This document shows positions 1 through 64,000 of a stretch of 64,000 nucleotides of DNA, piece by piece. The first letter of the stretch is position 1; each line of letters opens with the position of its first letter. Location: the NCBI GenBank assembly GCA_025060245.1, contig JANXCP010000001.1, forward strand, positions 244-64,243. Direction: 5' to 3'. Under the pieces are notes generated by a model. It was not told where the DNA came from. It made no database searches and saw only the letters and a list, made by a program, of their open reading frames with translations. A program made the position numbers and the translations under genes. This stretch comes from Thermoanaerobaculum sp. Lineage in GTDB: Bacteria > Acidobacteriota > Thermoanaerobaculia > Thermoanaerobaculales > Thermoanaerobaculaceae.

Positions 1-750
1 GTAGATCACCGTGCCCGGCTCAATGGTGAGGGTGGCATTGCGCACCGCCACGAAGTCCCGCAGGCGGTAGGCGCGGGTGTTCACCCAGGTGGTGTTGGAG
101 GTGATGGCCCCGCTTACCTCTACGGTTTGCGTGACGAAGCTGTACATGGCGTTGCTACGGGCCAACAGGCGACGACCCGCTGCATCCCGCACCTCCAGCA
201 CGAACTGGAAAAGACCGGGCGTGGAGGGGGCAACAAAGGAGGGGCCCAAGGCACCGTTCACGCCAAAACCGTCCTGGGTGCCGTCGGCGGCGGAGCCAAA
301 GAGGACGAAGTCCTCCAGCTTGGGAAGGTACACCGGCGTGGGTGTGGTCTCGCTGCCAAAGAGGTCTCGCGGCTGTGTTTGGAAGGCGCCAGTGCGCAGG
401 GAATAGTACTCCTTCGCCCCCGTGTTCCGGTCCTGGCGGTACAGGTAAAGGGTTACAGGCCAGACCCACCCGTTAGGATCCATGCTCACGCGCAGCTGCA
501 GTTTTTGCCCGGGTTCAAAGGTGTAGTAATTGGTCTCCAACAGCACGATGGGGTAATTGGTGGAAGTGGTGGTGGGGGCAGCGCCCAAATCCTCCACCTG
601 AACCCAAGCAGGCTCAGCCCAGAAGGAGCCGGGAGGGGGGGTCAGGAGGACCTCCCACTGGTCCAGCTTCCCTTGGGGAGGGCCACCCCAACCTTGTCCT
701 GAGCCTATGACGGAAAGACCGAACAACACCAGAACAAACCAACGGCGCAT
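1..750 (-). CDS. Secreted protein of unknown function; N-terminal 250 codons only, the C-terminus runs off the window
   Basis: Absent from the ORF track because it is open at the window edge. I checked all 250 reverse-frame codons by hand and found no stop. The ATG is at 750-748, with AAGGAGGAA a few nt upstream. The N-terminus MRRWFVLVLFGLSVIGSGQG looks like a Sec signal peptide. It starts 22 nt after the stop of the TonB-dependent receptor on the same strand. Confidence 0.6.
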   Translation of the reverse strand, partial: MRRWFVLVLFGLSVIGSGQGWGGPPQGKLDQWEVLLTPPPGSFWAEPAWVQVEDLGAAPTTTSTNYPIVLLETNYYTFEPGQKLQLRVSMDPNGWVWPVTLYLYRQDRNTGAKEYYSLRTGAFQTQPRDLFGSETTPTPVYLPKLEDFVLFGSAADGTQDGFGVNGALGPSFVAPSTPGLFQFVLEVRDAAGRRLLARSNAMYSFVTQTVEVSGAITSNTTWVNTRAYRLRDFVAVRNATLTIEPGTVIY

Positions 751-772
751 GCAGTTCCTCCTTTCTTCCTCG

Positions 773-3529
773 CTATTGCCAGGCGTAGCCGAGCCCAAAG
801 CTCAGCGTACGACCGCTCTTCACGCTTCGCTGGACTTCATTTTTCTGCAGATAGCGCTCGCGCTGGTTGGTGAGGTTGGTGACCGAAAGGGTGAGCTCCA
901 GTCCGGGGATGAGGCGGCGCAAGGATTGCTTGAACAAGAAATCCCACGTGCCACTGCTGTCTTCGTAAATGTCCGGCAAGCCGTAGGCTCCCACTTCCGA
1001 GAGGCGACGCCCGGTGAAGTTGTACAGCACCCGCGCCAAGGTGTCCCATTGCGGGTAGTGGTATTCCAGGATGGCGTTGAACACGTGCTTGGCCTGGCCT
1101 TCCAGGGGGCGAGTTGTGCTGGTGACCACCGAGAGGGCCTGGCGCGGGACCGTGACCTGCGAGTCCACATAGGCGTAGTTGAAGTTACCGAAAAAGTTCC
1201 GCAGGCTCCCGTGGAGCACGGCCAGGGAGCGGCGGTACTCCAGCTCTACGCCTTTGAGGGTGGCCTGCTGGGCGTTGGTCCAAGAGCTGCGCAACTCGGT
1301 CGTGGGTTGAATGATGCGCTCAATGGGGTTTTGGATGCGCTTATAAAACACCGACGCTGCCATGACCTCCAGGGAGGTGGGGAAGCTTTCCCAGCGTAGC
1401 TCCACGGCGTCCAGCAGGCTGCGCTTGAGGTTGGGATTGCCAACAACAGAGCGACCTCCGGTGAGCTCCACGAAGGCAAAGGGAGAGAGCTCGCGGAATT
1501 CCGGCCGGTTGACCGTGCGGCTGGCCGCCAGGCGCAAGTTGGTGCGCTGGGACAGAGAGTAGGTTAGGTTCAGGGCAGGCAAGAGGTCGCGGTTCTCCAA
1601 GCGGGCGATGACCGGGTTCTTGGTGTCAAAGGGGTTGACCGTCACCACCTCTTGCACCGCCTCTTCCAGCCGCAACCCCAGCAGGGCGCGGAAACGACCG
1701 TGGGTGAAGTCCGCTTGGGCGAATCCGGCGTCCAGCCGCTGCTCGCCGGTGTAGGCGTCGTTGATTCCCGTCACCTCGCGCAGCTCAAACCCATCGGGGC
1801 GAATGTGAGAGGGCTGGAACAACAGCTCCGGGGGCAGGGAAAGGTCAAACTGGTTGGGGTTGCTGGTGACGAACTTGAAACGGCGCGCCAGGAACTCCCG
1901 CTCGCGGCGGAGGAAGTTCGCGCCCGCCTTGACGGCGGCGTAGGTGTTGGTGCTCACGGAAAAGTAAGAAGTGGTCGTCAAGGATGCGTCGGTGATCCGA
2001 TCATCCAACCGGTAAAACTCCATCTTCCCCACCTCGGGGTAGCCCACTAAGAGCCGGAACACCCCATCCCCGCCTAAGCCGTACAGGTTTTCCCGCAGAT
2101 CTCCGCGGTTGGCTGCCTGACCCTTGGCCAGCTTCCATTCCACAGCCAGCCCCTGCCCAACACCGGGGAGAAAGTGTTCCCCCACCAGTTGGTGGGTTAC
2201 CAGGTCCTCACGGGTGTGGCGGGCGCGGAGATCACGGATGAAGTTGCCCGAGTTGGAGTTATAGCCTTCCTGGGTGCGGTCCGAGTTCCGCGCCAGGCGG
2301 CTGGCCAGCGAGGTAAAGCGAAGGCTGTGCTGCGGGTGGAGTTTCCACGCCAAGGAACCGAAAAGACCCCAACGAACCTGTTCCCCAAAGGTGACCAGGT
2401 CGTAGTCGTTGATGGGCACCATCCTGCCCCCGTCAAGGCCGAAGAAGCGCTGCTCCTCCACGCTCTTGGTGAAGTTGTGGGATTGGGTGGCGGAAACGAC
2501 GATCCCCACCGGCCCAAAGGAGCGACCAAAAGAGAGCCCAAAGGAACGATTTGGGGGTGCTGACCCTTGAGGCTGGCCTCGCCAGCTTCCCGCCAGGGAC
2601 CGTCCAAGGGCTTGCAGCTGCTCCGGGCTCAACCCGGATGGGTTAAAACGGCTGGCGCGGGTGATGAAGTTCCGGGGGAAGTTTGGCGGCAGGGGCTGGC
2701 CACCTGTGCCGCTGAAGCTGAGCCCTCCGGCGTAGCGGGGAAAGGCGCCCCCGTTAGCTTGGGAGTTGGCGCCTGAGCCAACGCGCAAGGAGAAGACGGT
2801 GTTTTGCGGCCACTCCAGGGTGGAGAGGTTGACCAAACCGCCACCGAAGCTTCCCGGCAGATCGGGGGCGTAAGACTTAAGGATGGTCACCTGCTCCAGC
2901 AGCCGAGTGGGAAAGAGGTCCAGGGGCACCAAGCGCTTTTCCGTTTCGCTGGAAGGGAGTTCGGTGCCGTTGAGGAGCACTGTGGAGTACCGTTCGCCCA
3001 AACCGCGGACGTACACGTAACGATTGGCCACGGTGGTTACACCGGTGACCCGCTGCATGGCCGATGCGGCATCGGCATCAGGGGTTTTCCCCATGTCCTC
3101 CTGGGAAAGGCCTTCGGATACCAGAGGGCTTTGCCGCCGCTCCTCCAACAGGCGCTCCACCCCGGTGGTGGGTCGTTCGGCCTGCACCACCACCTCCTCC
3201 TGGAATTGCGCCCCTTGCAGCGCCAAGGTCACCTGGGCAGGGGAGCCCGCGCCCACGTTCACCTCGGCCTCGGCTTCCCCGAGCCCGGTAAGACTTGCTT
3301 TCACGCGATAAGTTCCGGGAGCCACACCGGCGAAGACAAAGTTTCCTTGAACGTCCGTCCAGGTTTCTTGCAGCGTCTGGTCGTTTTGGTTCAACAAGAC
3401 AGTGGCACCCGGTAGCGGCTCCCCTGCGGGATCCCGCACCACCCCGCGGATTTCCCCGGAAGGCACCTGGCCCCCCAGGGTGCCCACACTCACTGCCAGG
3501 GTCATCAAAGCCACGGTGATCCATTTCAT
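773..3529 (-). CDS. TonB-dependent outer-membrane receptor with an N-terminal carboxypeptidase-regulatory-like domain
   Basis: 918 aa with signal peptide MKWITVALMTLAVSVGTLGG. A CarboxypepD_reg-like segment (GVVRDPAGEPLPGATVLL...GNFVFAGVAPGTYRV) is followed by a plug-like segment (VTGVTTVANRYVYVRGLGERYSTVLLNG) and a long beta-barrel. The C-terminus has the aromatic end typical of outer-membrane proteins (SFGLGYAWQ). Confidence 0.85.
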   Translation of the reverse strand: MKWITVALMTLAVSVGTLGGQVPSGEIRGVVRDPAGEPLPGATVLLNQNDQTLQETWTDVQGNFVFAGVAPGTYRVKASLTGLGEAEAEVNVGAGSPAQVTLALQGAQFQEEVVVQAERPTTGVERLLEERRQSPLVSEGLSQEDMGKTPDADAASAMQRVTGVTTVANRYVYVRGLGERYSTVLLNGTELPSSETEKRLVPLDLFPTRLLEQVTILKSYAPDLPGSFGGGLVNLSTLEWPQNTVFSLRVGSGANSQANGGAFPRYAGGLSFSGTGGQPLPPNFPRNFITRASRFNPSGLSPEQLQALGRSLAGSWRGQPQGSAPPNRSFGLSFGRSFGPVGIVVSATQSHNFTKSVEEQRFFGLDGGRMVPINDYDLVTFGEQVRWGLFGSLAWKLHPQHSLRFTSLASRLARNSDRTQEGYNSNSGNFIRDLRARHTREDLVTHQLVGEHFLPGVGQGLAVEWKLAKGQAANRGDLRENLYGLGGDGVFRLLVGYPEVGKMEFYRLDDRITDASLTTTSYFSVSTNTYAAVKAGANFLRREREFLARRFKFVTSNPNQFDLSLPPELLFQPSHIRPDGFELREVTGINDAYTGEQRLDAGFAQADFTHGRFRALLGLRLEEAVQEVVTVNPFDTKNPVIARLENRDLLPALNLTYSLSQRTNLRLAASRTVNRPEFRELSPFAFVELTGGRSVVGNPNLKRSLLDAVELRWESFPTSLEVMAASVFYKRIQNPIERIIQPTTELRSSWTNAQQATLKGVELEYRRSLAVLHGSLRNFFGNFNYAYVDSQVTVPRQALSVVTSTTRPLEGQAKHVFNAILEYHYPQWDTLARVLYNFTGRRLSEVGAYGLPDIYEDSSGTWDFLFKQSLRRLIPGLELTLSVTNLTNQRERYLQKNEVQRSVKSGRTLSFGLGYAWQ

Positions 3530-3645
3530 AGAAGCCTCCCCGCGGCACGTTGCCGCACCTTAAGGCTCGGCCAGAGGTGTGAAAGCCAGTCGTCAGCACT
3601 GTGAAGGTGCTTTGAAGCTGGGCTCTCGGCTATACTGGCACGGGT

Positions 3646-4356
3646 ATGTTTCCGCTCCGAGACTCCATCCCCTCTGCCAGGCCGCCCGTGGTGAGCGTGC
3701 TGATCATCGTTGCCTGTGTGGTAGCTTTTTTTTACGAGCTGCTACTGGGTCGGCACTTGGAAAGGTTTCTCTTTGCCTACGCCTTTGTGCCAGTGCGCTT
3801 CTTTTACCCCGAGGCCTTTGACGCAAGCTTCGCTTTTAATTTGTTTACCCTGGTTTTTTCCATGTTCCTGCACGGCGGTTGGCTCCACCTCATTGGCAAC
3901 ATGTGGTTCTTGTGGGTGTTTGGGGACAACGTGGAGGATGCCCTAGGTCATGGGCGTTTTTTTCTGTTCTATTTGGTATGCGGGGCCGTGGCAGCCCTCA
4001 CCCAAGGCCTGGTGGAACCTGGATCCCGGGTACCAATGATTGGCGCTTCCGGGGCCATCGCCGGGGTGCTGGGCGCCTACCTTCTATGGTTTCCCTGGTC
4101 ACGGATCAAGAGCCTGGTGTTTTTGGGCTTCTTCGTCACGATGACCGAGCTTCCCGCACCGGTGTTTCTCATCCTGTGGTTCATCATCCAGTTTTTTTCC
4201 GGCACCCTGTCCCTGGCCGCTGCGGGGGGTGCCGGCGGTGGCGTGGCGTGGTTTGCCCACATTGGGGGTTTTCTGGCCGGGGCGACCTTAGCCTGGTGGC
4301 TCCGGCGACGTGGTCATGTCCGCCCTGCCCCGCGATACTTCGCCTTTTGGGAGTGA
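3646..4356 (+). CDS. Rhomboid-family intramembrane serine protease
   Basis: Polytopic membrane protein with the rhomboid motifs HGGWLHLIGNMWFLWVFG, GASGAIAGVLGAY (catalytic Ser) and AHIGGFLAG (catalytic His). Confidence 0.9.
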   Translation: MFPLRDSIPSARPPVVSVLIIVACVVAFFYELLLGRHLERFLFAYAFVPVRFFYPEAFDASFAFNLFTLVFSMFLHGGWLHLIGNMWFLWVFGDNVEDALGHGRFFLFYLVCGAVAALTQGLVEPGSRVPMIGASGAIAGVLGAYLLWFPWSRIKSLVFLGFFVTMTELPAPVFLILWFIIQFFSGTLSLAAAGGAGGGVAWFAHIGGFLAGATLAWWLRRRGHVRPAPRYFAFWE

Positions 4357-4359
4357 ACC

Positions 4360-5481
4360 GTGAGCCAAGGAGCGATCCCTCTGTTTACCCTAGCCCGTCA
4401 ATGGCCTACTGTGGAGCAGGATGTGCGGCAAGCCCTAGAACGGGTGTTCGCCACTCAGCAGTTCATTCTGGGCCCGGAGGTGGAGGCTTTTGAACGCGAG
4501 GTGGCGGCGTTCTTGGGAGTCCGCTTTGCGGTGGGGGTTTCGTCGGGAACGGATGCCCTCTTGGCGGCCCTCATGGCCCTGGGTGTGGGCCCAGGAGATG
4601 AGGTGATCACCTCGCCCTTTACCTTTTTTGCTACGGCGGGAACCGTGGCGCGCTTGGGTGCCCGTCCGGTTTTCGTGGATATTGCCCCGGAGGATTTCAA
4701 CCTGGATCCCCGCCAACTTCACCAGGCCCTCACGCAAAAAACCAAGGCCATCATCCCTGTCCACCTCTTTGGTCAGGCGGCGGATGTGGACGCCATCCTC
4801 CAAGCCGCCCCCCACGTTCCCCTGGTGGAGGACTGTGCCCAGGCCATTGGCAGCAGCTACAGGGGCCGCTTGGTGGGGGGGTTAGGCAGGTTGGGTTGCT
4901 TTTCTTTTTTCCCCACCAAGAACTTGGGGGCCTTTGGCGATGGCGGCTTGGTGACCACCAACGACGAGACCTTGGCCCAGCTTCTGGTGGACCTGCGGGT
5001 TCACGGCATGCGCCCGCGGTATATCCACCACACGGTGGGGGGAAACTTCCGCCTGGACGCCTTACAAGCGGCGGTGTTACGCGCCAAGCTACCCTACCTT
5101 CCCCAATGGAACCAGGCGCGGCGGGAAAACGCGCGGCGCTACCGCGAGCTTTTTGCCGCAGCGGGTCTTTCCGAGCTGGTGCAGCTACCGCAGGAACTCC
5201 CTGAACGGCTGCACACCTACCACCAGTACGTGGTGCGCGTGCCGCGGCGCGACGAACTACGCGCCTTTTTGGCCGAGCGCGGCATCGGTACCGAGGTGTA
5301 CTACCCCATACCCCTGCACTTGCAACAGTGTTTTGCCTACCTGGGCTACGGCCCCGGCTCCTTTCCCCAGGCTGAGCGGGCTTCCCAGGAGGTCCTTGCC
5401 CTCCCCATCTTCCCCGAGCTCTTGCCGGCGGAGCAGGAACGGGTGGTAGAAGCCATCGCGCAGTTTTTTGGCAAAGGGTGA
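4360..5481 (+). CDS. DegT/DnrJ/EryC1/StrS-family PLP-dependent sugar aminotransferase
   Basis: 373 aa with the family-typical N-terminus (FILGPEVEAFEREVAAFLG...GVSSGTDALLAALMALGVGPGDEVITSPFTFFATA). GTG start lies 4 nt after the rhomboid stop. Confidence 0.9.
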   Translation: MSQGAIPLFTLARQWPTVEQDVRQALERVFATQQFILGPEVEAFEREVAAFLGVRFAVGVSSGTDALLAALMALGVGPGDEVITSPFTFFATAGTVARLGARPVFVDIAPEDFNLDPRQLHQALTQKTKAIIPVHLFGQAADVDAILQAAPHVPLVEDCAQAIGSSYRGRLVGGLGRLGCFSFFPTKNLGAFGDGGLVTTNDETLAQLLVDLRVHGMRPRYIHHTVGGNFRLDALQAAVLRAKLPYLPQWNQARRENARRYRELFAAAGLSELVQLPQELPERLHTYHQYVVRVPRRDELRAFLAERGIGTEVYYPIPLHLQQCFAYLGYGPGSFPQAERASQEVLALPIFPELLPAEQERVVEAIAQFFGKG

Positions 5482-5655
5482 GTGAACGCCACCGTTGGCT
5501 GCGGCTGACCTGAGCCCAGGGCGCCCAATAGGGCCTGCGCTGCTGGCTACCCTCGGGGCCTACATGGTTGAAGTGCCCGCGCCCCTGGCGGGGTATTATG
5601 CCAGTGAGCTGCTGCTGCCACGTTGGCGAGGGGCGCGAGCTGGGTAGGGCATGCC

Positions 5656-6324
5656 ATGGCTCATCAAACTGGTGGCGGGGCGGATCTGCACAGGGTGCGG
5701 CGATACCTCCGCGCCGCGGTGAGGGCGGCCAAGTGCCACCCCTGTGGGTGCTTCCACGAGGCGGTGGAGGAACTGGAGCGTGAGTTCGGCCATGTCGGAG
5801 AAGTGGAAGAGCTGCTGGCGCAAGCCAAAGAGCACCTGAAGCCAAAAACATACGACTGTTTGGGTTGCAGCGTGTGCTGGCCCGCTTTGGCGGTAAGTAG
5901 GGCCAGCGCGGTTCCCCCGCGCCTACCCGTGGCTGCGGGGGCTGATGGCCCTGCTGGTTCAGGCTCCCCAGAGGGCTGGCCGCTCCTCCCCGGGACCTAC
6001 TGGGTCTTGCATTGGCGGGCCCCCGTGGCCCTATGCACCCTTCACAGCGAGACCTTAGCCGAGAAGCTTTGGCGCTTGAGGCCGCCGGGTTTGGCCATCG
6101 TAGGCACGTTGCACACAGAAAATCTGGGGATTGAAAGACTCATCCTGAACGTACAGAGCAACCCCCACATCCGTTTCCTCATCCTCTGCGGCGAAGACAG
6201 CCGACAGGTGGTGGGCCATCTCCCAGGCCAATCCCTTTTCAGCCTCATGGCCAACGGCGTGGACTCGGAGGGCAGGATCGTTGGTGCTCAAGGACGGCGC
6301 CCCTTCTTGAAAAACCTCTCCTGA
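5656..6324 (+). CDS. MtrA-like (tetrahydromethanopterin S-methyltransferase subunit A family) corrinoid-domain protein with a Cys-rich N-terminal module; ends at an in-frame TGA
   Basis: The motif block GTLHTENLGIERLILNVQSNPHIRFLILCGEDS...GHLPGQSLFSLMANGVD...RIVGAQGRRPFLKNLS matches my memory of the MtrA family. The N-terminus carries CHPCGC and DCLGCSVC. I prefer the ATG at 5656 over the track's TTG at 5623. The stop TGA at 6322-6324 is in frame with the next ORF. Confidence 0.6.
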   Translation: MAHQTGGGADLHRVRRYLRAAVRAAKCHPCGCFHEAVEELEREFGHVGEVEELLAQAKEHLKPKTYDCLGCSVCWPALAVSRASAVPPRLPVAAGADGPAGSGSPEGWPLLPGTYWVLHWRAPVALCTLHSETLAEKLWRLRPPGLAIVGTLHTENLGIERLILNVQSNPHIRFLILCGEDSRQVVGHLPGQSLFSLMANGVDSEGRIVGAQGRRPFLKNLS

Positions 6325-6330
6325 GAGCAG

Positions 6331-6807
6331 GTGCAAGCTTTCCGGCGCCAGGTCACGGGTGTGAACCTCATTGGGGAAACAGACCTCTCGCAGATCCTGG
6401 AAGCGGTAAAGCGTTGTGCGGCAAGCCACCCGGGTCCGTTTTCCTCATCCGCGGCCGGGGTACGTCTGGAGGTTATTGAGGGGTGCGGGGCTCCCGCTCC
6501 GGGGTTGGACCCTGCTGGGTTCTTCGTCGTCTACCCCGAGCCGCGAAGGCAGAGCCTGATACTGGAGCACTACACCAATGAGGGCCTGCTCACCGGCGTG
6601 TTTGAGGCAACAACCCCGGAGGCCCTTTACAACGCTGCCATCCAGCGTGGTCTGGTGAGCCGCCTGGACCACGCCGCCTACCTGGGGCGGGAGTTGGCGC
6701 GAGCCGAGGCAGCGATGCGCCACGGCGAGCGCTACGTCCAAGACGGCTTCACGACCATGTCCCCTTTGGGGTCCCCGAGGCTGAGGGGCTGCACATGTAA
6801 GAAGTGA
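6331..6807 (+). CDS. Continuation of the MtrA-like domain plus a DUF4346-like C-terminal domain; same frame as the preceding ORF
   Basis: Starts with FRRQVTGVNLIGETDLSQILEAV, which looks like the C-terminal part of an MtrA domain. This is followed by DPAGFFVVYPE...ILEHY...HAAYLGRELARAEAAMRHGERYVQD, which is DUF4346-like. 6331 minus 5623 is 708, a multiple of 3, so the frame is the same as the upstream ORF. Confidence 0.55.
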   Translation: MQAFRRQVTGVNLIGETDLSQILEAVKRCAASHPGPFSSSAAGVRLEVIEGCGAPAPGLDPAGFFVVYPEPRRQSLILEHYTNEGLLTGVFEATTPEALYNAAIQRGLVSRLDHAAYLGRELARAEAAMRHGERYVQDGFTTMSPLGSPRLRGCTCKK

Positions 6808-6858
6808 GGCGAGCCGCCGCGGGAGCGGCCCAGCGGGTTTTCGCCCGCCTCTGCCCGT

Positions 6859-8511
6859 TCAACGCCGTGGAAGGTGCGCGGCGGCAGGGTTTGGGCCGAG
6901 GAACTGTTGGGCGAAGGCGCGTGGGGAAAGCTCAGTGCCAGTGGAATGCCGCACGAACTCGCGCCAAGGCAAGCTGGCGCCCGGGGCAAAAACGCGCTTC
7001 TTGAAGAATTCCCCCACCTTCGGGTTGTTGACGTACACCACCTGCCGGGGATCCTGGCCAGGGAAGAGCTGAGCCACCAAGGCGGCGTGGAGCTGTGAGG
7101 CGTAAAGGTCACCGAGACAGTAGTTGTGGTAGTACACCGGTGCGGAAACGATGTGGATCTTACTCGCCCAGGTGCCCTTTGGCGCCTCCGCGGGGCGTTT
7201 GAGCCCCTGGTAACGTTCCACCAGCGACCACCACAGGGTGTCCAAATCCTGCTCGGGATTCTCGTACAAGCCCTTTTCAAAACGCAGCATGACCTGGCAC
7301 CAGCGAGAAAAAATGAGGGCTTGGGCACGCAGCTTTTCCTCCATCACCGGGGCAAAATCCCCCAGTCGCTCCCGGTCAATGAGGCCCAAAGCTGCGTAAA
7401 AGTGCGCGTTTTGGGCCAACCTCCCGAAGAGCATGGCCACCCCTTCAGTGGCGAAAATGTGGGCTTCAGCGCGGAGAAAGTAGGGAAGGGAGCGGTCCAG
7501 GTAGTAGCTGTAAACCCCGTGGCCGAGCTCGTGCAGCATCGTGTCAAACCAGTACTGGTTGGGCTTGATGTTGGCGAGGATGCGCACGTCCCCCTGCCGG
7601 TCAATGTCGGTGGAGAAGGCATGGGGGTTTTTCCCGGGTCGCTCAAACAAATCTGAGCGGGCCAAAATCGGCTGGGGATCCAGCCCAATCCCCTGGAAAA
7701 AATTGGCCACCAGCGCCACCAGGTCCCGGTCTTTCAGCGGAGTGTCCAGGTCCACCGGCGAGAGGTTGGGGGCTTCCTGAAAGAAGCGGTCGGTGTAATC
7801 CCAAGGCATCAGCTCTGCCGGGTTAACGCCCAACTTTTGCCCCTGGAATGCATCAATGCGCTCCTTGAGCTGGGCGAAGGGCTGGCGGGTCAGTTGGTCC
7901 AGTTGGTCAAAGAGGCGGAAAAGCCAACCTTCCTCTTGCTCGTTGAGGGCCAACTGGAGGGCAAAAAAATCGCGAAAGCCCAACTGCCGTGCCGCCTGGT
8001 TGCGCAGTTTCACCAGGGCGACCACGTCCTCCGCCAGCGCTGCCCCCACCTGTTTGGATGCCAACCAGTAGGCTTTGCGTTCCTCCCGCTGGACGGATGT
8101 ACGCAGCACCTCTTCAATTTGGTTGTCGGTCACCTCTTGGCCGTTCACCTGGCCGCGGAAGGTGGCAAACTTTTGCTCTGCCGCGGTGGCTTGGGCAATG
8201 ATCTGCTTGAGCAGTGCCGGATCCAGTTGCCGGCCTAGGAACTTCAGGTAGAGGATGTCCAGTTGCCGGCGCAGTAGGCGGTCCTTCACCACTCCCCTTG
8301 TGCGCAGCTCCTTGAGGTAGGAAAACGCCTGGGGATCGGTGTAGATGGTTTCCAGCTGGGTTTGCAGCTCGGCTTGCCGTGCATAGGCCTCTTCTTTGCC
8401 CGTCGTGGCGGCTTCCCACCAGGCCAGGTTGGCCTCCCGCTCCAGGGGCGCCACCCTCCCTTGGTGCTGCCGCACAAAACCGACAAAACCTTGCTCATTC
8501 AGGGGGAACAT
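6859..8511 (-). CDS. Zinc metallopeptidase, M2 (ACE / peptidyl-dipeptidase A)-like, probably cytoplasmic
   Basis: HELGHGVYSYYLDRSLPYFLRAEAHIFATEGVAMLFG resembles the ACE motif HEMGH...LP..LR......EA.GD. The N-terminal ANLAWWEAATTG is also ACE-like. I trimmed the start to the ATG at 8511 (MFPLNEQ), which has GGAGGAGGGGAG upstream. The longer track ORF runs into the divergent M16 gene. Confidence 0.75.
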   Translation of the reverse strand: MFPLNEQGFVGFVRQHQGRVAPLEREANLAWWEAATTGKEEAYARQAELQTQLETIYTDPQAFSYLKELRTRGVVKDRLLRRQLDILYLKFLGRQLDPALLKQIIAQATAAEQKFATFRGQVNGQEVTDNQIEEVLRTSVQREERKAYWLASKQVGAALAEDVVALVKLRNQAARQLGFRDFFALQLALNEQEEGWLFRLFDQLDQLTRQPFAQLKERIDAFQGQKLGVNPAELMPWDYTDRFFQEAPNLSPVDLDTPLKDRDLVALVANFFQGIGLDPQPILARSDLFERPGKNPHAFSTDIDRQGDVRILANIKPNQYWFDTMLHELGHGVYSYYLDRSLPYFLRAEAHIFATEGVAMLFGRLAQNAHFYAALGLIDRERLGDFAPVMEEKLRAQALIFSRWCQVMLRFEKGLYENPEQDLDTLWWSLVERYQGLKRPAEAPKGTWASKIHIVSAPVYYHNYCLGDLYASQLHAALVAQLFPGQDPRQVVYVNNPKVGEFFKKRVFAPGASLPWREFVRHSTGTELSPRAFAQQFLGPNPAAAHLPRR

Positions 8512-8651
8512 GAACTTCTCCCCTCCTCCGACCAAAGCTAAGGACAAGATGGCGATGACCACTGTCCCACCTCCGGGAAGGAGAGTATAGCTAAGGGCCC
8601 AGCTATAATTGCCTTTTGATGGCGTGGAAACAGGCAAGAAAGGAGCTTTGC

Positions 8652-10397
8652 ATGTACAAGAGGGCAATTCTATTGCTTTTATTTTTTGGCTTGCCCTTTC
8701 CTCTTCTGGGGCAAAAGGTGGATGTGCGCGAGGAGTTGTTACCCAACGGGATGCGCCTGTTGATGGTGGAACGACACGATACGCCAACGGTGAGCTGCGG
8801 ATGGGTGGCCAAGGTGGGCTCAGTCAACGAGTCACCGGGGATTACGGGGATTTCTCATCTCTTTGAGCACATGATGTTTAAGGGGACGAAGACCATCGGC
8901 ACCAAGGGTTACGAGAAGGATCGGGACATTCTCGCCCGACAGGACGCGGTGCGGGCGGAAATGGAGCGCGAGTACTCCAAGCTGCGGGAACAACTGCGAA
9001 GGGGTGAGATTTCCGGCTCCATTTACGACCCGGAAAACGCGACCCCGCGCTTGAAGGAGCTTAAAGCGCAGTTGGAAAAGCTGTACGCTGAGGAAAAGGA
9101 GAACATTGTCAAGGACGAGCTCGATCAGATCTATACCCGCGAGGGTGCGTCGGGGCTTAACGCCTTTACCACGGAGGATCAAACGGTCTACTTTGTCACC
9201 GTACCGGCCAACAAGCTGGAGCTCTGGTTTTGGCTTGAGTCGGATCGCCTGGCCAACCCGGTGTTTCGCGAGTTTTACTCGGAACGGGATGTGGTGCGGG
9301 AAGAGCGGCGACTGCGGGTGGAGTCAACACCCTTGGGCAAGTTTGAGGAGCAGTTCAACGCCATGTTCTGGCAGTCCACCCCCTACCATCACCCGGTGAT
9401 CGGTTGGCCTGCGGATGTGGAGTCCATTACCCGCGCCCAGGCCGAGGCCTACTTTGCCACCTACTACGCACCCAACAACATTACCGCCGTGTTGGTGGGC
9501 GACTTTGATCCCGAGAAGGCCCTGGAACTGGCCAAGAGATATTTTGGGCGCTTGCCCCGTGGTCAAGTAGCGCCCCCGGAGGTCATTTCGGAAGAGGTAC
9601 CCCAAGTGGCGGAAAAGCGCTTCCTGGCGGAGGCTGAGACCAACCCCGAAGTGCAGATCCGCTTCCATGCCGTTCCCTTCCTCCACCGGGACATGTACGC
9701 GTTGCAACTGGCCGCGGATCTGCTCAGCCGACGCACGGGGCGACTGTACAAGAGCCTGGTGGAGGGGAAAAAGGTCGCCGTAGGTGAGCCCTACGCCAGC
9801 TTCCGCCCAATGAAGTACGCCGGCTACTTTGAAGTGGGTGCTGAAGTGAAGGAGGGGGTGGAACCGGCAGCGGTGGAGGGGGCCTTGCTGGCCGAGCTGG
9901 AACGCTTGGCGAAGGAGCCGGTGGAGGAGCGGGAGCTGCAAAAGGTGAAAAACCAGCAGTTGGCCAACTCCTTCCGCCGGCTACAGAGTAACTTCTTCCT
10001 CATGCTTCAGCTGGCCCTCTACGACTCCTTCGGCGATTGGCGGTTCATTAACGAGGCGCCGGCTAAAGTGCAAGCGGTAACGGCCCAGGATATCCAGCGT
10101 GTGGCCTCCCGCACCTTTACCCGGGAAAACCGCAACGTGGCCATTTACACGCGCAAGGCCGGAACCGCCGAGGACCCCGAGTTGGCAGCGTTGCCCGCCG
10201 AGTTGCGGGGCATGGTCAAACAACAGCTGCAGCAGCTTTTGACGATCAACGATGCGGACAGGCTTGGGCAGGCACTGGCGCAAATGCAGCAGATGATGGG
10301 GCGGGTCCCGCCGCAGATGAAGCCAGCCTTTGATTACGTCTTGAGGAAAATGGAGGAGCGCCTGGCGCAGTTGCAGCGAGAAAAGAAGGAGGAGTGA
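8652..10397 (+). CDS. Secreted M16 (pitrilysin)-family zinc peptidase, catalytic subunit
   Basis: Inverted zinc motif HLFEHMMFKGT (HxxEH). Signal peptide MYKRAILLLLFFGLPFPLLGQ. The ATG at 8652 is preceded by AAGGAG. Confidence 0.9.
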   Translation: MYKRAILLLLFFGLPFPLLGQKVDVREELLPNGMRLLMVERHDTPTVSCGWVAKVGSVNESPGITGISHLFEHMMFKGTKTIGTKGYEKDRDILARQDAVRAEMEREYSKLREQLRRGEISGSIYDPENATPRLKELKAQLEKLYAEEKENIVKDELDQIYTREGASGLNAFTTEDQTVYFVTVPANKLELWFWLESDRLANPVFREFYSERDVVREERRLRVESTPLGKFEEQFNAMFWQSTPYHHPVIGWPADVESITRAQAEAYFATYYAPNNITAVLVGDFDPEKALELAKRYFGRLPRGQVAPPEVISEEVPQVAEKRFLAEAETNPEVQIRFHAVPFLHRDMYALQLAADLLSRRTGRLYKSLVEGKKVAVGEPYASFRPMKYAGYFEVGAEVKEGVEPAAVEGALLAELERLAKEPVEERELQKVKNQQLANSFRRLQSNFFLMLQLALYDSFGDWRFINEAPAKVQAVTAQDIQRVASRTFTRENRNVAIYTRKAGTAEDPELAALPAELRGMVKQQLQQLLTINDADRLGQALAQMQQMMGRVPPQMKPAFDYVLRKMEERLAQLQREKKEE

Positions 10398-10398
10398 G

Positions 10399-11868
10399 AT
10401 GGCGAAGGCACGGTGGTTGGCTCTTGCTTTTCTTGCCGCGGTGGAGGTGGGTGTTGCTGAAATCCCCCCTCGCCCAGAGATGCTGAGTTTTCCGCCCCTG
10501 ACCTTTGAGGTACCCAAGGCGGAACGCTTTAAGGTAAACCTGAGCCAGGGCATCGCCGCGTACGTGGCCGAGGACCGATTGCTGCCGCTCGTAACGGTGC
10601 AGGTCTATTTTCGTGGCGGGCGGTACCTAGAGGAGCGGGGGAAGGAAGGCACGGCTCAGCTGTTGGGCACCGTCTGGCGTACCGGGGGGGCCGGCGACCT
10701 GGACCCGCAGGCGTTGGACGAAACCTTGGACTTTTTGGCAGCGCAGCTCTCCACCTCGGTGGGGCCAACGTACTCTTCGGTAAGCCTGAACTTGCTTAAA
10801 AAGGACCTTGACCGCGGGCTGCAACTTTTGTTTGATGTCATGCTTCGCCCACGATTTGACGAGGCGCGTTTAGCCAAGGCCAAGGAAGATCTCATCGCTG
10901 AGTTGAAGCGACGCAACGACGATGCGGCGGAGATTGAGCAACGGGAGTGGCAGCGACTGGTTTACGGTGACGACTACTGGCTGAACCGTTTGCCCACCAA
11001 GGCATCGGTGGAGGCCATTGGTCGGCAGGACCTGCAAGCCCTCCACCGGCGCATCGTCAACCCGGCTAACTGCGTGGTGGCGGTGGCGGGGGATGTGGAT
11101 CGGCAGGAGATGGTGCGCAAACTCAAGGGGCTGTTGGACCAGTGGAAGGTGAAAGGGGAGAGTGTTCCGCCGGTACCCCAGCCCACCCATCAAGCCAAAC
11201 CAGGGGTGTACCTGGTGCACAAGGCGGACGTAAACCAAGGGCGGGTTTCCCTAGGTCACTTGGGTGCCAAGCGTCCCCTGGCTGAGGAATTTGCCATCAC
11301 CGTGGCCAACGACGTGTTGGGGGGCGGTGGCTTTACTGCCTGGATGATGTCGCGCATCCGTTCGGACGAGGGGCTGGCCTACAGCGCCTACTCCTCGTAC
11401 AACATCGGCGAATACTTCCCCGGCACCTTTCGCGCATCGTTCCAATCCAAATCCTCCACCTGTGCACGGGCGGCCTTTTTGACTTTGGATTTGGTTGGCA
11501 AGCTGCGTCGCGGGGAAGTGACAGAACAGGAGCTGGTCACCAGTAAGAACTCCTTCATAGAGACCTTCCCGCGTAACTTTGAAAGCAAGCTGCGCACGGT
11601 CCAGCTGTACGCCCAGGACGACTTGGCAGGCAGGCCGCATGCCTATTGGCTGACCTACCGGGAACAAATTCGCCGCGTGGATCGGCAGGCGGTCAAACAG
11701 GCAGCCGAAAAGCTGATCAAGCCCGAGGAATTTGTGATTTTGGTGGTGGGCAACGTGGATGAGATTTTGCAGGGTCACCCCGACTTTCCTGAGATCCAGC
11801 TGGCCAAGCTGGGACCCTTGACACGGCTGCCGCTGCGTGACCCGCTCACGTTGCAACCGCTCCCGTAG
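10399..11868 (+). CDS. Secreted M16-family peptidase, non-catalytic partner subunit
   Basis: 489 aa with a signal peptide and M16-like fold segments, but I see no HxxEH motif. The ATG lies 1 nt after the upstream stop, with AAGGAGGAG as RBS. Confidence 0.8.
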   Translation: MAKARWLALAFLAAVEVGVAEIPPRPEMLSFPPLTFEVPKAERFKVNLSQGIAAYVAEDRLLPLVTVQVYFRGGRYLEERGKEGTAQLLGTVWRTGGAGDLDPQALDETLDFLAAQLSTSVGPTYSSVSLNLLKKDLDRGLQLLFDVMLRPRFDEARLAKAKEDLIAELKRRNDDAAEIEQREWQRLVYGDDYWLNRLPTKASVEAIGRQDLQALHRRIVNPANCVVAVAGDVDRQEMVRKLKGLLDQWKVKGESVPPVPQPTHQAKPGVYLVHKADVNQGRVSLGHLGAKRPLAEEFAITVANDVLGGGGFTAWMMSRIRSDEGLAYSAYSSYNIGEYFPGTFRASFQSKSSTCARAAFLTLDLVGKLRRGEVTEQELVTSKNSFIETFPRNFESKLRTVQLYAQDDLAGRPHAYWLTYREQIRRVDRQAVKQAAEKLIKPEEFVILVVGNVDEILQGHPDFPEIQLAKLGPLTRLPLRDPLTLQPLP

Positions 11869-11888
11869 CGTCTCTTACGGCCACCTTA

Positions 11889-11914
11889 GGGGCGCCCAAA
11901 AGCGCCCCTTTTTT
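11889..11914 (+). terminator. Rho-independent terminator after the M16 pair
   Basis: GGGGCGC-ccaaaa-GCGCCCC followed by TTTTTT, 20 nt after the stop codon. Confidence 0.75.
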
Positions 11915-12051
11915 CTTGTCTGGTGGTCAGAAGGGGACGGCGGGTCGTGAAGTTTTGCACCGCTTTACCGGGGTTTGGGTTCCCGCAGCGGATGGGTGTA
12001 GGAGCCTTTGGCCTGTCGCCTCGGTTGGCCATGAAAGGATTAGACAGAGGC

Positions 12052-12080
12052 TTGACGCCAACTAGAAAGCCGTTTAAGCT
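12052..12080 (+). promoter_or_regulatory. Candidate sigma70 promoter for the S8 protease gene
   Basis: TTGACG, a 17-nt spacer, then TAAGCT, about 50 nt upstream of the ATG at 12132. Sequence match only. Confidence 0.3.
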
Positions 12081-12131
12081 AAGCACAACAAGCGAGCGAG
12101 CGCCAAGTGCTCCAAGGGGCGGGGAGGTCAC

Positions 12132-14891
12132 ATGGGCCACAAACGCTACTTTATGTTTTTCGGGCTGTTGCTCTCGGTGGTGGGTGTTTTCGTGCGAACC
12201 ACCTTCGCTTCATTGCCTGCCCAGGTACCGTCAGCGGATCTGCAGGCAGTGGCCAAGGAAGCCAAGGTGTTGCGCTGGCCTAAGCTGGACCGAACTCTCA
12301 ACCGCTGGCTGGAGGCGAATGGAGAGCCGATCCTAGCCCAGGAAGTGGGAGCACGCCAGCGCGAGGACACGGTACAGGTCTACGTGGTGGTAGTGCCCGG
12401 GCAGGAAGAGGCGATGGCCTCCTACCTTCAGGGGGAGGGGTGTGGCGACCTGCTACGCTGGGAGAACACCCTGCAGTGTTACGCGTCGGCGGACCTCCTG
12501 CGAGCTTTAGCGGTACACCCGCAGGTAGAGCAGGTTCGCCTCCCTAGCTACTATCGCCCTGCGCCATGGGAAAAAGGCTTGTCGGCACGTGCTCTTGCGG
12601 GATCCCTCACCACCGAGGCTCTGGCCGTCATGAACGTGCCCGCTTGGCATTCGGCGGGGTTCCAAGGTCAAGGCGTGAAAGTGGGGATCATTGACTCGGG
12701 TTTTAAGGGTTATGCGGCGCTCGTAGGCTCGGACCTTCCTCCGGCCAGTCGGCTTTTTATTTGGTCGGGTGGACTGGCGAACATGGACAGTACCGAGCAC
12801 GGCACCATGTGCGCGGAAATTGTCTACGACATCGTTCCCCAAGCGAGCCTGTTTCTCGCCGCTGTGGCGACAGATGTGGACCTAGCCAATGCGGTGTCGT
12901 GGATGCAAAGCCAAGGGGTGAGGGTGATTACCATGTCTTTGGGATGGCTCTCTTGGGGACCCGGTGACGGCACCGGACCCCTTCACAATGTGATCAACAA
13001 CTTCGTGAGCGCCGGCGGTGTTTGGGCCAACTCAGCGGGTAACTCGCGTCTTGCCCATTGGCAGGGGGACTTTCGGGATACCGACGGGGATGGGTGGCTG
13101 GAGTTTGACGCCGGCGGCAGGGAGGTGAACTACGTCACGGACGGCATGGGAAACTGCCAGATCATCCCAGCAAATACTGACATTGCTGCCTCTCTGGTGT
13201 GGAACCAATGGAACGCGCCGCAGACGGACTTGGACTTTTACATCTTCCGCTGGGACCCCGGCTCCTCCCAGTGGGTGGAACTTACCCGCTCGGACAGCTT
13301 GCAAAACGGCCAGGCGGGGCAACGACCTGTCGAGGAAAACTTTAGCGTTACGAAAATTACTGTGGACGGTTGCTACGGCTTCGCCGTAAAGCGGTATGCG
13401 GGTCCTACTACCGTGCAGCTGGAAATGTTTAACCGATTTGACAGCTCACCTTTGGTGGTCAACGTTGCCGATGGGTCAGTGTTGCCCCCTGCGGATGCAG
13501 CAGGAGCCATTGCCACCGCTGCCCTCCACGTGGGGACGTTGGCCCTGGAGCCCTATAGCTCCAGGGGGCCAACGAATGGTCCCGGGGGATCGCTGACCGG
13601 TGGATCGGTGAAACCTGACCTTTCCGCCTTTGCGCGGGTCTCCTGCAACGCCTACGGCGCCGGTCGTTGCTCGGGAACCTCCGCTGCTTCCCCCCATGTG
13701 GGCGGGGCGGCGGCCTTGGTGCTTTCCGGCTATCCTAGCTACACTAGTGCACAGGTTCGCAGCTACCTGGAATCCAATGCGGTGGATCTGGGGCCCGCGG
13801 GTAAAGATAACGACTACGGGCATGGCCGCCTGCGCTTGGGATCCCCCCCTGCTTCTACCTGCACGGCGCCGGGCATCCCCGGAACCCTTTCGTCGTCCAA
13901 ATCCAGCGTGGTTTCCGGGGAGAACTTCACCCTCTCCTGGGGCGCCGCCTCTCTGGCCGATGCCTACGAACTGCAGTACGCCAACAACCCGGCTTTTTCC
14001 GGGGCGCAGAGCTACACCATTTCTGGCACCAGTACCGGCTTCCAGGTGACCACCGCCAGCGCCATGACGGCCTACTTCCGTGTGCGGGCCACGCGGAGTT
14101 GCGGCTCGGTCGGTGATTGGTCCAACACGGTCCAGGTTACCGTGACCCCCTCCGGTGGCGGGGGTGGAGGCACCAACGTCTATTGGATCCCGGTGGTGGC
14201 CAACGCCGCCGGCGTGGGAAGTTACTTCTATTCGGACGTGATGGTCCTGAACCTTGGAACGGCGGGGGCGACGGTCAGCTTCACCTACTACCCCACGGGT
14301 CAAACCCCAGCCTCCGGGACCTCAGGATCCCCCATTCCCCCAGGAGGGCAGGCTATTTACCGCGATGTGGTGGGTCAACTGAACAAGGTGGGCACCAAGG
14401 GCGTGCTGAAGTTGGAGTCCGCCCAGCCCCTGCGGGTCTTTTCCCGCACCTATAACCGCCTCGGCGCGGGGAACCCGTTGGGTCTTACCGCCGGCACCAC
14501 CTTTGGTCAAGGGGTGGAAGCGTACACCCTGGGAGAGACGTTGAGCGCCGGTCAGACGGCGTACCTGGTGGGGCTCACCCAAAACGCCAATTACCGCACC
14601 AACATTGCCGTGGCCAACTTTGGCACCGCCGTGGCCAACGTGACGGTGACGCTGTATGCTGGCGACGGCACCCAGTTGGCAAGCTACACGGTGACCCTAA
14701 ACCCGGCAGAGCTCAAGCAGGAAGACCAGGTGTTTGTCACCAGGGCAGGACAATCCAACCTAGAGTCGGGGTGGGCCAGGGTGGTGGTGAACTCCGGATC
14801 AGGTGTGGTGGCCTATGCTTCGGTGTTGGACAACGTGGCCACCGCGGGGCAAAGGCCTTCCGATCCCACGACGGTGCCCTTTACGCGGTAG
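12132..14891 (+). CDS. Secreted S8 (subtilisin-family) serine protease with FN3-like and unknown C-terminal modules
   Basis: Catalytic triad context VGIIDSGF (Asp), HGTMCAEIV (His) and SGTSAASPHVGGAAALV (Ser), plus the oxyanion NSAGN. It has an N-terminal hydrophobic signal/anchor. The RBS is GGGGAGG. Confidence 0.9.
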   Translation: MGHKRYFMFFGLLLSVVGVFVRTTFASLPAQVPSADLQAVAKEAKVLRWPKLDRTLNRWLEANGEPILAQEVGARQREDTVQVYVVVVPGQEEAMASYLQGEGCGDLLRWENTLQCYASADLLRALAVHPQVEQVRLPSYYRPAPWEKGLSARALAGSLTTEALAVMNVPAWHSAGFQGQGVKVGIIDSGFKGYAALVGSDLPPASRLFIWSGGLANMDSTEHGTMCAEIVYDIVPQASLFLAAVATDVDLANAVSWMQSQGVRVITMSLGWLSWGPGDGTGPLHNVINNFVSAGGVWANSAGNSRLAHWQGDFRDTDGDGWLEFDAGGREVNYVTDGMGNCQIIPANTDIAASLVWNQWNAPQTDLDFYIFRWDPGSSQWVELTRSDSLQNGQAGQRPVEENFSVTKITVDGCYGFAVKRYAGPTTVQLEMFNRFDSSPLVVNVADGSVLPPADAAGAIATAALHVGTLALEPYSSRGPTNGPGGSLTGGSVKPDLSAFARVSCNAYGAGRCSGTSAASPHVGGAAALVLSGYPSYTSAQVRSYLESNAVDLGPAGKDNDYGHGRLRLGSPPASTCTAPGIPGTLSSSKSSVVSGENFTLSWGAASLADAYELQYANNPAFSGAQSYTISGTSTGFQVTTASAMTAYFRVRATRSCGSVGDWSNTVQVTVTPSGGGGGGTNVYWIPVVANAAGVGSYFYSDVMVLNLGTAGATVSFTYYPTGQTPASGTSGSPIPPGGQAIYRDVVGQLNKVGTKGVLKLESAQPLRVFSRTYNRLGAGNPLGLTAGTTFGQGVEAYTLGETLSAGQTAYLVGLTQNANYRTNIAVANFGTAVANVTVTLYAGDGTQLASYTVTLNPAELKQEDQVFVTRAGQSNLESGWARVVVNSGSGVVAYASVLDNVATAGQRPSDPTTVPFTR

Positions 14892-14899
14892 GGAGGTAA

Positions 14900-14942
14900 G
14901 GGACCCAGGGCTTGCGGCCTAATCTTCGCCAACCTGGGTCCC
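14900..14942 (+). terminator. Intergenic 10-bp inverted repeat (possible terminator or processing hairpin)
   Basis: GGGACCCAGG (14900-14909) pairs with CCTGGGTCCC (14933-14942) across a 23-nt loop. There is no T-run. Confidence 0.3.
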
Positions 14943-14981
14943 AAGCGTTGAGAGGGAAGACGGCAAGGCTACACTTCTGCT

Positions 14982-15395
14982 GTGGTGGAACAGGCTCGCG
15001 TCCTCCTTTACCGTCTCGCCGGCAGCAAGAAGGCACTGGATGCCTGTCGGTTAGTGGAACGGCTGTACCTCAAGGGCCACCGAGTGGTGGTGTGGCTGCA
15101 AGACCAAGGGCGTGCGGTGATTTTTGACCAGTACCTGTGGACCTTCAGCGACACCTCATTTGTCCCGCACCGCTTGGCGATGGACCAAAAAGCGGTGGAG
15201 GAGCCGGTGGCCATCGTAGCCGGCGAACTCTACAACCCCAACGGTGCAGATCACCTGGTGGTCTTAGAGGCCCCCAAGAACCTCAAACAGGTCCACGACT
15301 TTGCCGTGGTCCACGATTTGCTGGTGGCGGGGGAAGAGCGCAGGGAAAGGTGGGAAGCGGCGGGGTTTGCGGTGGAGGAGGCACGCCACCCCTAG
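14982..15395 (+). CDS. holC: DNA polymerase III chi subunit
   Basis: 137 aa. The pattern ACRLVERLYLKGHRVVV...FDQYLWTFSDTSFVPH matches the HolC signature (LD..LW....SFVPH). Confidence 0.75.
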   Translation: MVEQARVLLYRLAGSKKALDACRLVERLYLKGHRVVVWLQDQGRAVIFDQYLWTFSDTSFVPHRLAMDQKAVEEPVAIVAGELYNPNGADHLVVLEAPKNLKQVHDFAVVHDLLVAGEERRERWEAAGFAVEEARHP

Positions 15396-15448
15396 ACCGC
15401 AACTCGGGCCGCGGAGCACACACGCTCTCCGCCGTTTTCGGCCGGGTC

Positions 15449-16411
15449 CTAGAAGGCAAAAAATGGCTGCACGTAGGTGTGCTCGGAACGGTTGTGGCGG
15501 TCAAGGGCAGCGAGAGCCCGTTGGTACTCCGCCAAGGTGATCCGCCGGGCCAGCTCGGGAAAGCGGCCCCTCTCCACCCAGTGGCAGGGTCGGTACTGGC
15601 TCAACAGGCTCACGGTCACTCGCGGGGAGAGGTGTTGCGCCATCCAGGCCAAGGACTCCTCCACCCCCGCCAAGCCATTGGGCAGCACCAACAGGCGTAC
15701 TAAGAGTCCCCGGCGCAGGACGCCCGCCGCATCGGTTACCCACTCCTCCCCCACTTGGCGGAACATCTCCACAAGGGCCGCGCGAGCGGCTTGGGGGTAA
15801 TCGGGCACGCGTGAGTAACGGCTCCCCGCCTCGGGATCGGCGTACTTGAGGTCGGGCATGTAGATGTCCACCACCCCCTCCAGCAAAGCCAGGGCCTCCA
15901 CCGAATCGTAGGCGTTGGTGTTGTAAACGATGGGGATGGAGAGCCCCCGTTCCGCGGCCTCGAGCAGCGCCTCCACCAGCTGCGGCAGCTGATGGGTGGG
16001 GGAAACCCAGTTGATGTTGTGGCAACCCAAGGCCTGGAGGTCCAACATGGCTTCGGCCAGTTCGCTGGGCCCCATGGTATGGTGGAGAAAGTTCCGCGGA
16101 AGCTGGGAAATGTCCCAGTTTTGGCAGTACACGCAACGCAGGTTGCAGTTAGCCAAAAAGACCGTGCCCGAGCCCCGCACCCCGGATATGGGTGGCTCTT
16201 CGCCAAAGTGGGGGTGCCAGGCGGCCACGTGGAGCTTGGTGGTGGTGGCACAGCTTCCCAAGCCCTCCTGGCGGTTCACACCGCACGATCGCGGGCAAAG
16301 GCGACAGGGCGAGGCGAGCCTCCACAAAGCCTCCACCCGCCGGGATAGCTCTCCGGCGTCAAGCAGAGCACGGTAGCCCGGTTGCCACGTGGCGCAGCCA
16401 GTCCCGCTCAT
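15449..16411 (-). CDS. Radical SAM protein, PflX-like (pyruvate formate-lyase-activase-related)
   Basis: CNLRCVYCQNWDIS is the CxxxCxxC motif. It is preceded by CRLCPRSCGVNR...HFGEEPPISGVRGSGTVFLANC, which is typical of the PflX-type family. Its ATG overlaps the ADH stop (ATGA). Confidence 0.85.
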   Translation of the reverse strand: MSGTGCATWQPGYRALLDAGELSRRVEALWRLASPCRLCPRSCGVNRQEGLGSCATTTKLHVAAWHPHFGEEPPISGVRGSGTVFLANCNLRCVYCQNWDISQLPRNFLHHTMGPSELAEAMLDLQALGCHNINWVSPTHQLPQLVEALLEAAERGLSIPIVYNTNAYDSVEALALLEGVVDIYMPDLKYADPEAGSRYSRVPDYPQAARAALVEMFRQVGEEWVTDAAGVLRRGLLVRLLVLPNGLAGVEESLAWMAQHLSPRVTVSLLSQYRPCHWVERGRFPELARRITLAEYQRALAALDRHNRSEHTYVQPFFAF

Positions 16412-17409
16412 GGCTGAAGAACCAGCGCTCCTTGCACCTGCGAACGCTTGACCCGCAGCAAGGCCTCGTTAGCCTCTGCCAACGGCAGCACCTCCACCTG
16501 GGTGTGAATGGGAATTCGTGCCGCCAGGTCAAGAAGTTCTCGGGCATCTTGCCGGGTGGCGTTAGCCACAGAGATGAGCCGCCGCTCAGGGTAGAGGAGG
16601 GCGTAGGGGAGGCTGGGGATCTGGCTCATGGTGATGCCGGCACAGGCCACGGTACCCCCTGGGATCACGTGTTGCAGCGCCAGAGGCACCTGTTCGCCGG
16701 CTGGGGAAAAGATCACGGCACAATCCAAAGGAGCCGGAGGGGGGTCGGTGGGGTTTCCTGCCCAACTGGCCCCCAGCTCGCGGGCGTGGCGTTGGTGTTG
16801 ATCGGCGCGGGTGAAGACGAAGACTTGGGCAGAAAAAAAACGCGCCACCTGAATGGCCACGTGAGCCGAGGCCCCAAAACCGAAAAAACCCACCCGAACA
16901 GGTTCCAAAGCTCCAGCCAGCCGCAGGGCCCGGTAGCCAATAATCCCAGCGCATAGCAGTGGCGCTGCCCGCTCGGCGTTCAGGTGAGAGGGCAGCCGGT
17001 AGCAAAAGGAAGCTTTAGCCACAGCGCGCTCGGCGTAACCCCCGGGACGGGTAAACCCGGTAAACTCTGCTTCGCTGCAGAGGTTTTCCCGTCCTTCCCG
17101 GCAAAAGCGGCATTCCCCGCAGGTGCCACCCATCCAACCCAGTCCCACGGTGGCGTGGAGCATTGATGGGTCCACACCGGGCCCAAGGCCCACCACCTGG
17201 CCCACCACTTGATGGCCGGGGATCAGAGGAAAACGTGCCTGTGGCAGATCGCCCTCCACGATGTGGAGGTCGGTACGGCAAACGCCGCAGGCCCGAACGC
17301 GCAGCGTCACTTCCCCGGGGCCGGGAAGCGGTTCAACCACTTCCTCGGCTCGCAAGGGCCGGCCCTCGGCGGGAGCAGGGGCATGCAGCACCATTGCCCT
17401 CATGACCAC
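16408..17409 (-). CDS. Zinc-dependent alcohol dehydrogenase (MDR family)
   Basis: ACGVCRTDLHIVEG and GHQVVG (catalytic zinc site) plus GGTCGECRFCREGRENLC (structural zinc site). Confidence 0.9.
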   Translation of the reverse strand: MVMRAMVLHAPAPAEGRPLRAEEVVEPLPGPGEVTLRVRACGVCRTDLHIVEGDLPQARFPLIPGHQVVGQVVGLGPGVDPSMLHATVGLGWMGGTCGECRFCREGRENLCSEAEFTGFTRPGGYAERAVAKASFCYRLPSHLNAERAAPLLCAGIIGYRALRLAGALEPVRVGFFGFGASAHVAIQVARFFSAQVFVFTRADQHQRHARELGASWAGNPTDPPPAPLDCAVIFSPAGEQVPLALQHVIPGGTVACAGITMSQIPSLPYALLYPERRLISVANATRQDARELLDLAARIPIHTQVEVLPLAEANEALLRVKRSQVQGALVLQP

Positions 17410-17485
17410 CCCCGTCCCATTCTACGGTCCTCGGGGATGCTGTGATAGAATCCCTCGCCGCTGTGCGCGGCCCGGAGGCGTGGCG

Positions 17486-18034
17486 ATGCAGAGGAAATGG
17501 CCTGTGGCGGTGTTGCTTTTGGCGGTGTGGGGCATGGCAAGGGCAAGCGCCCAGGAAGGACCTACGAAGATTGCCTTTGTGGACGTGCAACGGGCGCTTC
17601 TCTCCATTGAGGAGGGGAAGGCCAAGCGCAAGGAGCTCCAGGACTGGGCGGCTCCGCGCCAGCAGGAGTTGCAGCGCCTAGACCAGGAAATCCAAACCCT
17701 GCAGCAAGAGCTGGGTGCCAAGCAGCAGACGGCAACCTTGGATCAGCTGTCAGAGCTCAACCGGCGACTCACGGCGAAGAAACGGGAGTTTGAAGATAAG
17801 CAGCGGCAATACTCCCGCGAACTGGAGGAAAAGCAAAACGAGGTACTGCGTGCCCTGGGGCAGAAGCTAGAGCAGCTGCTCGCGGAGTACGCCAGTAGTG
17901 AAAAGTACACCGCGGTTTTTATCCTGCAGCCGGAGCAAGTGGCGTTCGTCGCCACCTCGGCCGACATCACCGATAAGCTCATCCAGTTGTACAACCAAAA
18001 ATACCCCTACCCGCCGAAAGGAGGGTCCAAGTAA
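17486..18034 (+). CDS. skp: OmpH/Skp-family periplasmic chaperone
   Basis: Signal peptide MQRKWPVAVLLLAVWGMARASA, then KIAFVDVQRALLSIEEGKAKRKELQ and a long coiled-coil region. The ATG at 17486 is preceded by GGAGG. Confidence 0.8.
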   Translation: MQRKWPVAVLLLAVWGMARASAQEGPTKIAFVDVQRALLSIEEGKAKRKELQDWAAPRQQELQRLDQEIQTLQQELGAKQQTATLDQLSELNRRLTAKKREFEDKQRQYSRELEEKQNEVLRALGQKLEQLLAEYASSEKYTAVFILQPEQVAFVATSADITDKLIQLYNQKYPYPPKGGSK

Positions 18035-18035
18035 G

Positions 18036-18515
18036 GTGGCAACCCTGGACGTTGCCAGTCCGGCGCCGGATTTTGTCCTGCCCTCCAGTGAGGGTGGTAC
18101 CTTCCAACTTTCCCAGCAGCGTGGTCGGTGGGTGGTGCTGTACTTTTACCCGAAGGATTTCACCCCGGGGTGTACCACGGAGGCCTGCGAGTTTCGCGAT
18201 CTGCTAGGGGACCTCCTAGCCCTCGGTGCGGTGGTGGTGGGTGTGAGCGCCGATAGCGCCGCGCGGCATCAGGCCTTTTCTGAAAAGCATGGGCTTTCTT
18301 TTCCCCTCCTATCCGACGAGGACGGTGCTGTAGCCAAGACCTACGGCGCCTACGGCGAAAAAACCTTTATGGGCCGCAAGAGCGTGGGCGTGCTGCGAAC
18401 CACCTATCTGATTGATCCCGAGGGCCGAGTGGCGCGGGTTTGGGAAAAGGTCAAGGCCGCCGGGCACGCGGCGGAGGTACTGGAGGCCCTGAGGAAGTTG
18501 GTAAGGTCGGGGTGA
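18036..18515 (+). CDS. bcp: Thiol peroxidase Bcp (peroxiredoxin)
   Basis: APDFVLPSSEGGTFQLS...VVLYFYPKDFTPGCTTEACEFRD is the PxxxTxxC peroxiredoxin motif. GTG start lies 2 nt after the skp stop. Confidence 0.9.
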   Translation: MATLDVASPAPDFVLPSSEGGTFQLSQQRGRWVVLYFYPKDFTPGCTTEACEFRDLLGDLLALGAVVVGVSADSAARHQAFSEKHGLSFPLLSDEDGAVAKTYGAYGEKTFMGRKSVGVLRTTYLIDPEGRVARVWEKVKAAGHAAEVLEALRKLVRSG

Positions 18516-18527
18516 TGGGAGGTCCCC

Positions 18528-19238
18528 GTGGGACGGCGACTGACGCGAAAGCAGATCAAGCAGGACGAGTTCATTACCCTCATGGACCGCGCCGTACATT
18601 GGTTGACGGCCAACTGGCGCCAGGCGGCCCTCGGCTTGGGAGGGGCCTTAGCCCTAGGGTTACTGTGGTGGGGCTTTACGCTAATCCTCGGCAGCCGTAC
18701 CGCCGCCGCCACCAAGGCCTTAGACGAAGCGGTGCAGATTTTGGAAGCCCCGGTGGGGGCGGAGGCTCCGCCCGAGGCCAAGCTGAAGTTTTCCACGGTC
18801 AGCGAGCAGCAAGAGGCGGCGGCCAAACAGCTGGCCAAAGTGCGCAAGTACTGGTTCACCCCTCAGGCGCGCATGGCGCGGGTGCTACAGGCGCGCCTGG
18901 CGCTGGAGCGAGGTGACGCGGAAACCGCCCTGCGCGAGCTGGCGGCGGTGGCTGCCAGTGGCGGCACGGATCCGGCGGCGCGGATGGCCACCTTGGATTG
19001 GGTGCGCCTACGCCTTTCCCGTGGTGATGTGGACGGCGTGGTGAGGGATCTGGAGCGCATGGCGGCGGGAAAAGATCAGCGCCTGCCGCGGGACTTGGCC
19101 ATGTTTGAGCTGGCCAAGGCCTACGAACGGGCGGGCAAGTATTCCCAGGCGCAAGAGGTGTTGCGCAAGCTGGTGGAGAATTTCCCCGACTCACCGTTCC
19201 GCGTAGACGCTCAGCAGAAGCTTTCCTCATTAAGCTAG
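18528..19238 (+). CDS. Membrane-anchored TPR-like protein (YfgM-like)
   Basis: The N-terminus LTRKQIKQDEFITLMDRAVHWLTANW is followed by one TM helix and an Ala/Leu-rich helical-repeat C-terminus. GGGAGG lies upstream. Confidence 0.5.
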   Translation: MGRRLTRKQIKQDEFITLMDRAVHWLTANWRQAALGLGGALALGLLWWGFTLILGSRTAAATKALDEAVQILEAPVGAEAPPEAKLKFSTVSEQQEAAAKQLAKVRKYWFTPQARMARVLQARLALERGDAETALRELAAVAASGGTDPAARMATLDWVRLRLSRGDVDGVVRDLERMAAGKDQRLPRDLAMFELAKAYERAGKYSQAQEVLRKLVENFPDSPFRVDAQQKLSSLS

Positions 19239-19239
19239 C

Positions 19240-20529
19240 GTGAACTTCGTCGAGGTCATTGCCAAGAAGAGAGACGGCCAGGAGCTTTCGCGGGAGGAAG
19301 TGTGGCATTTCGTTCGCGGTGCCACCGACGGAAGCATCGCCGACGCGCAGCTGGCGGCCATGCTCATGGCCATTTGCCTCCGCGGAGCTTCCCCGCGGGA
19401 AACCCAGTACTTGGTGGAGGCCATGGCCACCTCGGGGCAGCTGTGGGAGCTGGCGCGGGATTTTCCCGAGCTGGTGGACAAGCACTCCACGGGGGGCGTG
19501 GGGGACACAGTATCGTTGGTGTTCGCTCCGTGGCTGGCGGCCTGCGGGGTGCCGGTGGCGATGATGGCTGGTGCAGGCTTGGGGCATACCCAAGGGACCT
19601 TGGACAAGTTAGCGGCGGTGCCCGGTTTTGTACCGGCGGCGCAACGTGAGGAAGCCTTGCTGCGCCTGCAACGGTGTGGGGTGGTCTTTGCTCGGCAGTC
19701 GGAGGTCATTGCCCCAGCGGATCGCGTGCTTTACGCCCTGCGCGACGTCACGGCCACGGTTCCCTCCTTGCCCCTCATCGTTTCCTCCATCATGTCCAAG
19801 AAGCTGGCGGTGGGGGCGGGAAAGCTGGTGCTGGACGTCAAATGCGGGAGGGGGGCATTCCGCAAGACGTTGGAGGAGGCGCGGGAGTTGGCGCAGGCGT
19901 TGGTGGCGGTGGCCAAGCAGGCAGGAGTTGCCGTGCGTGCGGTCGTCTCGGCCATGGACGAACCACTGGGCCCTGCCTTGGGCTGTGCGGAGGAGGTGCG
20001 GGAGGCTCTGGCTTGCTTGGAAGGGCATGGCGATGCTCGGTTGATGGAATTGTCGCAAACCTTAGCCCTCCACGCCTTGCAATTGGTGGGGAAAAGCCCC
20101 GTCCAAGCGAAGCAGGAACTTCAGCAAGCGCTGGCCAGCGGCCGGGCCCGCCAGGCTTGGGATGATCTGGTTCGGGCCCACGGCGGGGATCCCGACCCGA
20201 GGGTCCTGCCCCGGAGCCAGCAGAGCTTAGAGGTGGTGAGTCCGTGCTCGGGCTTTGTGACGGCTTTGGATGGGGAGGCCCTTGGCTGGACCGCGGTGAG
20301 TTTGGGGGCGGGACGGCGTTTCCCCGGGGATGAAGTGGATTGGTCGGCTTTCCTCCGGGTTTTGGTTCGGTGTGGGGATTGGGTGGAGGAAGGTCAACCT
20401 TTGGCGCGCCTGGGATGGACGGCGCGATCTTTGGACCCCGAAGCGTTGATGGTGAGGGTTCGCCAGGCCATCACGGTCGGGCCAACCGCACCATCTCCTA
20501 CGCCTTTGGTTTTGCAAGAGCTCCTTTAG
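19240..20529 (+). CDS. deoA: Thymidine / pyrimidine-nucleoside phosphorylase
   Basis: IAKKRDG..LS.EE...FV.G...G...DAQLAAMLMAI...G plus the VDKHSTGGVGD motif. Confidence 0.9.
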   Translation: MNFVEVIAKKRDGQELSREEVWHFVRGATDGSIADAQLAAMLMAICLRGASPRETQYLVEAMATSGQLWELARDFPELVDKHSTGGVGDTVSLVFAPWLAACGVPVAMMAGAGLGHTQGTLDKLAAVPGFVPAAQREEALLRLQRCGVVFARQSEVIAPADRVLYALRDVTATVPSLPLIVSSIMSKKLAVGAGKLVLDVKCGRGAFRKTLEEARELAQALVAVAKQAGVAVRAVVSAMDEPLGPALGCAEEVREALACLEGHGDARLMELSQTLALHALQLVGKSPVQAKQELQQALASGRARQAWDDLVRAHGGDPDPRVLPRSQQSLEVVSPCSGFVTALDGEALGWTAVSLGAGRRFPGDEVDWSAFLRVLVRCGDWVEEGQPLARLGWTARSLDPEALMVRVRQAITVGPTAPSPTPLVLQELL

Positions 20530-20533
20530 CCCC

Positions 20534-22435
20534 GTGCTGTACCGCTTGCAGGATGTGGTGGTGGAGTTTGGCGCCCAGCGGATCCTGGGTCCGCTGTCCC
20601 TGCAGCAGAACCCCGGGGAGAAACTGGTCTTGCTTGGCCGTAACGGCTCGGGAAAAACCACGCTGCTGCGCCTCATTGCCGGTGAGGTGGAGCCGAGCCA
20701 GGGTGGCGTTGAGCGGAGTCGGGGCCTGCGGGTAGCGTACCTGGAACAAATCCTCCGGGAATCGCCGCAAACCTCCGTGCTCCAGTTCGTCCTGTCGGGT
20801 CTGCCGGGCCTTCTTGAGCTGGAGGCGCGCCACGAGGAGCTAATGTCGAGTTTGCCCCACCCGCAGGTGGCGGCGGCTTTGGCGGAGCTGGAGGAACAGC
20901 TGGAAAGGTTGGGTGCTGGCACGGCGCGCCCCCGCGCCCAGGCGCTATTACAGGGCCTGGGAATCCCTCAGGAGCTGCACCTTCGCCCGTTAGCGGAGCT
21001 TTCCGGCGGGCAGCGAACACGGGCGGCTTTGGCGAAAGCGCTGTTTTCTCCGTGCGACCTGTTGCTGTTGGACGAACCTTCAAACCATTTGGACCTGGTG
21101 GGATCTGGCTTTCTGGCCCAAACCTTGGCGGAGTACAAGGGGGCGGTGCTCCTGGTCACCCACGACCGCTACCTGGTGGATGCTTTGGGTGGTGACATCC
21201 TGGAGTTGGTGGGTGGGCGCCTGGAACGGTACCCAGGGCCCTTGGCGCGGTATGAACAGGAGCGGCAGCGGCGGCGGGAACAACAGCTACGCGCCTGGGA
21301 GCTGCAGCAGCAAGAAATTGAACGCCAGGAGGAGTTCATTCGCCGCAACATTGCCGGACAGAATACCCGTCAGGCCCAGGCCCGCCGGAAGCTCTTGGCA
21401 AAGCTTCAGCCTGTAACACCTCCGCCCCCCGAGCCCCCGGTGGTCAAGCTTCGCTGGCCGGAAGGGCGGCGCAGTGGCGATCGGGTGCTGGAGGTTCACG
21501 GGCTTTCGGTGGGCTACACCCGCCCCGTGGTGCAGGAAGTGAACTTCGTGCTGCGGCGGGGGGAACGCGTAGCGCTGGTGGGGCCCAACGGCAGCGGAAA
21601 AACCACCCTTCTCCGTGCCCTGGCGGGACTGTTGCCTCCACTTTCCGGCGCCGTACGCTTGGGAGCGGGGGTGACGGTAGGTTATGCGGACCAGGAGCAA
21701 GCCCCCGTTCGTTCCGGTACCCCTTTGGAGCTGCTGGTGGCCTGCCGACCTGATTGGACCCCCGCGGAAGCGCGGAGTTGGGCGGGAGCCTTTGGTTTTT
21801 CCGGGGAGCGGGCGGAAACCCCCTGCTCAGTGCTTTCCGGTGGGGAGCGCTCACGCCTGCAGTTGGCGTTGCTCCTGGCAGAAGCGCCTAACCTGCTGCT
21901 GTTGGATGAACCGACCAACCATCTGGACCTCCCCACCTGCCGCGTCCTGGAGCAATCCCTCAAAGACTTCCCCGGGGCAGTCCTCTTGGTGAGTCACGAT
22001 CGGGCCTTAGTGGAAAGTGTGGCCACGGGAGTGTTCTTGCTCAACCGGGGAAGGCTGGAGACGGTCAACTCCGTGGACCTTGCCTTCCAGCAGCTGGGCC
22101 TGATCAAGGCCAGTCGGCAGGAGAGCAAGGTTCCCGGACCCCGTCGCAGTCCACAGGCGGAGGTGAGGCGTCGCCTGACCCAGGAGCTGAGCAAAGTGGA
22201 GCGGGAGCTGGCAGCGGTGGAACGGGAGCTGGTCGCCATTGAAGCCCGCCTTGGCGAACTGGAGGCGGCCCTGAGCCAGCCGGAGGTGGCCACCGATATG
22301 GCGCGATTACGGGAACTGGCCGGTGAGCTGGAAGCCACGCGGGCACGCCAGGGGGTCCTATGGCAGCAATGGTGCGAGACGGCCGAGCGCGCGGATTATC
22401 TGCGCAAGAACCTTGAAGAGTCTTGCTACCGCTAG
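20534..22435 (+). CDS. ABC-F family ATPase (two ABC domains, C-terminal coiled coil)
   Basis: Two Walker A sites (GRNGSGKTT, GPNGSGKTT) and two ABC signatures (LSGGQRTRAAL, LSGGERSRLQL). There are no TM segments. The C-terminal tail is a coiled coil. Confidence 0.9.
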   Translation: MLYRLQDVVVEFGAQRILGPLSLQQNPGEKLVLLGRNGSGKTTLLRLIAGEVEPSQGGVERSRGLRVAYLEQILRESPQTSVLQFVLSGLPGLLELEARHEELMSSLPHPQVAAALAELEEQLERLGAGTARPRAQALLQGLGIPQELHLRPLAELSGGQRTRAALAKALFSPCDLLLLDEPSNHLDLVGSGFLAQTLAEYKGAVLLVTHDRYLVDALGGDILELVGGRLERYPGPLARYEQERQRRREQQLRAWELQQQEIERQEEFIRRNIAGQNTRQAQARRKLLAKLQPVTPPPPEPPVVKLRWPEGRRSGDRVLEVHGLSVGYTRPVVQEVNFVLRRGERVALVGPNGSGKTTLLRALAGLLPPLSGAVRLGAGVTVGYADQEQAPVRSGTPLELLVACRPDWTPAEARSWAGAFGFSGERAETPCSVLSGGERSRLQLALLLAEAPNLLLLDEPTNHLDLPTCRVLEQSLKDFPGAVLLVSHDRALVESVATGVFLLNRGRLETVNSVDLAFQQLGLIKASRQESKVPGPRRSPQAEVRRRLTQELSKVERELAAVERELVAIEARLGELEAALSQPEVATDMARLRELAGELEATRARQGVLWQQWCETAERADYLRKNLEESCYR

Positions 22436-22454
22436 GCGAAAGGGTCCGCGATGG

Positions 22455-22468
22455 TGACAAAATTGTTA
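22455..22468. promoter_or_regulatory. Imperfect palindrome, candidate enhancer (UAS) for a sigma54 activator
   Basis: TGACAA-AA-TTGTTA (one mismatch from a perfect dyad), located about 120-130 bp upstream of the -24/-12 element. Confidence 0.3.
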
Positions 22469-22586
22469 TGATCGGGAGACGGTGATGGCGCCTGAGGGCA
22501 TTACCTTGGAGAGGTTCGCGACCGCTCGAAGAACGGAACGTGCGTGATCGTTGGCTGCTTCGCCCATGGCCGCTCATTGAAGAAGC

Positions 22587-22601
22587 TGGCATAGCTCTTG
22601 C
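22587..22601 (+). promoter_or_regulatory. Candidate sigma54 (-24/-12) promoter of the pilus-like operon
   Basis: TGGCAT-AGCTC-TTGCT matches TGGCAC-N5-TTGCW with exact GG/GC spacing. It lies about 105 nt upstream of the ATG at 22707, in a lower-GC intergenic region. Confidence 0.55.
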
Positions 22602-22706
22602 TTAAAGCAAGGTGTCTTCCACAAGGGCAGTTCCCCTTGCGGAAGAGGGAAGAAAAAATGTAAAATTTTGCCAAGCCCGCGGGGAGCGGGTGAAAGGAGG
22701 AAGAAC

Positions 22707-23312
22707 ATGAAGAAAACGTTACTTCTGGGGTTGGTAGTGATGACGTTGGCGGCCCCTCTGGCACTGGCCCAGGCCACTGGGAGCACCAGCGTTTACGTGG
22801 ATTTCCCGCGGATTGCGATCCTTTACTACCGAAACTCCATTACTCTGCAGCCTTCGGCCACCGACCTCATCACCGCCTTTGCTGGTGCCAACCCGGTCAA
22901 CACTGGCAGCCAAACGATCAGCAGCTTCACCGCTGCCCTTGGCTCTCTGGAGGGAAACGCCGCCACGCCGGCCACACCCTTTAGCACCAATGTGCTCACG
23001 ACCATCAACAACTTTTACCAGGTGCGTTCCAATTACCGGTTCCAAGTGACGGTGAGCATTACCGACCCCACGTTGCAGGGCGATGGCACCACGGGTTCGG
23101 GCAACATCACCATGAGCGGTGTGGCCACCGAGTTGAACGACAACGGCACCTGGGCGGCCACGGTGCAACAGCCCAACCCCAACGGCTTGGGCACCATTCA
23201 TAAAGGTGATGTCCGGTTTAACCTGGACTTTTCCGGTGCCTCGTTGATCCCGCCGGCCACCACGGCGACCTTCGGGGACGGCGTGATCCAGACAACGGTA
23301 GCGTTCTACTAA
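22707..23312 (+). CDS. Secreted, Cys-free, Thr/Ser/Gly/Asn-rich beta protein; candidate major fimbrial subunit of unrecognised family
   Basis: The RBS AAAGGAGGAAG lies 4 nt before the ATG. Signal peptide MKKTLLLGLVVMTLAAPLALAQA. An alternating-hydrophobic stretch follows directly (STSVYVDFPRIAILYY). The C-terminus is ...VIQTTVAFY. It is the first gene in a subunit-subunit-chaperone-usher arrangement. Confidence 0.55.
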   Translation: MKKTLLLGLVVMTLAAPLALAQATGSTSVYVDFPRIAILYYRNSITLQPSATDLITAFAGANPVNTGSQTISSFTAALGSLEGNAATPATPFSTNVLTTINNFYQVRSNYRFQVTVSITDPTLQGDGTTGSGNITMSGVATELNDNGTWAATVQQPNPNGLGTIHKGDVRFNLDFSGASLIPPATTATFGDGVIQTTVAFY

Positions 23313-23329
23313 TAGCTTGACCCACGGAG

Positions 23330-23833
23330 ATGAAGGGGAAGGGGGGCTTTGGCCCCCCTTTTGCCCAGACGTACACTAGTGTGGTGACGGTGCCTTTACT
23401 CTTGACCCTGGCAGCGGCGGCTTCGGTGGGGATCATGACCCCTGGCCAGGTGGTCCTGGAGCCGGTTACTGCCCAAGAGCTTGCCAGCGGCGCGCTGCTT
23501 CCCCTGGAGGGTGGGGCAACCCCGCTGGTGCTGGTGGTGGAACGCACCGTGCGCGGGGCGTTCCGGCTGGAGGTCCCCCAGGGATTTCCCATCTCTTCCC
23601 TGGAACTGAAAGTCCAGTTCGCGGGCAGCGGCTGGGGCCATGGTGGTGTGCTGCGACCCCAGGACAGGGGCTCCCCGATTCCGGTTCGGGTCACCCTTCT
23701 TCCCCTGCGACTTGTGGAGGTGCGGGCTGACCGGGAGGTATGGGAGGGGGATCTGTTGCTGCAACTGGATCTGAGCCGGGCGCTGGCAGGAACGTTTACC
23801 GGAGAACTCCAGTTGATGGTGGCGGGGAGGTGA
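23330..23833 (+). CDS. Hypothetical secreted beta-rich protein; candidate second (minor or tip) subunit
   Basis: It has a hydrophobic signal-like segment VVTVPLLLTLAAAASVG. The start is uncertain: the ATG at 23330 has GGAG directly abutting it, and an in-frame GTG at 23381 lies after the hairpin. Its stop lies 1 nt before the chaperone-like gene. Confidence 0.4.
   Translation: MKGKGGFGPPFAQTYTSVVTVPLLLTLAAAASVGIMTPGQVVLEPVTAQELASGALLPLEGGATPLVLVVERTVRGAFRLEVPQGFPISSLELKVQFAGSGWGHGGVLRPQDRGSPIPVRVTLLPLRLVEVRADREVWEGDLLLQLDLSRALAGTFTGELQLMVAGR
23339..23362 (+). terminator. Hairpin plus T-run just after the first subunit gene (possible partial terminator or attenuator)
   Basis: GGGGGGC-tttg-GCCCCCC followed by TTTT. 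It lies inside the annotated 5' end of the next ORF. Confidence 0.4.
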
Positions 23834-23834
23834 G

Positions 23835-24650
23835 GTGCGAGCCCGGCAGCTGTGGTGGTTCCCGCTGTGCACGCATCTTGCCTTTGCCGGTGGCATCGCC
23901 GTCTCCCCGCCGCGCTTTGATATTCTCCTGACCGGACCCACCGCTGCCGAATCCTTGAGGGTGGTGAACCTCGGGGAGACACCGCTCCATCTCAAGGTGT
24001 CGGTGGCGCATTTTGGCTTGGACGAGGAAAACCGTTTGGTGAGCCTGCCGCCCACCGAGCAGTCGGCGGATCAGTGGATGGTGATCACACCTCTAGAGTT
24101 CGTGGTGGAGCCGCAGAAAAGCCAAACCGTGCGCTTCGCCATCAGGCCCCGGGTGAAGCCGCAGCCGGGGGAGCATCGGGCCATGATCTTCTTGGAGGAG
24201 CAACCCCCGGAGGAAAAGAACTTGGTGATGCGCAACCTGGCGCGCATTGGCATCGGCGTCTACGTGAACGTGCCGCCGGTGGAACGGCGGGCGCAGGTTC
24301 ACTGTGTGGATGTGGTGTGGGACGGGTCGCAAGCCCTGGGGATGTTGGATGTGGAGAGCCTGGGAAATGCCCACGTGCGTCCCGCCATGACCTACATCCT
24401 CTGGCCGCTCCACGCCTTTCCCGGACAACCGGGTACCCCCCTGACCCGGGGCCCTGAGGGCAGCCTGTTGACGCCACCAGGGGCTTTGCGGGCGGGGGAC
24501 GTGCCCGATATCCCGGTGCTCCCGGGAACGCGACGCCTGATCCGTTTTCCCTTGGGCGCTCTTGAGGCAGGGGAGTACTGGGTGGAGCTGGCAGGAAGGG
24601 TGGCCAACGAGGAGCTAGCGGTGGCGTTGCCTTTAAGGGTGGTGCGGTAA
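23835..24650 (+). CDS. PapD-like periplasmic fimbrial chaperone (two Ig-like domains)
   Basis: Signal peptide, then IAVSPPRFDILLTGPTAAESLRVVNLGETPLHLKVSV, ...ITPLEFVVEPQKSQTVRF..., HRAMIFLEE and ARIGIGVYVNVPP. This matches the PapD_N pattern (v.P.r..l....l.v.N.g..p..v ... P..f.l.P...Q.vR ... ipv.v.p). The size (271 aa) and position fit. The RBS is GGAGGTG. Confidence 0.6.
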   Translation: MRARQLWWFPLCTHLAFAGGIAVSPPRFDILLTGPTAAESLRVVNLGETPLHLKVSVAHFGLDEENRLVSLPPTEQSADQWMVITPLEFVVEPQKSQTVRFAIRPRVKPQPGEHRAMIFLEEQPPEEKNLVMRNLARIGIGVYVNVPPVERRAQVHCVDVVWDGSQALGMLDVESLGNAHVRPAMTYILWPLHAFPGQPGTPLTRGPEGSLLTPPGALRAGDVPDIPVLPGTRRLIRFPLGALEAGEYWVELAGRVANEELAVALPLRVVR

Positions 24651-24659
24651 CCCTGGGGC

Positions 24660-27146
24660 ATGTTTTGGCGCCTCCTTGTTTTGTGGGTGTTCCCCGCCGC
24701 TGCCGCGGCGGCCGGTTTTTCTTGGGGTCAGGTGTTTCCACCGCGCAGCTCCCTGGTGGTGGGGGTCTTTGTAGAGGGGCGGGAGGTGGGGGTCGTGGAG
24801 GCTCTTGCAACCGAGGCGGGGGTGTGCTTGTCCTTGCCGGATTTTGCCCGGTTGACGGGCACTCACTGGGACGGCCGGGTGGGCAAGCTCCAGACTCCCC
24901 TGGGAGAAGCGTTTTTCAAACCGGCGGAGTTGCTGCGGGTGGATGACGGGTTCTACCTCTGTCCCGAGCCGGCTCGGTCTCTGCTTGGCGTGGAGATGGA
25001 GTTCAACCCCGTGGAGGTCACGGTGACCCTGGACCTCCCCTGGGCGGTGGCTCAGCCGGTGAGCTGGGTGCGCCCCAGCTTGGTGCCCGAGGTGCGGCCA
25101 CCCGCCTGGGGCGTGGGAACCCTCCGCGGGGACCTTTGGGTGGCCCGGGAAGGGGACACCAACCAGTGGATGGGCAGTGCCCTGGTCACCGGTCGTGCCT
25201 TGGCTGGGCAGTGGCGGCTCGTAGTGGATCAAACCACGGAGGAAAACCCCACGGTGCGCGAGCTGTTGTGGGTTCGTTCGCAGGAGCGCACGGTCTTCTT
25301 GGTGGGACGCAGTTTTCTCCAACCGTCGCCGTTGCTTTCCGGCTTGGATCTGGTCGGCGTGCAGTGGGTGTGGAGCAACGAGCCCTTACCCAAACTGGGC
25401 GGGGGCTGGGGCGTGGCCCTGCCCTTTGCCACAGCGTTGCGCAGTTTTCGCGGACCAGCTCCAGTGGGAAGTCTGGTGCGCCTGAAGCTGGATGGGTTTG
25501 TGGTTGCTTCCCAGACGGTGGGGGTTTCAGGACGGTATGAGTTCGTGGATGTCCCCGTGGCGGCGCGCGGTGTGGCCGTGGTGGAGGTGGAGGTCTACGA
25601 CCGCCACAACCTCTTGGTGCCACGGGAGGTACGGAGGGAGGTGGTGGCCGCGGCTGCTCCCTTACTTTCCCCAGGGCGTCGGGTCCACGCCTTGGGCTTT
25701 GGGTTGGGGGGCAACTTGGGCAGGCAGCTTCTGGGAGAGCGGGAGGAGCGGGAACCGGTCGCCTCTTATAGTTTGCGCTGGGGCCTTTCCCAACAGCTCA
25801 CGCTGGAGTTTCTCGCGCAAGCCCGACGGGGCCGGGAGCAGGTGGCCATAGGGTTCGCTGCGGCACCCACCCCCTGGTGGTTGGCCTCCGGGGAGTTGGC
25901 CTACGGCAACGGGGCCACCGCCTACCTCCTGGAGAGCTTCTTTTTCCGTCGGGGGTACGAGGTTTCTGCACGTTTTCTCCGGCAGCAGCGAACGTTCCCC
26001 TTGGTGAAACCCCAGGCTTGGGACCGCCAGGATCATTCGGTGGAGCTGCGTCGCTTTCTTGGCCGATGGCTAGAGGTGGGGCTGTGGGCGCGGGAGCATT
26101 GGCTGAGCCAGGAGAGGGTGCGGTGGATACGGCCCACCTTGGGGGTCAGCTGGGGATCCTGGTTGTTTGCCCGTGCCGTCCCTGACCAGTCGGGGTTCAT
26201 GAGCTGTGTGGTTACCGCCAGCCCCCACCCCAGACTGCGACTGGCCGCCTCCCTTTCCCGCACCGACCTCTACGACCTGCAGTGGGAGCTGGGCGGCCGA
26301 AGGCGGTGGGTCTGGCGGACCACGTGGGAGACCGGGGGCCCCGGTTCGGATCGCCTCACCACCACCGTGGGCAATCGTCCCGCCTTCTGGGGGGATCTGA
26401 GCTGGCGGGTCGGTGTCAGCCGCAGTGGCCCCCAGGTAGGGCCTTACTTGGAGGCAAGCCTTCGCCTCCTAGGCGGCTTTTGGTTGCGCGCGGAGTATGC
26501 CGGTGTCCCCACTCGCGCCATGGCCGGGCAAGGGCAGAGGCCGCGGCTGTTCGTCGGGCTGACCGCCGACTACGCGTACTCCTCAGGCCTTCTCACCCCC
26601 ACCGGTTCCCTGCCCCTGCAACGGGAAACTGGGGCCATTGCCGGCCGATTATGGGTTGCCCACGGTCGGGCCAACCTGGCGGGGGCGCGGGTGGTGGTGT
26701 GGGGCGTGGGTGGGACCACTACCGACAGTGGCGGCCGCTTCTTTTTGGGTTCGGTTCCGCCAGGGGTCTACGAGGTGGAGCTGGACCCGGATAAGCTTCC
26801 TTTGGAGTTGGTTCCCAAGCGTTCCCGGGTGGTGGTGGAGGTCCAGGCGGGTGTGACCACCCGGGTGGACTTTCCCATGGAGGTGTTGGTGGGGGTGGCA
26901 GGGCGCGTGACCGACGCCGCGGGAAGACCGGTGGCAGGGGTGCGGGTGGTGTTAGAAGGCGAGCAGTCTATTCGGGTGAAAGAGACCTCTTCCGATGAGT
27001 TTGGCCTCTTCCGCTTTGACCAAGTACCCTTGGGCACTTACATCCTCCGCGCGGTAGGGCCCGAGGAAAGGAGCCTAACTTGGCGCCAGGTGGAGCTGCG
27101 CGAGTTCCTCTTTGACCAGGACCTGCAGCTTCCCCCTTTGTCCTAA
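24660..27146 (+). CDS. Usher-like outer-membrane assembly platform with two C-terminal CarboxypepD_reg-like domains
   Basis: 828 aa with a signal peptide. The N-terminal segment LVVGVFVEGREVGVVEAL..EAGVCLSLPDFARLTG resembles the usher N-domain. The plug-like segment is SLVRLKLDGFVVASQTVGVSGRYEFVDVP...VEVEVYDRHN. A long amphipathic beta region follows. The C-terminus has the repeats GRLWVAHGRANLAGARVVVWG...GRFFLGSVPPGVYEV and GRVTDAAGRPVAGVRVVLEG...GLFRFDQVPLGTYIL. Confidence 0.6.
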   Translation: MFWRLLVLWVFPAAAAAAGFSWGQVFPPRSSLVVGVFVEGREVGVVEALATEAGVCLSLPDFARLTGTHWDGRVGKLQTPLGEAFFKPAELLRVDDGFYLCPEPARSLLGVEMEFNPVEVTVTLDLPWAVAQPVSWVRPSLVPEVRPPAWGVGTLRGDLWVAREGDTNQWMGSALVTGRALAGQWRLVVDQTTEENPTVRELLWVRSQERTVFLVGRSFLQPSPLLSGLDLVGVQWVWSNEPLPKLGGGWGVALPFATALRSFRGPAPVGSLVRLKLDGFVVASQTVGVSGRYEFVDVPVAARGVAVVEVEVYDRHNLLVPREVRREVVAAAAPLLSPGRRVHALGFGLGGNLGRQLLGEREEREPVASYSLRWGLSQQLTLEFLAQARRGREQVAIGFAAAPTPWWLASGELAYGNGATAYLLESFFFRRGYEVSARFLRQQRTFPLVKPQAWDRQDHSVELRRFLGRWLEVGLWAREHWLSQERVRWIRPTLGVSWGSWLFARAVPDQSGFMSCVVTASPHPRLRLAASLSRTDLYDLQWELGGRRRWVWRTTWETGGPGSDRLTTTVGNRPAFWGDLSWRVGVSRSGPQVGPYLEASLRLLGGFWLRAEYAGVPTRAMAGQGQRPRLFVGLTADYAYSSGLLTPTGSLPLQRETGAIAGRLWVAHGRANLAGARVVVWGVGGTTTDSGGRFFLGSVPPGVYEVELDPDKLPLELVPKRSRVVVEVQAGVTTRVDFPMEVLVGVAGRVTDAAGRPVAGVRVVLEGEQSIRVKETSSDEFGLFRFDQVPLGTYILRAVGPEERSLTWRQVELREFLFDQDLQLPPLS

Positions 27147-27340
27147 AACCGTACATCACCCAGGTTTAGGGAACGTTGGCCGCGTGGTCTTCCCGGGGGA
27201 GGCGTTCTATGTCCGTTTTTCGAACATGGTGGGGTGAGCCGGTAGACCGTTGAAAGGTTGTAAGGTATTGAGAAAAAAACCTTTATCCATAACCCGAGCC
27301 ACGGCACGCTCCTCGCACCTTAAGGGGCGGGAGGTGGGTT

Positions 27341-27634
27341 ATGGTCCGGTGGATCGCCGCAGGGTTGCTTCTGGTGGCAGCGGTCCATGCCCATGCGGGG
27401 GATACGGGCGTGCGCGTGTCTCTCACCGGCCTGCCCACGCTTCCTGCCCACTCCGGACCGGTCCGGCTGGTGGATGTCATTCGCCACATGGCTGTGAGCA
27501 GCCAGGGCAAGGGTGCGGCGCTGCAGGTCCTCACCGTTCATCTGCCTGACCGCGCCGGTTCCAAAGGAAGCCCACAAAAACCCTTTACGGGGCCGGGAAC
27601 GCTGGTGGCCCCCAACACCGTGGCCAGCTTTTAG
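27341..27634 (+). CDS. Small secreted hypothetical protein (97 aa)
   Basis: GGGAGGTGGG lies a few nt before the ATG. The signal peptide MVRWIAAGLLLVAAVHAHA is plausible. There are no recognisable motifs. Its 3' end overlaps the convergent gene by 4 nt. Confidence 0.35.
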   Translation: MVRWIAAGLLLVAAVHAHAGDTGVRVSLTGLPTLPAHSGPVRLVDVIRHMAVSSQGKGAALQVLTVHLPDRAGSKGSPQKPFTGPGTLVAPNTVASF

Positions 27635-29286
27635 CGACGCCCGGGGATGGATACCCCTTCGGCACTGCCCCCTAGGTGGCGGAGCGTGCCGTCACCAGGG
27701 ATCAGGTCCCCCGGGCCTCCATCGCTGAGATCAAAGGTGTAGCCCCAAACAAATCGGTCACGGATTCGGGTGACAGCCAACGTTTGCCACGTGGAGAGGC
27801 GCAGGGCACGGTAGGTAACCGATGGCGTACCCACCTGGTGGAACAGCAGCTTGATCTGACCCTGGGGGCAGGGAAGGGAAAAGCCCACCAGCCCCAGGGG
27901 AAAATCGTAGAGGGGATCAGGGGTTCCGCTACCCGCTTCGGTCACGGTGAAGACCTGGGTAAGCTGCGGACAACCGGTTGCTTCCACGGTGATCCAGCCT
28001 TTCCCAATGGCCAGGGGCAGGGTAGCCACGTGCCTTTGGTTGCGATCGGGGATCCCATCACCGTTGCCATCGCCTTTGCGGAACACGGGGAACCCATCCC
28101 CCCCGGGGTAGCTATCTTCCACTGCCGCCGCCACGCCGTCCCCATCGTCGGCCGCCTGAAGCTCCAGCTGGGCGGTGTTGTTGGTAGGGTTAGGATCACT
28201 GGTGGAGGAGGCGGCGGTGACGGTCAACGTGCCCCCGGCAAAGCTGGGGCTGGCTTGCAGGGTGACACTGCAAGTGGCCGTGCCGTGAACCGTCAGGGAG
28301 CCCACGCTCCAGCCGCCGGCAAAGAGGGTGCAGGGATCGGCCACTGCGGCAAGCCCTGGTGGGAGAGCTCCGGAGACGGTTACGCCGGCGGCGGGGGAAG
28401 GCCCCTGGGCGCTGACCCACACCTCCACGGGGAAGGGATGGGCATCAATCGGGTCGGGGGGTGCAGCCCACAGGTCCAGGGTCAGATCCGACTGGGGACC
28501 CCCGGGGGGAAAGGTGGGGGCAAAGAGGCAGAGGGCCGTTCCGGTGTTCACCAGACCGACCCGTCGTGCGCTCCACGCCGCCCCGTGGTGGGCTCCTGGG
28601 CCTTGCCAGCCGATGGTGGCTGCTTGCTCGCTGCCCGGCGGCAGAGCGGCGTACTGGAAAACCACTTGCCCGCTCTGGTGGTAGAGGACCACCTGGAAGG
28701 TGAGGGGCAGCGAACCCCCAGAAAGCTGCAGGTTGGACCATTGCACCACGGTACAAGGTTCCGCCCCTAGCGCTTCGGAGCTCCGTGGACAGGAGGGGTA
28801 AGAGGCGGTCAGCACGCTGCCCCCGGATCGCACCAGGTCGGCGTGGAAGGGCAGAAGCCGCGCGCTTTCGGTAAACACTGGCGACGCAGAAGGGAAGAAG
28901 GCGGAAGCCACCGCGGGCAGGAGGGCATCAGGGGAAAAATCTCGCCCGTCCTCCTGGTTCAGGCCACTGGCAAAAGCCACGTAGCCGTTCACCGATACCA
29001 CCAGACTACTTAGCGCCAGGCCGTAAAAGGGAAAAGGCTGAGGGAGGGCAACCACAGCGCCGCCGTCGTCATCGGCCGGCGGATCGCCGGGGGCGGCATA
29101 GGGCGCGCTGAAGATGAGGGGTGTGCCGGCAGCGTCAATGTTGAGGAAGTTGTACGCGCAGTGGCTGGAGGCTTGGGAGTACATACGATAGCCATACCCG
29201 TCACTTAGCCCTTGTTGCACGCGGCTTTGACCCATCACCGCCGTGGGAACCGAAACCAGCAAACCGAGCAAGAGTAGCTTTCTCAT
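27631..29286 (-). CDS. Secreted multidomain protein (NIDO-like N-terminus, DUF11-like repeat, Asp-rich calcium-type repeats)
   Basis: Signal peptide MRKLLLLGLLVSVPTAVMGQ. FPFYGLALSSLVVSVNGYVAF is NIDO-like. ...TCSVTLQASPSFAGGTLTVTAASSTSDPNPTNNTA is a DUF11-type ending. DDGDGVAAAVED...GDGNGDGIPDRNQ resembles thrombospondin-type-3 repeats. Confidence 0.7.
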   Translation of the reverse strand: MRKLLLLGLLVSVPTAVMGQSRVQQGLSDGYGYRMYSQASSHCAYNFLNIDAAGTPLIFSAPYAAPGDPPADDDGGAVVALPQPFPFYGLALSSLVVSVNGYVAFASGLNQEDGRDFSPDALLPAVASAFFPSASPVFTESARLLPFHADLVRSGGSVLTASYPSCPRSSEALGAEPCTVVQWSNLQLSGGSLPLTFQVVLYHQSGQVVFQYAALPPGSEQAATIGWQGPGAHHGAAWSARRVGLVNTGTALCLFAPTFPPGGPQSDLTLDLWAAPPDPIDAHPFPVEVWVSAQGPSPAAGVTVSGALPPGLAAVADPCTLFAGGWSVGSLTVHGTATCSVTLQASPSFAGGTLTVTAASSTSDPNPTNNTAQLELQAADDGDGVAAAVEDSYPGGDGFPVFRKGDGNGDGIPDRNQRHVATLPLAIGKGWITVEATGCPQLTQVFTVTEAGSGTPDPLYDFPLGLVGFSLPCPQGQIKLLFHQVGTPSVTYRALRLSTWQTLAVTRIRDRFVWGYTFDLSDGGPGDLIPGDGTLRHLGGSAEGVSIPGRR

Positions 29287-29295
29287 GGCCCACCT

Positions 29296-31575
29296 CTATT
29301 GCACTGTCAGCGCCAGGCACCAGCGCTCCAGCGTTCCCGTCTGGCCGTTGGCCCGGTCCTCCACCCGCAGCTGCCAGGTTCCCGGGCTGGTTTGCCCATC
29401 AAAAGCGCTTAGAGCTTGGAAGGGATAGAAAAACCCGGACACGGCGGGCAAGTTACCGCACTGGACTTGCACGTTGCCCGTGGCCTCGTCATCCAGCATG
29501 GCATCCACGTTGTCCCCCTGGCACCCTCCTGAGCCGTTGGTGAGGCGGTTCATCAGCTGGCGTGTGGTTCCGGCAGGCGAGGTGAGGAAGGCGTTCAGAT
29601 CTCCCACCCGCGGGTGGGTGATGAGAAGCCACACATCCACGTCCGTGACCACACCCCACCCCGCAGGGGCGGAGACGGTACTGGTGACCCCTGTGGGGCT
29701 GTTGTCGGGGATGGCCGCATTGGGGGCGGCGCACAGGAGGTAGCGCGGCGGGCCGGTGGCGGGTCCGTAGCGAAAGATCTCGTAGTTGCCATCGGCGTTG
29801 GAGCCCAAAGGGTTTTGGTCTGACTGCCAGGCGGCGTAAAGAACTGCACCATTTCTGCTTACCGTGGGAGCCAAGGGCGTAGGAGCGGCGGCCATCCCCA
29901 CCCCGGGTTGATTGCTGGTGGCGGTGGCGAAGTACCGTGCCGTGAAGGTTCCGGACAGGAAGTCTAAGCGCTCGCCCACCGCCCAAGCCCCGTCATCGGT
30001 GAGGCGCGCCATGATGTAGGCCTCAGTGGCTGGGCCAGCGGAGAGTTGCCGTATGGTGCCGCTGGGCCAGAAGAAGAGCTCGTAGCCCCCGTCGCCGTTG
30101 CCTCCGGCGAAGTTGCCGTTGGAGATAAAGGCAATCGCGGCGCCGCTGGCGGAAATGGCCGGGGTGTCATTGAAAATGGCGCCGCTGGTGGTGGTAATGG
30201 CTTGGAAGGTGTTGGCGGTGCGATCCCAACGGTAAATTTCCGGATTCCCGTCGGGGTTCGTGCCGCCGATGTTACAGGTGGAAACAAAGGCCACGAATTG
30301 CCCCGTGCTCCGACTCACCGACGGAGCGTAGTTTTGGCAACTGGAGGTGGAGGTGCCGGCAAAGGTGGTGCCGTTCCACGCGACGATCTCGTCGTTGCCG
30401 TCAGGATTGGTAAAGGTGCCATGGCCACAGTTGGAGACAAACACCACCGGTGTGCCGGTGCCATCGCCTGCCACCACGGGGAAGCGGTTTTGACAGGGTG
30501 CGGTGGTGCTGGTCACCTGGACGGTGGTCAGGGTGGTACGGTCTACGCGAAAGATTTCCCAGTTGCCGTCAGTGTTGCCGCCGGTGAGGTTGGCGTTGGA
30601 GGCAAACACCACAAAACGACCGTTGCTGGTGACGGCGGGATGGGAGAAGCTGCCACCTGAGGCAGCGGTAAGCCTTTGCAGGGTGCCCCCTGACCAGAAG
30701 TAGACTTGCTCCACCGCGCCCGGGTTATCTCCTGTCAGGTTCCCCGAGGAGATGAACACGTAGGAAGGGGGGTTTTCCCCTGCTGCCACCTCGCGGGACT
30801 GGGTGGGGCGAGCTTCCAAACCGCCCCCCTTCAGCTCTACCGTCCACCCTGCTGAGACGGTCACCTGGGCGGTTTGCGGGGTGCACGCCGGAACCGCCAC
30901 CGCGTCCACCGCCAGGGCGGAGTCAAAGGTGGCATCACCCTGGTCGGCCACGCGGAAACGGAGCGTGTAGTTCCCAGGGGTGGCTAACGTGACGCAGGTG
31001 CTGTACCACTCGGTGCGGCCGTTGCCCGCACCCCCCCTGATTTGCGTGTTTTGGATAGGCCCGGGGGCGGTAAACAGGTACTGAGTGTTGTCGTACGGGC
31101 CGAAATCGGGCCAGGGGGAAGCACCGGTGACGTTTTTCAACACGCTGTGACGGAACAGGGGAGCTTCATTGATGGTGACGTCAAAAAGGTCATCGAAGGC
31201 CGCCCCTTGGTCCCCCTCGCTGGTGAGGAACATTACCGCCACCTGCAGCCCTGCAGGAGCCGTGGTGAGGGTAAAGGTTTGCTGCAGGGTGGCCAGGTCG
31301 TAGTCGTTGCTCCCGCCCTGCCCGTCCAGGCTCGTGGCGGAACCACCGGCATTGCCAGGGCCGGTGGAGAGGACGGCAAAGTAGGACCCGTCAAAGGGCG
31401 TGATGGAGGGGTTAACCCCTGTGGCGCTGATCACCTGGACCCGCCCAGTCCCCCCGGCGGTCCACCCGGTGAGCGTACCGGTCTCAAACGACCCGTTGGT
31501 GATTTGGGCGGAGGCGGTTCCCGCCGCCGCCAAGGCGACCAAGGTTGCCATGCGCATGGTTCCGCTCCCGTTCAC
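29296..31575 (-). CDS. Secreted protein: N-terminal jelly-roll-like domain, PD40/TolB-like beta-propeller repeats, C-terminal proprotein-convertase P-domain
   Basis: Signal peptide MRMATLVALAAAGTASAQ. ITNGSFETGTLTGWT follows. Repeated N.DGN.EI(F/Y)R(V/W) units are present (GNWEIFRV, GNDEIVAW, GNPEIYRW, GGYELFFW, GNYEIFRY). The C-terminus PDNSPTGVTSTV...VTDVDVWLLITHPRVGDLNAFLTSPAGT...GTWQLRVEDRANGQTGTLERWCLALT is P-domain-like. Alternative starts are at 31557 and 31551. Confidence 0.75.
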   Translation of the reverse strand: MNGSGTMRMATLVALAAAGTASAQITNGSFETGTLTGWTAGGTGRVQVISATGVNPSITPFDGSYFAVLSTGPGNAGGSATSLDGQGGSNDYDLATLQQTFTLTTAPAGLQVAVMFLTSEGDQGAAFDDLFDVTINEAPLFRHSVLKNVTGASPWPDFGPYDNTQYLFTAPGPIQNTQIRGGAGNGRTEWYSTCVTLATPGNYTLRFRVADQGDATFDSALAVDAVAVPACTPQTAQVTVSAGWTVELKGGGLEARPTQSREVAAGENPPSYVFISSGNLTGDNPGAVEQVYFWSGGTLQRLTAASGGSFSHPAVTSNGRFVVFASNANLTGGNTDGNWEIFRVDRTTLTTVQVTSTTAPCQNRFPVVAGDGTGTPVVFVSNCGHGTFTNPDGNDEIVAWNGTTFAGTSTSSCQNYAPSVSRSTGQFVAFVSTCNIGGTNPDGNPEIYRWDRTANTFQAITTTSGAIFNDTPAISASGAAIAFISNGNFAGGNGDGGYELFFWPSGTIRQLSAGPATEAYIMARLTDDGAWAVGERLDFLSGTFTARYFATATSNQPGVGMAAAPTPLAPTVSRNGAVLYAAWQSDQNPLGSNADGNYEIFRYGPATGPPRYLLCAAPNAAIPDNSPTGVTSTVSAPAGWGVVTDVDVWLLITHPRVGDLNAFLTSPAGTTRQLMNRLTNGSGGCQGDNVDAMLDDEATGNVQVQCGNLPAVSGFFYPFQALSAFDGQTSPGTWQLRVEDRANGQTGTLERWCLALTVQ

Positions 31576-31602
31576 AATCTAAACCCCCTTCCGACAGAAT
31601 GC

Positions 31603-31629
31603 AAAAATCGCGCCCGGTTCTCCGGGCGC
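31603..31629 (-). terminator. Rho-independent terminator of the acyl-CoA dehydrogenase gene
   Basis: On the minus strand: GCGCCCGG-agaa-CCGGGCGC followed by GATTTTTG, about 30 nt after the stop codon. Confidence 0.75.
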
Positions 31630-31659
31630 AGCTCCGCGGGGTGGTGACCTTTTTGTTCC

Positions 31660-33501
31660 CTACAGGATTGCCTCCATGGGGGCCATCTCCCCGGCGCGGA
31701 TGGCCACTGCCCGCGCCGTGACGTTGGGCAGGACCCGGTAGGCAAAGTGGATGGCGGCCTGAACTTTGTTGTGGTAGAAGGCGGCCGCGGCGTTTTCATT
31801 GAGGAACTGCTTGTATGCCACCTCGTCCTCCACCGGAACCCCCGCTTGTTGGGCCAGGGCCTGCAGCTTTTCTCGTGCGATCACCGCCTGGTCCAGGAGG
31901 AAGTGAGCGCCCAAGGTATCGCCGATCATGTCCAGGAACGGCACCGAGTTCAACAGCACCACCATCACCGCATCAGGCCGTTTGGTGAGTCCCTTGGAAA
32001 TGTCTTCAATTTGCTTGAGGGCGGCCCCCAGCATCCACGCCGGTTCCATGAGCTGGGGATCGTTGCGCAGCTTCTTGAAGGTGGACTCTGCCATTCCCAG
32101 CAGCTCGCGAATCGGTTTACCGCCCTTGGCCGGCAGCTTGCGCGCCACCAGATCCAGGGCCTGGATCCCATTGGTCCCCTCGTAGATGGAGGCGATCTTG
32201 GCATCCCGCAGGTACTGCTCCACCGGGTACTCCTGGGTGTAGCCGTACCCGCCAAAGACCTGGAGGCACCACTCGGTGACGCGGAACCCCCAGTCGGACG
32301 CCCAGGCCTTGCAAATGGGGGTCAGCACCTCCACGTAGGACTGGTAACGTTCCTGTTCCTCGCCTTCGCTGACCCGGCTCATGTCAATGAAAAAGGAGGT
32401 TTGCATGAGCAAGGCCCGCATGGCTTGCACGTAGGCATAGGAGGTGAAGAGCATGCGGCGGACATCGGGGTGCTCAATGATGGGCACCTGCGGCGCCTCA
32501 TGGTCCTTCAGGCGGGTCCAGTGGCGACCCTGGAGGCGGGTCTTGGCGTACTGCCATGCCTCCTGCAACGCCGTGGCGGCCAAGGCTTCACCCTGGAGCC
32601 CCACCTCAATGCGCGCTGGGTTCATCATGTGGAACATCAACTTCATCCCCTGCAGTTCTTCTCCCAAGAGGTAGCCCTCGCACTGGTTGTTCGGGCCAAA
32701 GACCAACGAGCAGGTGGGGGAGCCGTGAATACCCAGCTTGTGCTCAATACCCGCGGTTTGCACGTCGTTGGGTTGACCCAGGGAGCCGTCGGGGTTGACG
32801 CGGATTTTCGGTACCACAAACAGGGAAAGACCGGCCGTGCCCGCAGGTGCACCGGGAGTGCGGGCCAAGACCAGGTGGATAATGTTTTCCGTGAGGTCTT
32901 GATCCCCGGAGGTGATGAAGATCTTTTCACCGGAAATGAGGTACTTCCCGTCCCCTGCCTTCACCGCCCGGGTTTTAGAAGCCCCCACGTCCGAACCGGC
33001 CTGGGGTTCGGTGAGGCACATGGTTCCGCCCCACTGGCCCGCGTACATCTTTTCCACGAACAGACGGCGAAGTTCGTCGCTGCCAAACTTTTCAATGAGG
33101 TATCCGGCGCCACGGGTGAGGAGGGCGGTGAGAGAGAGGGAGATGTTGGCGCCAAAGAAAAATTCGTTGACGGCCGTACCCACCACTTCGGGTAACCCCA
33201 TCCCGCCAAACTCGGGGGAGTTGATGCAGGAGATCCAACCGCCCTCGCACAGCTTCTGGTAGGCCTCGCGGAAGCCCTCCGGCATAACCACTCGGCCGTC
33301 CACGAACTTAGCCCCGACGCGATCTCCTTCCCTGTTGGTGGGAGCCAGGACCTGGGCGGCTAGCTTGTTCGCTTCTTCTAATACCATTTCCAAATCTTGC
33401 CGGGTCCACTGGGAAAAACGTTCGGTTTGCAAGAGCTTTTCCGTAGGCAGCCAGTCAAAGAGCTGAAAGGTTACGTCCCTCATGTCCACTTGGAATGCCA
33501 C
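31660..33501 (-). CDS. Large acyl-CoA dehydrogenase (FadE/AcdA-like with extra C-terminal domain)
   Basis: Typical ACAD blocks are present (CLTEPQAGSDVG, GEKIFITSGD, YEGTNGIQALDL). I prefer the GTG at 33501, which has GGGAGGTGGG 4-5 nt upstream. The ATG at 33483 is an alternative. The track's longer ORF overlaps the divergent promoter region. Confidence 0.9.
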   Translation of the reverse strand: MAFQVDMRDVTFQLFDWLPTEKLLQTERFSQWTRQDLEMVLEEANKLAAQVLAPTNREGDRVGAKFVDGRVVMPEGFREAYQKLCEGGWISCINSPEFGGMGLPEVVGTAVNEFFFGANISLSLTALLTRGAGYLIEKFGSDELRRLFVEKMYAGQWGGTMCLTEPQAGSDVGASKTRAVKAGDGKYLISGEKIFITSGDQDLTENIIHLVLARTPGAPAGTAGLSLFVVPKIRVNPDGSLGQPNDVQTAGIEHKLGIHGSPTCSLVFGPNNQCEGYLLGEELQGMKLMFHMMNPARIEVGLQGEALAATALQEAWQYAKTRLQGRHWTRLKDHEAPQVPIIEHPDVRRMLFTSYAYVQAMRALLMQTSFFIDMSRVSEGEEQERYQSYVEVLTPICKAWASDWGFRVTEWCLQVFGGYGYTQEYPVEQYLRDAKIASIYEGTNGIQALDLVARKLPAKGGKPIRELLGMAESTFKKLRNDPQLMEPAWMLGAALKQIEDISKGLTKRPDAVMVVLLNSVPFLDMIGDTLGAHFLLDQAVIAREKLQALAQQAGVPVEDEVAYKQFLNENAAAAFYHNKVQAAIHFAYRVLPNVTARAVAIRAGEMAPMEAIL

Positions 33502-33641
33502 CGCCCACCTCCCTTCCGGTTCTCCCGCCCGCGTTGGGGGACTGAACCGGCATTCAGTTTGCACCTGGCTTTGGGTAAAGGCAAGCCCAGGTGTCGGCAG
33601 CTCCCCTTGCACTGCCTGCCGCCAATTGCCAAACTAAGACC

Positions 33642-36017
33642 ATGAAACACGGGCTTCTTGCAGCTCTCGCAGCGGGCCTGCTGGCTGTGGTGGCAGAGGC
33701 GGTGTCGGTCAACCCCCAGCGGCAGGTGGTGGTGCAACCGGATGGCAGCGTGGTGGAGGTCACCCCAGTGGGGGACGAGTTTAACCTCTGGTGGGAGCTC
33801 CCCACGGGCGAGACGGTGATCCTTGACCAAGAGGGTTTCCTCCGCTTGGCGGTTCTGGACGAGGCAGGGCGCTTGGTTCCAGGACCGCCCGTGGGACGGC
33901 GGGAGGGCCTCCAGGCCCTTGCCGGCTGGCCCAAGCACCTGCGGCCCACCGCCTCGGGGTGGGGAGCGGGGGAGTTGCTCCCCGTGCTTCCTTTTTCGCG
34001 CCCGGAGGGCATCGCGACGCTGTCGGCCGCCACCAGCCAGCCAATTCTTGTGCTCTTGGTGTCCTTCACCGACCGCCAGCCGGTGGGCTCGCAACCCGCA
34101 GACTTTTCCGCCTTGCTCTTCCAGGGGGATACCTCTGCGGCTGCCTACCTCCGCCAAGCCACCTTGCACAAGTTGGCCCTGGAGCCGGCTGCGGAGGGCC
34201 ACGGCGTGGTCAACGACGGGGTGGTGGGATGGCTGGCTTTGCCCATGGCCCATCCCAATCGCGGCCTCACGGGCTCCAAAGACCCGGCCGTCACCGAGCA
34301 ACAGAAAAGGCAAGCGGCCCACAACATGCGGTTGGCGGTAGCCGCAGCCATTCAGGCGGCGGACCCCTTCGTGGACTTTTCTCGGTACGACCGGGATCGC
34401 AATGGCGGTATTTCACGCCGCGAACTGGCCTTGGTGGTGATCACCGCCGGCTACGAGTCTTCCTTTGGCGGATACAAACCCGCCTATAGTCCAGCCAACT
34501 GGGGACACCGTTGGTCCTTGGGCAACTTCAACGATGGTGTGGGCGCGGTGCCAGGTCCGGTGGTGGATGGGGTCGTGGTGGGGGATTCCTCCTTTGATGG
34601 GGGCTACACCTCTTTTGGTGAGTGGATGCAATCCTCCGCCACCAACGGCCACCGCAGCACCGTGGGGATTTTGGTGCACGAGCTGGGGCATGACACCCTG
34701 GGTTTGCCCGATCTCTACGACACCGATGGCAGTTCGGCGGGGGTCGGCGGGTTGTGTCTGATGGGTTCCGGTTCCTGGGGTTGTGAACCCCCCTGCTATG
34801 GGGGGGAACTGCCGGTGCTCCTTTCCGCCTGGGCACGGGTGGTAACGGAGGTGGTCCGACCGCGGGACCTGCGGGGCACAGAGGCGCCGCGGCTTTCCCC
34901 GGCTCCCGCCGCGGGGGAAGTCCTGCGCCTGGGAACCGGTGCTGGGCCGGAGTACTTCCTGCTGGAGCAGCGGCGAGCGCAGGGTTTTGACCGGGGTCTT
35001 TTGCGGTGGGATGCGGCTTTTGCCTCGGCACCTGGGTTGGCGGTATGGCATGTGGATGAGAGCAAGACCAGCAACGCCGATGAAAACCAGCGGATGGTAG
35101 ACCTGGAAGAAGCCAGCGGCACAGAACCCCTCAACGGGAAGGACAACCTGTTTGCGGCAGAAATGCTCTTCCGCCCAGGCGGCAACACGCGCTTTAGCGA
35201 TAGCACCACCCCAAAGGCCACAAGGCAGGGGGATTGGGGGGTGACGGGTGTGTCGGTGGAGGTGTCCGGTTGGGAAGGGGAACGGTTGGTGCTGGCGACC
35301 CTGGCCCCCAATCCCGTGGGTGTGGATCACGACACCTGTGCCGGTGCCTTGTTGGTGACGTTGAACTGGGGAGAGACCTACCGCTTCCGGGGATGGCTGG
35401 CCCAGGCCACTGGCGGGGATGTGCTCATGCCCTGCGCCCCGGTCTCCAAGACCGCCTTTTGGCAGTTGGTTCCGCGGCGCACGGGCAAGCTTTCCGTCCT
35501 TGCCCAAGGCTACGACACGGTGGCGGCGTTGTTCCGAGGCAGCTGCGCCACCCTCACGCCTTTTGACTGCAACGACGATGTGGATTCGGCTGGTTCGTCG
35601 CAGTTGAGCGAGCGCCCTGTGCGCCGGGGAGAGCCGCTGTACCTGGTGGTGGGGCGCTACGGCAGTGGACGTCCGGTGGGCGGGGAATTGGACCTCACGG
35701 TGAGCCTAGCTCCGGCCAATCCCTTGCTGGTCCAGGTGCTCACAGCCCAGGGCTGCCCCAGGACGGCGGTGAAGTTCCGCGTGGGGAAAAACGACGGGGC
35801 AGCGGTGACTGATCTTCAGCCGAGCGATGTGCACGTTTTCTTGGAGAACCAGGAATTGCCGGTGCAATCCCTAATCCATGAGGGCTCCGGGGTCTACTGG
35901 GTTTGGTTTACCCTGGTGCGGGAAGGCCGCTTGCGGCTGGAGGTGGACACGGAAACGGCAGCAGGGCAAGGTGAGCTTTCCATCGTTTGCCAGCGAATGC
36001 CCCGTCGCCTGCTTTGA
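33642..36017 (+). CDS. Secreted M6 (immune inhibitor A / InhA-like) metalloprotease with C-terminal accessory domains
   Basis: Signal peptide MKHGLLAALAAGLLAVVAEA. The zinc motif HELGHDTLGLPDLYD is characteristic of the M6 family. A C-terminal Cys-containing module is present (DHDTCAGA...FDCNDD). Confidence 0.85.
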   Translation: MKHGLLAALAAGLLAVVAEAVSVNPQRQVVVQPDGSVVEVTPVGDEFNLWWELPTGETVILDQEGFLRLAVLDEAGRLVPGPPVGRREGLQALAGWPKHLRPTASGWGAGELLPVLPFSRPEGIATLSAATSQPILVLLVSFTDRQPVGSQPADFSALLFQGDTSAAAYLRQATLHKLALEPAAEGHGVVNDGVVGWLALPMAHPNRGLTGSKDPAVTEQQKRQAAHNMRLAVAAAIQAADPFVDFSRYDRDRNGGISRRELALVVITAGYESSFGGYKPAYSPANWGHRWSLGNFNDGVGAVPGPVVDGVVVGDSSFDGGYTSFGEWMQSSATNGHRSTVGILVHELGHDTLGLPDLYDTDGSSAGVGGLCLMGSGSWGCEPPCYGGELPVLLSAWARVVTEVVRPRDLRGTEAPRLSPAPAAGEVLRLGTGAGPEYFLLEQRRAQGFDRGLLRWDAAFASAPGLAVWHVDESKTSNADENQRMVDLEEASGTEPLNGKDNLFAAEMLFRPGGNTRFSDSTTPKATRQGDWGVTGVSVEVSGWEGERLVLATLAPNPVGVDHDTCAGALLVTLNWGETYRFRGWLAQATGGDVLMPCAPVSKTAFWQLVPRRTGKLSVLAQGYDTVAALFRGSCATLTPFDCNDDVDSAGSSQLSERPVRRGEPLYLVVGRYGSGRPVGGELDLTVSLAPANPLLVQVLTAQGCPRTAVKFRVGKNDGAAVTDLQPSDVHVFLENQELPVQSLIHEGSGVYWVWFTLVREGRLRLEVDTETAAGQGELSIVCQRMPRRLL

Positions 36018-36216
36018 CCTGCCCGCGAGGGGGAACCCTCGGGGGCTGTGGCCCCACTCAGGTCCCCCTGTGCCCGCGCTAGTTTGCATCGACGGCTAGG
36101 ATCGGGCAGCGCAGACCCTCAGCTGCGCCCAGTTCCTTGACCAAAGGGCCCCCGTCGCTAGACAAAAGTTTTCACCCAAAGGGGTTGATGCGCGCCGTGT
36201 TGTCCCCGCGGGGCCG

Positions 36217-37626
36217 ATGAGGGAGTGTGGATTGTGCCATTTTCCGGCACCCGGAGGAGGTCCTGTGCAGCGGTTGACCTTGCGTACACCAAGGGGCATG
36301 ATGAGGCGGATGCTCGGCAGGCTGGCCCGTCGCCCGCAAGAGGCGTTGCTACTGGCTGCGCTGGATGGGGTGCTCCTGGTGGGTGCGGTCCTTCTGGCCC
36401 ACTGGCTGCGCTTTAACCCCGCCGACCGAGCGGTGCACCTGGCACGGCTGGCGGAGCACCCCGGTCTGTCCCTGGTAGGTCTGGTGGGGCTCTGGGTGGT
36501 GGCCACCGCGGCCGAGCTGTACCAGAGCCCCCCGTTATTACCCGGGGAGCGGGCTTTGCGGGTGGCTTTTGCTGCCTTGGCCTGGGGTGTGGTGCTGGTC
36601 CTGGCCACCTACTTGGTGCCGGAGTGGAAGTTCGGACGTGGGCTTCTTCTGGCCACCACCGCGAGCTGGGGGCTGGGGGCGTTTGCCCTACGCTCTGCTT
36701 TGGACCACCACCGCCAGCAGCGGGAAAAACCCCCGGCGTGGCTGGTGGGGGAAGGGGAAGAGCTGGGCCCGCTGTTGCATTTGGGCCAAAACCCCGCCTG
36801 CCCCTGGCGCTTGTTACCGGTTTCCCCGCAAGCCCTGGAAAAGCCTGAGGGCACTGAAGAACCAGCGGTGGTGTTCGTGGTTGATCCGCGCCGGCTGCCA
36901 GGGTTGGTGGGGCTGCACTTTGCCGGCGTGCCAGTGGTGCCGGCGTGGGAGCTTTGGGCCTTGGTGGAGGGGCGGTTGCCCGTGGATTTGCTCGCTCCGG
37001 AAACGTTCCTGTACCAGCGGGAGTTTGTGGGGATCCACTGGGAGGTGTTTAACCGCACCACGCGGGTGGTGGACGTGGTGGTGGCGGCTTTGCTTTTGGT
37101 GCTCGCCTCGCCGCTACTGCTGCTGGCCGGCTTGGGCTCCTGGCTCCTGCAAGGCACGCCGGTGTTCTACCGCCAGGTCCGCTTGGGTCAGTTTGGTCGG
37201 CCCTTTGTCCTGTGGAAGCTGCGCACCATGCACCGCCGGGCAGAGCTCAACGGACCGGAATTCTGCCGCGAGGACGACCCGCGGGTCACGCCTCTTGGCA
37301 GGCTCCTGCGTCGCTTGCGGGTGGATGAGCTGCCCCAACTGTACAACGGGTTGGTGGGGGATATGTCGCTGGTGGGGCCGCGCCCTGAACGTCCGGAGTT
37401 CGTGCGCCAGCTGGCGGAGCAAATTCCCTATTACAGCTTTCGCCTCGCAGTGCCACCTGGTCTGACCGGTTGGGCGCAAGTGAACATGCCCTACGCCCGC
37501 ACGGTGGAGGAGCACCGGCGCAAGCTGGAATACGACCTCTATTTCATCCGGGAGCGCTCCCTATCCCTGTATCTGATGGTGTTGCTGCGCACCGTTAGCG
37601 CTGCCCTGTTCGGGGTTCGGCGATGA
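36217..37626 (+). CDS. Polyprenyl-phosphate glycosyl-1-phosphate transferase (bacterial sugar transferase, WbaP/EpsB-like priming enzyme)
   Basis: N-terminal TM helices. The C-terminal domain reads PVFYRQVRLGQFGRPFVLWKLRTM...DPRVTPLGRLLRRLRVDELPQLYNGLVGDMSLVGPRPERPEF. The start is uncertain, and an ATG at 36298 (MMRRML) is plausible. Confidence 0.88.
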   Translation: MRECGLCHFPAPGGGPVQRLTLRTPRGMMRRMLGRLARRPQEALLLAALDGVLLVGAVLLAHWLRFNPADRAVHLARLAEHPGLSLVGLVGLWVVATAAELYQSPPLLPGERALRVAFAALAWGVVLVLATYLVPEWKFGRGLLLATTASWGLGAFALRSALDHHRQQREKPPAWLVGEGEELGPLLHLGQNPACPWRLLPVSPQALEKPEGTEEPAVVFVVDPRRLPGLVGLHFAGVPVVPAWELWALVEGRLPVDLLAPETFLYQREFVGIHWEVFNRTTRVVDVVVAALLLVLASPLLLLAGLGSWLLQGTPVFYRQVRLGQFGRPFVLWKLRTMHRRAELNGPEFCREDDPRVTPLGRLLRRLRVDELPQLYNGLVGDMSLVGPRPERPEFVRQLAEQIPYYSFRLAVPPGLTGWAQVNMPYARTVEEHRRKLEYDLYFIRERSLSLYLMVLLRTVSAALFGVRR

Positions 37627-38537
37627 ACGCCCGGGTGGGCGTGGTGGTGGTGCACTTTGGCAGCCCCCAACCCACCCGCCGGTGTGTGGCCTCGGTCCTC
37701 GGCGACCCTTCGCCGGTGGAGCGGCTCTTGGTGGTGGTGGATAACAGCGGGAACCTACCCGAACTGGCCAACGCTGTGCTGCTCCGCTGTCCGGACAATC
37801 CCGGATTTGGTGAAGGTGCCAACCGTGGCATCCGGCTTCTGGCAGACCGAGGGGTACCAGCGGTGGTGGTCCTCAACCATGATGTGGAGATCATGCCCGG
37901 TTTTTTCTCTTCGGTGGTCAGGCACTTGCAAAGGGAGGGGGTGGGTGCGGTGGGTGGTCCCCTCTTTTTCCCTGACGGGAGAAGGCTGTGGGCTGCCGGT
38001 GGGGCAGTGCTTTGGCCGCTGGGCACGGTGCGGCAGTTCCGCTCCTTGCGCCGGGCTTGGCGGGCACGACCGGTGGGTTTCCTCCCCGGGGCGGCGTTGG
38101 GTTTGCGGTGGGATGCCTTTTGGCAGGTAGGGGGGTTTGACCCGCGTTTTTTCGTGTACCACGAGGACTTGGACCTGTGCCTGCGCTTGCGGCGAGCGGG
38201 CTGGCAGCTTTGGTACGCTCCCGGGGCGGCAGCGATCCATCACCTGGGAAGTGCCACCGGTTCCTACGCGTACTCGCCTTTGTACTTAGAGCACTTGGCC
38301 CGGACTCGGCTGCGCCCGTTTCGTCCGTTGGCCCTGCGCCTTTGGTTGGCGTCGGTGCACTCCCTGTACGTGGCTGGACGGTGGGCTTTTCTCCGTCTGC
38401 ACGGCGAGGAGGAGAAGGCCGCGGCTCTCTGGCGCGGGCATCGGGCGGCTTTGGCCACTGTGGGAGAGGGTCCCCTAGCGGTGGTGCATCGCCGCCGCTC
38501 CCAGCACCTCTTGGAAGGCGCTGCCCACCCTGGGTAA
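37623..38537 (+). CDS. Family 2 glycosyltransferase
   Basis: VGVVVVHFG...VVVDNSGN...NPGFGEGANRG...VVVLNHDV and a DxD-like YHEDLDLCLR motif. It has an ATGA overlap with the upstream sugar transferase. Confidence 0.8.
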   Translation: MNARVGVVVVHFGSPQPTRRCVASVLGDPSPVERLLVVVDNSGNLPELANAVLLRCPDNPGFGEGANRGIRLLADRGVPAVVVLNHDVEIMPGFFSSVVRHLQREGVGAVGGPLFFPDGRRLWAAGGAVLWPLGTVRQFRSLRRAWRARPVGFLPGAALGLRWDAFWQVGGFDPRFFVYHEDLDLCLRLRRAGWQLWYAPGAAAIHHLGSATGSYAYSPLYLEHLARTRLRPFRPLALRLWLASVHSLYVAGRWAFLRLHGEEEKAAALWRGHRAALATVGEGPLAVVHRRRSQHLLEGAAHPG

Positions 38538-39656
38538 GTGGTGCTTGGATCGGACCCATGCAAAAGCCACCGCCGCTTGCTCTTCGGCCTGGCGAGGATG
38601 CTCCAGGAGCGCTGCAATGAGCTCAACCCATTGCTCGGCGTTGGCCGCTTGAGCCAGGGCCTGGGAGGGTATGCCATCTAGGCCCTGCGCAGCGGCAGGG
38701 GTGGTTACCACGGGGACGCCGGCGGCCATGGCCTCCAGGACCTTGATGGGGGTCCCAGATCCAGCGAAGATCGGTGCCACCGCCACCGAGGCTTGCCGCC
38801 AAAGTGGGGCGAAGCTTTCCGGCTCTGGGATCAGTTCGACCCCCCAGCGCACGAGCCGCCGGATGCGCCTGCTGGGCCGGGACCCGGCCACGATCCAGCG
38901 CAGCGCGGGAAACCTCCGGCGTAGCCTGGGCCAAACCTGACGGGCAAACCAACCAATTCCCTGAACCGTGGGAAAGTAGCCCAAGTTGCCGGTGGTCAGC
39001 AGTGTGGGCTGGGGCGGACGAGAAGGCGAAAAGGTGTCAGGAACCGGGATGCCAAAAGGCACCACCTGCAGCTTCGGGGCCAGGTCTTCCCTGCCGCCCA
39101 TGACTGCCTGGCGGTCCCGCTCCGCCACCACCGTACCCACCGTGGCGCAGCCGGCCACCCACCGCTCCCAGGAGGCCATGCGGGCGCTCTCCCAGCGCCA
39201 AAGGGGGGCGAGGAACGGGTCAAAGCGGGCCCTTTGGCGCATGTTCAACGCCAGGGAATCCACAAAATCAACCACTGTCGGGATTTCTGCCAACTGGGGC
39301 AAGAGCCAGCCCAGGCGTGAGAGCATCAGCACCACCACCTGAGGTGCAAACTGCTCCAGCTCGCGCGCCATGACCCGCGCCAGTGCCGGCTCGCGGTGGA
39401 GGCTCACCTGCAACGGCTGCAGCGGTCGGGTCAGAAGGTTGCGGAAGATGGACCGCGTGCGCACCTCAACGTAGGCCTGCCGGAGGTGTGCGGGGATCTC
39501 AGCTGGCTGGTGCCCGGGGGGGATGAGGGTGAGGACGGCCACCTGGTGGCTGGTTCTCAGGTAGCTCACAAAACCCCAAAGGCGAGCTTGTTCGCCGCGC
39601 CGGGGGGGCCAAAAGGGGCGGGGGGCCACAAAGAGGATGCGCACGGACCAATGCAA
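38475..39656 (-). CDS. Family 4 (GT-B, GT1/GT4-type) glycosyltransferase
   Basis: C-terminal GT-B signature region (VAVAPIFAGSGTPIKVLEAMAAGVPVVTT). It is convergent with the GT2 gene and overlaps it by 63 nt. Confidence 0.8.
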   Translation of the reverse strand: MHWSVRILFVAPRPFWPPRRGEQARLWGFVSYLRTSHQVAVLTLIPPGHQPAEIPAHLRQAYVEVRTRSIFRNLLTRPLQPLQVSLHREPALARVMARELEQFAPQVVVLMLSRLGWLLPQLAEIPTVVDFVDSLALNMRQRARFDPFLAPLWRWESARMASWERWVAGCATVGTVVAERDRQAVMGGREDLAPKLQVVPFGIPVPDTFSPSRPPQPTLLTTGNLGYFPTVQGIGWFARQVWPRLRRRFPALRWIVAGSRPSRRIRRLVRWGVELIPEPESFAPLWRQASVAVAPIFAGSGTPIKVLEAMAAGVPVVTTPAAAQGLDGIPSQALAQAANAEQWVELIAALLEHPRQAEEQAAVAFAWVRSKHHLPRVGSAFQEVLGAAAMHHR

Positions 39657-39719
39657 TAGTACCCGGTCTTACCTTTAGTGCTCCGAGCTCAGGTTTTATT
39701 TTCGTGGCGTGAGGGGGTC

Positions 39720-39748
39720 TTGACGTCTCCACGCTCAGGCATTATCCT
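39720..39748 (+). promoter_or_regulatory. Candidate sigma70 promoter of groESL
   Basis: TTGACG, a 17-nt spacer, then TATCCT, immediately upstream of the CIRCE operator. Confidence 0.5.
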
Positions 39749-39749
39749 A

Positions 39750-39776
39750 TTAGCAGTCTCGGAGCCAGACTGCTAA
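39750..39776 (+). promoter_or_regulatory. CIRCE operator (HrcA binding site)
   Basis: TTAGCAGTC-N9-GACTGCTAA is a perfect 9-bp inverted repeat with 8/9 identity per arm to the consensus TTAGCACTC-N9-GAGTGCTAA. It lies 48 nt upstream of groES. Confidence 0.85.
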
Positions 39777-39823
39777 TCGGCTCCGGAGCTCAGAGCAGAG
39801 CTAAGAGAAAGGAGGAAGACGCA

Positions 39824-40114
39824 ATGACGATTCGACCGCTCAACGACCGGGTGCTCCTGCGGCGCATCGAGCCGGAGGAGGTGGTGAAGGGAGGGATCAT
39901 TATCCCCGATACGGCCAAGGAAAAGCCGCAAGAAGCTGAGGTCATTGCCGTAGGACCTGGGCGGCTGGATGACAGCGGCAAGCGGGTGCCCATTGAGGTA
40001 AAGAAAGGGGATCGCGTGCTCATCGGCAAGTACTCCGGGACCGACATCAAGATTGGCGACGAGGAGTACGTGATCGTGCGTGAGGACGAGATCCTCGGCG
40101 TGATTGAAAAGTAA
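39824..40114 (+). CDS. groES: Co-chaperonin GroES
   Basis: [46 protein letters not shown]... is canonical GroES. Confidence 0.97.
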
Positions 40115-41767
<1,653 letters not shown>

Positions 41768-41794
41768 TCCCTGCCCCTTTGGGCAGCAGCTCCA

Positions 41795-41826
41795 GCGGGG
41801 CCGTGGCCCCGCTCTTTTTTTTTTTT
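41795..41826 (+). terminator. Rho-independent terminator after groEL
   Basis: GCGGGGC-cgtg-GCCCCGC followed by TC and a 12-nt T-run. Two further weaker hairpin/T-run units follow up to about 41900. Confidence 0.8.
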
Positions 41827-41999
41827 CGTGGAGGGGCGCAGGTGGGCCACCTCTCCCGTGTTTTTTTGAACCTATGGGGCCAGAGTGGCTTTTTTCGCTT
41901 CTCCAGTACGGGAGCGCTTTGATGTGGTTCCATCGGCCTCGTCCTTCGTCCCCTTGGCGCCGTGGGTTAGGCATAATACGGTTGCCAACGGAGGGAGCT

Positions 42000-42569
42000 A
42001 TGCAGGAAGCCGCGGCGCTGAAGATGGGCTCGGTGATTCGGCGAGAGGGGGAGCTATTCCGGGTTCTGGAGGTCCTCCACCACGGGGGGGGAGGGCAGTT
42101 TGCCGGGTTCATTGTGCTCAAGCTGAAATCGCTGAAGACCGGACATGTGAAGGAGGTGCGGGTTGCCCCCGCGGAAAAAGTGGAAGACGTGGAGCTGAAC
42201 CGGCGCGAGCTGGAGTACCTGTACGAAGAGGAGGAGAACTTCGTCTTCATGGACAGCGAGACCTACGAGCAGTACAGCTTGCCCAAGGAGGTGTTGGGAA
42301 AGAAAAGCGTGTTTCTCACCCCTAACGCCACCCTCCCTGTGGAGTTTTGGCAAGACCAGCCGGTGAACGTGATCTTTCCGGAGGTGGTGGAGCTGAAGGT
42401 GGCCTCCGCCCCCCCGGGTTTGCGCGACATGGAGACCTCCACCTACAAGACCGCCGTCTTAGAAAACGGGATGGAGGTGCTGGTGCCGCAGTTCATTGAG
42501 ACGGGCGACACGGTGCGCATTGAAACCGAGTCCGGTAAGTACTTGGAACGGGTAAGGCAGAAAAAGTAA
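42000..42569 (+). CDS. efp: Elongation factor P family protein with a non-canonical tip loop
   Basis: 189 aa. The RBS GGAGGGAG lies before the ATG at 42000. EF-P-like domains II and III are recognisable (FVFMDSETYEQYSL; YKTAVLENGMEVLVPQFIETGDTVRIETESGKYLERV). The domain I loop reads LHHGGGGQFAGF instead of KPGKGQAF. Confidence 0.85.
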   Translation: MQEAAALKMGSVIRREGELFRVLEVLHHGGGGQFAGFIVLKLKSLKTGHVKEVRVAPAEKVEDVELNRRELEYLYEEEENFVFMDSETYEQYSLPKEVLGKKSVFLTPNATLPVEFWQDQPVNVIFPEVVELKVASAPPGLRDMETSTYKTAVLENGMEVLVPQFIETGDTVRIETESGKYLERVRQKK

Positions 42570-42624
42570 ATCCGGGCACTGTGCACCGCCGGAAACTTCC
42601 GGCGCAAGCAGGCGAAAACGGGGG

Positions 42625-43599
42625 GTGATTTTGGGTGACTGGCGCCATGGGCAGGAATCCCCCATCCGGGTGGGCATCAGCGCCTGCCTGCTGGGGCAAA
42701 GGGTGCGCTTTGACGGTGGCCACAAGCGGGATTCCTATTTGGTGGAAACCCTCGGGCGCTGGTTTAATTGGGTTCCCGTTTGCCCGGAGGTGGAGGTCGG
42801 GCTTGGCGTGCCCCGCCCCTCCCTGCGCCTGGCCACGGTGGGGGGTGAGGTGCGCCTCATGGAGCCGAAAGGGGGGCGGGATCTCACGGAGACCATGCGC
42901 CAATACGCCGCGGAGCGGGTGGCCCGCCTGGCCGAGCTGGACCTCTGCGGGTACATCCTCAAAAAGGACTCCCCCTCCTGCGGTATGGAACGCGTCAAGG
43001 TCTACGGGGAAGGGATGCCACGCCGGCAGGGGCGGGGGGTGTTTGCCGCCGTCCTTATGGAGCGCTTACCCCTGTTACCGGTGGAAGAGGAGGGGCGGCT
43101 TTCCAACCCCAAGCTGCGGGAAAACTTCGTGGAGCGGGTGTTTGCCTACCGCCGGCTCAAGCTGTTGTTTTCCGGGGAGTGGGATGTGGGGGAGCTGGTG
43201 GCCTTTCACACCGCCCACAAGTTGCAGCTCATGGCCCATAACCTGCAGTTGTTTCGCCAGCTGGGGCAGTTGGTGGCAGTTGCCCGCCAGCTTCCACCTC
43301 CCCAGTTGCGGCAGCAGTACGAGACGTTGTTCATGCGCTGCCTGGCCACACCTGCCACGACGCGGAAAAACACCAACGTGCTGCAGCACATGGCGGGATA
43401 CTTCAAGAAAGTGGCGGACCCCGCCGATCGTCAGGAGCTGCACCAGTCCATTGAGGACTACCGGCAGGAACTGGTTCCGTTGGTGGTCCCGCTGACGCTT
43501 TTCCGCCATTTCATTCGCGCCTACCAGGTGCCATACCTGGCGGGCCAAACCTTTCTGGAGCCGCATCCCAAGGAGCTCATGCTGCGCAATCACGTCTGA
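42625..43599 (+). CDS. DUF523 (TudS-like Fe-S protein) fused to DUF1722 (YbgA-like)
   Basis: VGISACLLGQRVRFDGGHKRD...VPVCPEVEVGLGVPRP is the DUF523 signature. The C-terminal half has the YbgA-like helical region (HTAHKLQLMAHN...). Confidence 0.8.
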   Translation: MILGDWRHGQESPIRVGISACLLGQRVRFDGGHKRDSYLVETLGRWFNWVPVCPEVEVGLGVPRPSLRLATVGGEVRLMEPKGGRDLTETMRQYAAERVARLAELDLCGYILKKDSPSCGMERVKVYGEGMPRRQGRGVFAAVLMERLPLLPVEEEGRLSNPKLRENFVERVFAYRRLKLLFSGEWDVGELVAFHTAHKLQLMAHNLQLFRQLGQLVAVARQLPPPQLRQQYETLFMRCLATPATTRKNTNVLQHMAGYFKKVADPADRQELHQSIEDYRQELVPLVVPLTLFRHFIRAYQVPYLAGQTFLEPHPKELMLRNHV

Positions 43600-43635
43600 A
43601 GTGCTCCTGCCGGTGGGAGGGCAGCACCCGGAGGA

Positions 43636-44961
43636 ATGGTGCTGTCAAGGCCCCCGGTTGACGAAAAGAGGGCTGCGATGAGGGTCGTCATCGTGGGGGG
43701 TGGCTTTGGGGGGTTGGCCTTGGCACGGCGGCTGCGCCGGGCCCCGCTGGAGGTGGTGTTGCTGGACCGGCGCAACTTTCACCTCTTCCAGCCGTTGCTG
43801 TATCAGGTGGCCACAGGAGGGTTGTCAGCGGCCAGCGTCTGTACCCCCCTGCGCTACGTGTTCCGCGGGGCCAAGAACGTGCACGTGTGGCTTGCCAAGG
43901 CGGTCGGCCTGGACCCCCGGGCCCGGCGCCTGCAGCTTGCGGACGGAGAGATTGCCTACGATCTCTTGGTGGTGGCTGCGGGCTCTCGTCCCCACTTTTT
44001 TGGCCACAGCCCGTGGGCGCAGGTGGCGTTGCCGTTGAAGACCGTGGAGGATGCAGCGGCCATTCGCAGCCGGGTGTTGGCGGCGTTTGAGCAGGCGGAG
44101 CGAGAGCACGATCCGGAGCAACTTCGTGCCCTCATGACCTTCGCCATCGTCGGCGGTGGGCCTACTGGTGTGGAGTTGGCCGGTGCCCTGGCGGAGGTGG
44201 CACGGTACACCCTGCGGCGGGAGTTCAGGCGGATTGAGCCTTCCTTGGCGCGTATCCTGTTGCTGGAAATGGCGGCGCGCATCCTACCGGGTATGCCGCC
44301 GACCCTTTCCGCGAGGGCTGAAAGGACCCTTCGCCGCCTAGGGGTGGAAGTCCTCACCAACACCCAGGTGGTGGAGGTGAGCCCCGCGGGGCTGCGGGTG
44401 CGCCGGGGAGTGCTGGAGGAAGAGCTGGCCTGCGGCAACGTCCTTTGGGCGGCCGGGGTAGAAGCAGTGCCTTTTGTGCGGGCGGTAGCCCGGGCGACGG
44501 GAGCTGCCACCGACCGCTGGGGCCGGATCCTGGTGAACCCCGATCTTACCGTGCCGGGCTTCCCCGAGATCTTCGTTTTGGGTGATGCCGCGGCCACGCG
44601 CGATGAGAACGGGCAGTTGCTCCCGGCTGTGGCTCCGGTGGCGGTGCAACAGGGCAGGTACGTGAGCCAGCTCATCCGCGCTCGCCTGCGCGGCAAGCCT
44701 CACCCCCCTTTCCGTTACCGCGACTGGGGCTACCTCGCCACGGTGGGGCGACATGAGGCGGTGGGGACGCTGTTCGGGTGGAAGCTTTGGGGGTGGCCCG
44801 CCTGGTTGCTCTGGGCCCTGGTTCACCTGGCCAAGATCGTGGGGTTTGCCAACCGCCTCTTGGTGCTGCTGCAATGGGCTTGGGCCTACCTCACCTTTGG
44901 CCGGACGGCGCGGGTCATGGTGGAGTGGCAGCCCGCCCCCAGCAGCGAGGGAAATAGCTAA
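43636..44961 (+). CDS. ndh: Type II NADH dehydrogenase (NDH-2) / pyridine nucleotide-disulfide oxidoreductase
   Basis: VVIVGGGFGGLALARRL and IVGGGPTGVELAGAL dinucleotide folds. FVLGDAA motif. The ATG at 43678 (MRVVIVGGG) is a plausible true start. Confidence 0.85.
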   Translation: MVLSRPPVDEKRAAMRVVIVGGGFGGLALARRLRRAPLEVVLLDRRNFHLFQPLLYQVATGGLSAASVCTPLRYVFRGAKNVHVWLAKAVGLDPRARRLQLADGEIAYDLLVVAAGSRPHFFGHSPWAQVALPLKTVEDAAAIRSRVLAAFEQAEREHDPEQLRALMTFAIVGGGPTGVELAGALAEVARYTLRREFRRIEPSLARILLLEMAARILPGMPPTLSARAERTLRRLGVEVLTNTQVVEVSPAGLRVRRGVLEEELACGNVLWAAGVEAVPFVRAVARATGAATDRWGRILVNPDLTVPGFPEIFVLGDAAATRDENGQLLPAVAPVAVQQGRYVSQLIRARLRGKPHPPFRYRDWGYLATVGRHEAVGTLFGWKLWGWPAWLLWALVHLAKIVGFANRLLVLLQWAWAYLTFGRTARVMVEWQPAPSSEGNS

Positions 44962-45168
44962 GCTTGTGAGCCCCGTGGGCGGCCCCAAGCTTGGCTAGGC
45001 GAGAAGCCGGGGTTGGGCTTGGTGCGCCCTGCCCATCGGGCACCGTTCTCTCCGTGGCCTTTGGCGCCTTCCCCGCTAACCTGCAGCCGCTGCAGTGGCG
45101 AAGGGGTGTGCGGTGGCGCGGCGAGGGATGGTGACCCCTGCCGCTGGTAGAATGCCGCGGGGGCGCAT

Positions 45169-46608
45169 ATGGAGCGCATTTTCCTCGGTAAGGGCGAACG
45201 GGAGGTCTTCTTTTTGCTGCCCATGGCCTGTCGCCACGGGCTCATCGCCGGTGCCACGGGGACCGGGAAAACGGTGACCCTGCAGTTGTTGGCCGAGGGG
45301 TTTTCCCGCGCTGGCGTGCCGGTGTTGGCCACCGATGTGAAGGGTGACCTGGCGGGTTTGGCCATGCCTGGCGCCACCAAGGAGGCCCTGGTGCGCCGTG
45401 CCCAGGAGTTGGGCCTTGGGTCTTACCGGGGTGAGGGCTTCCCAGTAATTTTTTGGGACGTGTTTGGGCAGCAAGGGCACCCGGTCCGGGCCACGGTTTC
45501 CGATTTGGGTCCGCTCCTGTTGTCCCGGCTCCTGCAGCTTTCCGAGGCCCAAGAGGGGGCCCTCAATACCGCCTTCCATTGGGCCGACACTCAGGGGCTC
45601 TTGCTTTTGGATTTCAAGGACTTGGATGCGCTCCTCAACCATTTGGCAACGAACAAACAGGTGGACCTTCCCGCCTCGGTGCCCAGCTCCAGCCTGGGTG
45701 CCATTCAAAGACGCCTGTTGGTGCTGAAGCAACAAGGGGCGGAAGCCTTCCTTGGCGAGCCCATGCTGGAGGTGGAGGATTTGTTCTTGACCGACTCGCA
45801 GGGGCGCGGGGCGGTGCACCTTTTGGCCTGCGATCGTCTCTTTCAAAATCCGCGCCTCTACGCCACGGCACTGTTGTGGCTGCTGGCCGAGCTGTATGAG
45901 AACCTCCCCGAAGTGGGGGATCTACCCAAACCCAAGTTGGTGCTGTTCTTTGATGAGGCGCACCTGCTGTTTGAAGACGCCCCGAAAGCCTTGGTGGAGA
46001 AAATTGAACAGGTGGTGCGATTGGTGCGCTCCAAAGGCGTGGGGGTGTACTTCGTCACGCAAAACCCGCTGGACATTCCCGACCCCATTGCCGCGCAGCT
46101 GGGCCACCGGGTGCAGCATGCCCTGCGCGCTTTCGCGCCAAAGGAGCAGAAGACGGTGAAGGTGGTGGCGGAGACCTTCCGTCCCAACCCACCCCTGGAC
46201 CCCGCCGCTGTGGTCACCCAATTGGGCATTGGGGAGGCGCTGGTCTCGGTCTTGGACGAGACGGGGACCCCGACGCCGGTGGAGCGGATCAAAATTGCTC
46301 CCCCGGTGTCCCGGGTGGGAGCGTTGAGTGCCGAGGAACGGAGTCGTAGTTACGCCACGAGCCCCTTGAAGGGCAAGTACGAGCGGGTGGTGGACCGGGA
46401 AAGCGCCTTTGAAGCCCTCCAGGAAAGGCCGGCAGTCCCGGAGATGGGGTGGAGCTGGGGCCGGACCGCGCCCCGCCCCACCGGGATGGGGCGGCGGGGC
46501 GACACGTTGGCCGAGGCCCTGCTCAAGAGCGCCGCTCGGTCCGTGGGGAGTAGTCTTGGACGGCAGATTGTACGTGGCGTGTTGGGCTCCATCCTACGAG
46601 GTCGTTAG
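45169..46608 (+). CDS. HerA-like P-loop ATPase, DUF853 (YjgR) family
   Basis: CRHGLIAGATGTGKTVTLQLLAEGFSRAGVPVLATDVKGDLAGL is the family N-terminal signature. The Walker B context is LVLFFDEAHLLF. Confidence 0.85.
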   Translation: MERIFLGKGEREVFFLLPMACRHGLIAGATGTGKTVTLQLLAEGFSRAGVPVLATDVKGDLAGLAMPGATKEALVRRAQELGLGSYRGEGFPVIFWDVFGQQGHPVRATVSDLGPLLLSRLLQLSEAQEGALNTAFHWADTQGLLLLDFKDLDALLNHLATNKQVDLPASVPSSSLGAIQRRLLVLKQQGAEAFLGEPMLEVEDLFLTDSQGRGAVHLLACDRLFQNPRLYATALLWLLAELYENLPEVGDLPKPKLVLFFDEAHLLFEDAPKALVEKIEQVVRLVRSKGVGVYFVTQNPLDIPDPIAAQLGHRVQHALRAFAPKEQKTVKVVAETFRPNPPLDPAAVVTQLGIGEALVSVLDETGTPTPVERIKIAPPVSRVGALSAEERSRSYATSPLKGKYERVVDRESAFEALQERPAVPEMGWSWGRTAPRPTGMGRRGDTLAEALLKSAARSVGSSLGRQIVRGVLGSILRGR

Positions 46609-46652
46609 CCGGCTCCTCCCTTTCCACGCCAAAACCCTCGTGCCCCTGGGCA

Positions 46653-48863
46653 CTAGATCAACCAGTTGTAGGAAACCTTGAGGAACAGCGTGCGACCCAT
46701 GGTGACGGCTTTGATCTGGTCGTTGCCTCGGAGGTTCGTATCGTAACCGAAGAAAAGCAGGCTTTGCGGGTTGAGCTTGTAGGCAAAGAGCAGCTGCACC
46801 CCGGTCTTCTTGCTCCTTGGCGCGGGAGGATCGCGGTACAGCTGCGGCCGGTGCACCACGCGGGTTTCCTGGAAGATGAGGCGCAGGTAGCTGCGGGTGG
46901 AAAAGTGGTACCAGCTGCGCCAGGAAGCTACCAGGGCGTGGTAGAGCTCGCCTTGATTGACCCGCAGCCGTTCTCCCACGAAATCCCCTTGGAGGTACAA
47001 CCGGCGGCCAATGTTCCAGGTAAAGCCGGGGGAAAGGCGGACGAGCCTCGCCCCCTGGGAGTTGACGTAGTCCACCGTATCACCCGCCTCCACCCCCAGG
47101 GAAGAGGTGAAGGCGCCGGAAAAACGCACGTTGCCAAAAAGCCTTAGTCGATGGCCACGGTACTCGGTTCCTTGCCACACTTCGCTGAAGCGCCAAACCC
47201 GCACAAACACCATGGACTGTAAGGGACCCGCGTAGCGCCCCATCACCGCCACGCGGCGGTTGAGTAGGTTGCCCTGCTGGTCCTCCCACTCCTCCACCTC
47301 ACCTCCCAGGGAAAGGCGGGAGTAAAAGCTGTTGGGCGTACCCCAAAAAACGCGTTGCCCTCCCACTTCGTAACCGCGGGTCCCCACCTGGGGAAGAAAG
47401 CCCAGGTCGGCTCGAAAGCCTTCCTCCACATTGCGGAAGAAGGCCCAGGCCTCCCAATGCCGACTCTCGTGGCTGGCGTGGAGCTGCCAGGCGTCTCCCT
47501 CCAGGGTTTTCTCCCTTAAGGAAGGGTCTAGTTCCGCCAGGCGCGGGTACCGGGTTTGCGAGCGCAGCAGCTGGAACTGCACCCGGGTACTTTCGGAAAA
47601 GCGCAACATGCCATCCAGGCCAGCAAGACGGTTCCAGTAGCCTGCAGCTTGGCGAAAGGTCGCCACGGCCCCGAGAACTGAGGAACGCCCCAGGTCGTAA
47701 CGGTAGCGCAGCACCCCGGCATCGGAAGGTTGTGGCAGGGTGGTTTGGGAGGATTCCCGAACCCCGGGGAGGAGCAAGTTGGTGATCTCGTCGCGCACCG
47801 CGAGAAAACCCAGGGCACTTCGGCCCTCTTTACCGGTAAGCTTGATCCCCCACTGGGGATCCGCCAGGCTGCGGGTGTGCACGATGTGCATGGGGGTGGC
47901 GAAGTTTTCCGCCCCTTCCAGAAAAAATGGCCGCTTTTCTGGGTAAAAGAGGGCAAAGGTGCGGTTCACCTCCAGCTGTGCCGCGTCCGCTTCCACCTGG
48001 GAAAAGTCGGGATTGACGGTGGCCGTAAGGGAAAGGTTAGAGGTCAGCCCCCACAGCAGGGAAAACCCCGTATCACCGCGGCGGGACCTCGGGCTCATCC
48101 TTGGCTCTTGCATGGCCTCTCGCCGCTGGGATTGGAAGCCGGCAAAGCTGGGGTTCAGCTCCAGCCGGCGGCCAGGGGTGGCGGAGGCAAAGCCCGAAAG
48201 CTCGGGAAACTGGCATACGGTACAGGCGTTGTTGCGGTCTACGGGGGCGGAAGCTAACAAGCGCCGCAAGGAGCGGGGATAGGCCCGCATGGCCACAAAC
48301 CCCCACCGTTTGGGCCCCGGATGGGAAGGGAAGCGCAAGGCGGCAAAGGGGATGGCCATTTCCACCTCGTACCCTTGCGGGGTAATCCGTCCTGCCGCCT
48401 CCCAGATGGCGTCAAAGGTAAAGTCTTCCGGGTCTTCAGTGGCGGTTTCGCTGCGAATGGCATCCGCCTGCACTCCCAAGGGGTTGACCAGGAACTCGTA
48501 CGCTTTCCGTTTGTCGGCAAAGGTATCCAACATGAAGCCGACGAAGTCGTCGCGGAAGAGCCGATCGCGGTCCGAGAGGTGGGCGCGGATTTCCGCGGGG
48601 TTGGGGTCGTCAGCGAGAAATCCCACGAACAGAGCTTGCGGAGTGGACAGCAGCAAGCAGGTGGTGCGCACAGGTGCCGGGGTATTTTCCCCGGGATCAA
48701 TTTCGAAGGGCAAGTCCACCACCAACGCCTGTTGCCATACCGGCTCATCCAAATAGCCGTCCACGCGGATGGTGGACACCACCTCCGGAACGTCAAGGAC
48801 TTGTGCTTGTGCCATCGATTTTAACAGCATCGCCAGAGCCAAAAGCCCCAACCAACACTTCAT
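46653..48863 (-). CDS. Outer-membrane/secreted protein with a CBM9-like N-domain and a DUF5916-like beta region
   Basis: Signal peptide MKCWLGLLALAMLLKSMAQA. VDGYLDEPVWQQALVVDLPFEIDPGENTPAP is CBM9/DOMON-like. A long beta-rich C-terminus ends in an aromatic-rich tail (LKVSYNWLI). The RBS is GGGAGGAGAGGGG. Confidence 0.7.
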   Translation of the reverse strand: MKCWLGLLALAMLLKSMAQAQVLDVPEVVSTIRVDGYLDEPVWQQALVVDLPFEIDPGENTPAPVRTTCLLLSTPQALFVGFLADDPNPAEIRAHLSDRDRLFRDDFVGFMLDTFADKRKAYEFLVNPLGVQADAIRSETATEDPEDFTFDAIWEAAGRITPQGYEVEMAIPFAALRFPSHPGPKRWGFVAMRAYPRSLRRLLASAPVDRNNACTVCQFPELSGFASATPGRRLELNPSFAGFQSQRREAMQEPRMSPRSRRGDTGFSLLWGLTSNLSLTATVNPDFSQVEADAAQLEVNRTFALFYPEKRPFFLEGAENFATPMHIVHTRSLADPQWGIKLTGKEGRSALGFLAVRDEITNLLLPGVRESSQTTLPQPSDAGVLRYRYDLGRSSVLGAVATFRQAAGYWNRLAGLDGMLRFSESTRVQFQLLRSQTRYPRLAELDPSLREKTLEGDAWQLHASHESRHWEAWAFFRNVEEGFRADLGFLPQVGTRGYEVGGQRVFWGTPNSFYSRLSLGGEVEEWEDQQGNLLNRRVAVMGRYAGPLQSMVFVRVWRFSEVWQGTEYRGHRLRLFGNVRFSGAFTSSLGVEAGDTVDYVNSQGARLVRLSPGFTWNIGRRLYLQGDFVGERLRVNQGELYHALVASWRSWYHFSTRSYLRLIFQETRVVHRPQLYRDPPAPRSKKTGVQLLFAYKLNPQSLLFFGYDTNLRGNDQIKAVTMGRTLFLKVSYNWLI

Positions 48864-48939
48864 CCCCTCTCCTCCCAAGGTCCAGAAAGCCGGGTTCGCT
48901 ACCCGGCTCATCCATTAAACGGTTTGGCTGCTCTCGGGT

Positions 48940-50397
48940 TTAAGCGGCGGGCAAATCCCCTTCACCGAAGACCTGGGCCGTAAAGACGGCGTACTCGGCG
49001 CTGGTCCATGCCTCGGCTGGCAGTCCTGCCTTTTGCGCCAAGCGGGAAAGAAAGGTAGGCAAGTCCCACCCCGTTTCTACCGCCACCTGGGGGAGGAACA
49101 CCGCGTTGTGCCGGCCCTTTTTCAAGACCACGCCGTGTTCCCCCAAGCGAATGGCGGACGGCCCTGGGATGGGTTGGGGGGGTGAGAGCACCGAAATTTC
49201 CACCTCTACGTGGGCCAGCTCAGCGGCTTCGACGCGGGGGAACCGTGGGTCGTAGAGGACCTCCACCGCGGCGCGGACCACCGTGTCCAGCAACGTCCCT
49301 ATGGGCTCCAGCAACCCAATACACCCACGCAGTTTTTTCTCCCATCGGGTGTGCAGGGTGACAAAAGCACCCAAGGGGGCAAGAAAGGCGGGGGTGAGGG
49401 GGTGGGTTGCAAACCAATGGGCCACCTGTTCCCGGCGGGTGAGATGGGTTTCCATCACCGCCCGGGCCAGCTCCAGAAGGCTTTTTTGCTCGCTCCCATC
49501 AAGAGGCCTGCTGGCGGCTGGCGGGAGGTCCCGCCACGCCCGCCATTGACCAAAAAAGCCCGTGGCCACATAGGTCACCACCTGCTGCCAGTCCTGGCTG
49601 ACCTCGTCTGACGTGCTCACGTGCAGCACCTGGCCCCGGCCGGTAAAGGCGTGGTGGAGGAGTTGCAGTAGCACGGTGATGGGCTTGGCCCCACAAACAC
49701 TGTCCTGGCTCACCTCCACCTGGTGCCAAAACCCGCGCACATCCAACGCCGCGGCCCGCCCCGCCGTGGTTTCTGCCCGTCGCTTCAAAAGGCTCCCCAG
49801 CTCCCGCGTTTCGGGATAAACCACGTAGCCGTAGGGGCGCCCGTGATGGGTAAAGTCGGAGGAGACCACGATGACGGTGTCCGCAGCAACCACCGACACC
49901 AGAGCTTGAGCGATTTCCTCGGTTTGATCGAAAGTGGTTTGGTTGCCAATCAGAACCGGCACAATGGCGGCTTGGGGTGCTTGCGTTTGCACGAAGGGTA
50001 ACTCCACTTCCAGACAGTGCTCCGGCTCGTGGGCTTGCGCTGGACCGGCAAAAAGGGCGTGTTCCCGAAGCAGTTCCACAGCCTCAACATCCACGGGAAC
50101 TTCGCCGAGGGGCGTGGCAAAGGCGGCCACCCCCTCTGCCGGCAGGGCGGCACCCGCAAAGGAGCGGTAATGAGAGGGCCCTAAGAGCACCACGCGCCGC
50201 GCCTCCCGCGGCAAGTGGGCCAAGGCAACGCCCGCGGTGGCCCCGGAGTAAAGGTAGCCGGCATGGGGGGCGATCAAGGCTGCGGCTGGGGCTCGTTCCC
50301 GCTCTTGCCCGATAAACTGCATCACCTGGTCGCGCAACCTGACCGGGGAGGAAGGGTAAAAGGAGCCGGCCACAGCGGGGGGCCGTACGGGGCTCAT
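48940..50397 (-). CDS. Fusion protein: Memo-like (AmmeMemoRadiSam protein B) N-terminal domain plus AMMECR1 (protein A) C-terminal domain
   Basis: The N-terminus has AVAGSFYPSSP and APHAGYLYSGATAG (Memo). The C-terminus has GAFVTLHT....LRGCIG and AVFLPQVAVETGW (AMMECR1). The ATG at 50397 overlaps the upstream TGA (ATGA). Confidence 0.85.
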   Translation of the reverse strand: MSPVRPPAVAGSFYPSSPVRLRDQVMQFIGQERERAPAAALIAPHAGYLYSGATAGVALAHLPREARRVVLLGPSHYRSFAGAALPAEGVAAFATPLGEVPVDVEAVELLREHALFAGPAQAHEPEHCLEVELPFVQTQAPQAAIVPVLIGNQTTFDQTEEIAQALVSVVAADTVIVVSSDFTHHGRPYGYVVYPETRELGSLLKRRAETTAGRAAALDVRGFWHQVEVSQDSVCGAKPITVLLQLLHHAFTGRGQVLHVSTSDEVSQDWQQVVTYVATGFFGQWRAWRDLPPAASRPLDGSEQKSLLELARAVMETHLTRREQVAHWFATHPLTPAFLAPLGAFVTLHTRWEKKLRGCIGLLEPIGTLLDTVVRAAVEVLYDPRFPRVEAAELAHVEVEISVLSPPQPIPGPSAIRLGEHGVVLKKGRHNAVFLPQVAVETGWDLPTFLSRLAQKAGLPAEAWTSAEYAVFTAQVFGEGDLPAA

Positions 50398-51785
50398 GGT
50401 TGACTCCTCCCGCCCACAGGAATAAACCCTGACCGCACCTTTGGCAACCAGCGGTCGGCCAGCCAAACCAAGAGGGACCATGCCAAGGCGGGGAAGATGG
50501 GTTCCAGGTTGAGGGGGTACCCACCCTCCCCTCCCTGGAGGATCCACCAGGCCGCTCCCGCCGCCGACCCCAAAACTGCCACCAGCGCGCCCCGCGGCGA
50601 GTAACGCCGTCTTGCCGGTCCGTGGGCCAGGACCAGCGGAACCAGGAGGGCAGAGGTGACGATGCTACCCAGGTGGTGCCAGATGAGGACCACGCTGCCC
50701 AAGGAAAGGGCCAAGAGGGAGGCGATAGCTCCCACCATCACCAGGCATACCCCTACCCATAAGCGCTCCCAGCCGCGGGCTTGGGGTGGGAGCAGGTCAT
50801 GGCCGGCCGTGGAGGCGGCGAGGAAAAGGTAGGAATGGGCGGTGGAGGACACGGTGGCAAAAAGGCCCACGGCAAAGACGGCGTTGAGCCAAGGGGAAAG
50901 GAGGAGGTTCCCCAGGGCGGGATAGGCCAAGCCCGGATCGGCCAAGTTTGGCACCAACACCCGGGCTGCCAGGCCGGAGAAGGTGGTGAGGAAGTCAAAC
51001 AGCACCCAAAAGAGCACCGACAGCAGCACCCCCACCCGCGCCACCCGCGGGGTGGAAGCGGCGTAACAGCGCTGGTAAAAGCTGGGCTCCACCAGGGTTT
51101 GCAAGGCAATGACGTACCACACGGCGATGGCTTGCAGGGGGAGACCACCGGTAAGGGTTTTGTGGGAAGCTGGCAGCGCGTTCCACAGCGCCGCCCACCC
51201 GCCAATCTGCGCCAGCGCCGTGGGCAAGATAAGCAGGAACGCCGCATACATGAGAACAAACTGCACCAGGTTCGCCCGCACCACCGTGCGGAAGCCGCCA
51301 AACATCACCGAAAAGACGGTAAAAGCTGTGGCCCCCACCACCCCCAGGTGGCGAGGCACTCCCAGGTACACCTCCAGGAGCTGGCCGAGCATCAGCGTAT
51401 AGGCTGCCGGGGTGGCCATGAGCAGCACCAGCACCGCGCCCACGCGGGCGGTGGTGGGCCCATAGCTGGCCTTCAGCTGTTCGGGAATGGACAGCACCGC
51501 ACTGGCGCGCACCCGGGCTGCCAGTCCAAAGGCAAAGAGCAAGGCTGCGAGGTAGTAGGGGACACCAAAAACCATCCAGTTGGCCAAGCCGTAACGGTAA
51601 GAAAACTCACCAACTCCCAGCACCCCCCCGTACCAAGTGGCCACCAATGTGGCCACGAAGGGGACCAGGGTGAGGCGCCGGCCCGCCAAGAGGTAGTCCA
51701 GCAGCTGTGCCGTTCGCGACTTCCGATCCAGCACGAGCAGGACCGCGCCGTAAAGGACCAGCCCTACCAGAACCGGGAGGTTCAC
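50394..51785 (-). CDS. Sodium:solute symporter (SSS) family transporter
   Basis: 463 aa with about 12-13 TM helices. N-terminal pattern DYLLAGRRLTLVPFVATLVATWYGG. Its GTG start overlaps the upstream stop (GTGA). Confidence 0.85.
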   Translation of the reverse strand: MNLPVLVGLVLYGAVLLVLDRKSRTAQLLDYLLAGRRLTLVPFVATLVATWYGGVLGVGEFSYRYGLANWMVFGVPYYLAALLFAFGLAARVRASAVLSIPEQLKASYGPTTARVGAVLVLLMATPAAYTLMLGQLLEVYLGVPRHLGVVGATAFTVFSVMFGGFRTVVRANLVQFVLMYAAFLLILPTALAQIGGWAALWNALPASHKTLTGGLPLQAIAVWYVIALQTLVEPSFYQRCYAASTPRVARVGVLLSVLFWVLFDFLTTFSGLAARVLVPNLADPGLAYPALGNLLLSPWLNAVFAVGLFATVSSTAHSYLFLAASTAGHDLLPPQARGWERLWVGVCLVMVGAIASLLALSLGSVVLIWHHLGSIVTSALLVPLVLAHGPARRRYSPRGALVAVLGSAAGAAWWILQGGEGGYPLNLEPIFPALAWSLLVWLADRWLPKVRSGFIPVGGRSQP

Positions 51786-53572
51786 CGCTTGGTCCCAAGG
51801 GCAGCCCTGGGGCGTTTGTTTGGCGGACTAAGAGCCTGGAGGATGGCGAAGAAGACTTCCGTGTTCTCGTGCACCCCCGCCAGCGCCTGGGCGCCGGGAC
51901 CCAGGGCAGCCAGCGGGACTTCCACTGCCGTGTGGAGACCTCGGTCGGGGGCGTACCCCTGCTCCGGCACGGTCACCTCGCTCACTCCGGTGTACAGCAC
52001 ACCGGTGGAGCCGTCCTTTTCCGGGTTGGCATGGACGCGCTTGTCGGGGCCCGCCTTGGCCGGGGCCACAGGCTTGTTCTGCGAGCGGAAGTCGTCGTAG
52101 TGGTCCGGGGCGGCGCCAAAGTGCACCACCACCTTTTTCGCCGGGTCTGGGTTGTCGGGGTAGCCGTCGCCGTTGGCGTCCGCAGCTTCAGGAAAACCAA
52201 GGCGGTCATAGGTGGCCACCTGGTCTCGGGTGCCGATGCGCTCCGGGTCGGTGACCCCGGGGAGCACCACGCCACCCGTTTCATGGTCGGCGGTGAGGAT
52301 CACGAGGGTGTCGTTGGTGGGGTCCGCGTCGCCGTTGGTTTTCGCGGCAAACTCCAGGGCCACCTGGAGGGCCTGGTCCAAGTTATACACTTCCCAGAGC
52401 ATGCGCTCGGCGTCCAGCATGTGGGCTTGTTTGTCAATGAGTGCTGCTTCTACCAGCAGGAAGAAGCCAAAAGGGTTTTGCCCCAGGACTTGGATGGCGG
52501 CGCGGGTCATCGCCGCCAAGGAGGGTTGGTCGGCAGACTCCCCCACCACCGCTGGATCCCCCCGGCGCTGCAGGTCAAAGGGGGAGTGCATGTGGCGTTC
52601 GGCAAAGAGTCCGAGGATCTTGGAGGGTTTGGACTTCACGGCCGCCTCCAGCTCGGTTTGCGAGAAGACCTGGACAAAACCGCGCTGGGCAAAGGATGGG
52701 AGGAGGTTGGGGCTGGAAAAGGTCTTCTTTCCTCCGCCCAGAAGCACGTGAACTCCGCACTCGTCGCTGGCCTGTAGGATTTGCTGGGCAATTCGGGCAG
52801 CCTCCCCGCGGTCAGCCACGTGGGCCAGGAAGGCGGCGGGCGTCGCGTCGGTGAGGTCGGCATCGCTAACCAACCCCGACACCATCCCTCGGGTGCGGTG
52901 CAAGAGGCAGGGCAAGGTTTCCACCCGCGGGTTGTCCCCATCGTCGGCGGTGGCGTCAGGAAACACCCCCATCATGCCGTTGGCGGTCTTCGTCCCGGTG
53001 GCGAAAGCGTGGGCTGCCGCTGCGGAGTCGGTGACGAACCCGGAAAGGGAGCTGGTCAGCAAGGCCCCAGCGACGGGTAAGGTGTCCATGCGCAGCCAAC
53101 CTCGGCTCTTGCCCCCCTCAAACCCAAACAGGAACGCTCGTGCGGCTGTGCGATGGGCAAACCCAAACCCATCCCCCACCAAGAGCACCACGTGCCGCAC
53201 CCGTCCCTCCGGCTTCGGCCACCCCAGGGCGCGGAACTCCCTCCGCGCAACCGCCACCACCTGCGGCGGCTCCTGGCCTCCCCCCGGCTTGAGCAGGCGA
53301 AACTCCAGGACGTGAGTCCCCGGACGGTCCACCGTCACCGCGGTTGCCACAAAACGGGTTCCCACCGCTGCTCCTGGCAGCGGCTGACCGTTGAGGCTGA
53401 CCTGCCAGGTCAGACTTTGGATCGGTTCCCCCTCGGCCTGCACGTCAAAACGTTGACCCACGGCCAGGGTGCTGGCCGGGGGTGGGCTGATGATGTTGAT
53501 GCTCTGCCCCTCGGCCGTCCAGGCAAAAAGAAGCCAAGCCAGGGCTGCAGACGGAGGAAAGAAAGACCTCAT
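51782..53572 (-). CDS. Secreted PhoA-family alkaline phosphatase with an N-terminal Ig-like extension
   Basis: Signal peptide MRSFFPPSAALAWLLFAWTAEG. VVLLVGDGFG, VTDSAAAAHAFATG (nucleophile Ser), EAALIDKQAH and LTADHETGG. The RBS GGGAGGTGG lies before the ATG at 53572. Confidence 0.85.
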   Translation of the reverse strand: MRSFFPPSAALAWLLFAWTAEGQSINIISPPPASTLAVGQRFDVQAEGEPIQSLTWQVSLNGQPLPGAAVGTRFVATAVTVDRPGTHVLEFRLLKPGGGQEPPQVVAVARREFRALGWPKPEGRVRHVVLLVGDGFGFAHRTAARAFLFGFEGGKSRGWLRMDTLPVAGALLTSSLSGFVTDSAAAAHAFATGTKTANGMMGVFPDATADDGDNPRVETLPCLLHRTRGMVSGLVSDADLTDATPAAFLAHVADRGEAARIAQQILQASDECGVHVLLGGGKKTFSSPNLLPSFAQRGFVQVFSQTELEAAVKSKPSKILGLFAERHMHSPFDLQRRGDPAVVGESADQPSLAAMTRAAIQVLGQNPFGFFLLVEAALIDKQAHMLDAERMLWEVYNLDQALQVALEFAAKTNGDADPTNDTLVILTADHETGGVVLPGVTDPERIGTRDQVATYDRLGFPEAADANGDGYPDNPDPAKKVVVHFGAAPDHYDDFRSQNKPVAPAKAGPDKRVHANPEKDGSTGVLYTGVSEVTVPEQGYAPDRGLHTAVEVPLAALGPGAQALAGVHENTEVFFAILQALSPPNKRPRAALGTKR

Positions 53573-53596
53573 GGCCACCTCCCGCGGCAATGGTAG

Positions 53597-54997
<1,401 letters not shown>

Positions 54998-55094
54998 CGC
55001 CACCGTCAGAGCCAGGTCTGCCTTGAATTAATCGCCACCCGAGAAAACTTGTGGGTTTCCAGGGACACCCAGCGTCGCGTACCTGGTGAGGGTC

Positions 55095-56171
55095 CTATAC
55101 CCGCACCAGCCAGTGATGGGTGTCGGGGTGAGTGCCAAATTGGATGCCCGTGAGCAGCTCGCGCAGCCGCCGCGCCACGGGACCCTCGTTGCCGTCGCCC
55201 ACCTGGTACACCCGCTCGGATCCGTCGGGCAAGATGTCCACCAGCTCCCCTACTGGGGCCACCACGGCAGCGGTACCGCAGCCAAACACCTCGGTGCAAT
55301 CCCCGGACTGCAGCCCCTGGATGATCTCCTCAATGTGGATAGCCCGCTGGACAAATGGGATCCCAATTTCCTTACACAGGATCCCGATGCTCTCGCGTGT
55401 GACCCCTTCCAAAATGGTGCCCGAGGTGGGTGGCGTGGTCACGACCCCGTCCAACACGAACATGATGTTCATCGCCCCCACCTCTTCCACGTGGCGCCGT
55501 TCCACCGCATCTAACCACAGTGCTTCGGCACATCCGTGGTCCCGGGCCACCTTTCGCGCTAACAGGGAAGCGGCGTAGTTGCCGCCAGTTTTTGCCGCTC
55601 CTGTTCCTCCTGGGGCGGCCCGCACCCACTCCCGGGCGATCATGATGCGCAACGTCTTGCCCGCGGTACGGAAGTAGGGGCCGGTGGGGCCGGTGATGAT
55701 GAAATAGAGGTACTGGGTGGAGGGGCTCACACCTAGGCTTTCCTGGGTGGCGATCATGGTGGGGCGGATGTACAGCGCACCCGGAGCCGGGGGCACCCAG
55801 TCCCGGTCCACGGCCACTAGGGCCCGCATGGCCTCCAGCTGTACGGCTTCGGGAATTTCAGGCATGGACATGCGCCGCGCCGATCGGTTGAAACGGGCGG
55901 CATTGCGGTCGGGGCGGAACATGTGCACTGAGCCGTCGGGGTGCCGAAAGGCTTTGAGCCCTTCAAAGATCTCCTGACCGTAGTGTAGGACCATGGTGGC
56001 GGGGGAGAGGGAAAGGGGGCCAAAGGGCACGATGCGCGGGTTGTGCCATCCCTTTTCCTCGGTGTAGTCCATTAAGAACATGTTGGGCGAGAACGTCCGC
56101 CCAAAGGGCAAGTTGTTGGGGTCTAGGGGAAAGTCAGGGCTTCGCACGACGGAGCGATCGGTAATGTCCAT
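55095..56171 (-). CDS. ilvE: Branched-chain amino acid aminotransferase
   Basis: Class IV aminotransferase blocks are present (HYGQEIFEGLKAFR, YIRP, AKTGGNYAASL, LDGVVTTPP...ILEGVTR). I prefer the ATG at 56171 (MDITDRS) over the TTG at 56195. Confidence 0.9.
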   Translation of the reverse strand: MDITDRSVVRSPDFPLDPNNLPFGRTFSPNMFLMDYTEEKGWHNPRIVPFGPLSLSPATMVLHYGQEIFEGLKAFRHPDGSVHMFRPDRNAARFNRSARRMSMPEIPEAVQLEAMRALVAVDRDWVPPAPGALYIRPTMIATQESLGVSPSTQYLYFIITGPTGPYFRTAGKTLRIMIAREWVRAAPGGTGAAKTGGNYAASLLARKVARDHGCAEALWLDAVERRHVEEVGAMNIMFVLDGVVTTPPTSGTILEGVTRESIGILCKEIGIPFVQRAIHIEEIIQGLQSGDCTEVFGCGTAAVVAPVGELVDILPDGSERVYQVGDGNEGPVARRLRELLTGIQFGTHPDTHHWLVRV

Positions 56172-56273
56172 AGAGTTTCCCTTTCTGCCGGCCAAAGCCG
56201 GCGCGCGTGTTCGGCTGAAGAGGACAAGCCTGCCCCCCTGGCCACCGCCAGGGGGAGGGTGGCCGAGGCGCTT

Positions 56274-56981
56274 TTACGCCAGCCGCAGGTCTTGCCAAAG
56301 AAAGCCATTGCGGGCGATTTGTTCTCCCCGCACGATGTCAATGGGTTGGGAAAACCGACGGTGGGTTACGACAAAGGTGTGAAACTCGCCGTGCTCTCCC
56401 CCCGGGTCCACAGCGGGGGGCAAGGAACATGCAAAGCCCGTGCTGACACAGGTGCCCAAAAGGAATGCCAGGTCGGCTTGGCAACAGACAACGGTGGCTA
56501 CCCCCTTGCCTTCCCCGAACTCCTGCCACAGCCGTTGGGGGTCCTCACCCCACAGGGGGAAGTGAGCGGTAAGGCCTAGGAGGCCCACCAAGCGTTGGCG
56601 GAACTGCCGCACGTCGGCCAAGGCCACGTCGCCAAACACCACCCCCTCTACGCCCTCGCGGACCAGGGGTTCGAGGCTTGCCAGCCACACCCGCTCATAG
56701 GTGGTGTTCGGCACAAGCCCCGCTGGGCTTGCGTCCAGCGGGCAGAGGGGACAACCATCCTCGGCCGAAGGCGGTGGGAGGGTGACCTCCCAGTAAGGAA
56801 GGCCCAAGGCGTGGGCTTGCGCCTGAACCAGCTCCCGCCGCACCCCGTGCATGGTTACCCGGCCGAAGGGCTCCGAGACCGTGGTGAGGAGGCCGCACAC
56901 TTGGTGGCCCTCATCCCACGCCCGGAGCAGGGCAAGGAGGGAATCCTTGCCACCACTCCAGGAGACCACCAGGCGCGCCAT
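56274..56981 (-). CDS. PP-loop ATP pyrophosphatase, Dph6/MJ0570-like (ATP_bind_4 family)
   Basis: MARLVVSWSGGKDSLLAL contains the SGGKDS PP-loop. About 236 aa from the ATG at 56981. Confidence 0.7.
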   Translation of the reverse strand: MARLVVSWSGGKDSLLALLRAWDEGHQVCGLLTTVSEPFGRVTMHGVRRELVQAQAHALGLPYWEVTLPPPSAEDGCPLCPLDASPAGLVPNTTYERVWLASLEPLVREGVEGVVFGDVALADVRQFRQRLVGLLGLTAHFPLWGEDPQRLWQEFGEGKGVATVVCCQADLAFLLGTCVSTGFACSLPPAVDPGGEHGEFHTFVVTHRRFSQPIDIVRGEQIARNGFLWQDLRLA

Positions 56982-56997
56982 GGATCCCCCTGGTGGC

Positions 56998-57534
56998 TCA
57001 GACCGCCTGCGGTTGGGGCAGGTAGCGGGCGATGGCGGCAAAGGCAGCAAAGATGATCGCCGTGTAGGCCAGATCACCGAGCAAGCTCAAGCCGTAAAAG
57101 GGCAAAGCCGCCGCGTAACAAGCTACAAGCCCAGCGAACGTATGGGGGTACAGGGTGCCCCCTGCCCACACGGCAAAATTGGTTACCAGGTAGAACAGCG
57201 TGGACGCGGCCACGGAGGCCAGCGCCACCCGCCCGGCCTGTAACCCACGGGCGGCCAAGGAGCCGAGCACCACCACCAGCCCCAAGGCACCGTACACCGC
57301 CAGCATGTGTTGGTGGAATCCGGCACCGGTGAAAAGCTCCAGGAGGCCATCAGAGAGCAGCATGGAGGCCAGAGGGAGGAGCAAAGCGCGGGCCCGCAGG
57401 CCAAAGATTGCCCCCGAAAAAAGCGCCAATGCTGTCGCCGGTGCCACGTTCGGCGGGTGGGGAACCAGGCGCAACAGCGCTGCCAAAACGATCAAACCAG
57501 CCGCCACTGTCCACCGATTGAAAAACCGGCCCAT
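56998..57534 (-). CDS. Polytopic membrane protein of unknown function (DUF6580-like by memory)
   Basis: About 5-6 hydrophobic helices. The N-terminal motif is LRLVPHPPNVAPATALALFSG. GGGGAGGTG lies before the ATG at 57534. Confidence 0.5.
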   Translation of the reverse strand: MGRFFNRWTVAAGLIVLAALLRLVPHPPNVAPATALALFSGAIFGLRARALLLPLASMLLSDGLLELFTGAGFHQHMLAVYGALGLVVVLGSLAARGLQAGRVALASVAASTLFYLVTNFAVWAGGTLYPHTFAGLVACYAAALPFYGLSLLGDLAYTAIIFAAFAAIARYLPQPQAV

Positions 57535-57633
57535 GTGCACCTCCCCGCGGGCCAATCATAGCAAAGCCGCGAGGGCAATGGCAGCACACCACCTGCCCGG
57601 TCTAGCCAAGGTCGGACCTGTCAGAGGAGCTCC

Positions 57634-58389
57634 TCAGGCCGGGTTAGGGTAATCAAAGAACCGCACCTCAAGGCCAAACTTTTCCTCCAGGTGGGTGCCC
57701 AGGGCTTGCACGCCAAACCGCTCCGAGGCGTAGTGACCACAGGCCAGCACGTGGACCCCTTCCTCCTCGGCGCGGTGCATGAGCCACTCCTTGGGGTCGC
57801 CGGTGATCAGCGCGTCCAGGCCCGTTTCCACCGCTTCGTTCAGCGCCCCGCTCCCGCTGCCAGTGACAATGCCCACTGAGCTCACCCACTGACCCTGCGC
57901 CGGGAACACCAACGGTTCCTGGCCGGTGAGCAGCTGCAGGCGGCGAGCCAACTCGTCCAGGGGTTGGGGCCGGCCAAAGACTCCAGCCCAGCCCACCGTG
58001 AGGCCATGGAAAGTCCCAAATGGTTCTAATCCCTCCAGGCCTAGCTTGGTGGCCAATACGGCGGCGTTGCCCACTTCCGGGTGGCGGTCCAAAGGGAGGT
58101 GGTAAGCCAAAAGGTTGAGGTCATGGGCCAAGAGGGTGGCCAGGCGCCGGCGAACACTGCCGCAGATGGGTTCCACCTGCCCTTGCCAGAGGAGACCGTG
58201 GTGCACCAGGAGGGCCTCTGCTCCCCACCGTGCAGCCTCCTGGAAAAAACGGACACTGCAGGAAACCGCCGTGGCCAGGCGTGTGACCTGGCTTTTCCCC
58301 TCCACTTGCAGGCCGTTCAGGCTGGCGTCGGGGCACCCCTCCACGCCGAGGTACTCCTCCAAGTACGCCACCAGTTCGTCGCGATCCAT
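57634..58389 (-). CDS. Nif3-family dinuclear-metal-centre protein (YbgI-like)
   Basis: NGLQVEGKSQVTRLATAV...ALLVHHGLLW closely parallels E. coli YbgI (PNGLQVEGK...VIVHHGYFW). I trimmed to the ATG at 58389, because the longer track ORF crosses the divergent cinA promoter region. Confidence 0.85.
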   Translation of the reverse strand: MDRDELVAYLEEYLGVEGCPDASLNGLQVEGKSQVTRLATAVSCSVRFFQEAARWGAEALLVHHGLLWQGQVEPICGSVRRRLATLLAHDLNLLAYHLPLDRHPEVGNAAVLATKLGLEGLEPFGTFHGLTVGWAGVFGRPQPLDELARRLQLLTGQEPLVFPAQGQWVSSVGIVTGSGSGALNEAVETGLDALITGDPKEWLMHRAEEEGVHVLACGHYASERFGVQALGTHLEEKFGLEVRFFDYPNPA

Positions 58390-58467
58390 AGGGGGATTCT
58401 GCACCCCTGGGGCAAGGGGGACAAGTCTCTGGGAAGGGGTGGGAGGCCTTCGTCTAGAATCTCCGCC

Positions 58468-59688
58468 ATGGGCCACTTCGTTCGGGCGGCCTTTGTGGCG
58501 GTGGGGAGTGAGCTCTTGCGCACACCGCGCTTGGACACCAACTCCTTGCGGGTGGGGGAAAAGCTTGCGGGGCGCGGGGTGGTGCTGGTGGAGAAGCGCT
58601 GCGTCCCAGACGAGGTGGCGGCCATCGCCAGGGCGGTGGAGGAGTTGTTGGCGCGCGCCGACTTGGTCTTGTTGTCCGGCGGGCTGGGGCCCACGGCCGA
58701 TGACGTGACCCGGGAAGGGGTGGCGCAGGCCCTGGGCCGAAAGTTGACCCTGGACGAGGGTATCCTCGGGCAACTGGAGGATCGTTACCGCCGCCTGGGT
58801 CGCACCATGCCCAGCATCGCCCGCCGCATGGCCTACGTTTTAGAAGGTGCGGACGTTCTGGCAAACCCCCGGGGCACCGCGCCGGGTCTCTGGCTGTCGC
58901 TGGGCTCCCAGGCGGTGGTGCTCTTGCCGGGCGTTCCCGAGGAGCTGGATACCATCCTCACCCTTCACGTGCTGCCGAGGGTAACCGGCCGGCCGTTCCT
59001 GGTGCGCACGCTGCGGGTGGCAGGGCGCTTTGAGTCGGAGGTGGAGCAGCGGGTGGCACCCCTGTACCCTCGCTTTGGGCGGGAGAAGATCACCATTTTG
59101 GCCAGTCGGGGCACGGTGGACCTGGTGCTGGGTGCCGAAACCCCCGAGGAGTTGGCGCAAATGGACCAAGCCTTTAGCGAGGTGTTGCAGGATGACCTCT
59201 TTGGCCGGGATGAGGCGACGTTAGCCCAGGTGGTTCTGGAGGCGTTGAAGGAGCGCCGTTGGTTGCTGGCCACCGCCGAGTCCTGCACGGGTGGGCTGGT
59301 GGGCTCGCTGTTGACCCAGGTGCCGGGAGCCAGTGAAGCCTACCTCGGGGGTGTGGTGTGCTACGCCAATTCCCTCAAGGCGCGTCTGGTGGGGGTGCCG
59401 GAGGATCTGTTAACCACGTACGGGGCGGTGAGTCGGCAGGTGGCGGAGGCATTGGCCCTGGGTGCCCGTCGTCTGGGGGCCCAGTGTGGCTTAGCCATCA
59501 CCGGGATTGCCGGGCCGGGCGGGGGAAGCGCGGAAAAGCCGGTGGGTACGGTGCACATGGCGGTGGCCACGCCCCACCACGTGGAACACCGCCTGTACCG
59601 CTTTGGCGGCAGTCGTCAAACGGTGCGCGAGCTGGCGGCCAACTTCGCTTTGGACTTGCTGCGGCGCACCCTCAAGGGGGCCCCATGA
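58468..59688 (+). CDS. cinA: CinA-family protein (MoCF-binding domain plus nicotinamide-nucleotide amidase PncC domain)
   Basis: AAFVAVGSELL.....DTNS...LVLLSGGLGPTADDVTREGV at the N-terminus. AESCTGGL...GAS and the GIAGPGGG motif at the C-terminus. Confidence 0.9.
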   Translation: MGHFVRAAFVAVGSELLRTPRLDTNSLRVGEKLAGRGVVLVEKRCVPDEVAAIARAVEELLARADLVLLSGGLGPTADDVTREGVAQALGRKLTLDEGILGQLEDRYRRLGRTMPSIARRMAYVLEGADVLANPRGTAPGLWLSLGSQAVVLLPGVPEELDTILTLHVLPRVTGRPFLVRTLRVAGRFESEVEQRVAPLYPRFGREKITILASRGTVDLVLGAETPEELAQMDQAFSEVLQDDLFGRDEATLAQVVLEALKERRWLLATAESCTGGLVGSLLTQVPGASEAYLGGVVCYANSLKARLVGVPEDLLTTYGAVSRQVAEALALGARRLGAQCGLAITGIAGPGGGSAEKPVGTVHMAVATPHHVEHRLYRFGGSRQTVRELAANFALDLLRRTLKGAP

Positions 59689-60245
59689 GGTGCTTTTTGG
59701 CCGTGGAGCTTCCCCGCCCGTTGCGGGATAGTCTGGCAACCGCCATATCCCGGCTGCAGGGCCAGCTTCCCCCAGCGCGCTGGGTGAAAGCCGAAGGGCT
59801 CCACATCACCTTGAAGTTTCTGGGAGAGCAGGGGGAAAGGGAGGTGGCGGCACTGGTCAGCCACTTGGAGCGGGGTCTTAAGGGGGTTGTGTTCCCAGTG
59901 ACGGTGAGCTTGCAGGGAGGGGGTTTTTTCCCCGACTCCAGCCGGCCGCGCGTGGCGTGGATTGGGGGTGCGGCACCCGGGCTGGAAAGCTGGGCAGCGG
60001 CGGCGGAGGAGGCCGCTCAGGCCATCGGCGTGCCGCGCGAGTCGCGTCCCTTTTCCCTGCACGTGACCCTAGCCCGTCTTGAACGGTCGTGGCCCGCGGC
60101 CGCCTGCGAACGTTTCCTCGGCGAACTCAGCTCCCTCGCCCTGCCCCCATTTCCGGCGGGGGAAGTGGTACTGTTTTCCAGCACGCTACGTCCAGGGGGA
60201 GCCGTCTACACTCCCCAACTCCGTTTGCCCGTGGGGGGAAGGTGA
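59685..60245 (+). CDS. thpR: RNA 2',3'-cyclic phosphodiesterase (2'-5' RNA ligase family, ThpR/LigT)
   Basis: Two HxT/S motifs (LHITLKFLG and LHVTLARL). It has an ATGA overlap with cinA. Confidence 0.8.
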   Translation: MRCFLAVELPRPLRDSLATAISRLQGQLPPARWVKAEGLHITLKFLGEQGEREVAALVSHLERGLKGVVFPVTVSLQGGGFFPDSSRPRVAWIGGAAPGLESWAAAAEEAAQAIGVPRESRPFSLHVTLARLERSWPAAACERFLGELSSLALPPFPAGEVVLFSSTLRPGGAVYTPQLRLPVGGR

Positions 60246-60832
60246 GGTTTGTTCTGGTTGCTGCCGCCTACCTCCTGGGCTCCATTCCCTTTGCCTTTGT
60301 TCTGGTGCGCCTGCGGACTGGGTTGGACCTTCGCCACCAGGGCTCGGGGACAGTGGGGGCGACGAATACCGGCAGGGTCTTGGGACTGGGGTGGGCCCTG
60401 GTGGTCATGGTGCTGGACGTGGGCAAGGGGCTTGTTGCCGTTTGGTTGGCCACCCAGCTTTCGGCTAACCCGGCCTGGCACACAGCCGCTGCCCTGGCGG
60501 CGGTGGCGGGTCACTGCTGGCCGGTGTGGCTTTCCTTTCACGGAGGCAAGGGCCTAGCCACCAGCGCTGGCGCGCTGCTGGTTTTGTCCCCGGAAACTTT
60601 GGCACTGGTGGGGGTGCTTTGGTTGGTGATTTTTGCTTGCCTCCGTCGGGTGGTGGTGGCTTCATCCGTGGCCACCGCCCTTATGCCCGTGGCCTTCGGG
60701 TGGCTGGAGCAGCCCAGCTTGGGGTCGGCGCTACCGGTGGTGGCGTGGAGCTTGGTGGTCCTGGCCAAGCACCTGTCGGACTTGCGCCGTTTGGTGCAGG
60801 GAGCGCCCGCCGGTGGGGGAGGAACGGAGTGA
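60242..60832 (+). CDS. plsY: Glycerol-3-phosphate acyltransferase PlsY
   Basis: AYLLGSIPFAFVLV....D.R..GSGTVGATNTGRVLG and HCWPVWLSFHGGKG. It has a GTGA overlap with thpR. Confidence 0.9.
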   Translation: MRFVLVAAAYLLGSIPFAFVLVRLRTGLDLRHQGSGTVGATNTGRVLGLGWALVVMVLDVGKGLVAVWLATQLSANPAWHTAAALAAVAGHCWPVWLSFHGGKGLATSAGALLVLSPETLALVGVLWLVIFACLRRVVVASSVATALMPVAFGWLEQPSLGSALPVVAWSLVVLAKHLSDLRRLVQGAPAGGGGTE

Positions 60833-61824
60833 GGGTTGCCATCGTTGGCGCCGGGTCCTGGGGTACAGCCCTGGCCATTCACGCCGCCCGTGCCGGCCAC
60901 CAGGTGATGTTGTGGGCGCGGGAGCCCGAGGTGGTGGAGGGAATTTGTCGGCAGCGGCGCAACCCCCTTTTTCTCTCAGATTTTCTTTTGCCCGAAGGGG
61001 TGGGGGCGACGGCCGATTTGGCGGAGGCGGTGGCCAGGGCAGAGGTGGTGGTGTTTGTGGTGCCCGTGCAATTTGCCCGCGGGGTGGTGCGGCAGCTGCG
61101 CGGGTTGCTGAAGGACGACGTCACCTTCGTTTCCGCCAGCAAGGGGATTGAGGTGGCCACTTTGTCGCGCATGGATGAGCTGGTGGCCCAGGAGCTGGCC
61201 CTGCCCATGGAGCGGTTTGTGGCCCTATCGGGCCCCACCTTTGCCCAGGAGGTGGCCCGAGGTTTGCCGGCGGCAGCGGTGCTAGCGGGGCATTCTGTAG
61301 ACCGGCTGGAGTATCTCCAACGGGCCTTTTCCACTCCCCAGTTCCGTTTGTACCGCTGTCAGGATGTGGTGGGGGTGGAGCTGGCGGGGGCACTGAAAAA
61401 CGTGGTGGCCATTGCCGCCGGGATGGCCACCGGCTTGGGTTTGGGGCACAACGCCCTGGCGGCGCTCCTCACCCGTGGTTTGCATGAGATGGCTCGCCTG
61501 GGTGTGCGGTTAGGGGGAAGGCCGGAGACCTTTCGCGGCTTGGCCGGCATGGGGGATCTGGTGCTTACCTGTACCGGTTCGCTTTCTCGCAATCGTGCCG
61601 TCGGGGAGCGTTTGGGGCGCGGGGAACCTTTGGACCAGGTCCTGGCTGGGAGGGAGGTGGCAGAAGGGGTTCCCACGGCCAAGGCGGCGGCGGAACTGGC
61701 CCGGCGGTGGGAGGTGGAGATGCCCATCACCTTGGCCGTGGAGGCGATCTTGGCCCAACGGTGGTCCCCCAGGGACGCGGTCACAGCCCTTATGACCCGC
61801 AGCTTGAAAGAGGAGCTGGAATAA
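60829..61824 (+). CDS. gpsA: NAD(P)H-dependent glycerol-3-phosphate dehydrogenase
   Basis: VAIVGAGSWGTALA, GALKNVVAIAAG and GDLVLTCTGSLSRNR. It has a GTGA overlap with plsY. Confidence 0.9.
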   Translation: MRVAIVGAGSWGTALAIHAARAGHQVMLWAREPEVVEGICRQRRNPLFLSDFLLPEGVGATADLAEAVARAEVVVFVVPVQFARGVVRQLRGLLKDDVTFVSASKGIEVATLSRMDELVAQELALPMERFVALSGPTFAQEVARGLPAAAVLAGHSVDRLEYLQRAFSTPQFRLYRCQDVVGVELAGALKNVVAIAAGMATGLGLGHNALAALLTRGLHEMARLGVRLGGRPETFRGLAGMGDLVLTCTGSLSRNRAVGERLGRGEPLDQVLAGREVAEGVPTAKAAAELARRWEVEMPITLAVEAILAQRWSPRDAVTALMTRSLKEELE

Positions 61825-62749
61825 GACGTTCTTTCACCGGAAAGGGCACCCCATGGTTGCTGCAGAATGCAACCAACTCGGGTGGCAAAGGCGCGTTGAG
61901 CTGGAGGGTTTGCCCGCTTTTGGGGTGGGAAAAGGTGAGCCCCGCAGCGTGGAGCATGGGTCGGGGAGCCGGGAGGGGTGAGCCGTAGAGGCTATCGCCA
62001 GCAATGGGACAGCCAATGGAGGCCAGGTGAACGCGAATTTGGTGCGTTCTTCCTGTAATGGGTTGTACTTCCACCAGGGCTGCCTCACGCCCTTGGGCCA
62101 GCAGGCGCACATAAGTTAGGGCTTTCCTGCCCTGCTTGGCGATGTGGAAGCGCCCTGCCACCAAGGGGTCCGGGGCAATGGGGGCGTTGATGCGCATGTG
62201 GCTCGGAGGTGTGCCGGTGACCACGGCCACGTAACGCTTTTCCACCTCGGTGCTGGCGAACTGCCGCGACAGCGCCCCTGCCGCATCGTGGTGTTTGGCA
62301 AACAGCAGTAAGCCGGAGGCCACCCGGTCCAAGCGGTGCACCAGCAAGAGCTCCATGCGGTGGCCTTCGCGAAACGACAGCTGCAGGCACAGGTGCTCCA
62401 GGGCGGACAGCTCCCCCACGCGTTGCTGCGGCGCTGGTTGGCTGAGCATTCCGCCGGGCTTGTCAATTACCACAAACCACCCGTCCTCAAACACGATGGG
62501 AAGCGGGGGCGGTAGGGCCGGTGGCGGCTGGAGACCTGGCCCTGACCACAGCAGGTCCAACACATCTCCCAGGCGCAACGGGCGAGCGGCCACGCGGCAG
62601 GGTTTGCCGTTGAGCCAAACCAAGCCCTGGGGCAAGAGCTCCTTGACTTTGCGGCGAGAAAGGCCGGTCAGTGCGGCCAAGCCTTGATCCAAGCGCTGGT
62701 TCGCGAAGGGGGGCGTGACCAGGTAGCGGGTAAGCCGCGCCTCAGGCAA
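61790..62749 (-). CDS. RluA-family pseudouridine synthase with an N-terminal S4 domain (RluD/RluC-like)
   Basis: S4-like N-terminus (RLDQGLAALTGLSRRKVKELL..GLVWLNGK). Catalytic motif HRLDRVASGLLLFAK. Its 3' end overlaps convergent gpsA by 35 nt. Confidence 0.85.
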   Translation of the reverse strand: MPEARLTRYLVTPPFANQRLDQGLAALTGLSRRKVKELLPQGLVWLNGKPCRVAARPLRLGDVLDLLWSGPGLQPPPALPPPLPIVFEDGWFVVIDKPGGMLSQPAPQQRVGELSALEHLCLQLSFREGHRMELLLVHRLDRVASGLLLFAKHHDAAGALSRQFASTEVEKRYVAVVTGTPPSHMRINAPIAPDPLVAGRFHIAKQGRKALTYVRLLAQGREAALVEVQPITGRTHQIRVHLASIGCPIAGDSLYGSPLPAPRPMLHAAGLTFSHPKSGQTLQLNAPLPPELVAFCSNHGVPFPVKERLIPAPLSSCGS

Positions 62750-63662
62750 CGGGAGCCTCCCGGGGCAAACAAACCACCACGCTGGTGCCCGTAGGCGACG
62801 TTTGGATCTTCAGCGAACCCCCGTGGGCTTCAACCATTTTCTTGGCAATGGGCAGGCCCAGGCCCAGCCCGTGGGGGCGGCGGATGGCCAAGGGGAAGAA
62901 GAGCCGCTCCAAGGCCTTCGGGGGAAAGCCGGGGCCGCGATCTGAGATGCCAATGCTCACCTGCTCACCCTCGCCCCGCACCCAGACAAGCACCTCTCCA
63001 GCCGGCGGGCTTGCCTTGAGGGCGTTATCCAGGAGTGCGGCTAGGGCAACCGTCAGGAGGTGCGGGTCCCACCGTGCCACGCCCGCTTCACCATGCACCT
63101 CTAGGCGAAAACTGGGCGGTGCTTGGTCCGGCGGAGAGGCGCGGTGCGCTTCCCGGACGGTTTCGCGGATGAACAGCTCCACGTTGAGCGGCACGGGAGC
63201 CAACCGTGGTTTGCGCCCGTACAGCAGCAACCGCTCCAAGTACGCCTGGACCTTCCCCAGTTGGGCCAAGATCACGTCCAGGTGCTGCTTGGCCTCGCCC
63301 GCCTGACGCGCGGCAATTTCCGCCTGTAGACTCACGGTGAAGGTAAGGTTCCGCAGGTCGTGGGCAATATGGTTGACCAGCTCCTCCATGAACTCCGAAC
63401 AAAGCTCCACCGCCCACCCCTCCCTTACAGCCAAGAGCCAGGGGGAGTCGGGCACAGGAAACAGGCGCACGGACGCAGAAAGATCTTCCCCGGTAAGGCT
63501 GACCAAAAAACCCTGCGGCACGGGTGAAGGAATCGCTGGTTGGCAGCGCACTTCCACCGCGGGTTCGGAGGGACGGAGCAGCGTGAGCGTGTCCGGCCGA
63601 ACGGTTCGCACCCACCATGGATGGGGAACCGTACAGGAGGAGCGGGATTCCATCGTAGCCAT
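62742..63662 (-). CDS. Soluble sensor histidine kinase (HisKA plus HATPase_c)
   Basis: H-box ELVNHIAHDLRNLTFTV. The N-box region is LLDNALKAS. G-boxes are DRGPGFP and GLGLGLPIAKKMVEAHGG. There is no obvious TM segment. It overlaps the rluD-like start by 8 nt. Confidence 0.8.
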   Translation of the reverse strand: MATMESRSSCTVPHPWWVRTVRPDTLTLLRPSEPAVEVRCQPAIPSPVPQGFLVSLTGEDLSASVRLFPVPDSPWLLAVREGWAVELCSEFMEELVNHIAHDLRNLTFTVSLQAEIAARQAGEAKQHLDVILAQLGKVQAYLERLLLYGRKPRLAPVPLNVELFIRETVREAHRASPPDQAPPSFRLEVHGEAGVARWDPHLLTVALAALLDNALKASPPAGEVLVWVRGEGEQVSIGISDRGPGFPPKALERLFFPLAIRRPHGLGLGLPIAKKMVEAHGGSLKIQTSPTGTSVVVCLPREAPVA

Positions 63663-63723
63663 TGTAATGCCGCAAGCTCAGCCTTACCAGGGCCTTTGCT
63701 AAACTGCCCCGGGGGTTGAGCTG

Positions 63724-64000
63724 GTGTTCGAGGCCATCGGCGAACGGTTGCAAAAGGTCCTGAAGAGCTTGCGCGGAGAGGGTCATATTACCGAGCGACA
63801 CCTGGATGAGGCCATGGGTGAGATCCGCCGAGCCCTTTTGGCGGCCGATGTGGCCTTACCGGTGGTGAAGGATTTTGTCAGCCGGGTGCGGGAAAAGTCC
63901 CTGGGACAGGAGGTCTTGGGCTCTCTCCGCCCCGGTCAGCAAATCACCAAGGTGGTATACGAGGAGCTCACCAGCCTCTTGGGTGGCCAGGCAAGGCCTT
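63724..64000 (+). CDS. ffh: Signal recognition particle protein Ffh, N-terminal fragment (runs off the window)
   Basis: Absent from the ORF track because it is open-ended. The GTG at 63724 is the first start after an in-frame TAA at 63700. The translation VFEAIGERLQKVLKSLRGEGHITERHLDEAMGEIRRALLAADVALPVVKDFV... is the canonical Ffh N-domain. Confidence 0.9.
   Translation, partial: MFEAIGERLQKVLKSLRGEGHITERHLDEAMGEIRRALLAADVALPVVKDFVSRVREKSLGQEVLGSLRPGQQITKVVYEELTSLLGGQARP

Follow-up and report, generated by a model that had tools for sequence, protein, structure and literature searches.

The locus considered here raises the question of what a bacterium assembles with an operon that is arranged like a chaperone-usher system, when its small subunits belong to no recognisable pilin family. 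It lies in a MAG of the hot-spring Acidobacterium Thermoanaerobaculum sp., within a 64,000-nt stretch of DNA analysed as a whole (the window), and comprises four co-directional genes (g1 to g4), all on the + strand, that form one operon. A first-pass annotation had described it as a divergent chaperone-usher operon with unrecognised subunits, and the analysis supports this description: with a probability of about 0.75, its products are a divergent chaperone-usher machinery that assembles a polymer on the cell surface, and this polymer would very probably be a fibre.

Operon layout and upstream region

Features are given with their positions in the window:
22453–22502, +: two imperfect palindromes, TGACAAAATTGTTA and ATGGCGCCTGAGGGCAT, about 85–135 nt upstream of the -24 box
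22587–22601, +: sigma-54-type -24/-12 element TGGCAT-N5-TTGC, TGGCATAGCTCTTGC, an exact consensus match 105 nt upstream of the g1 ATG
22707–23312, +: g1, putative major fibre subunit, 201 aa from ATG, Sec signal peptide, Cys-free
23335–23366, +: GC-rich hairpin GGGGGGC-UUUG-GCCCCCC followed by UUUU, between g1 and g2
23381–23833, +: g2, minor subunit, 150 aa from GTG 23381, signal peptide, C-terminal motif EGDLLLQLDLSRALAGTFTGELQLMVAGR
23835–24650, +: g3, periplasmic PapD-like chaperone, 271 aa, with PapD_N match
24660–27146, +: g4, predicted outer-membrane usher, 828 aa (AlphaFold model, Foldseek, hhalign)
24747–25034, +: g4 N-terminal periplasmic domain, aa 30–125, predicted alpha/beta (pLDDT 66–87), aligned to the usher N-terminal domain by hhalign
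25434–25649, +: g4 plug-like beta-sandwich, aa 259–330, inserted past the sixth predicted barrel strand
26631–27104, +: g4 C-terminal domains 1 and 2, aa 658–735 and 738–815, two CarboxypepD_reg beta-sandwiches

Each of the four proteins starts with a Sec signal peptide. The longest ORFs in the ORF list (g1, 22707–23312; g2, 23330–23833; g3, 23835–24650; g4, 24660–27146) are separated by 17, 1 and 9 nt, as reported at first. The 167-aa version of g2 given earlier reads across the conserved hairpin, and has to be replaced by the 150-aa form starting at GTG 23381 in the ortholog alignment; this start was fixed on four related loci, whose gene calls are 123–144 aa long (143–144 aa in three of the four). 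The g1–g2 spacer is therefore 68 nt long and holds the hairpin inside it, and g2, g3 and g4 are tightly packed, 1 and 9 nt apart. The GC content had been likened to that of the flanks, which holds for g2–g4 (65–66%, as in the flanks) but not for g1 (59%). Despite this low value, the view that the locus is not a recent import stands, because its synteny is kept across the genus Thermoanaerobaculum. Secreted surface proteins are encoded next to the operon as well: DUF11/CLIPPER and, separately, a protein with a proprotein-convertase P-domain.

Matches to the sigma-54 consensus are expected 1.2 times per window by chance, so that TGGCATAGCTCTTGC alone is not significant. What bears out the sigma-54 element claimed earlier is its conservation: the TGGCA and TTGC columns are invariant in all five orthologous upstream regions of Thermoanaerobaculum, which elsewhere are 56% identical in the alignment. 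A promoter scan found no sigma-70-like promoter in the region, and the window contains no gene for a sigma-54 activator carrying the GAFTGA motif. From the upstream sequence, we infer that transcription of the operon is sigma-54-dependent. The palindromes, partly kept as TGAC-N7-9-GTCA in the five-locus upstream alignment, could be where a sigma-54 activator binds. The hairpin (-25.6 kcal/mol), which a simple terminator scan missed because its T-run has only 4 T, is invariant in stem and T-run and variable in its loop in 5/5 related loci; it is probably a partial terminator or attenuator separating the major-subunit gene from the remaining operon.

The chaperone and the usher

The PapD_N-like motifs noted earlier in g3 score above the Pfam cut-off (25.7 bits; cut-off, 23), 28 of 37 relatives match PapD_N, and the identical protein at NCBI is named 'fimbria/pilus periplasmic chaperone'. 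Alignment of the g3 family with six E. coli chaperones by hhalign (probability 83%, E 8e-6) places the near-invariant Arg27 on the invariant Arg of chaperones such as PapD and FimC (Arg8 in FimC) and aligns the G1 strand as well; the position of the second anchoring residue of FimC, Lys112, is aligned with Glu in g3. At the level of sequence profiles, g3 is thus shown to be a PapD-type chaperone.

In g4, Pfam detects CarboxypepD_reg only, in two C-terminal stretches (E 1e-19); the usher family PF00577 matches neither g4 nor 10 relatives, and HMM searches of the PDB retrieved no ushers, chaperones or pilins. The AlphaFold model, middling as a whole (pLDDT 66), has the layout of an usher: an N-terminal domain, six strands, a plug, about 18–20 further strands and two C-terminal sandwiches. 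The plug, made of six strands that follow the strands of aa 154–239, has pLDDT <50, and the second C-terminal sandwich 84–89. When this model was searched against the PDB with Foldseek, as the first-pass annotation had proposed, ranks 1–17 were all FimD/PapC (E 1.2e-27 to 9e-12), with TM 0.52–0.56 on translocation-domain structures. The g4 family was aligned by hhalign with five E. coli ushers (probability 82%, E 1e-5) over 361 colinear columns, which span the N-terminal domain, strands 1–6 and the plug; here FRGPAP..LV.L.LDG..VASQ.VG.SGRYEF.DVP pairs with G.A...A.VTI.QNG..IY...V.PG.F.I.DL of the E. coli usher plug. The resemblance of the N-terminal and plug-like segments to fimbrial ushers is thereby confirmed in predicted fold, domain order and colinear profile match, and g4 is shown, on modelled structure, to have an usher fold. 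Its C-terminal region had been described as being two CarboxypepD_reg domains instead; the two sandwiches are there, but 'instead' does not apply, since they occupy the places of usher CTD1 and CTD2.

The subunits and their nearest known counterparts

Recomputation reproduced the earlier description of g1 as a 201-aa, cysteine-free protein rich in Thr/Ser/Gly/Asn (38%; 41% in the mature part) and ending in TTVAFY. Its signal peptide is followed by a conserved alternating-hydrophobic strand, TSVYVDF, and then PRIAILYY. Sequence search found 29 homologues (65–100% identity), all in Thermoanaerobaculaceae; the syntenic family (A5) is present in at least four phyla. The corresponding g2 family (A6) adjoins the chaperone gene in 44 loci. 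The two families were aligned by hhalign over 138 columns (probability 97.4%, E 9e-12), a profile match by which g1 and g2 are shown to be paralogues; they have in common a C-terminal strand motif, G.h.h.hDhs...aG.Y.G.l.v.v, and before the common domain g1 has, in addition, an alternating V.V.V strand that is conserved. Neither protein has a match in Pfam, NCBIfam or PDB sequences, no pilin-family sequence model matches either family, and spore-coat-U PF05229 matches no member at E up to 1, as expected from the earlier failure to place them among Fim/Pap or spore-coat-U pilins. Foldseek with the poor g1 model (pLDDT 58) gave leading matches that include EcpA, PapE and FimG (probability 0.95–0.98, E 6e-3 to 5e-2), a weak, low-confidence hint of a pilin-like fold.

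The operon has in common with the classical Fim (FimA/FimC/FimD) and Pap (PapA/PapD/PapC) systems of E. coli the order of major subunit, hairpin, minor subunit, chaperone and usher, a chaperone with a PapD_N-type N-domain and the Arg8 equivalent, and, in the g4 model, a five-part usher in which the plug follows strand 6 and the C-terminus comprises two sandwiches. It differs in that g4 has no sequence match to PF00577, PapC_N or PapC_C and bears CarboxypepD_reg signatures in its C-terminal domains, the Lys112 position is not kept in g3, the promoter is of sigma-54 type, and it is found in Acidobacteriota, Cyanobacteria and Chlorobium as hosts, whereas Fim and Pap belong to Enterobacteria. Furthermore, g1 and g2 lack similarity to Fimbrial-family pilins and, having no cysteine, the conserved disulfide of classical and archaic pilins.

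Archaic (sigma) chaperone-usher pili form a phylogenetically broad class in proteobacteria, cyanobacteria and Deinococcota, and their pilins, such as CupE1, have a conserved disulfide (PMC10104325); the class is defined by spore-coat-U subunits (PF05229) together with ushers matching PF00577 (PMC4390875). Compared with Csu of Acinetobacter, CupE of Pseudomonas and CccS/CccP/Slr0019 of Synechocystis, the present system likewise spans several phyla and has small operons, with subunits ending in a G-Y-x-G-x-h-x-h-type strand, but neither PF05229 nor PF00577 matches here and g1 and g2 are without cysteine. Further counterparts are operons with DUF4402 subunits (e.g. Polaromonas pE5SP1, Polaromonas JS666 plasmid 2 and Novosphingobium ES2-1 p2). 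In these, one to three small, Cys-free secreted subunits are accompanied by a PapD-like chaperone and by an outer-membrane protein of about 890–920 aa, whose annotation is no more than 'carboxypeptidase-like regulatory domain-containing' or 'hypothetical'. This protein is homologous to the g4 family along its full length (hhalign 99.6%, E 1e-23, 742 columns), best of all in the C-terminal CarboxypepD_reg domains. In contrast to g1 and g2, the subunits of these plasmid-borne, proteobacterial loci match Pfam DUF4402 (E 1e-21 to 5e-27).

It is possible, if doubtful, that the operon belongs to the archaic class as a distant branch, and that its two subunits are extremely diverged spore-coat-U/DUF4402-type pilins; DUF4402 may be grouped with spore-coat-U. 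The usher homology, the same gene order with a PapD-like chaperone in DUF4402 operons, and faint DUF4402 matches from two members of each subunit family speak for it. The g1 and g2 C-terminal motif also aligns with the DUF4402 C-terminus (67% and 25%), but over 22–25 residues and not significantly; PF05229, as noted, is hit by no member, and the DUF4402-operon ushers themselves match neither PF00577 nor the E. coli usher profile. Were this reading true, the subunits would fall in a recognisable superfamily.

A possible assembly route and the spread of the cassette

In the favoured reading, a divergent chaperone-usher system, transcription would start at the sigma-54 promoter, and the hairpin past g1 would probably pass only some transcripts onward, so that the cell would produce more of g1 than of g2, g3 and g4. 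In the periplasm, g3 would take hold of the two subunits g1 and g2 while they are unfolded, presumably by donor-strand complementation, and keep both assembly-ready. The g4 N-terminal domain would take up the chaperone-subunit complexes, the plug would be displaced, and the polymer would be threaded through the barrel of about 24 strands while the two C-terminal sandwiches grip the last subunit. Polymerisation of g1 may proceed by donor-strand exchange via its conserved N-terminal alternating-hydrophobic strand, and g2, the single minor subunit, could serve as tip, initiator or adaptor.

The same machinery might form no discrete pilus, with g1 being exported to make up an amorphous or capsule-like coat or a short surface-displayed oligomer, comparable to the Yersinia F1 antigen or the Myxococcus spore-coat-U system. 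There are just two single-domain subunits and no two-domain adhesin, g1 is Thr/Ser/Gly/Asn-rich and better conserved than the usher (65–83% vs 44–63% identity), as befits an abundant surface layer component, and the adjoining genes encode the secreted surface proteins mentioned above. Fibre and coat are indistinguishable from sequence, and we regard the coat as unlikely; since Caf1-type coats made by the chaperone-usher route are also linear donor-strand polymers, it would differ from a fibre in morphology and not in mechanism. That g4 is a transporter or porin unrelated to fibres, e.g. TonB-dependent-like, with the small proteins as periplasmic or lipoprotein partners, is highly improbable: CarboxypepD_reg domains are found in SusC-type TonB-dependent receptors, and TonB-dependent transporters occur among the Foldseek matches, but at E ~1e-4 to 1e-5 and TM 0.20–0.25, as against 1e-27 and full-length alignments for ushers, and in g4 the CarboxypepD_reg domains lie at the C-terminus instead of the N-terminus, Pfam yields neither a TonB-receptor nor a plug match, and the g4-type gene is always coupled with a PapD-like chaperone.

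The survey of the cassette suggested in the first-pass annotation found it in several phyla, in Nostocales cyanobacteria, Chlorobium, other Acidobacteriota and Hyphomicrobiaceae. Both chaperone and usher are present in 52 loci, from which a chaperone-adjacent subunit was extracted in 44 and a second subunit in 34, and the classical order perceived at first (subunit, subunit, chaperone, usher) recurs among them. The literature searched held no experimental work on any member of the clade and no mention of DUF4402, so that the DUF4402 relative is itself uncharacterised. The operon is part of a large multi-phylum clade, whose usher and subunits are missed by standard annotation models.

Operon layout and chromosomal setting

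The cassette comprises four genes on one strand, and the co-directional arrangement and intergenic gaps described in the first-pass annotation agree with the coordinates of the open reading frames (ORFs):

22707-23312, + strand: g1, ORF for a putative major fibre subunit of 201 aa
23330-23833, + strand: g2, putative minor subunit, coordinates of the longest ORF; start by alignment at GTG 23381
23835-24650, + strand: g3, ORF for a PapD-like periplasmic chaperone of 271 aa
24660-27146, + strand: g4, ORF for a putative outer-membrane usher of 828 aa

The start of g2 was placed by alignment with four other Thermoanaerobaculum loci and gives a protein of 150 aa, in agreement with the orthologue calls (123-144 aa, and 143-144 aa in three of the four). 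GC content is 59% in g1 and 65-66% in g2-g4 and the flanking genes. Proteins identical to g1 and g3 are found in a Thermoanaerobaculum sp. metagenome-assembled genome (MAG; Acidobacteriota) at NCBI, where g3 is named 'fimbria/pilus periplasmic chaperone' and g1 'hypothetical'. In the four other Thermoanaerobaculum loci the cassette has the same chromosomal neighbours, namely ADH, OmpH, AhpC, TPR, thymidine phosphorylase and ABC-F on the upstream side and a DUF11/CLIPPER protein on the downstream side, which makes it a resident locus.

Two large secreted proteins adjoin the operon on the opposite strand (27631-31575, - strand); one of 551 aa carries a DUF11/CLIPPER repeat and keeps its synteny across the genus, and the other of 759 aa has PD40 repeats and a C-terminal proprotein-convertase P-domain. 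With its secreted neighbours and the genus-wide synteny of the DUF11 protein, the region looks like a cell-surface gene cluster. About 195 nt beyond the end of g4, a 97-aa protein with a signal peptide is encoded (27341-27634, + strand), and four related loci have an ORF of about 95-104 aa at the same place, the sequences of which hardly align (E 0.033). This small secreted ORF was rejected as a member of the system, its position being kept without convincing sequence conservation. About 9 kb downstream of the operon (36217-38537, + strand), a Bac_transf sugar transferase (469 aa) and a family-2 glycosyltransferase (304 aa) are encoded. Glycosylation of g1 is conceivable given its Thr/Ser richness; nothing ties the two transferase genes to the operon.

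Chaperone and usher

The interpretation of the four genes as a chaperone-usher-type assembly system, put forward in the first-pass annotation, is supported by the chaperone match, the fold of the usher and the conservation of the cassette, the chaperone alone being recognisable by sequence. g3 matches Pfam PapD_N with 25.7 bits against a cut-off of 23, and no PapD_C match was found in it with Pfam. Its 120 word-sharing relatives include proteins of Nostoc, Anabaena, Scytonema, Hyphomicrobiaceae and Acidobacteriota at 32-45% identity, and PapD_N is matched individually by 28 of the 37 relatives sampled (best E 2.5e-8). When the family profile (A9) and one built from six E. coli chaperones were compared by hhalign, the two matched over the N-domain (83% probability, E 8e-6), which bears out the PapD-like N-domain noticed earlier. 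In this alignment, Arg27, shared by 90% or more of the g3 family, falls on the Arg that is invariant in the E. coli chaperones (FimC Arg8); the G1 strand is also aligned, and the position of FimC Lys112 is aligned with Glu. Arg8 and Lys112 of PapD/FimC are the conserved basic cleft pair anchoring the C-terminus of the subunit. The g3 family has further invariant arginines, R100, R104 and R115, which might stand in for Lys112.

By sequence, only CarboxypepD_reg-type sandwiches at the C-terminus are recognised in g4. PF00577, PapC_N and PapC_C gave no match in g4 at E up to 1, nor did they in a diverse set of 10 relatives with E allowed up to 0.1, and profile hidden Markov models (HMMs) of the g4 usher family did not find FimD or PapC among PDB sequences. 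The structure was predicted with AlphaFold2 on 14 orthologues (pLDDT 66), and the model is divided as follows:

aa 30-125: N-terminal alpha/beta domain
aa 154-239: first six barrel strands
aa 259-330: plug-like six-stranded insert, of low confidence
aa 341-635: further 18-20 strands, exact number unconfirmed on the coordinates
aa 658-735 and 738-815: two C-terminal sandwiches

These positions are near the domain positions of PapC. A 24-strand-type barrel with a plug, the absence of which would have refuted an usher according to the first-pass annotation, is present in the predicted model, the plug lying between strands 6 and 7, together with an N-terminal periplasmic domain and two C-terminal beta-sandwiches. 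In a Foldseek search of PDB with this model, ranks 1 to 17 are all FimD or PapC, with E from 1.2e-27 (full-length FimD) to 9e-12 and full-length alignments of about 880 columns; isolated PapC/FimD translocation domains are matched with TM 0.52-0.56 and E of about 1e-12, and TonB-dependent transporters appear only at E of about 1e-4 to 1e-5. At the profile level, a profile of 20 diverse relatives (A3) matches a profile of five E. coli ushers (A10) by hhalign with 82% probability and E 1e-5 over 361 colinear columns; these run from the N-terminal domain through the initial strands of the barrel into the plug, whose motif is included. When FimD is the only usher compared, the usher-family profile reaches a probability of just 1%. 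Both comparisons bear on whether g4 and the ushers share descent or have converged on one fold. The C-terminal sandwiches of g4 accordingly lie at the places of usher CTD1 and CTD2. The usher-like N-terminal and plug segments reported in the first-pass annotation thus stand, but the CarboxypepD_reg-like sandwiches, described there as what the protein has instead of an usher C-terminus, are no replacement.

Subunits, promoter and intergenic hairpin

g1 contains no cysteine and is 38% Thr/Ser/Gly/Asn; g2 is cysteine-free, too. Neither matches a Pfam or NCBIfam family, and phmmer and profile searches of g1-g4 against PDB sequences returned nothing relevant beyond PapD_N and the CarboxypepD_reg-type sandwiches. 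The families were enlarged to 32 g1-like (A5) and 44 g2-like (A6) sequences, and neither had a match in NCBIfam or among PDB sequences. Of the Pfam models, PF00419 and PF05229 had no match in these proteins and DUF4402 (PF14352) only two faint ones in each family, and the A5 and A6 profiles did not match 14 E. coli pilins by hhalign; the absence of a recognisable pilin family, whether Fimbrial, spore-coat-U or E. coli pilin profile, was therefore correctly noted at first reading. By hhalign, the g1 and g2 families prove homologous (97.4%, E 9e-12, 138 columns), and they share the C-terminal motif G.h.h.hDhs...aG.Y.G.l.v.v, the common domain beginning at g1 residue 34. N-terminal to this domain and after the signal peptide, the g1 family alone has a conserved alternating-hydrophobic strand (h-p-V-p-h-p-V), which reads TSVYVDF in the window and V.V.V.VP in cyanobacteria; its pattern is consistent with a donor strand. 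The subunits may have an incomplete Ig-like fold that is short of its last strand and completed by a donor strand. The model of g1 is poor (pLDDT 58), only aa 95-200 being moderately confident and all-beta, and its strongest Foldseek matches include EcpA, PapE and FimG with probability 0.95-0.98 and E of only 6e-3 to 5e-2. The pilins of the classical and archaic classes have a conserved disulfide, whereas a pilin-type disulfide is excluded in g1 and g2 by their lack of cysteine. Indeed, one invariant and one near-invariant Cys are found in an alignment of E. coli pilins, and among archaic pilins the C41-C85 disulfide of CupE1 is conserved (PMC10104325). We infer that the subunits would be joined by donor-strand exchange, and the morphology of the fibre and the role of g2 are likewise predicted.

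Upstream of g1, a sigma-54-type -24/-12 element, TGGCAT-N5-TTGC, lies at 22587-22601. It has GG at -24 and GC at -12 at the fixed spacing, and TGGCA and TTGC are invariant in all five orthologous loci, the upstream regions of which are otherwise 56% identical overall; the sigma-54 element of the first-pass annotation is thereby both a consensus match and a conserved one. No sigma-70-like promoter was found in the g1 upstream region, and no gene for a sigma-54 activator with a GAFTGA motif within the 64-kb window. The operon would, on this promoter pattern, be dependent on sigma-54. Two imperfect palindromes, TGACAAAATTGTTA and ATGGCGCC...GGGCAT, are located upstream of the element (22453-22502); related loci keep them in part, as TGAC-N7-9-GTCA, which makes them candidates for activator binding. 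The sole other exact TGGCA-N6-TTGC match in the window is TGGCAGCGCTGTTGC at 57471-57485 (- strand). Cyanobacteria are not known to have sigma-54; if they do lack it, sigma-54 control would be lineage-specific.

A hairpin follows the g1 stop codon, and in the alignment of related loci its GGGGGGC/GCCCCCC stem and T-run are invariant and the loop varies; the folding energy is -25.6 kcal/mol. A simple terminator scan did not pick it up because the T-run has only four T, so that the hairpin rests on conservation and not on the scan. The major subunit thus comes first and the hairpin next, and the genes for minor subunit, chaperone and usher follow in close packing; such an arrangement serves as a stoichiometry device in the pap and fim operons.

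Distribution, relatives and significance of the family

When 1.84 billion cluster representatives were searched with an usher-family profile (A1), 900 proteins matched at E <1e-30, and clusters at 50% identity number several hundred. Among the best 150 matches, about 100 have the full length of 800-1000 aa, and the others are giant repeat proteins that match in the sandwich domains only. The g4-type relatives come from environmental phyla. Loci were gathered with a hand-made degenerate DNA pattern from CTD1, which is biased towards Nostocales and unfit as a census; it returned 90 genomic stretches, mostly from Nostocales and otherwise from Thermoanaerobaculia, other Acidobacteriota, Chlorobium/Chlorobiales, one Nitrospinota MAG and others. 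With a Nostoc locus and the window included, the usher was detected by HMM in all 92 loci, and within the 8 kb stored per locus the chaperone is also present in 52, in the order of a protein of about 190-200 aa, one of about 170-200 aa, chaperone and usher. In a variant of the cassette, seen in a Hyphomicrobiaceae MAG (L105:3547-9077) and another genome (L106:3406-9096), the chaperone gene follows two subunit-sized genes and is separated from the usher gene by a third one (184-203 aa). Cyanobacterial ushers of the family are much longer than g4, about 1000-1460 aa (L001:9176-12157 and many Nostocales loci, e.g. L009, L026 and L071), and in at least that of Nostoc UHCC 0702 the conserved N-terminal domain is preceded by a long low-complexity extension of some 160 residues.

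More remote relatives were found on plasmids. A tblastn search with g3 led to Polaromonas pE5SP1, and a follow-up search to Polaromonas JS666 plasmid 2 and Novosphingobium ES2-1 p2. These Polaromonas and Novosphingobium plasmids carry DUF4402 operons with a cassette-like layout:

L094:4223-9485, DUF4402 operon
L103:5887-11225, DUF4402 operon
L104:5878-10601, DUF4402 operon

DUF4402 proteins, recognised by Pfam with E 1e-21 to 5e-27, come first and are followed by a PapD-like chaperone and then by a protein of about 890-920 aa, for which the annotation is no more than 'carboxypeptidase-like regulatory domain-containing' or 'hypothetical'. The whole length of this last protein is homologous to g4 (hhalign 99.6%, E 1e-23, 742 columns). 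These ushers have no hhalign match to E. coli ushers, and g1 and g2 match DUF4402 only over the last 22-25 residues (hhalign probability 67% and 25%, respectively). Because the operon layout is the same and the outer-membrane protein is homologous to g4, DUF4402 proteins are probably subunits of a cryptic chaperone-usher-like system. A looser relative is found on a Deinococcus psychrotolerans plasmid (L093:4916-10659), where four genes, all annotated hypothetical, encode a 291-aa protein, a chaperone-like one of 281 aa with 27% identity to g3, one of 175 aa and an outer-membrane-sized one of 1058 aa with SdrD_B/CarboxypepD_reg domains. In the literature searched, DUF4402 is not mentioned, and 'usher' and a CarboxypepD_reg-type domain do not occur together outside the type IX secretion system.

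Three classes of chaperone-usher pili are distinguished, classical, alternative and archaic, and the last has been reported in proteobacteria, cyanobacteria and Deinococcota (PMC10104325). Among cyanobacteria, the system on record is that of Synechocystis, in which CccS, CccP and Slr0019 are described as spore-coat-U subunits and a PF00577 usher (PMC4390875; bioRxiv 10.1101/130278; PMC6755745), whereas the window operon matches neither model; by this published description they are set apart as a probably different, archaic system. The cyanobacterial tubular (CT) pilus of Microcystis is unrelated, having a pilin with a helix-turn-helix C-terminus, glycosyltransferases in its cluster and no chaperone (PMC12397347).

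The operon belongs to a broad clade, apparently undescribed so far, with the DUF4402 operons as its kin. We give about even odds (roughly 0.5) to the fuller reading that it represents an unrecognised, phylum-spanning class of chaperone-usher systems in Acidobacteriota, Nostocales cyanobacteria, Chlorobium, Nitrospinota and Alphaproteobacteria, and that the proteobacterial DUF4402 operons are its sister group. The ushers of such a class, with CarboxypepD_reg-like C-terminal domains, would elude every usher model because the fold alone has been retained, and the cysteine-free subunits would form two new pilin families.

Chaperone-usher censuses rest on usher sequence models, such as those behind the Nuccio-Bäumler clades and the secretion-system finders built on them, and the g4-type clade is invisible to these models. 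If the fuller reading is true, chaperone-usher secretion is markedly older and wider among diderms than PF00577-based censuses show. To our knowledge, surface fibres of the environmental phyla with g4-type ushers are almost unstudied. Recognition of the clade would assign many proteins now called 'carboxypeptidase regulatory-like domain' or 'hypothetical' to a function, add two pilin families, probably explain DUF4402, provide thermostable, disulfide-free fibre subunits from a thermophile and widen the evolutionary range of donor-strand-based assembly. The cassette is, moreover, a concrete candidate for an adhesion or biofilm structure in Thermoanaerobaculum, heterocystous cyanobacteria and green sulfur bacteria.
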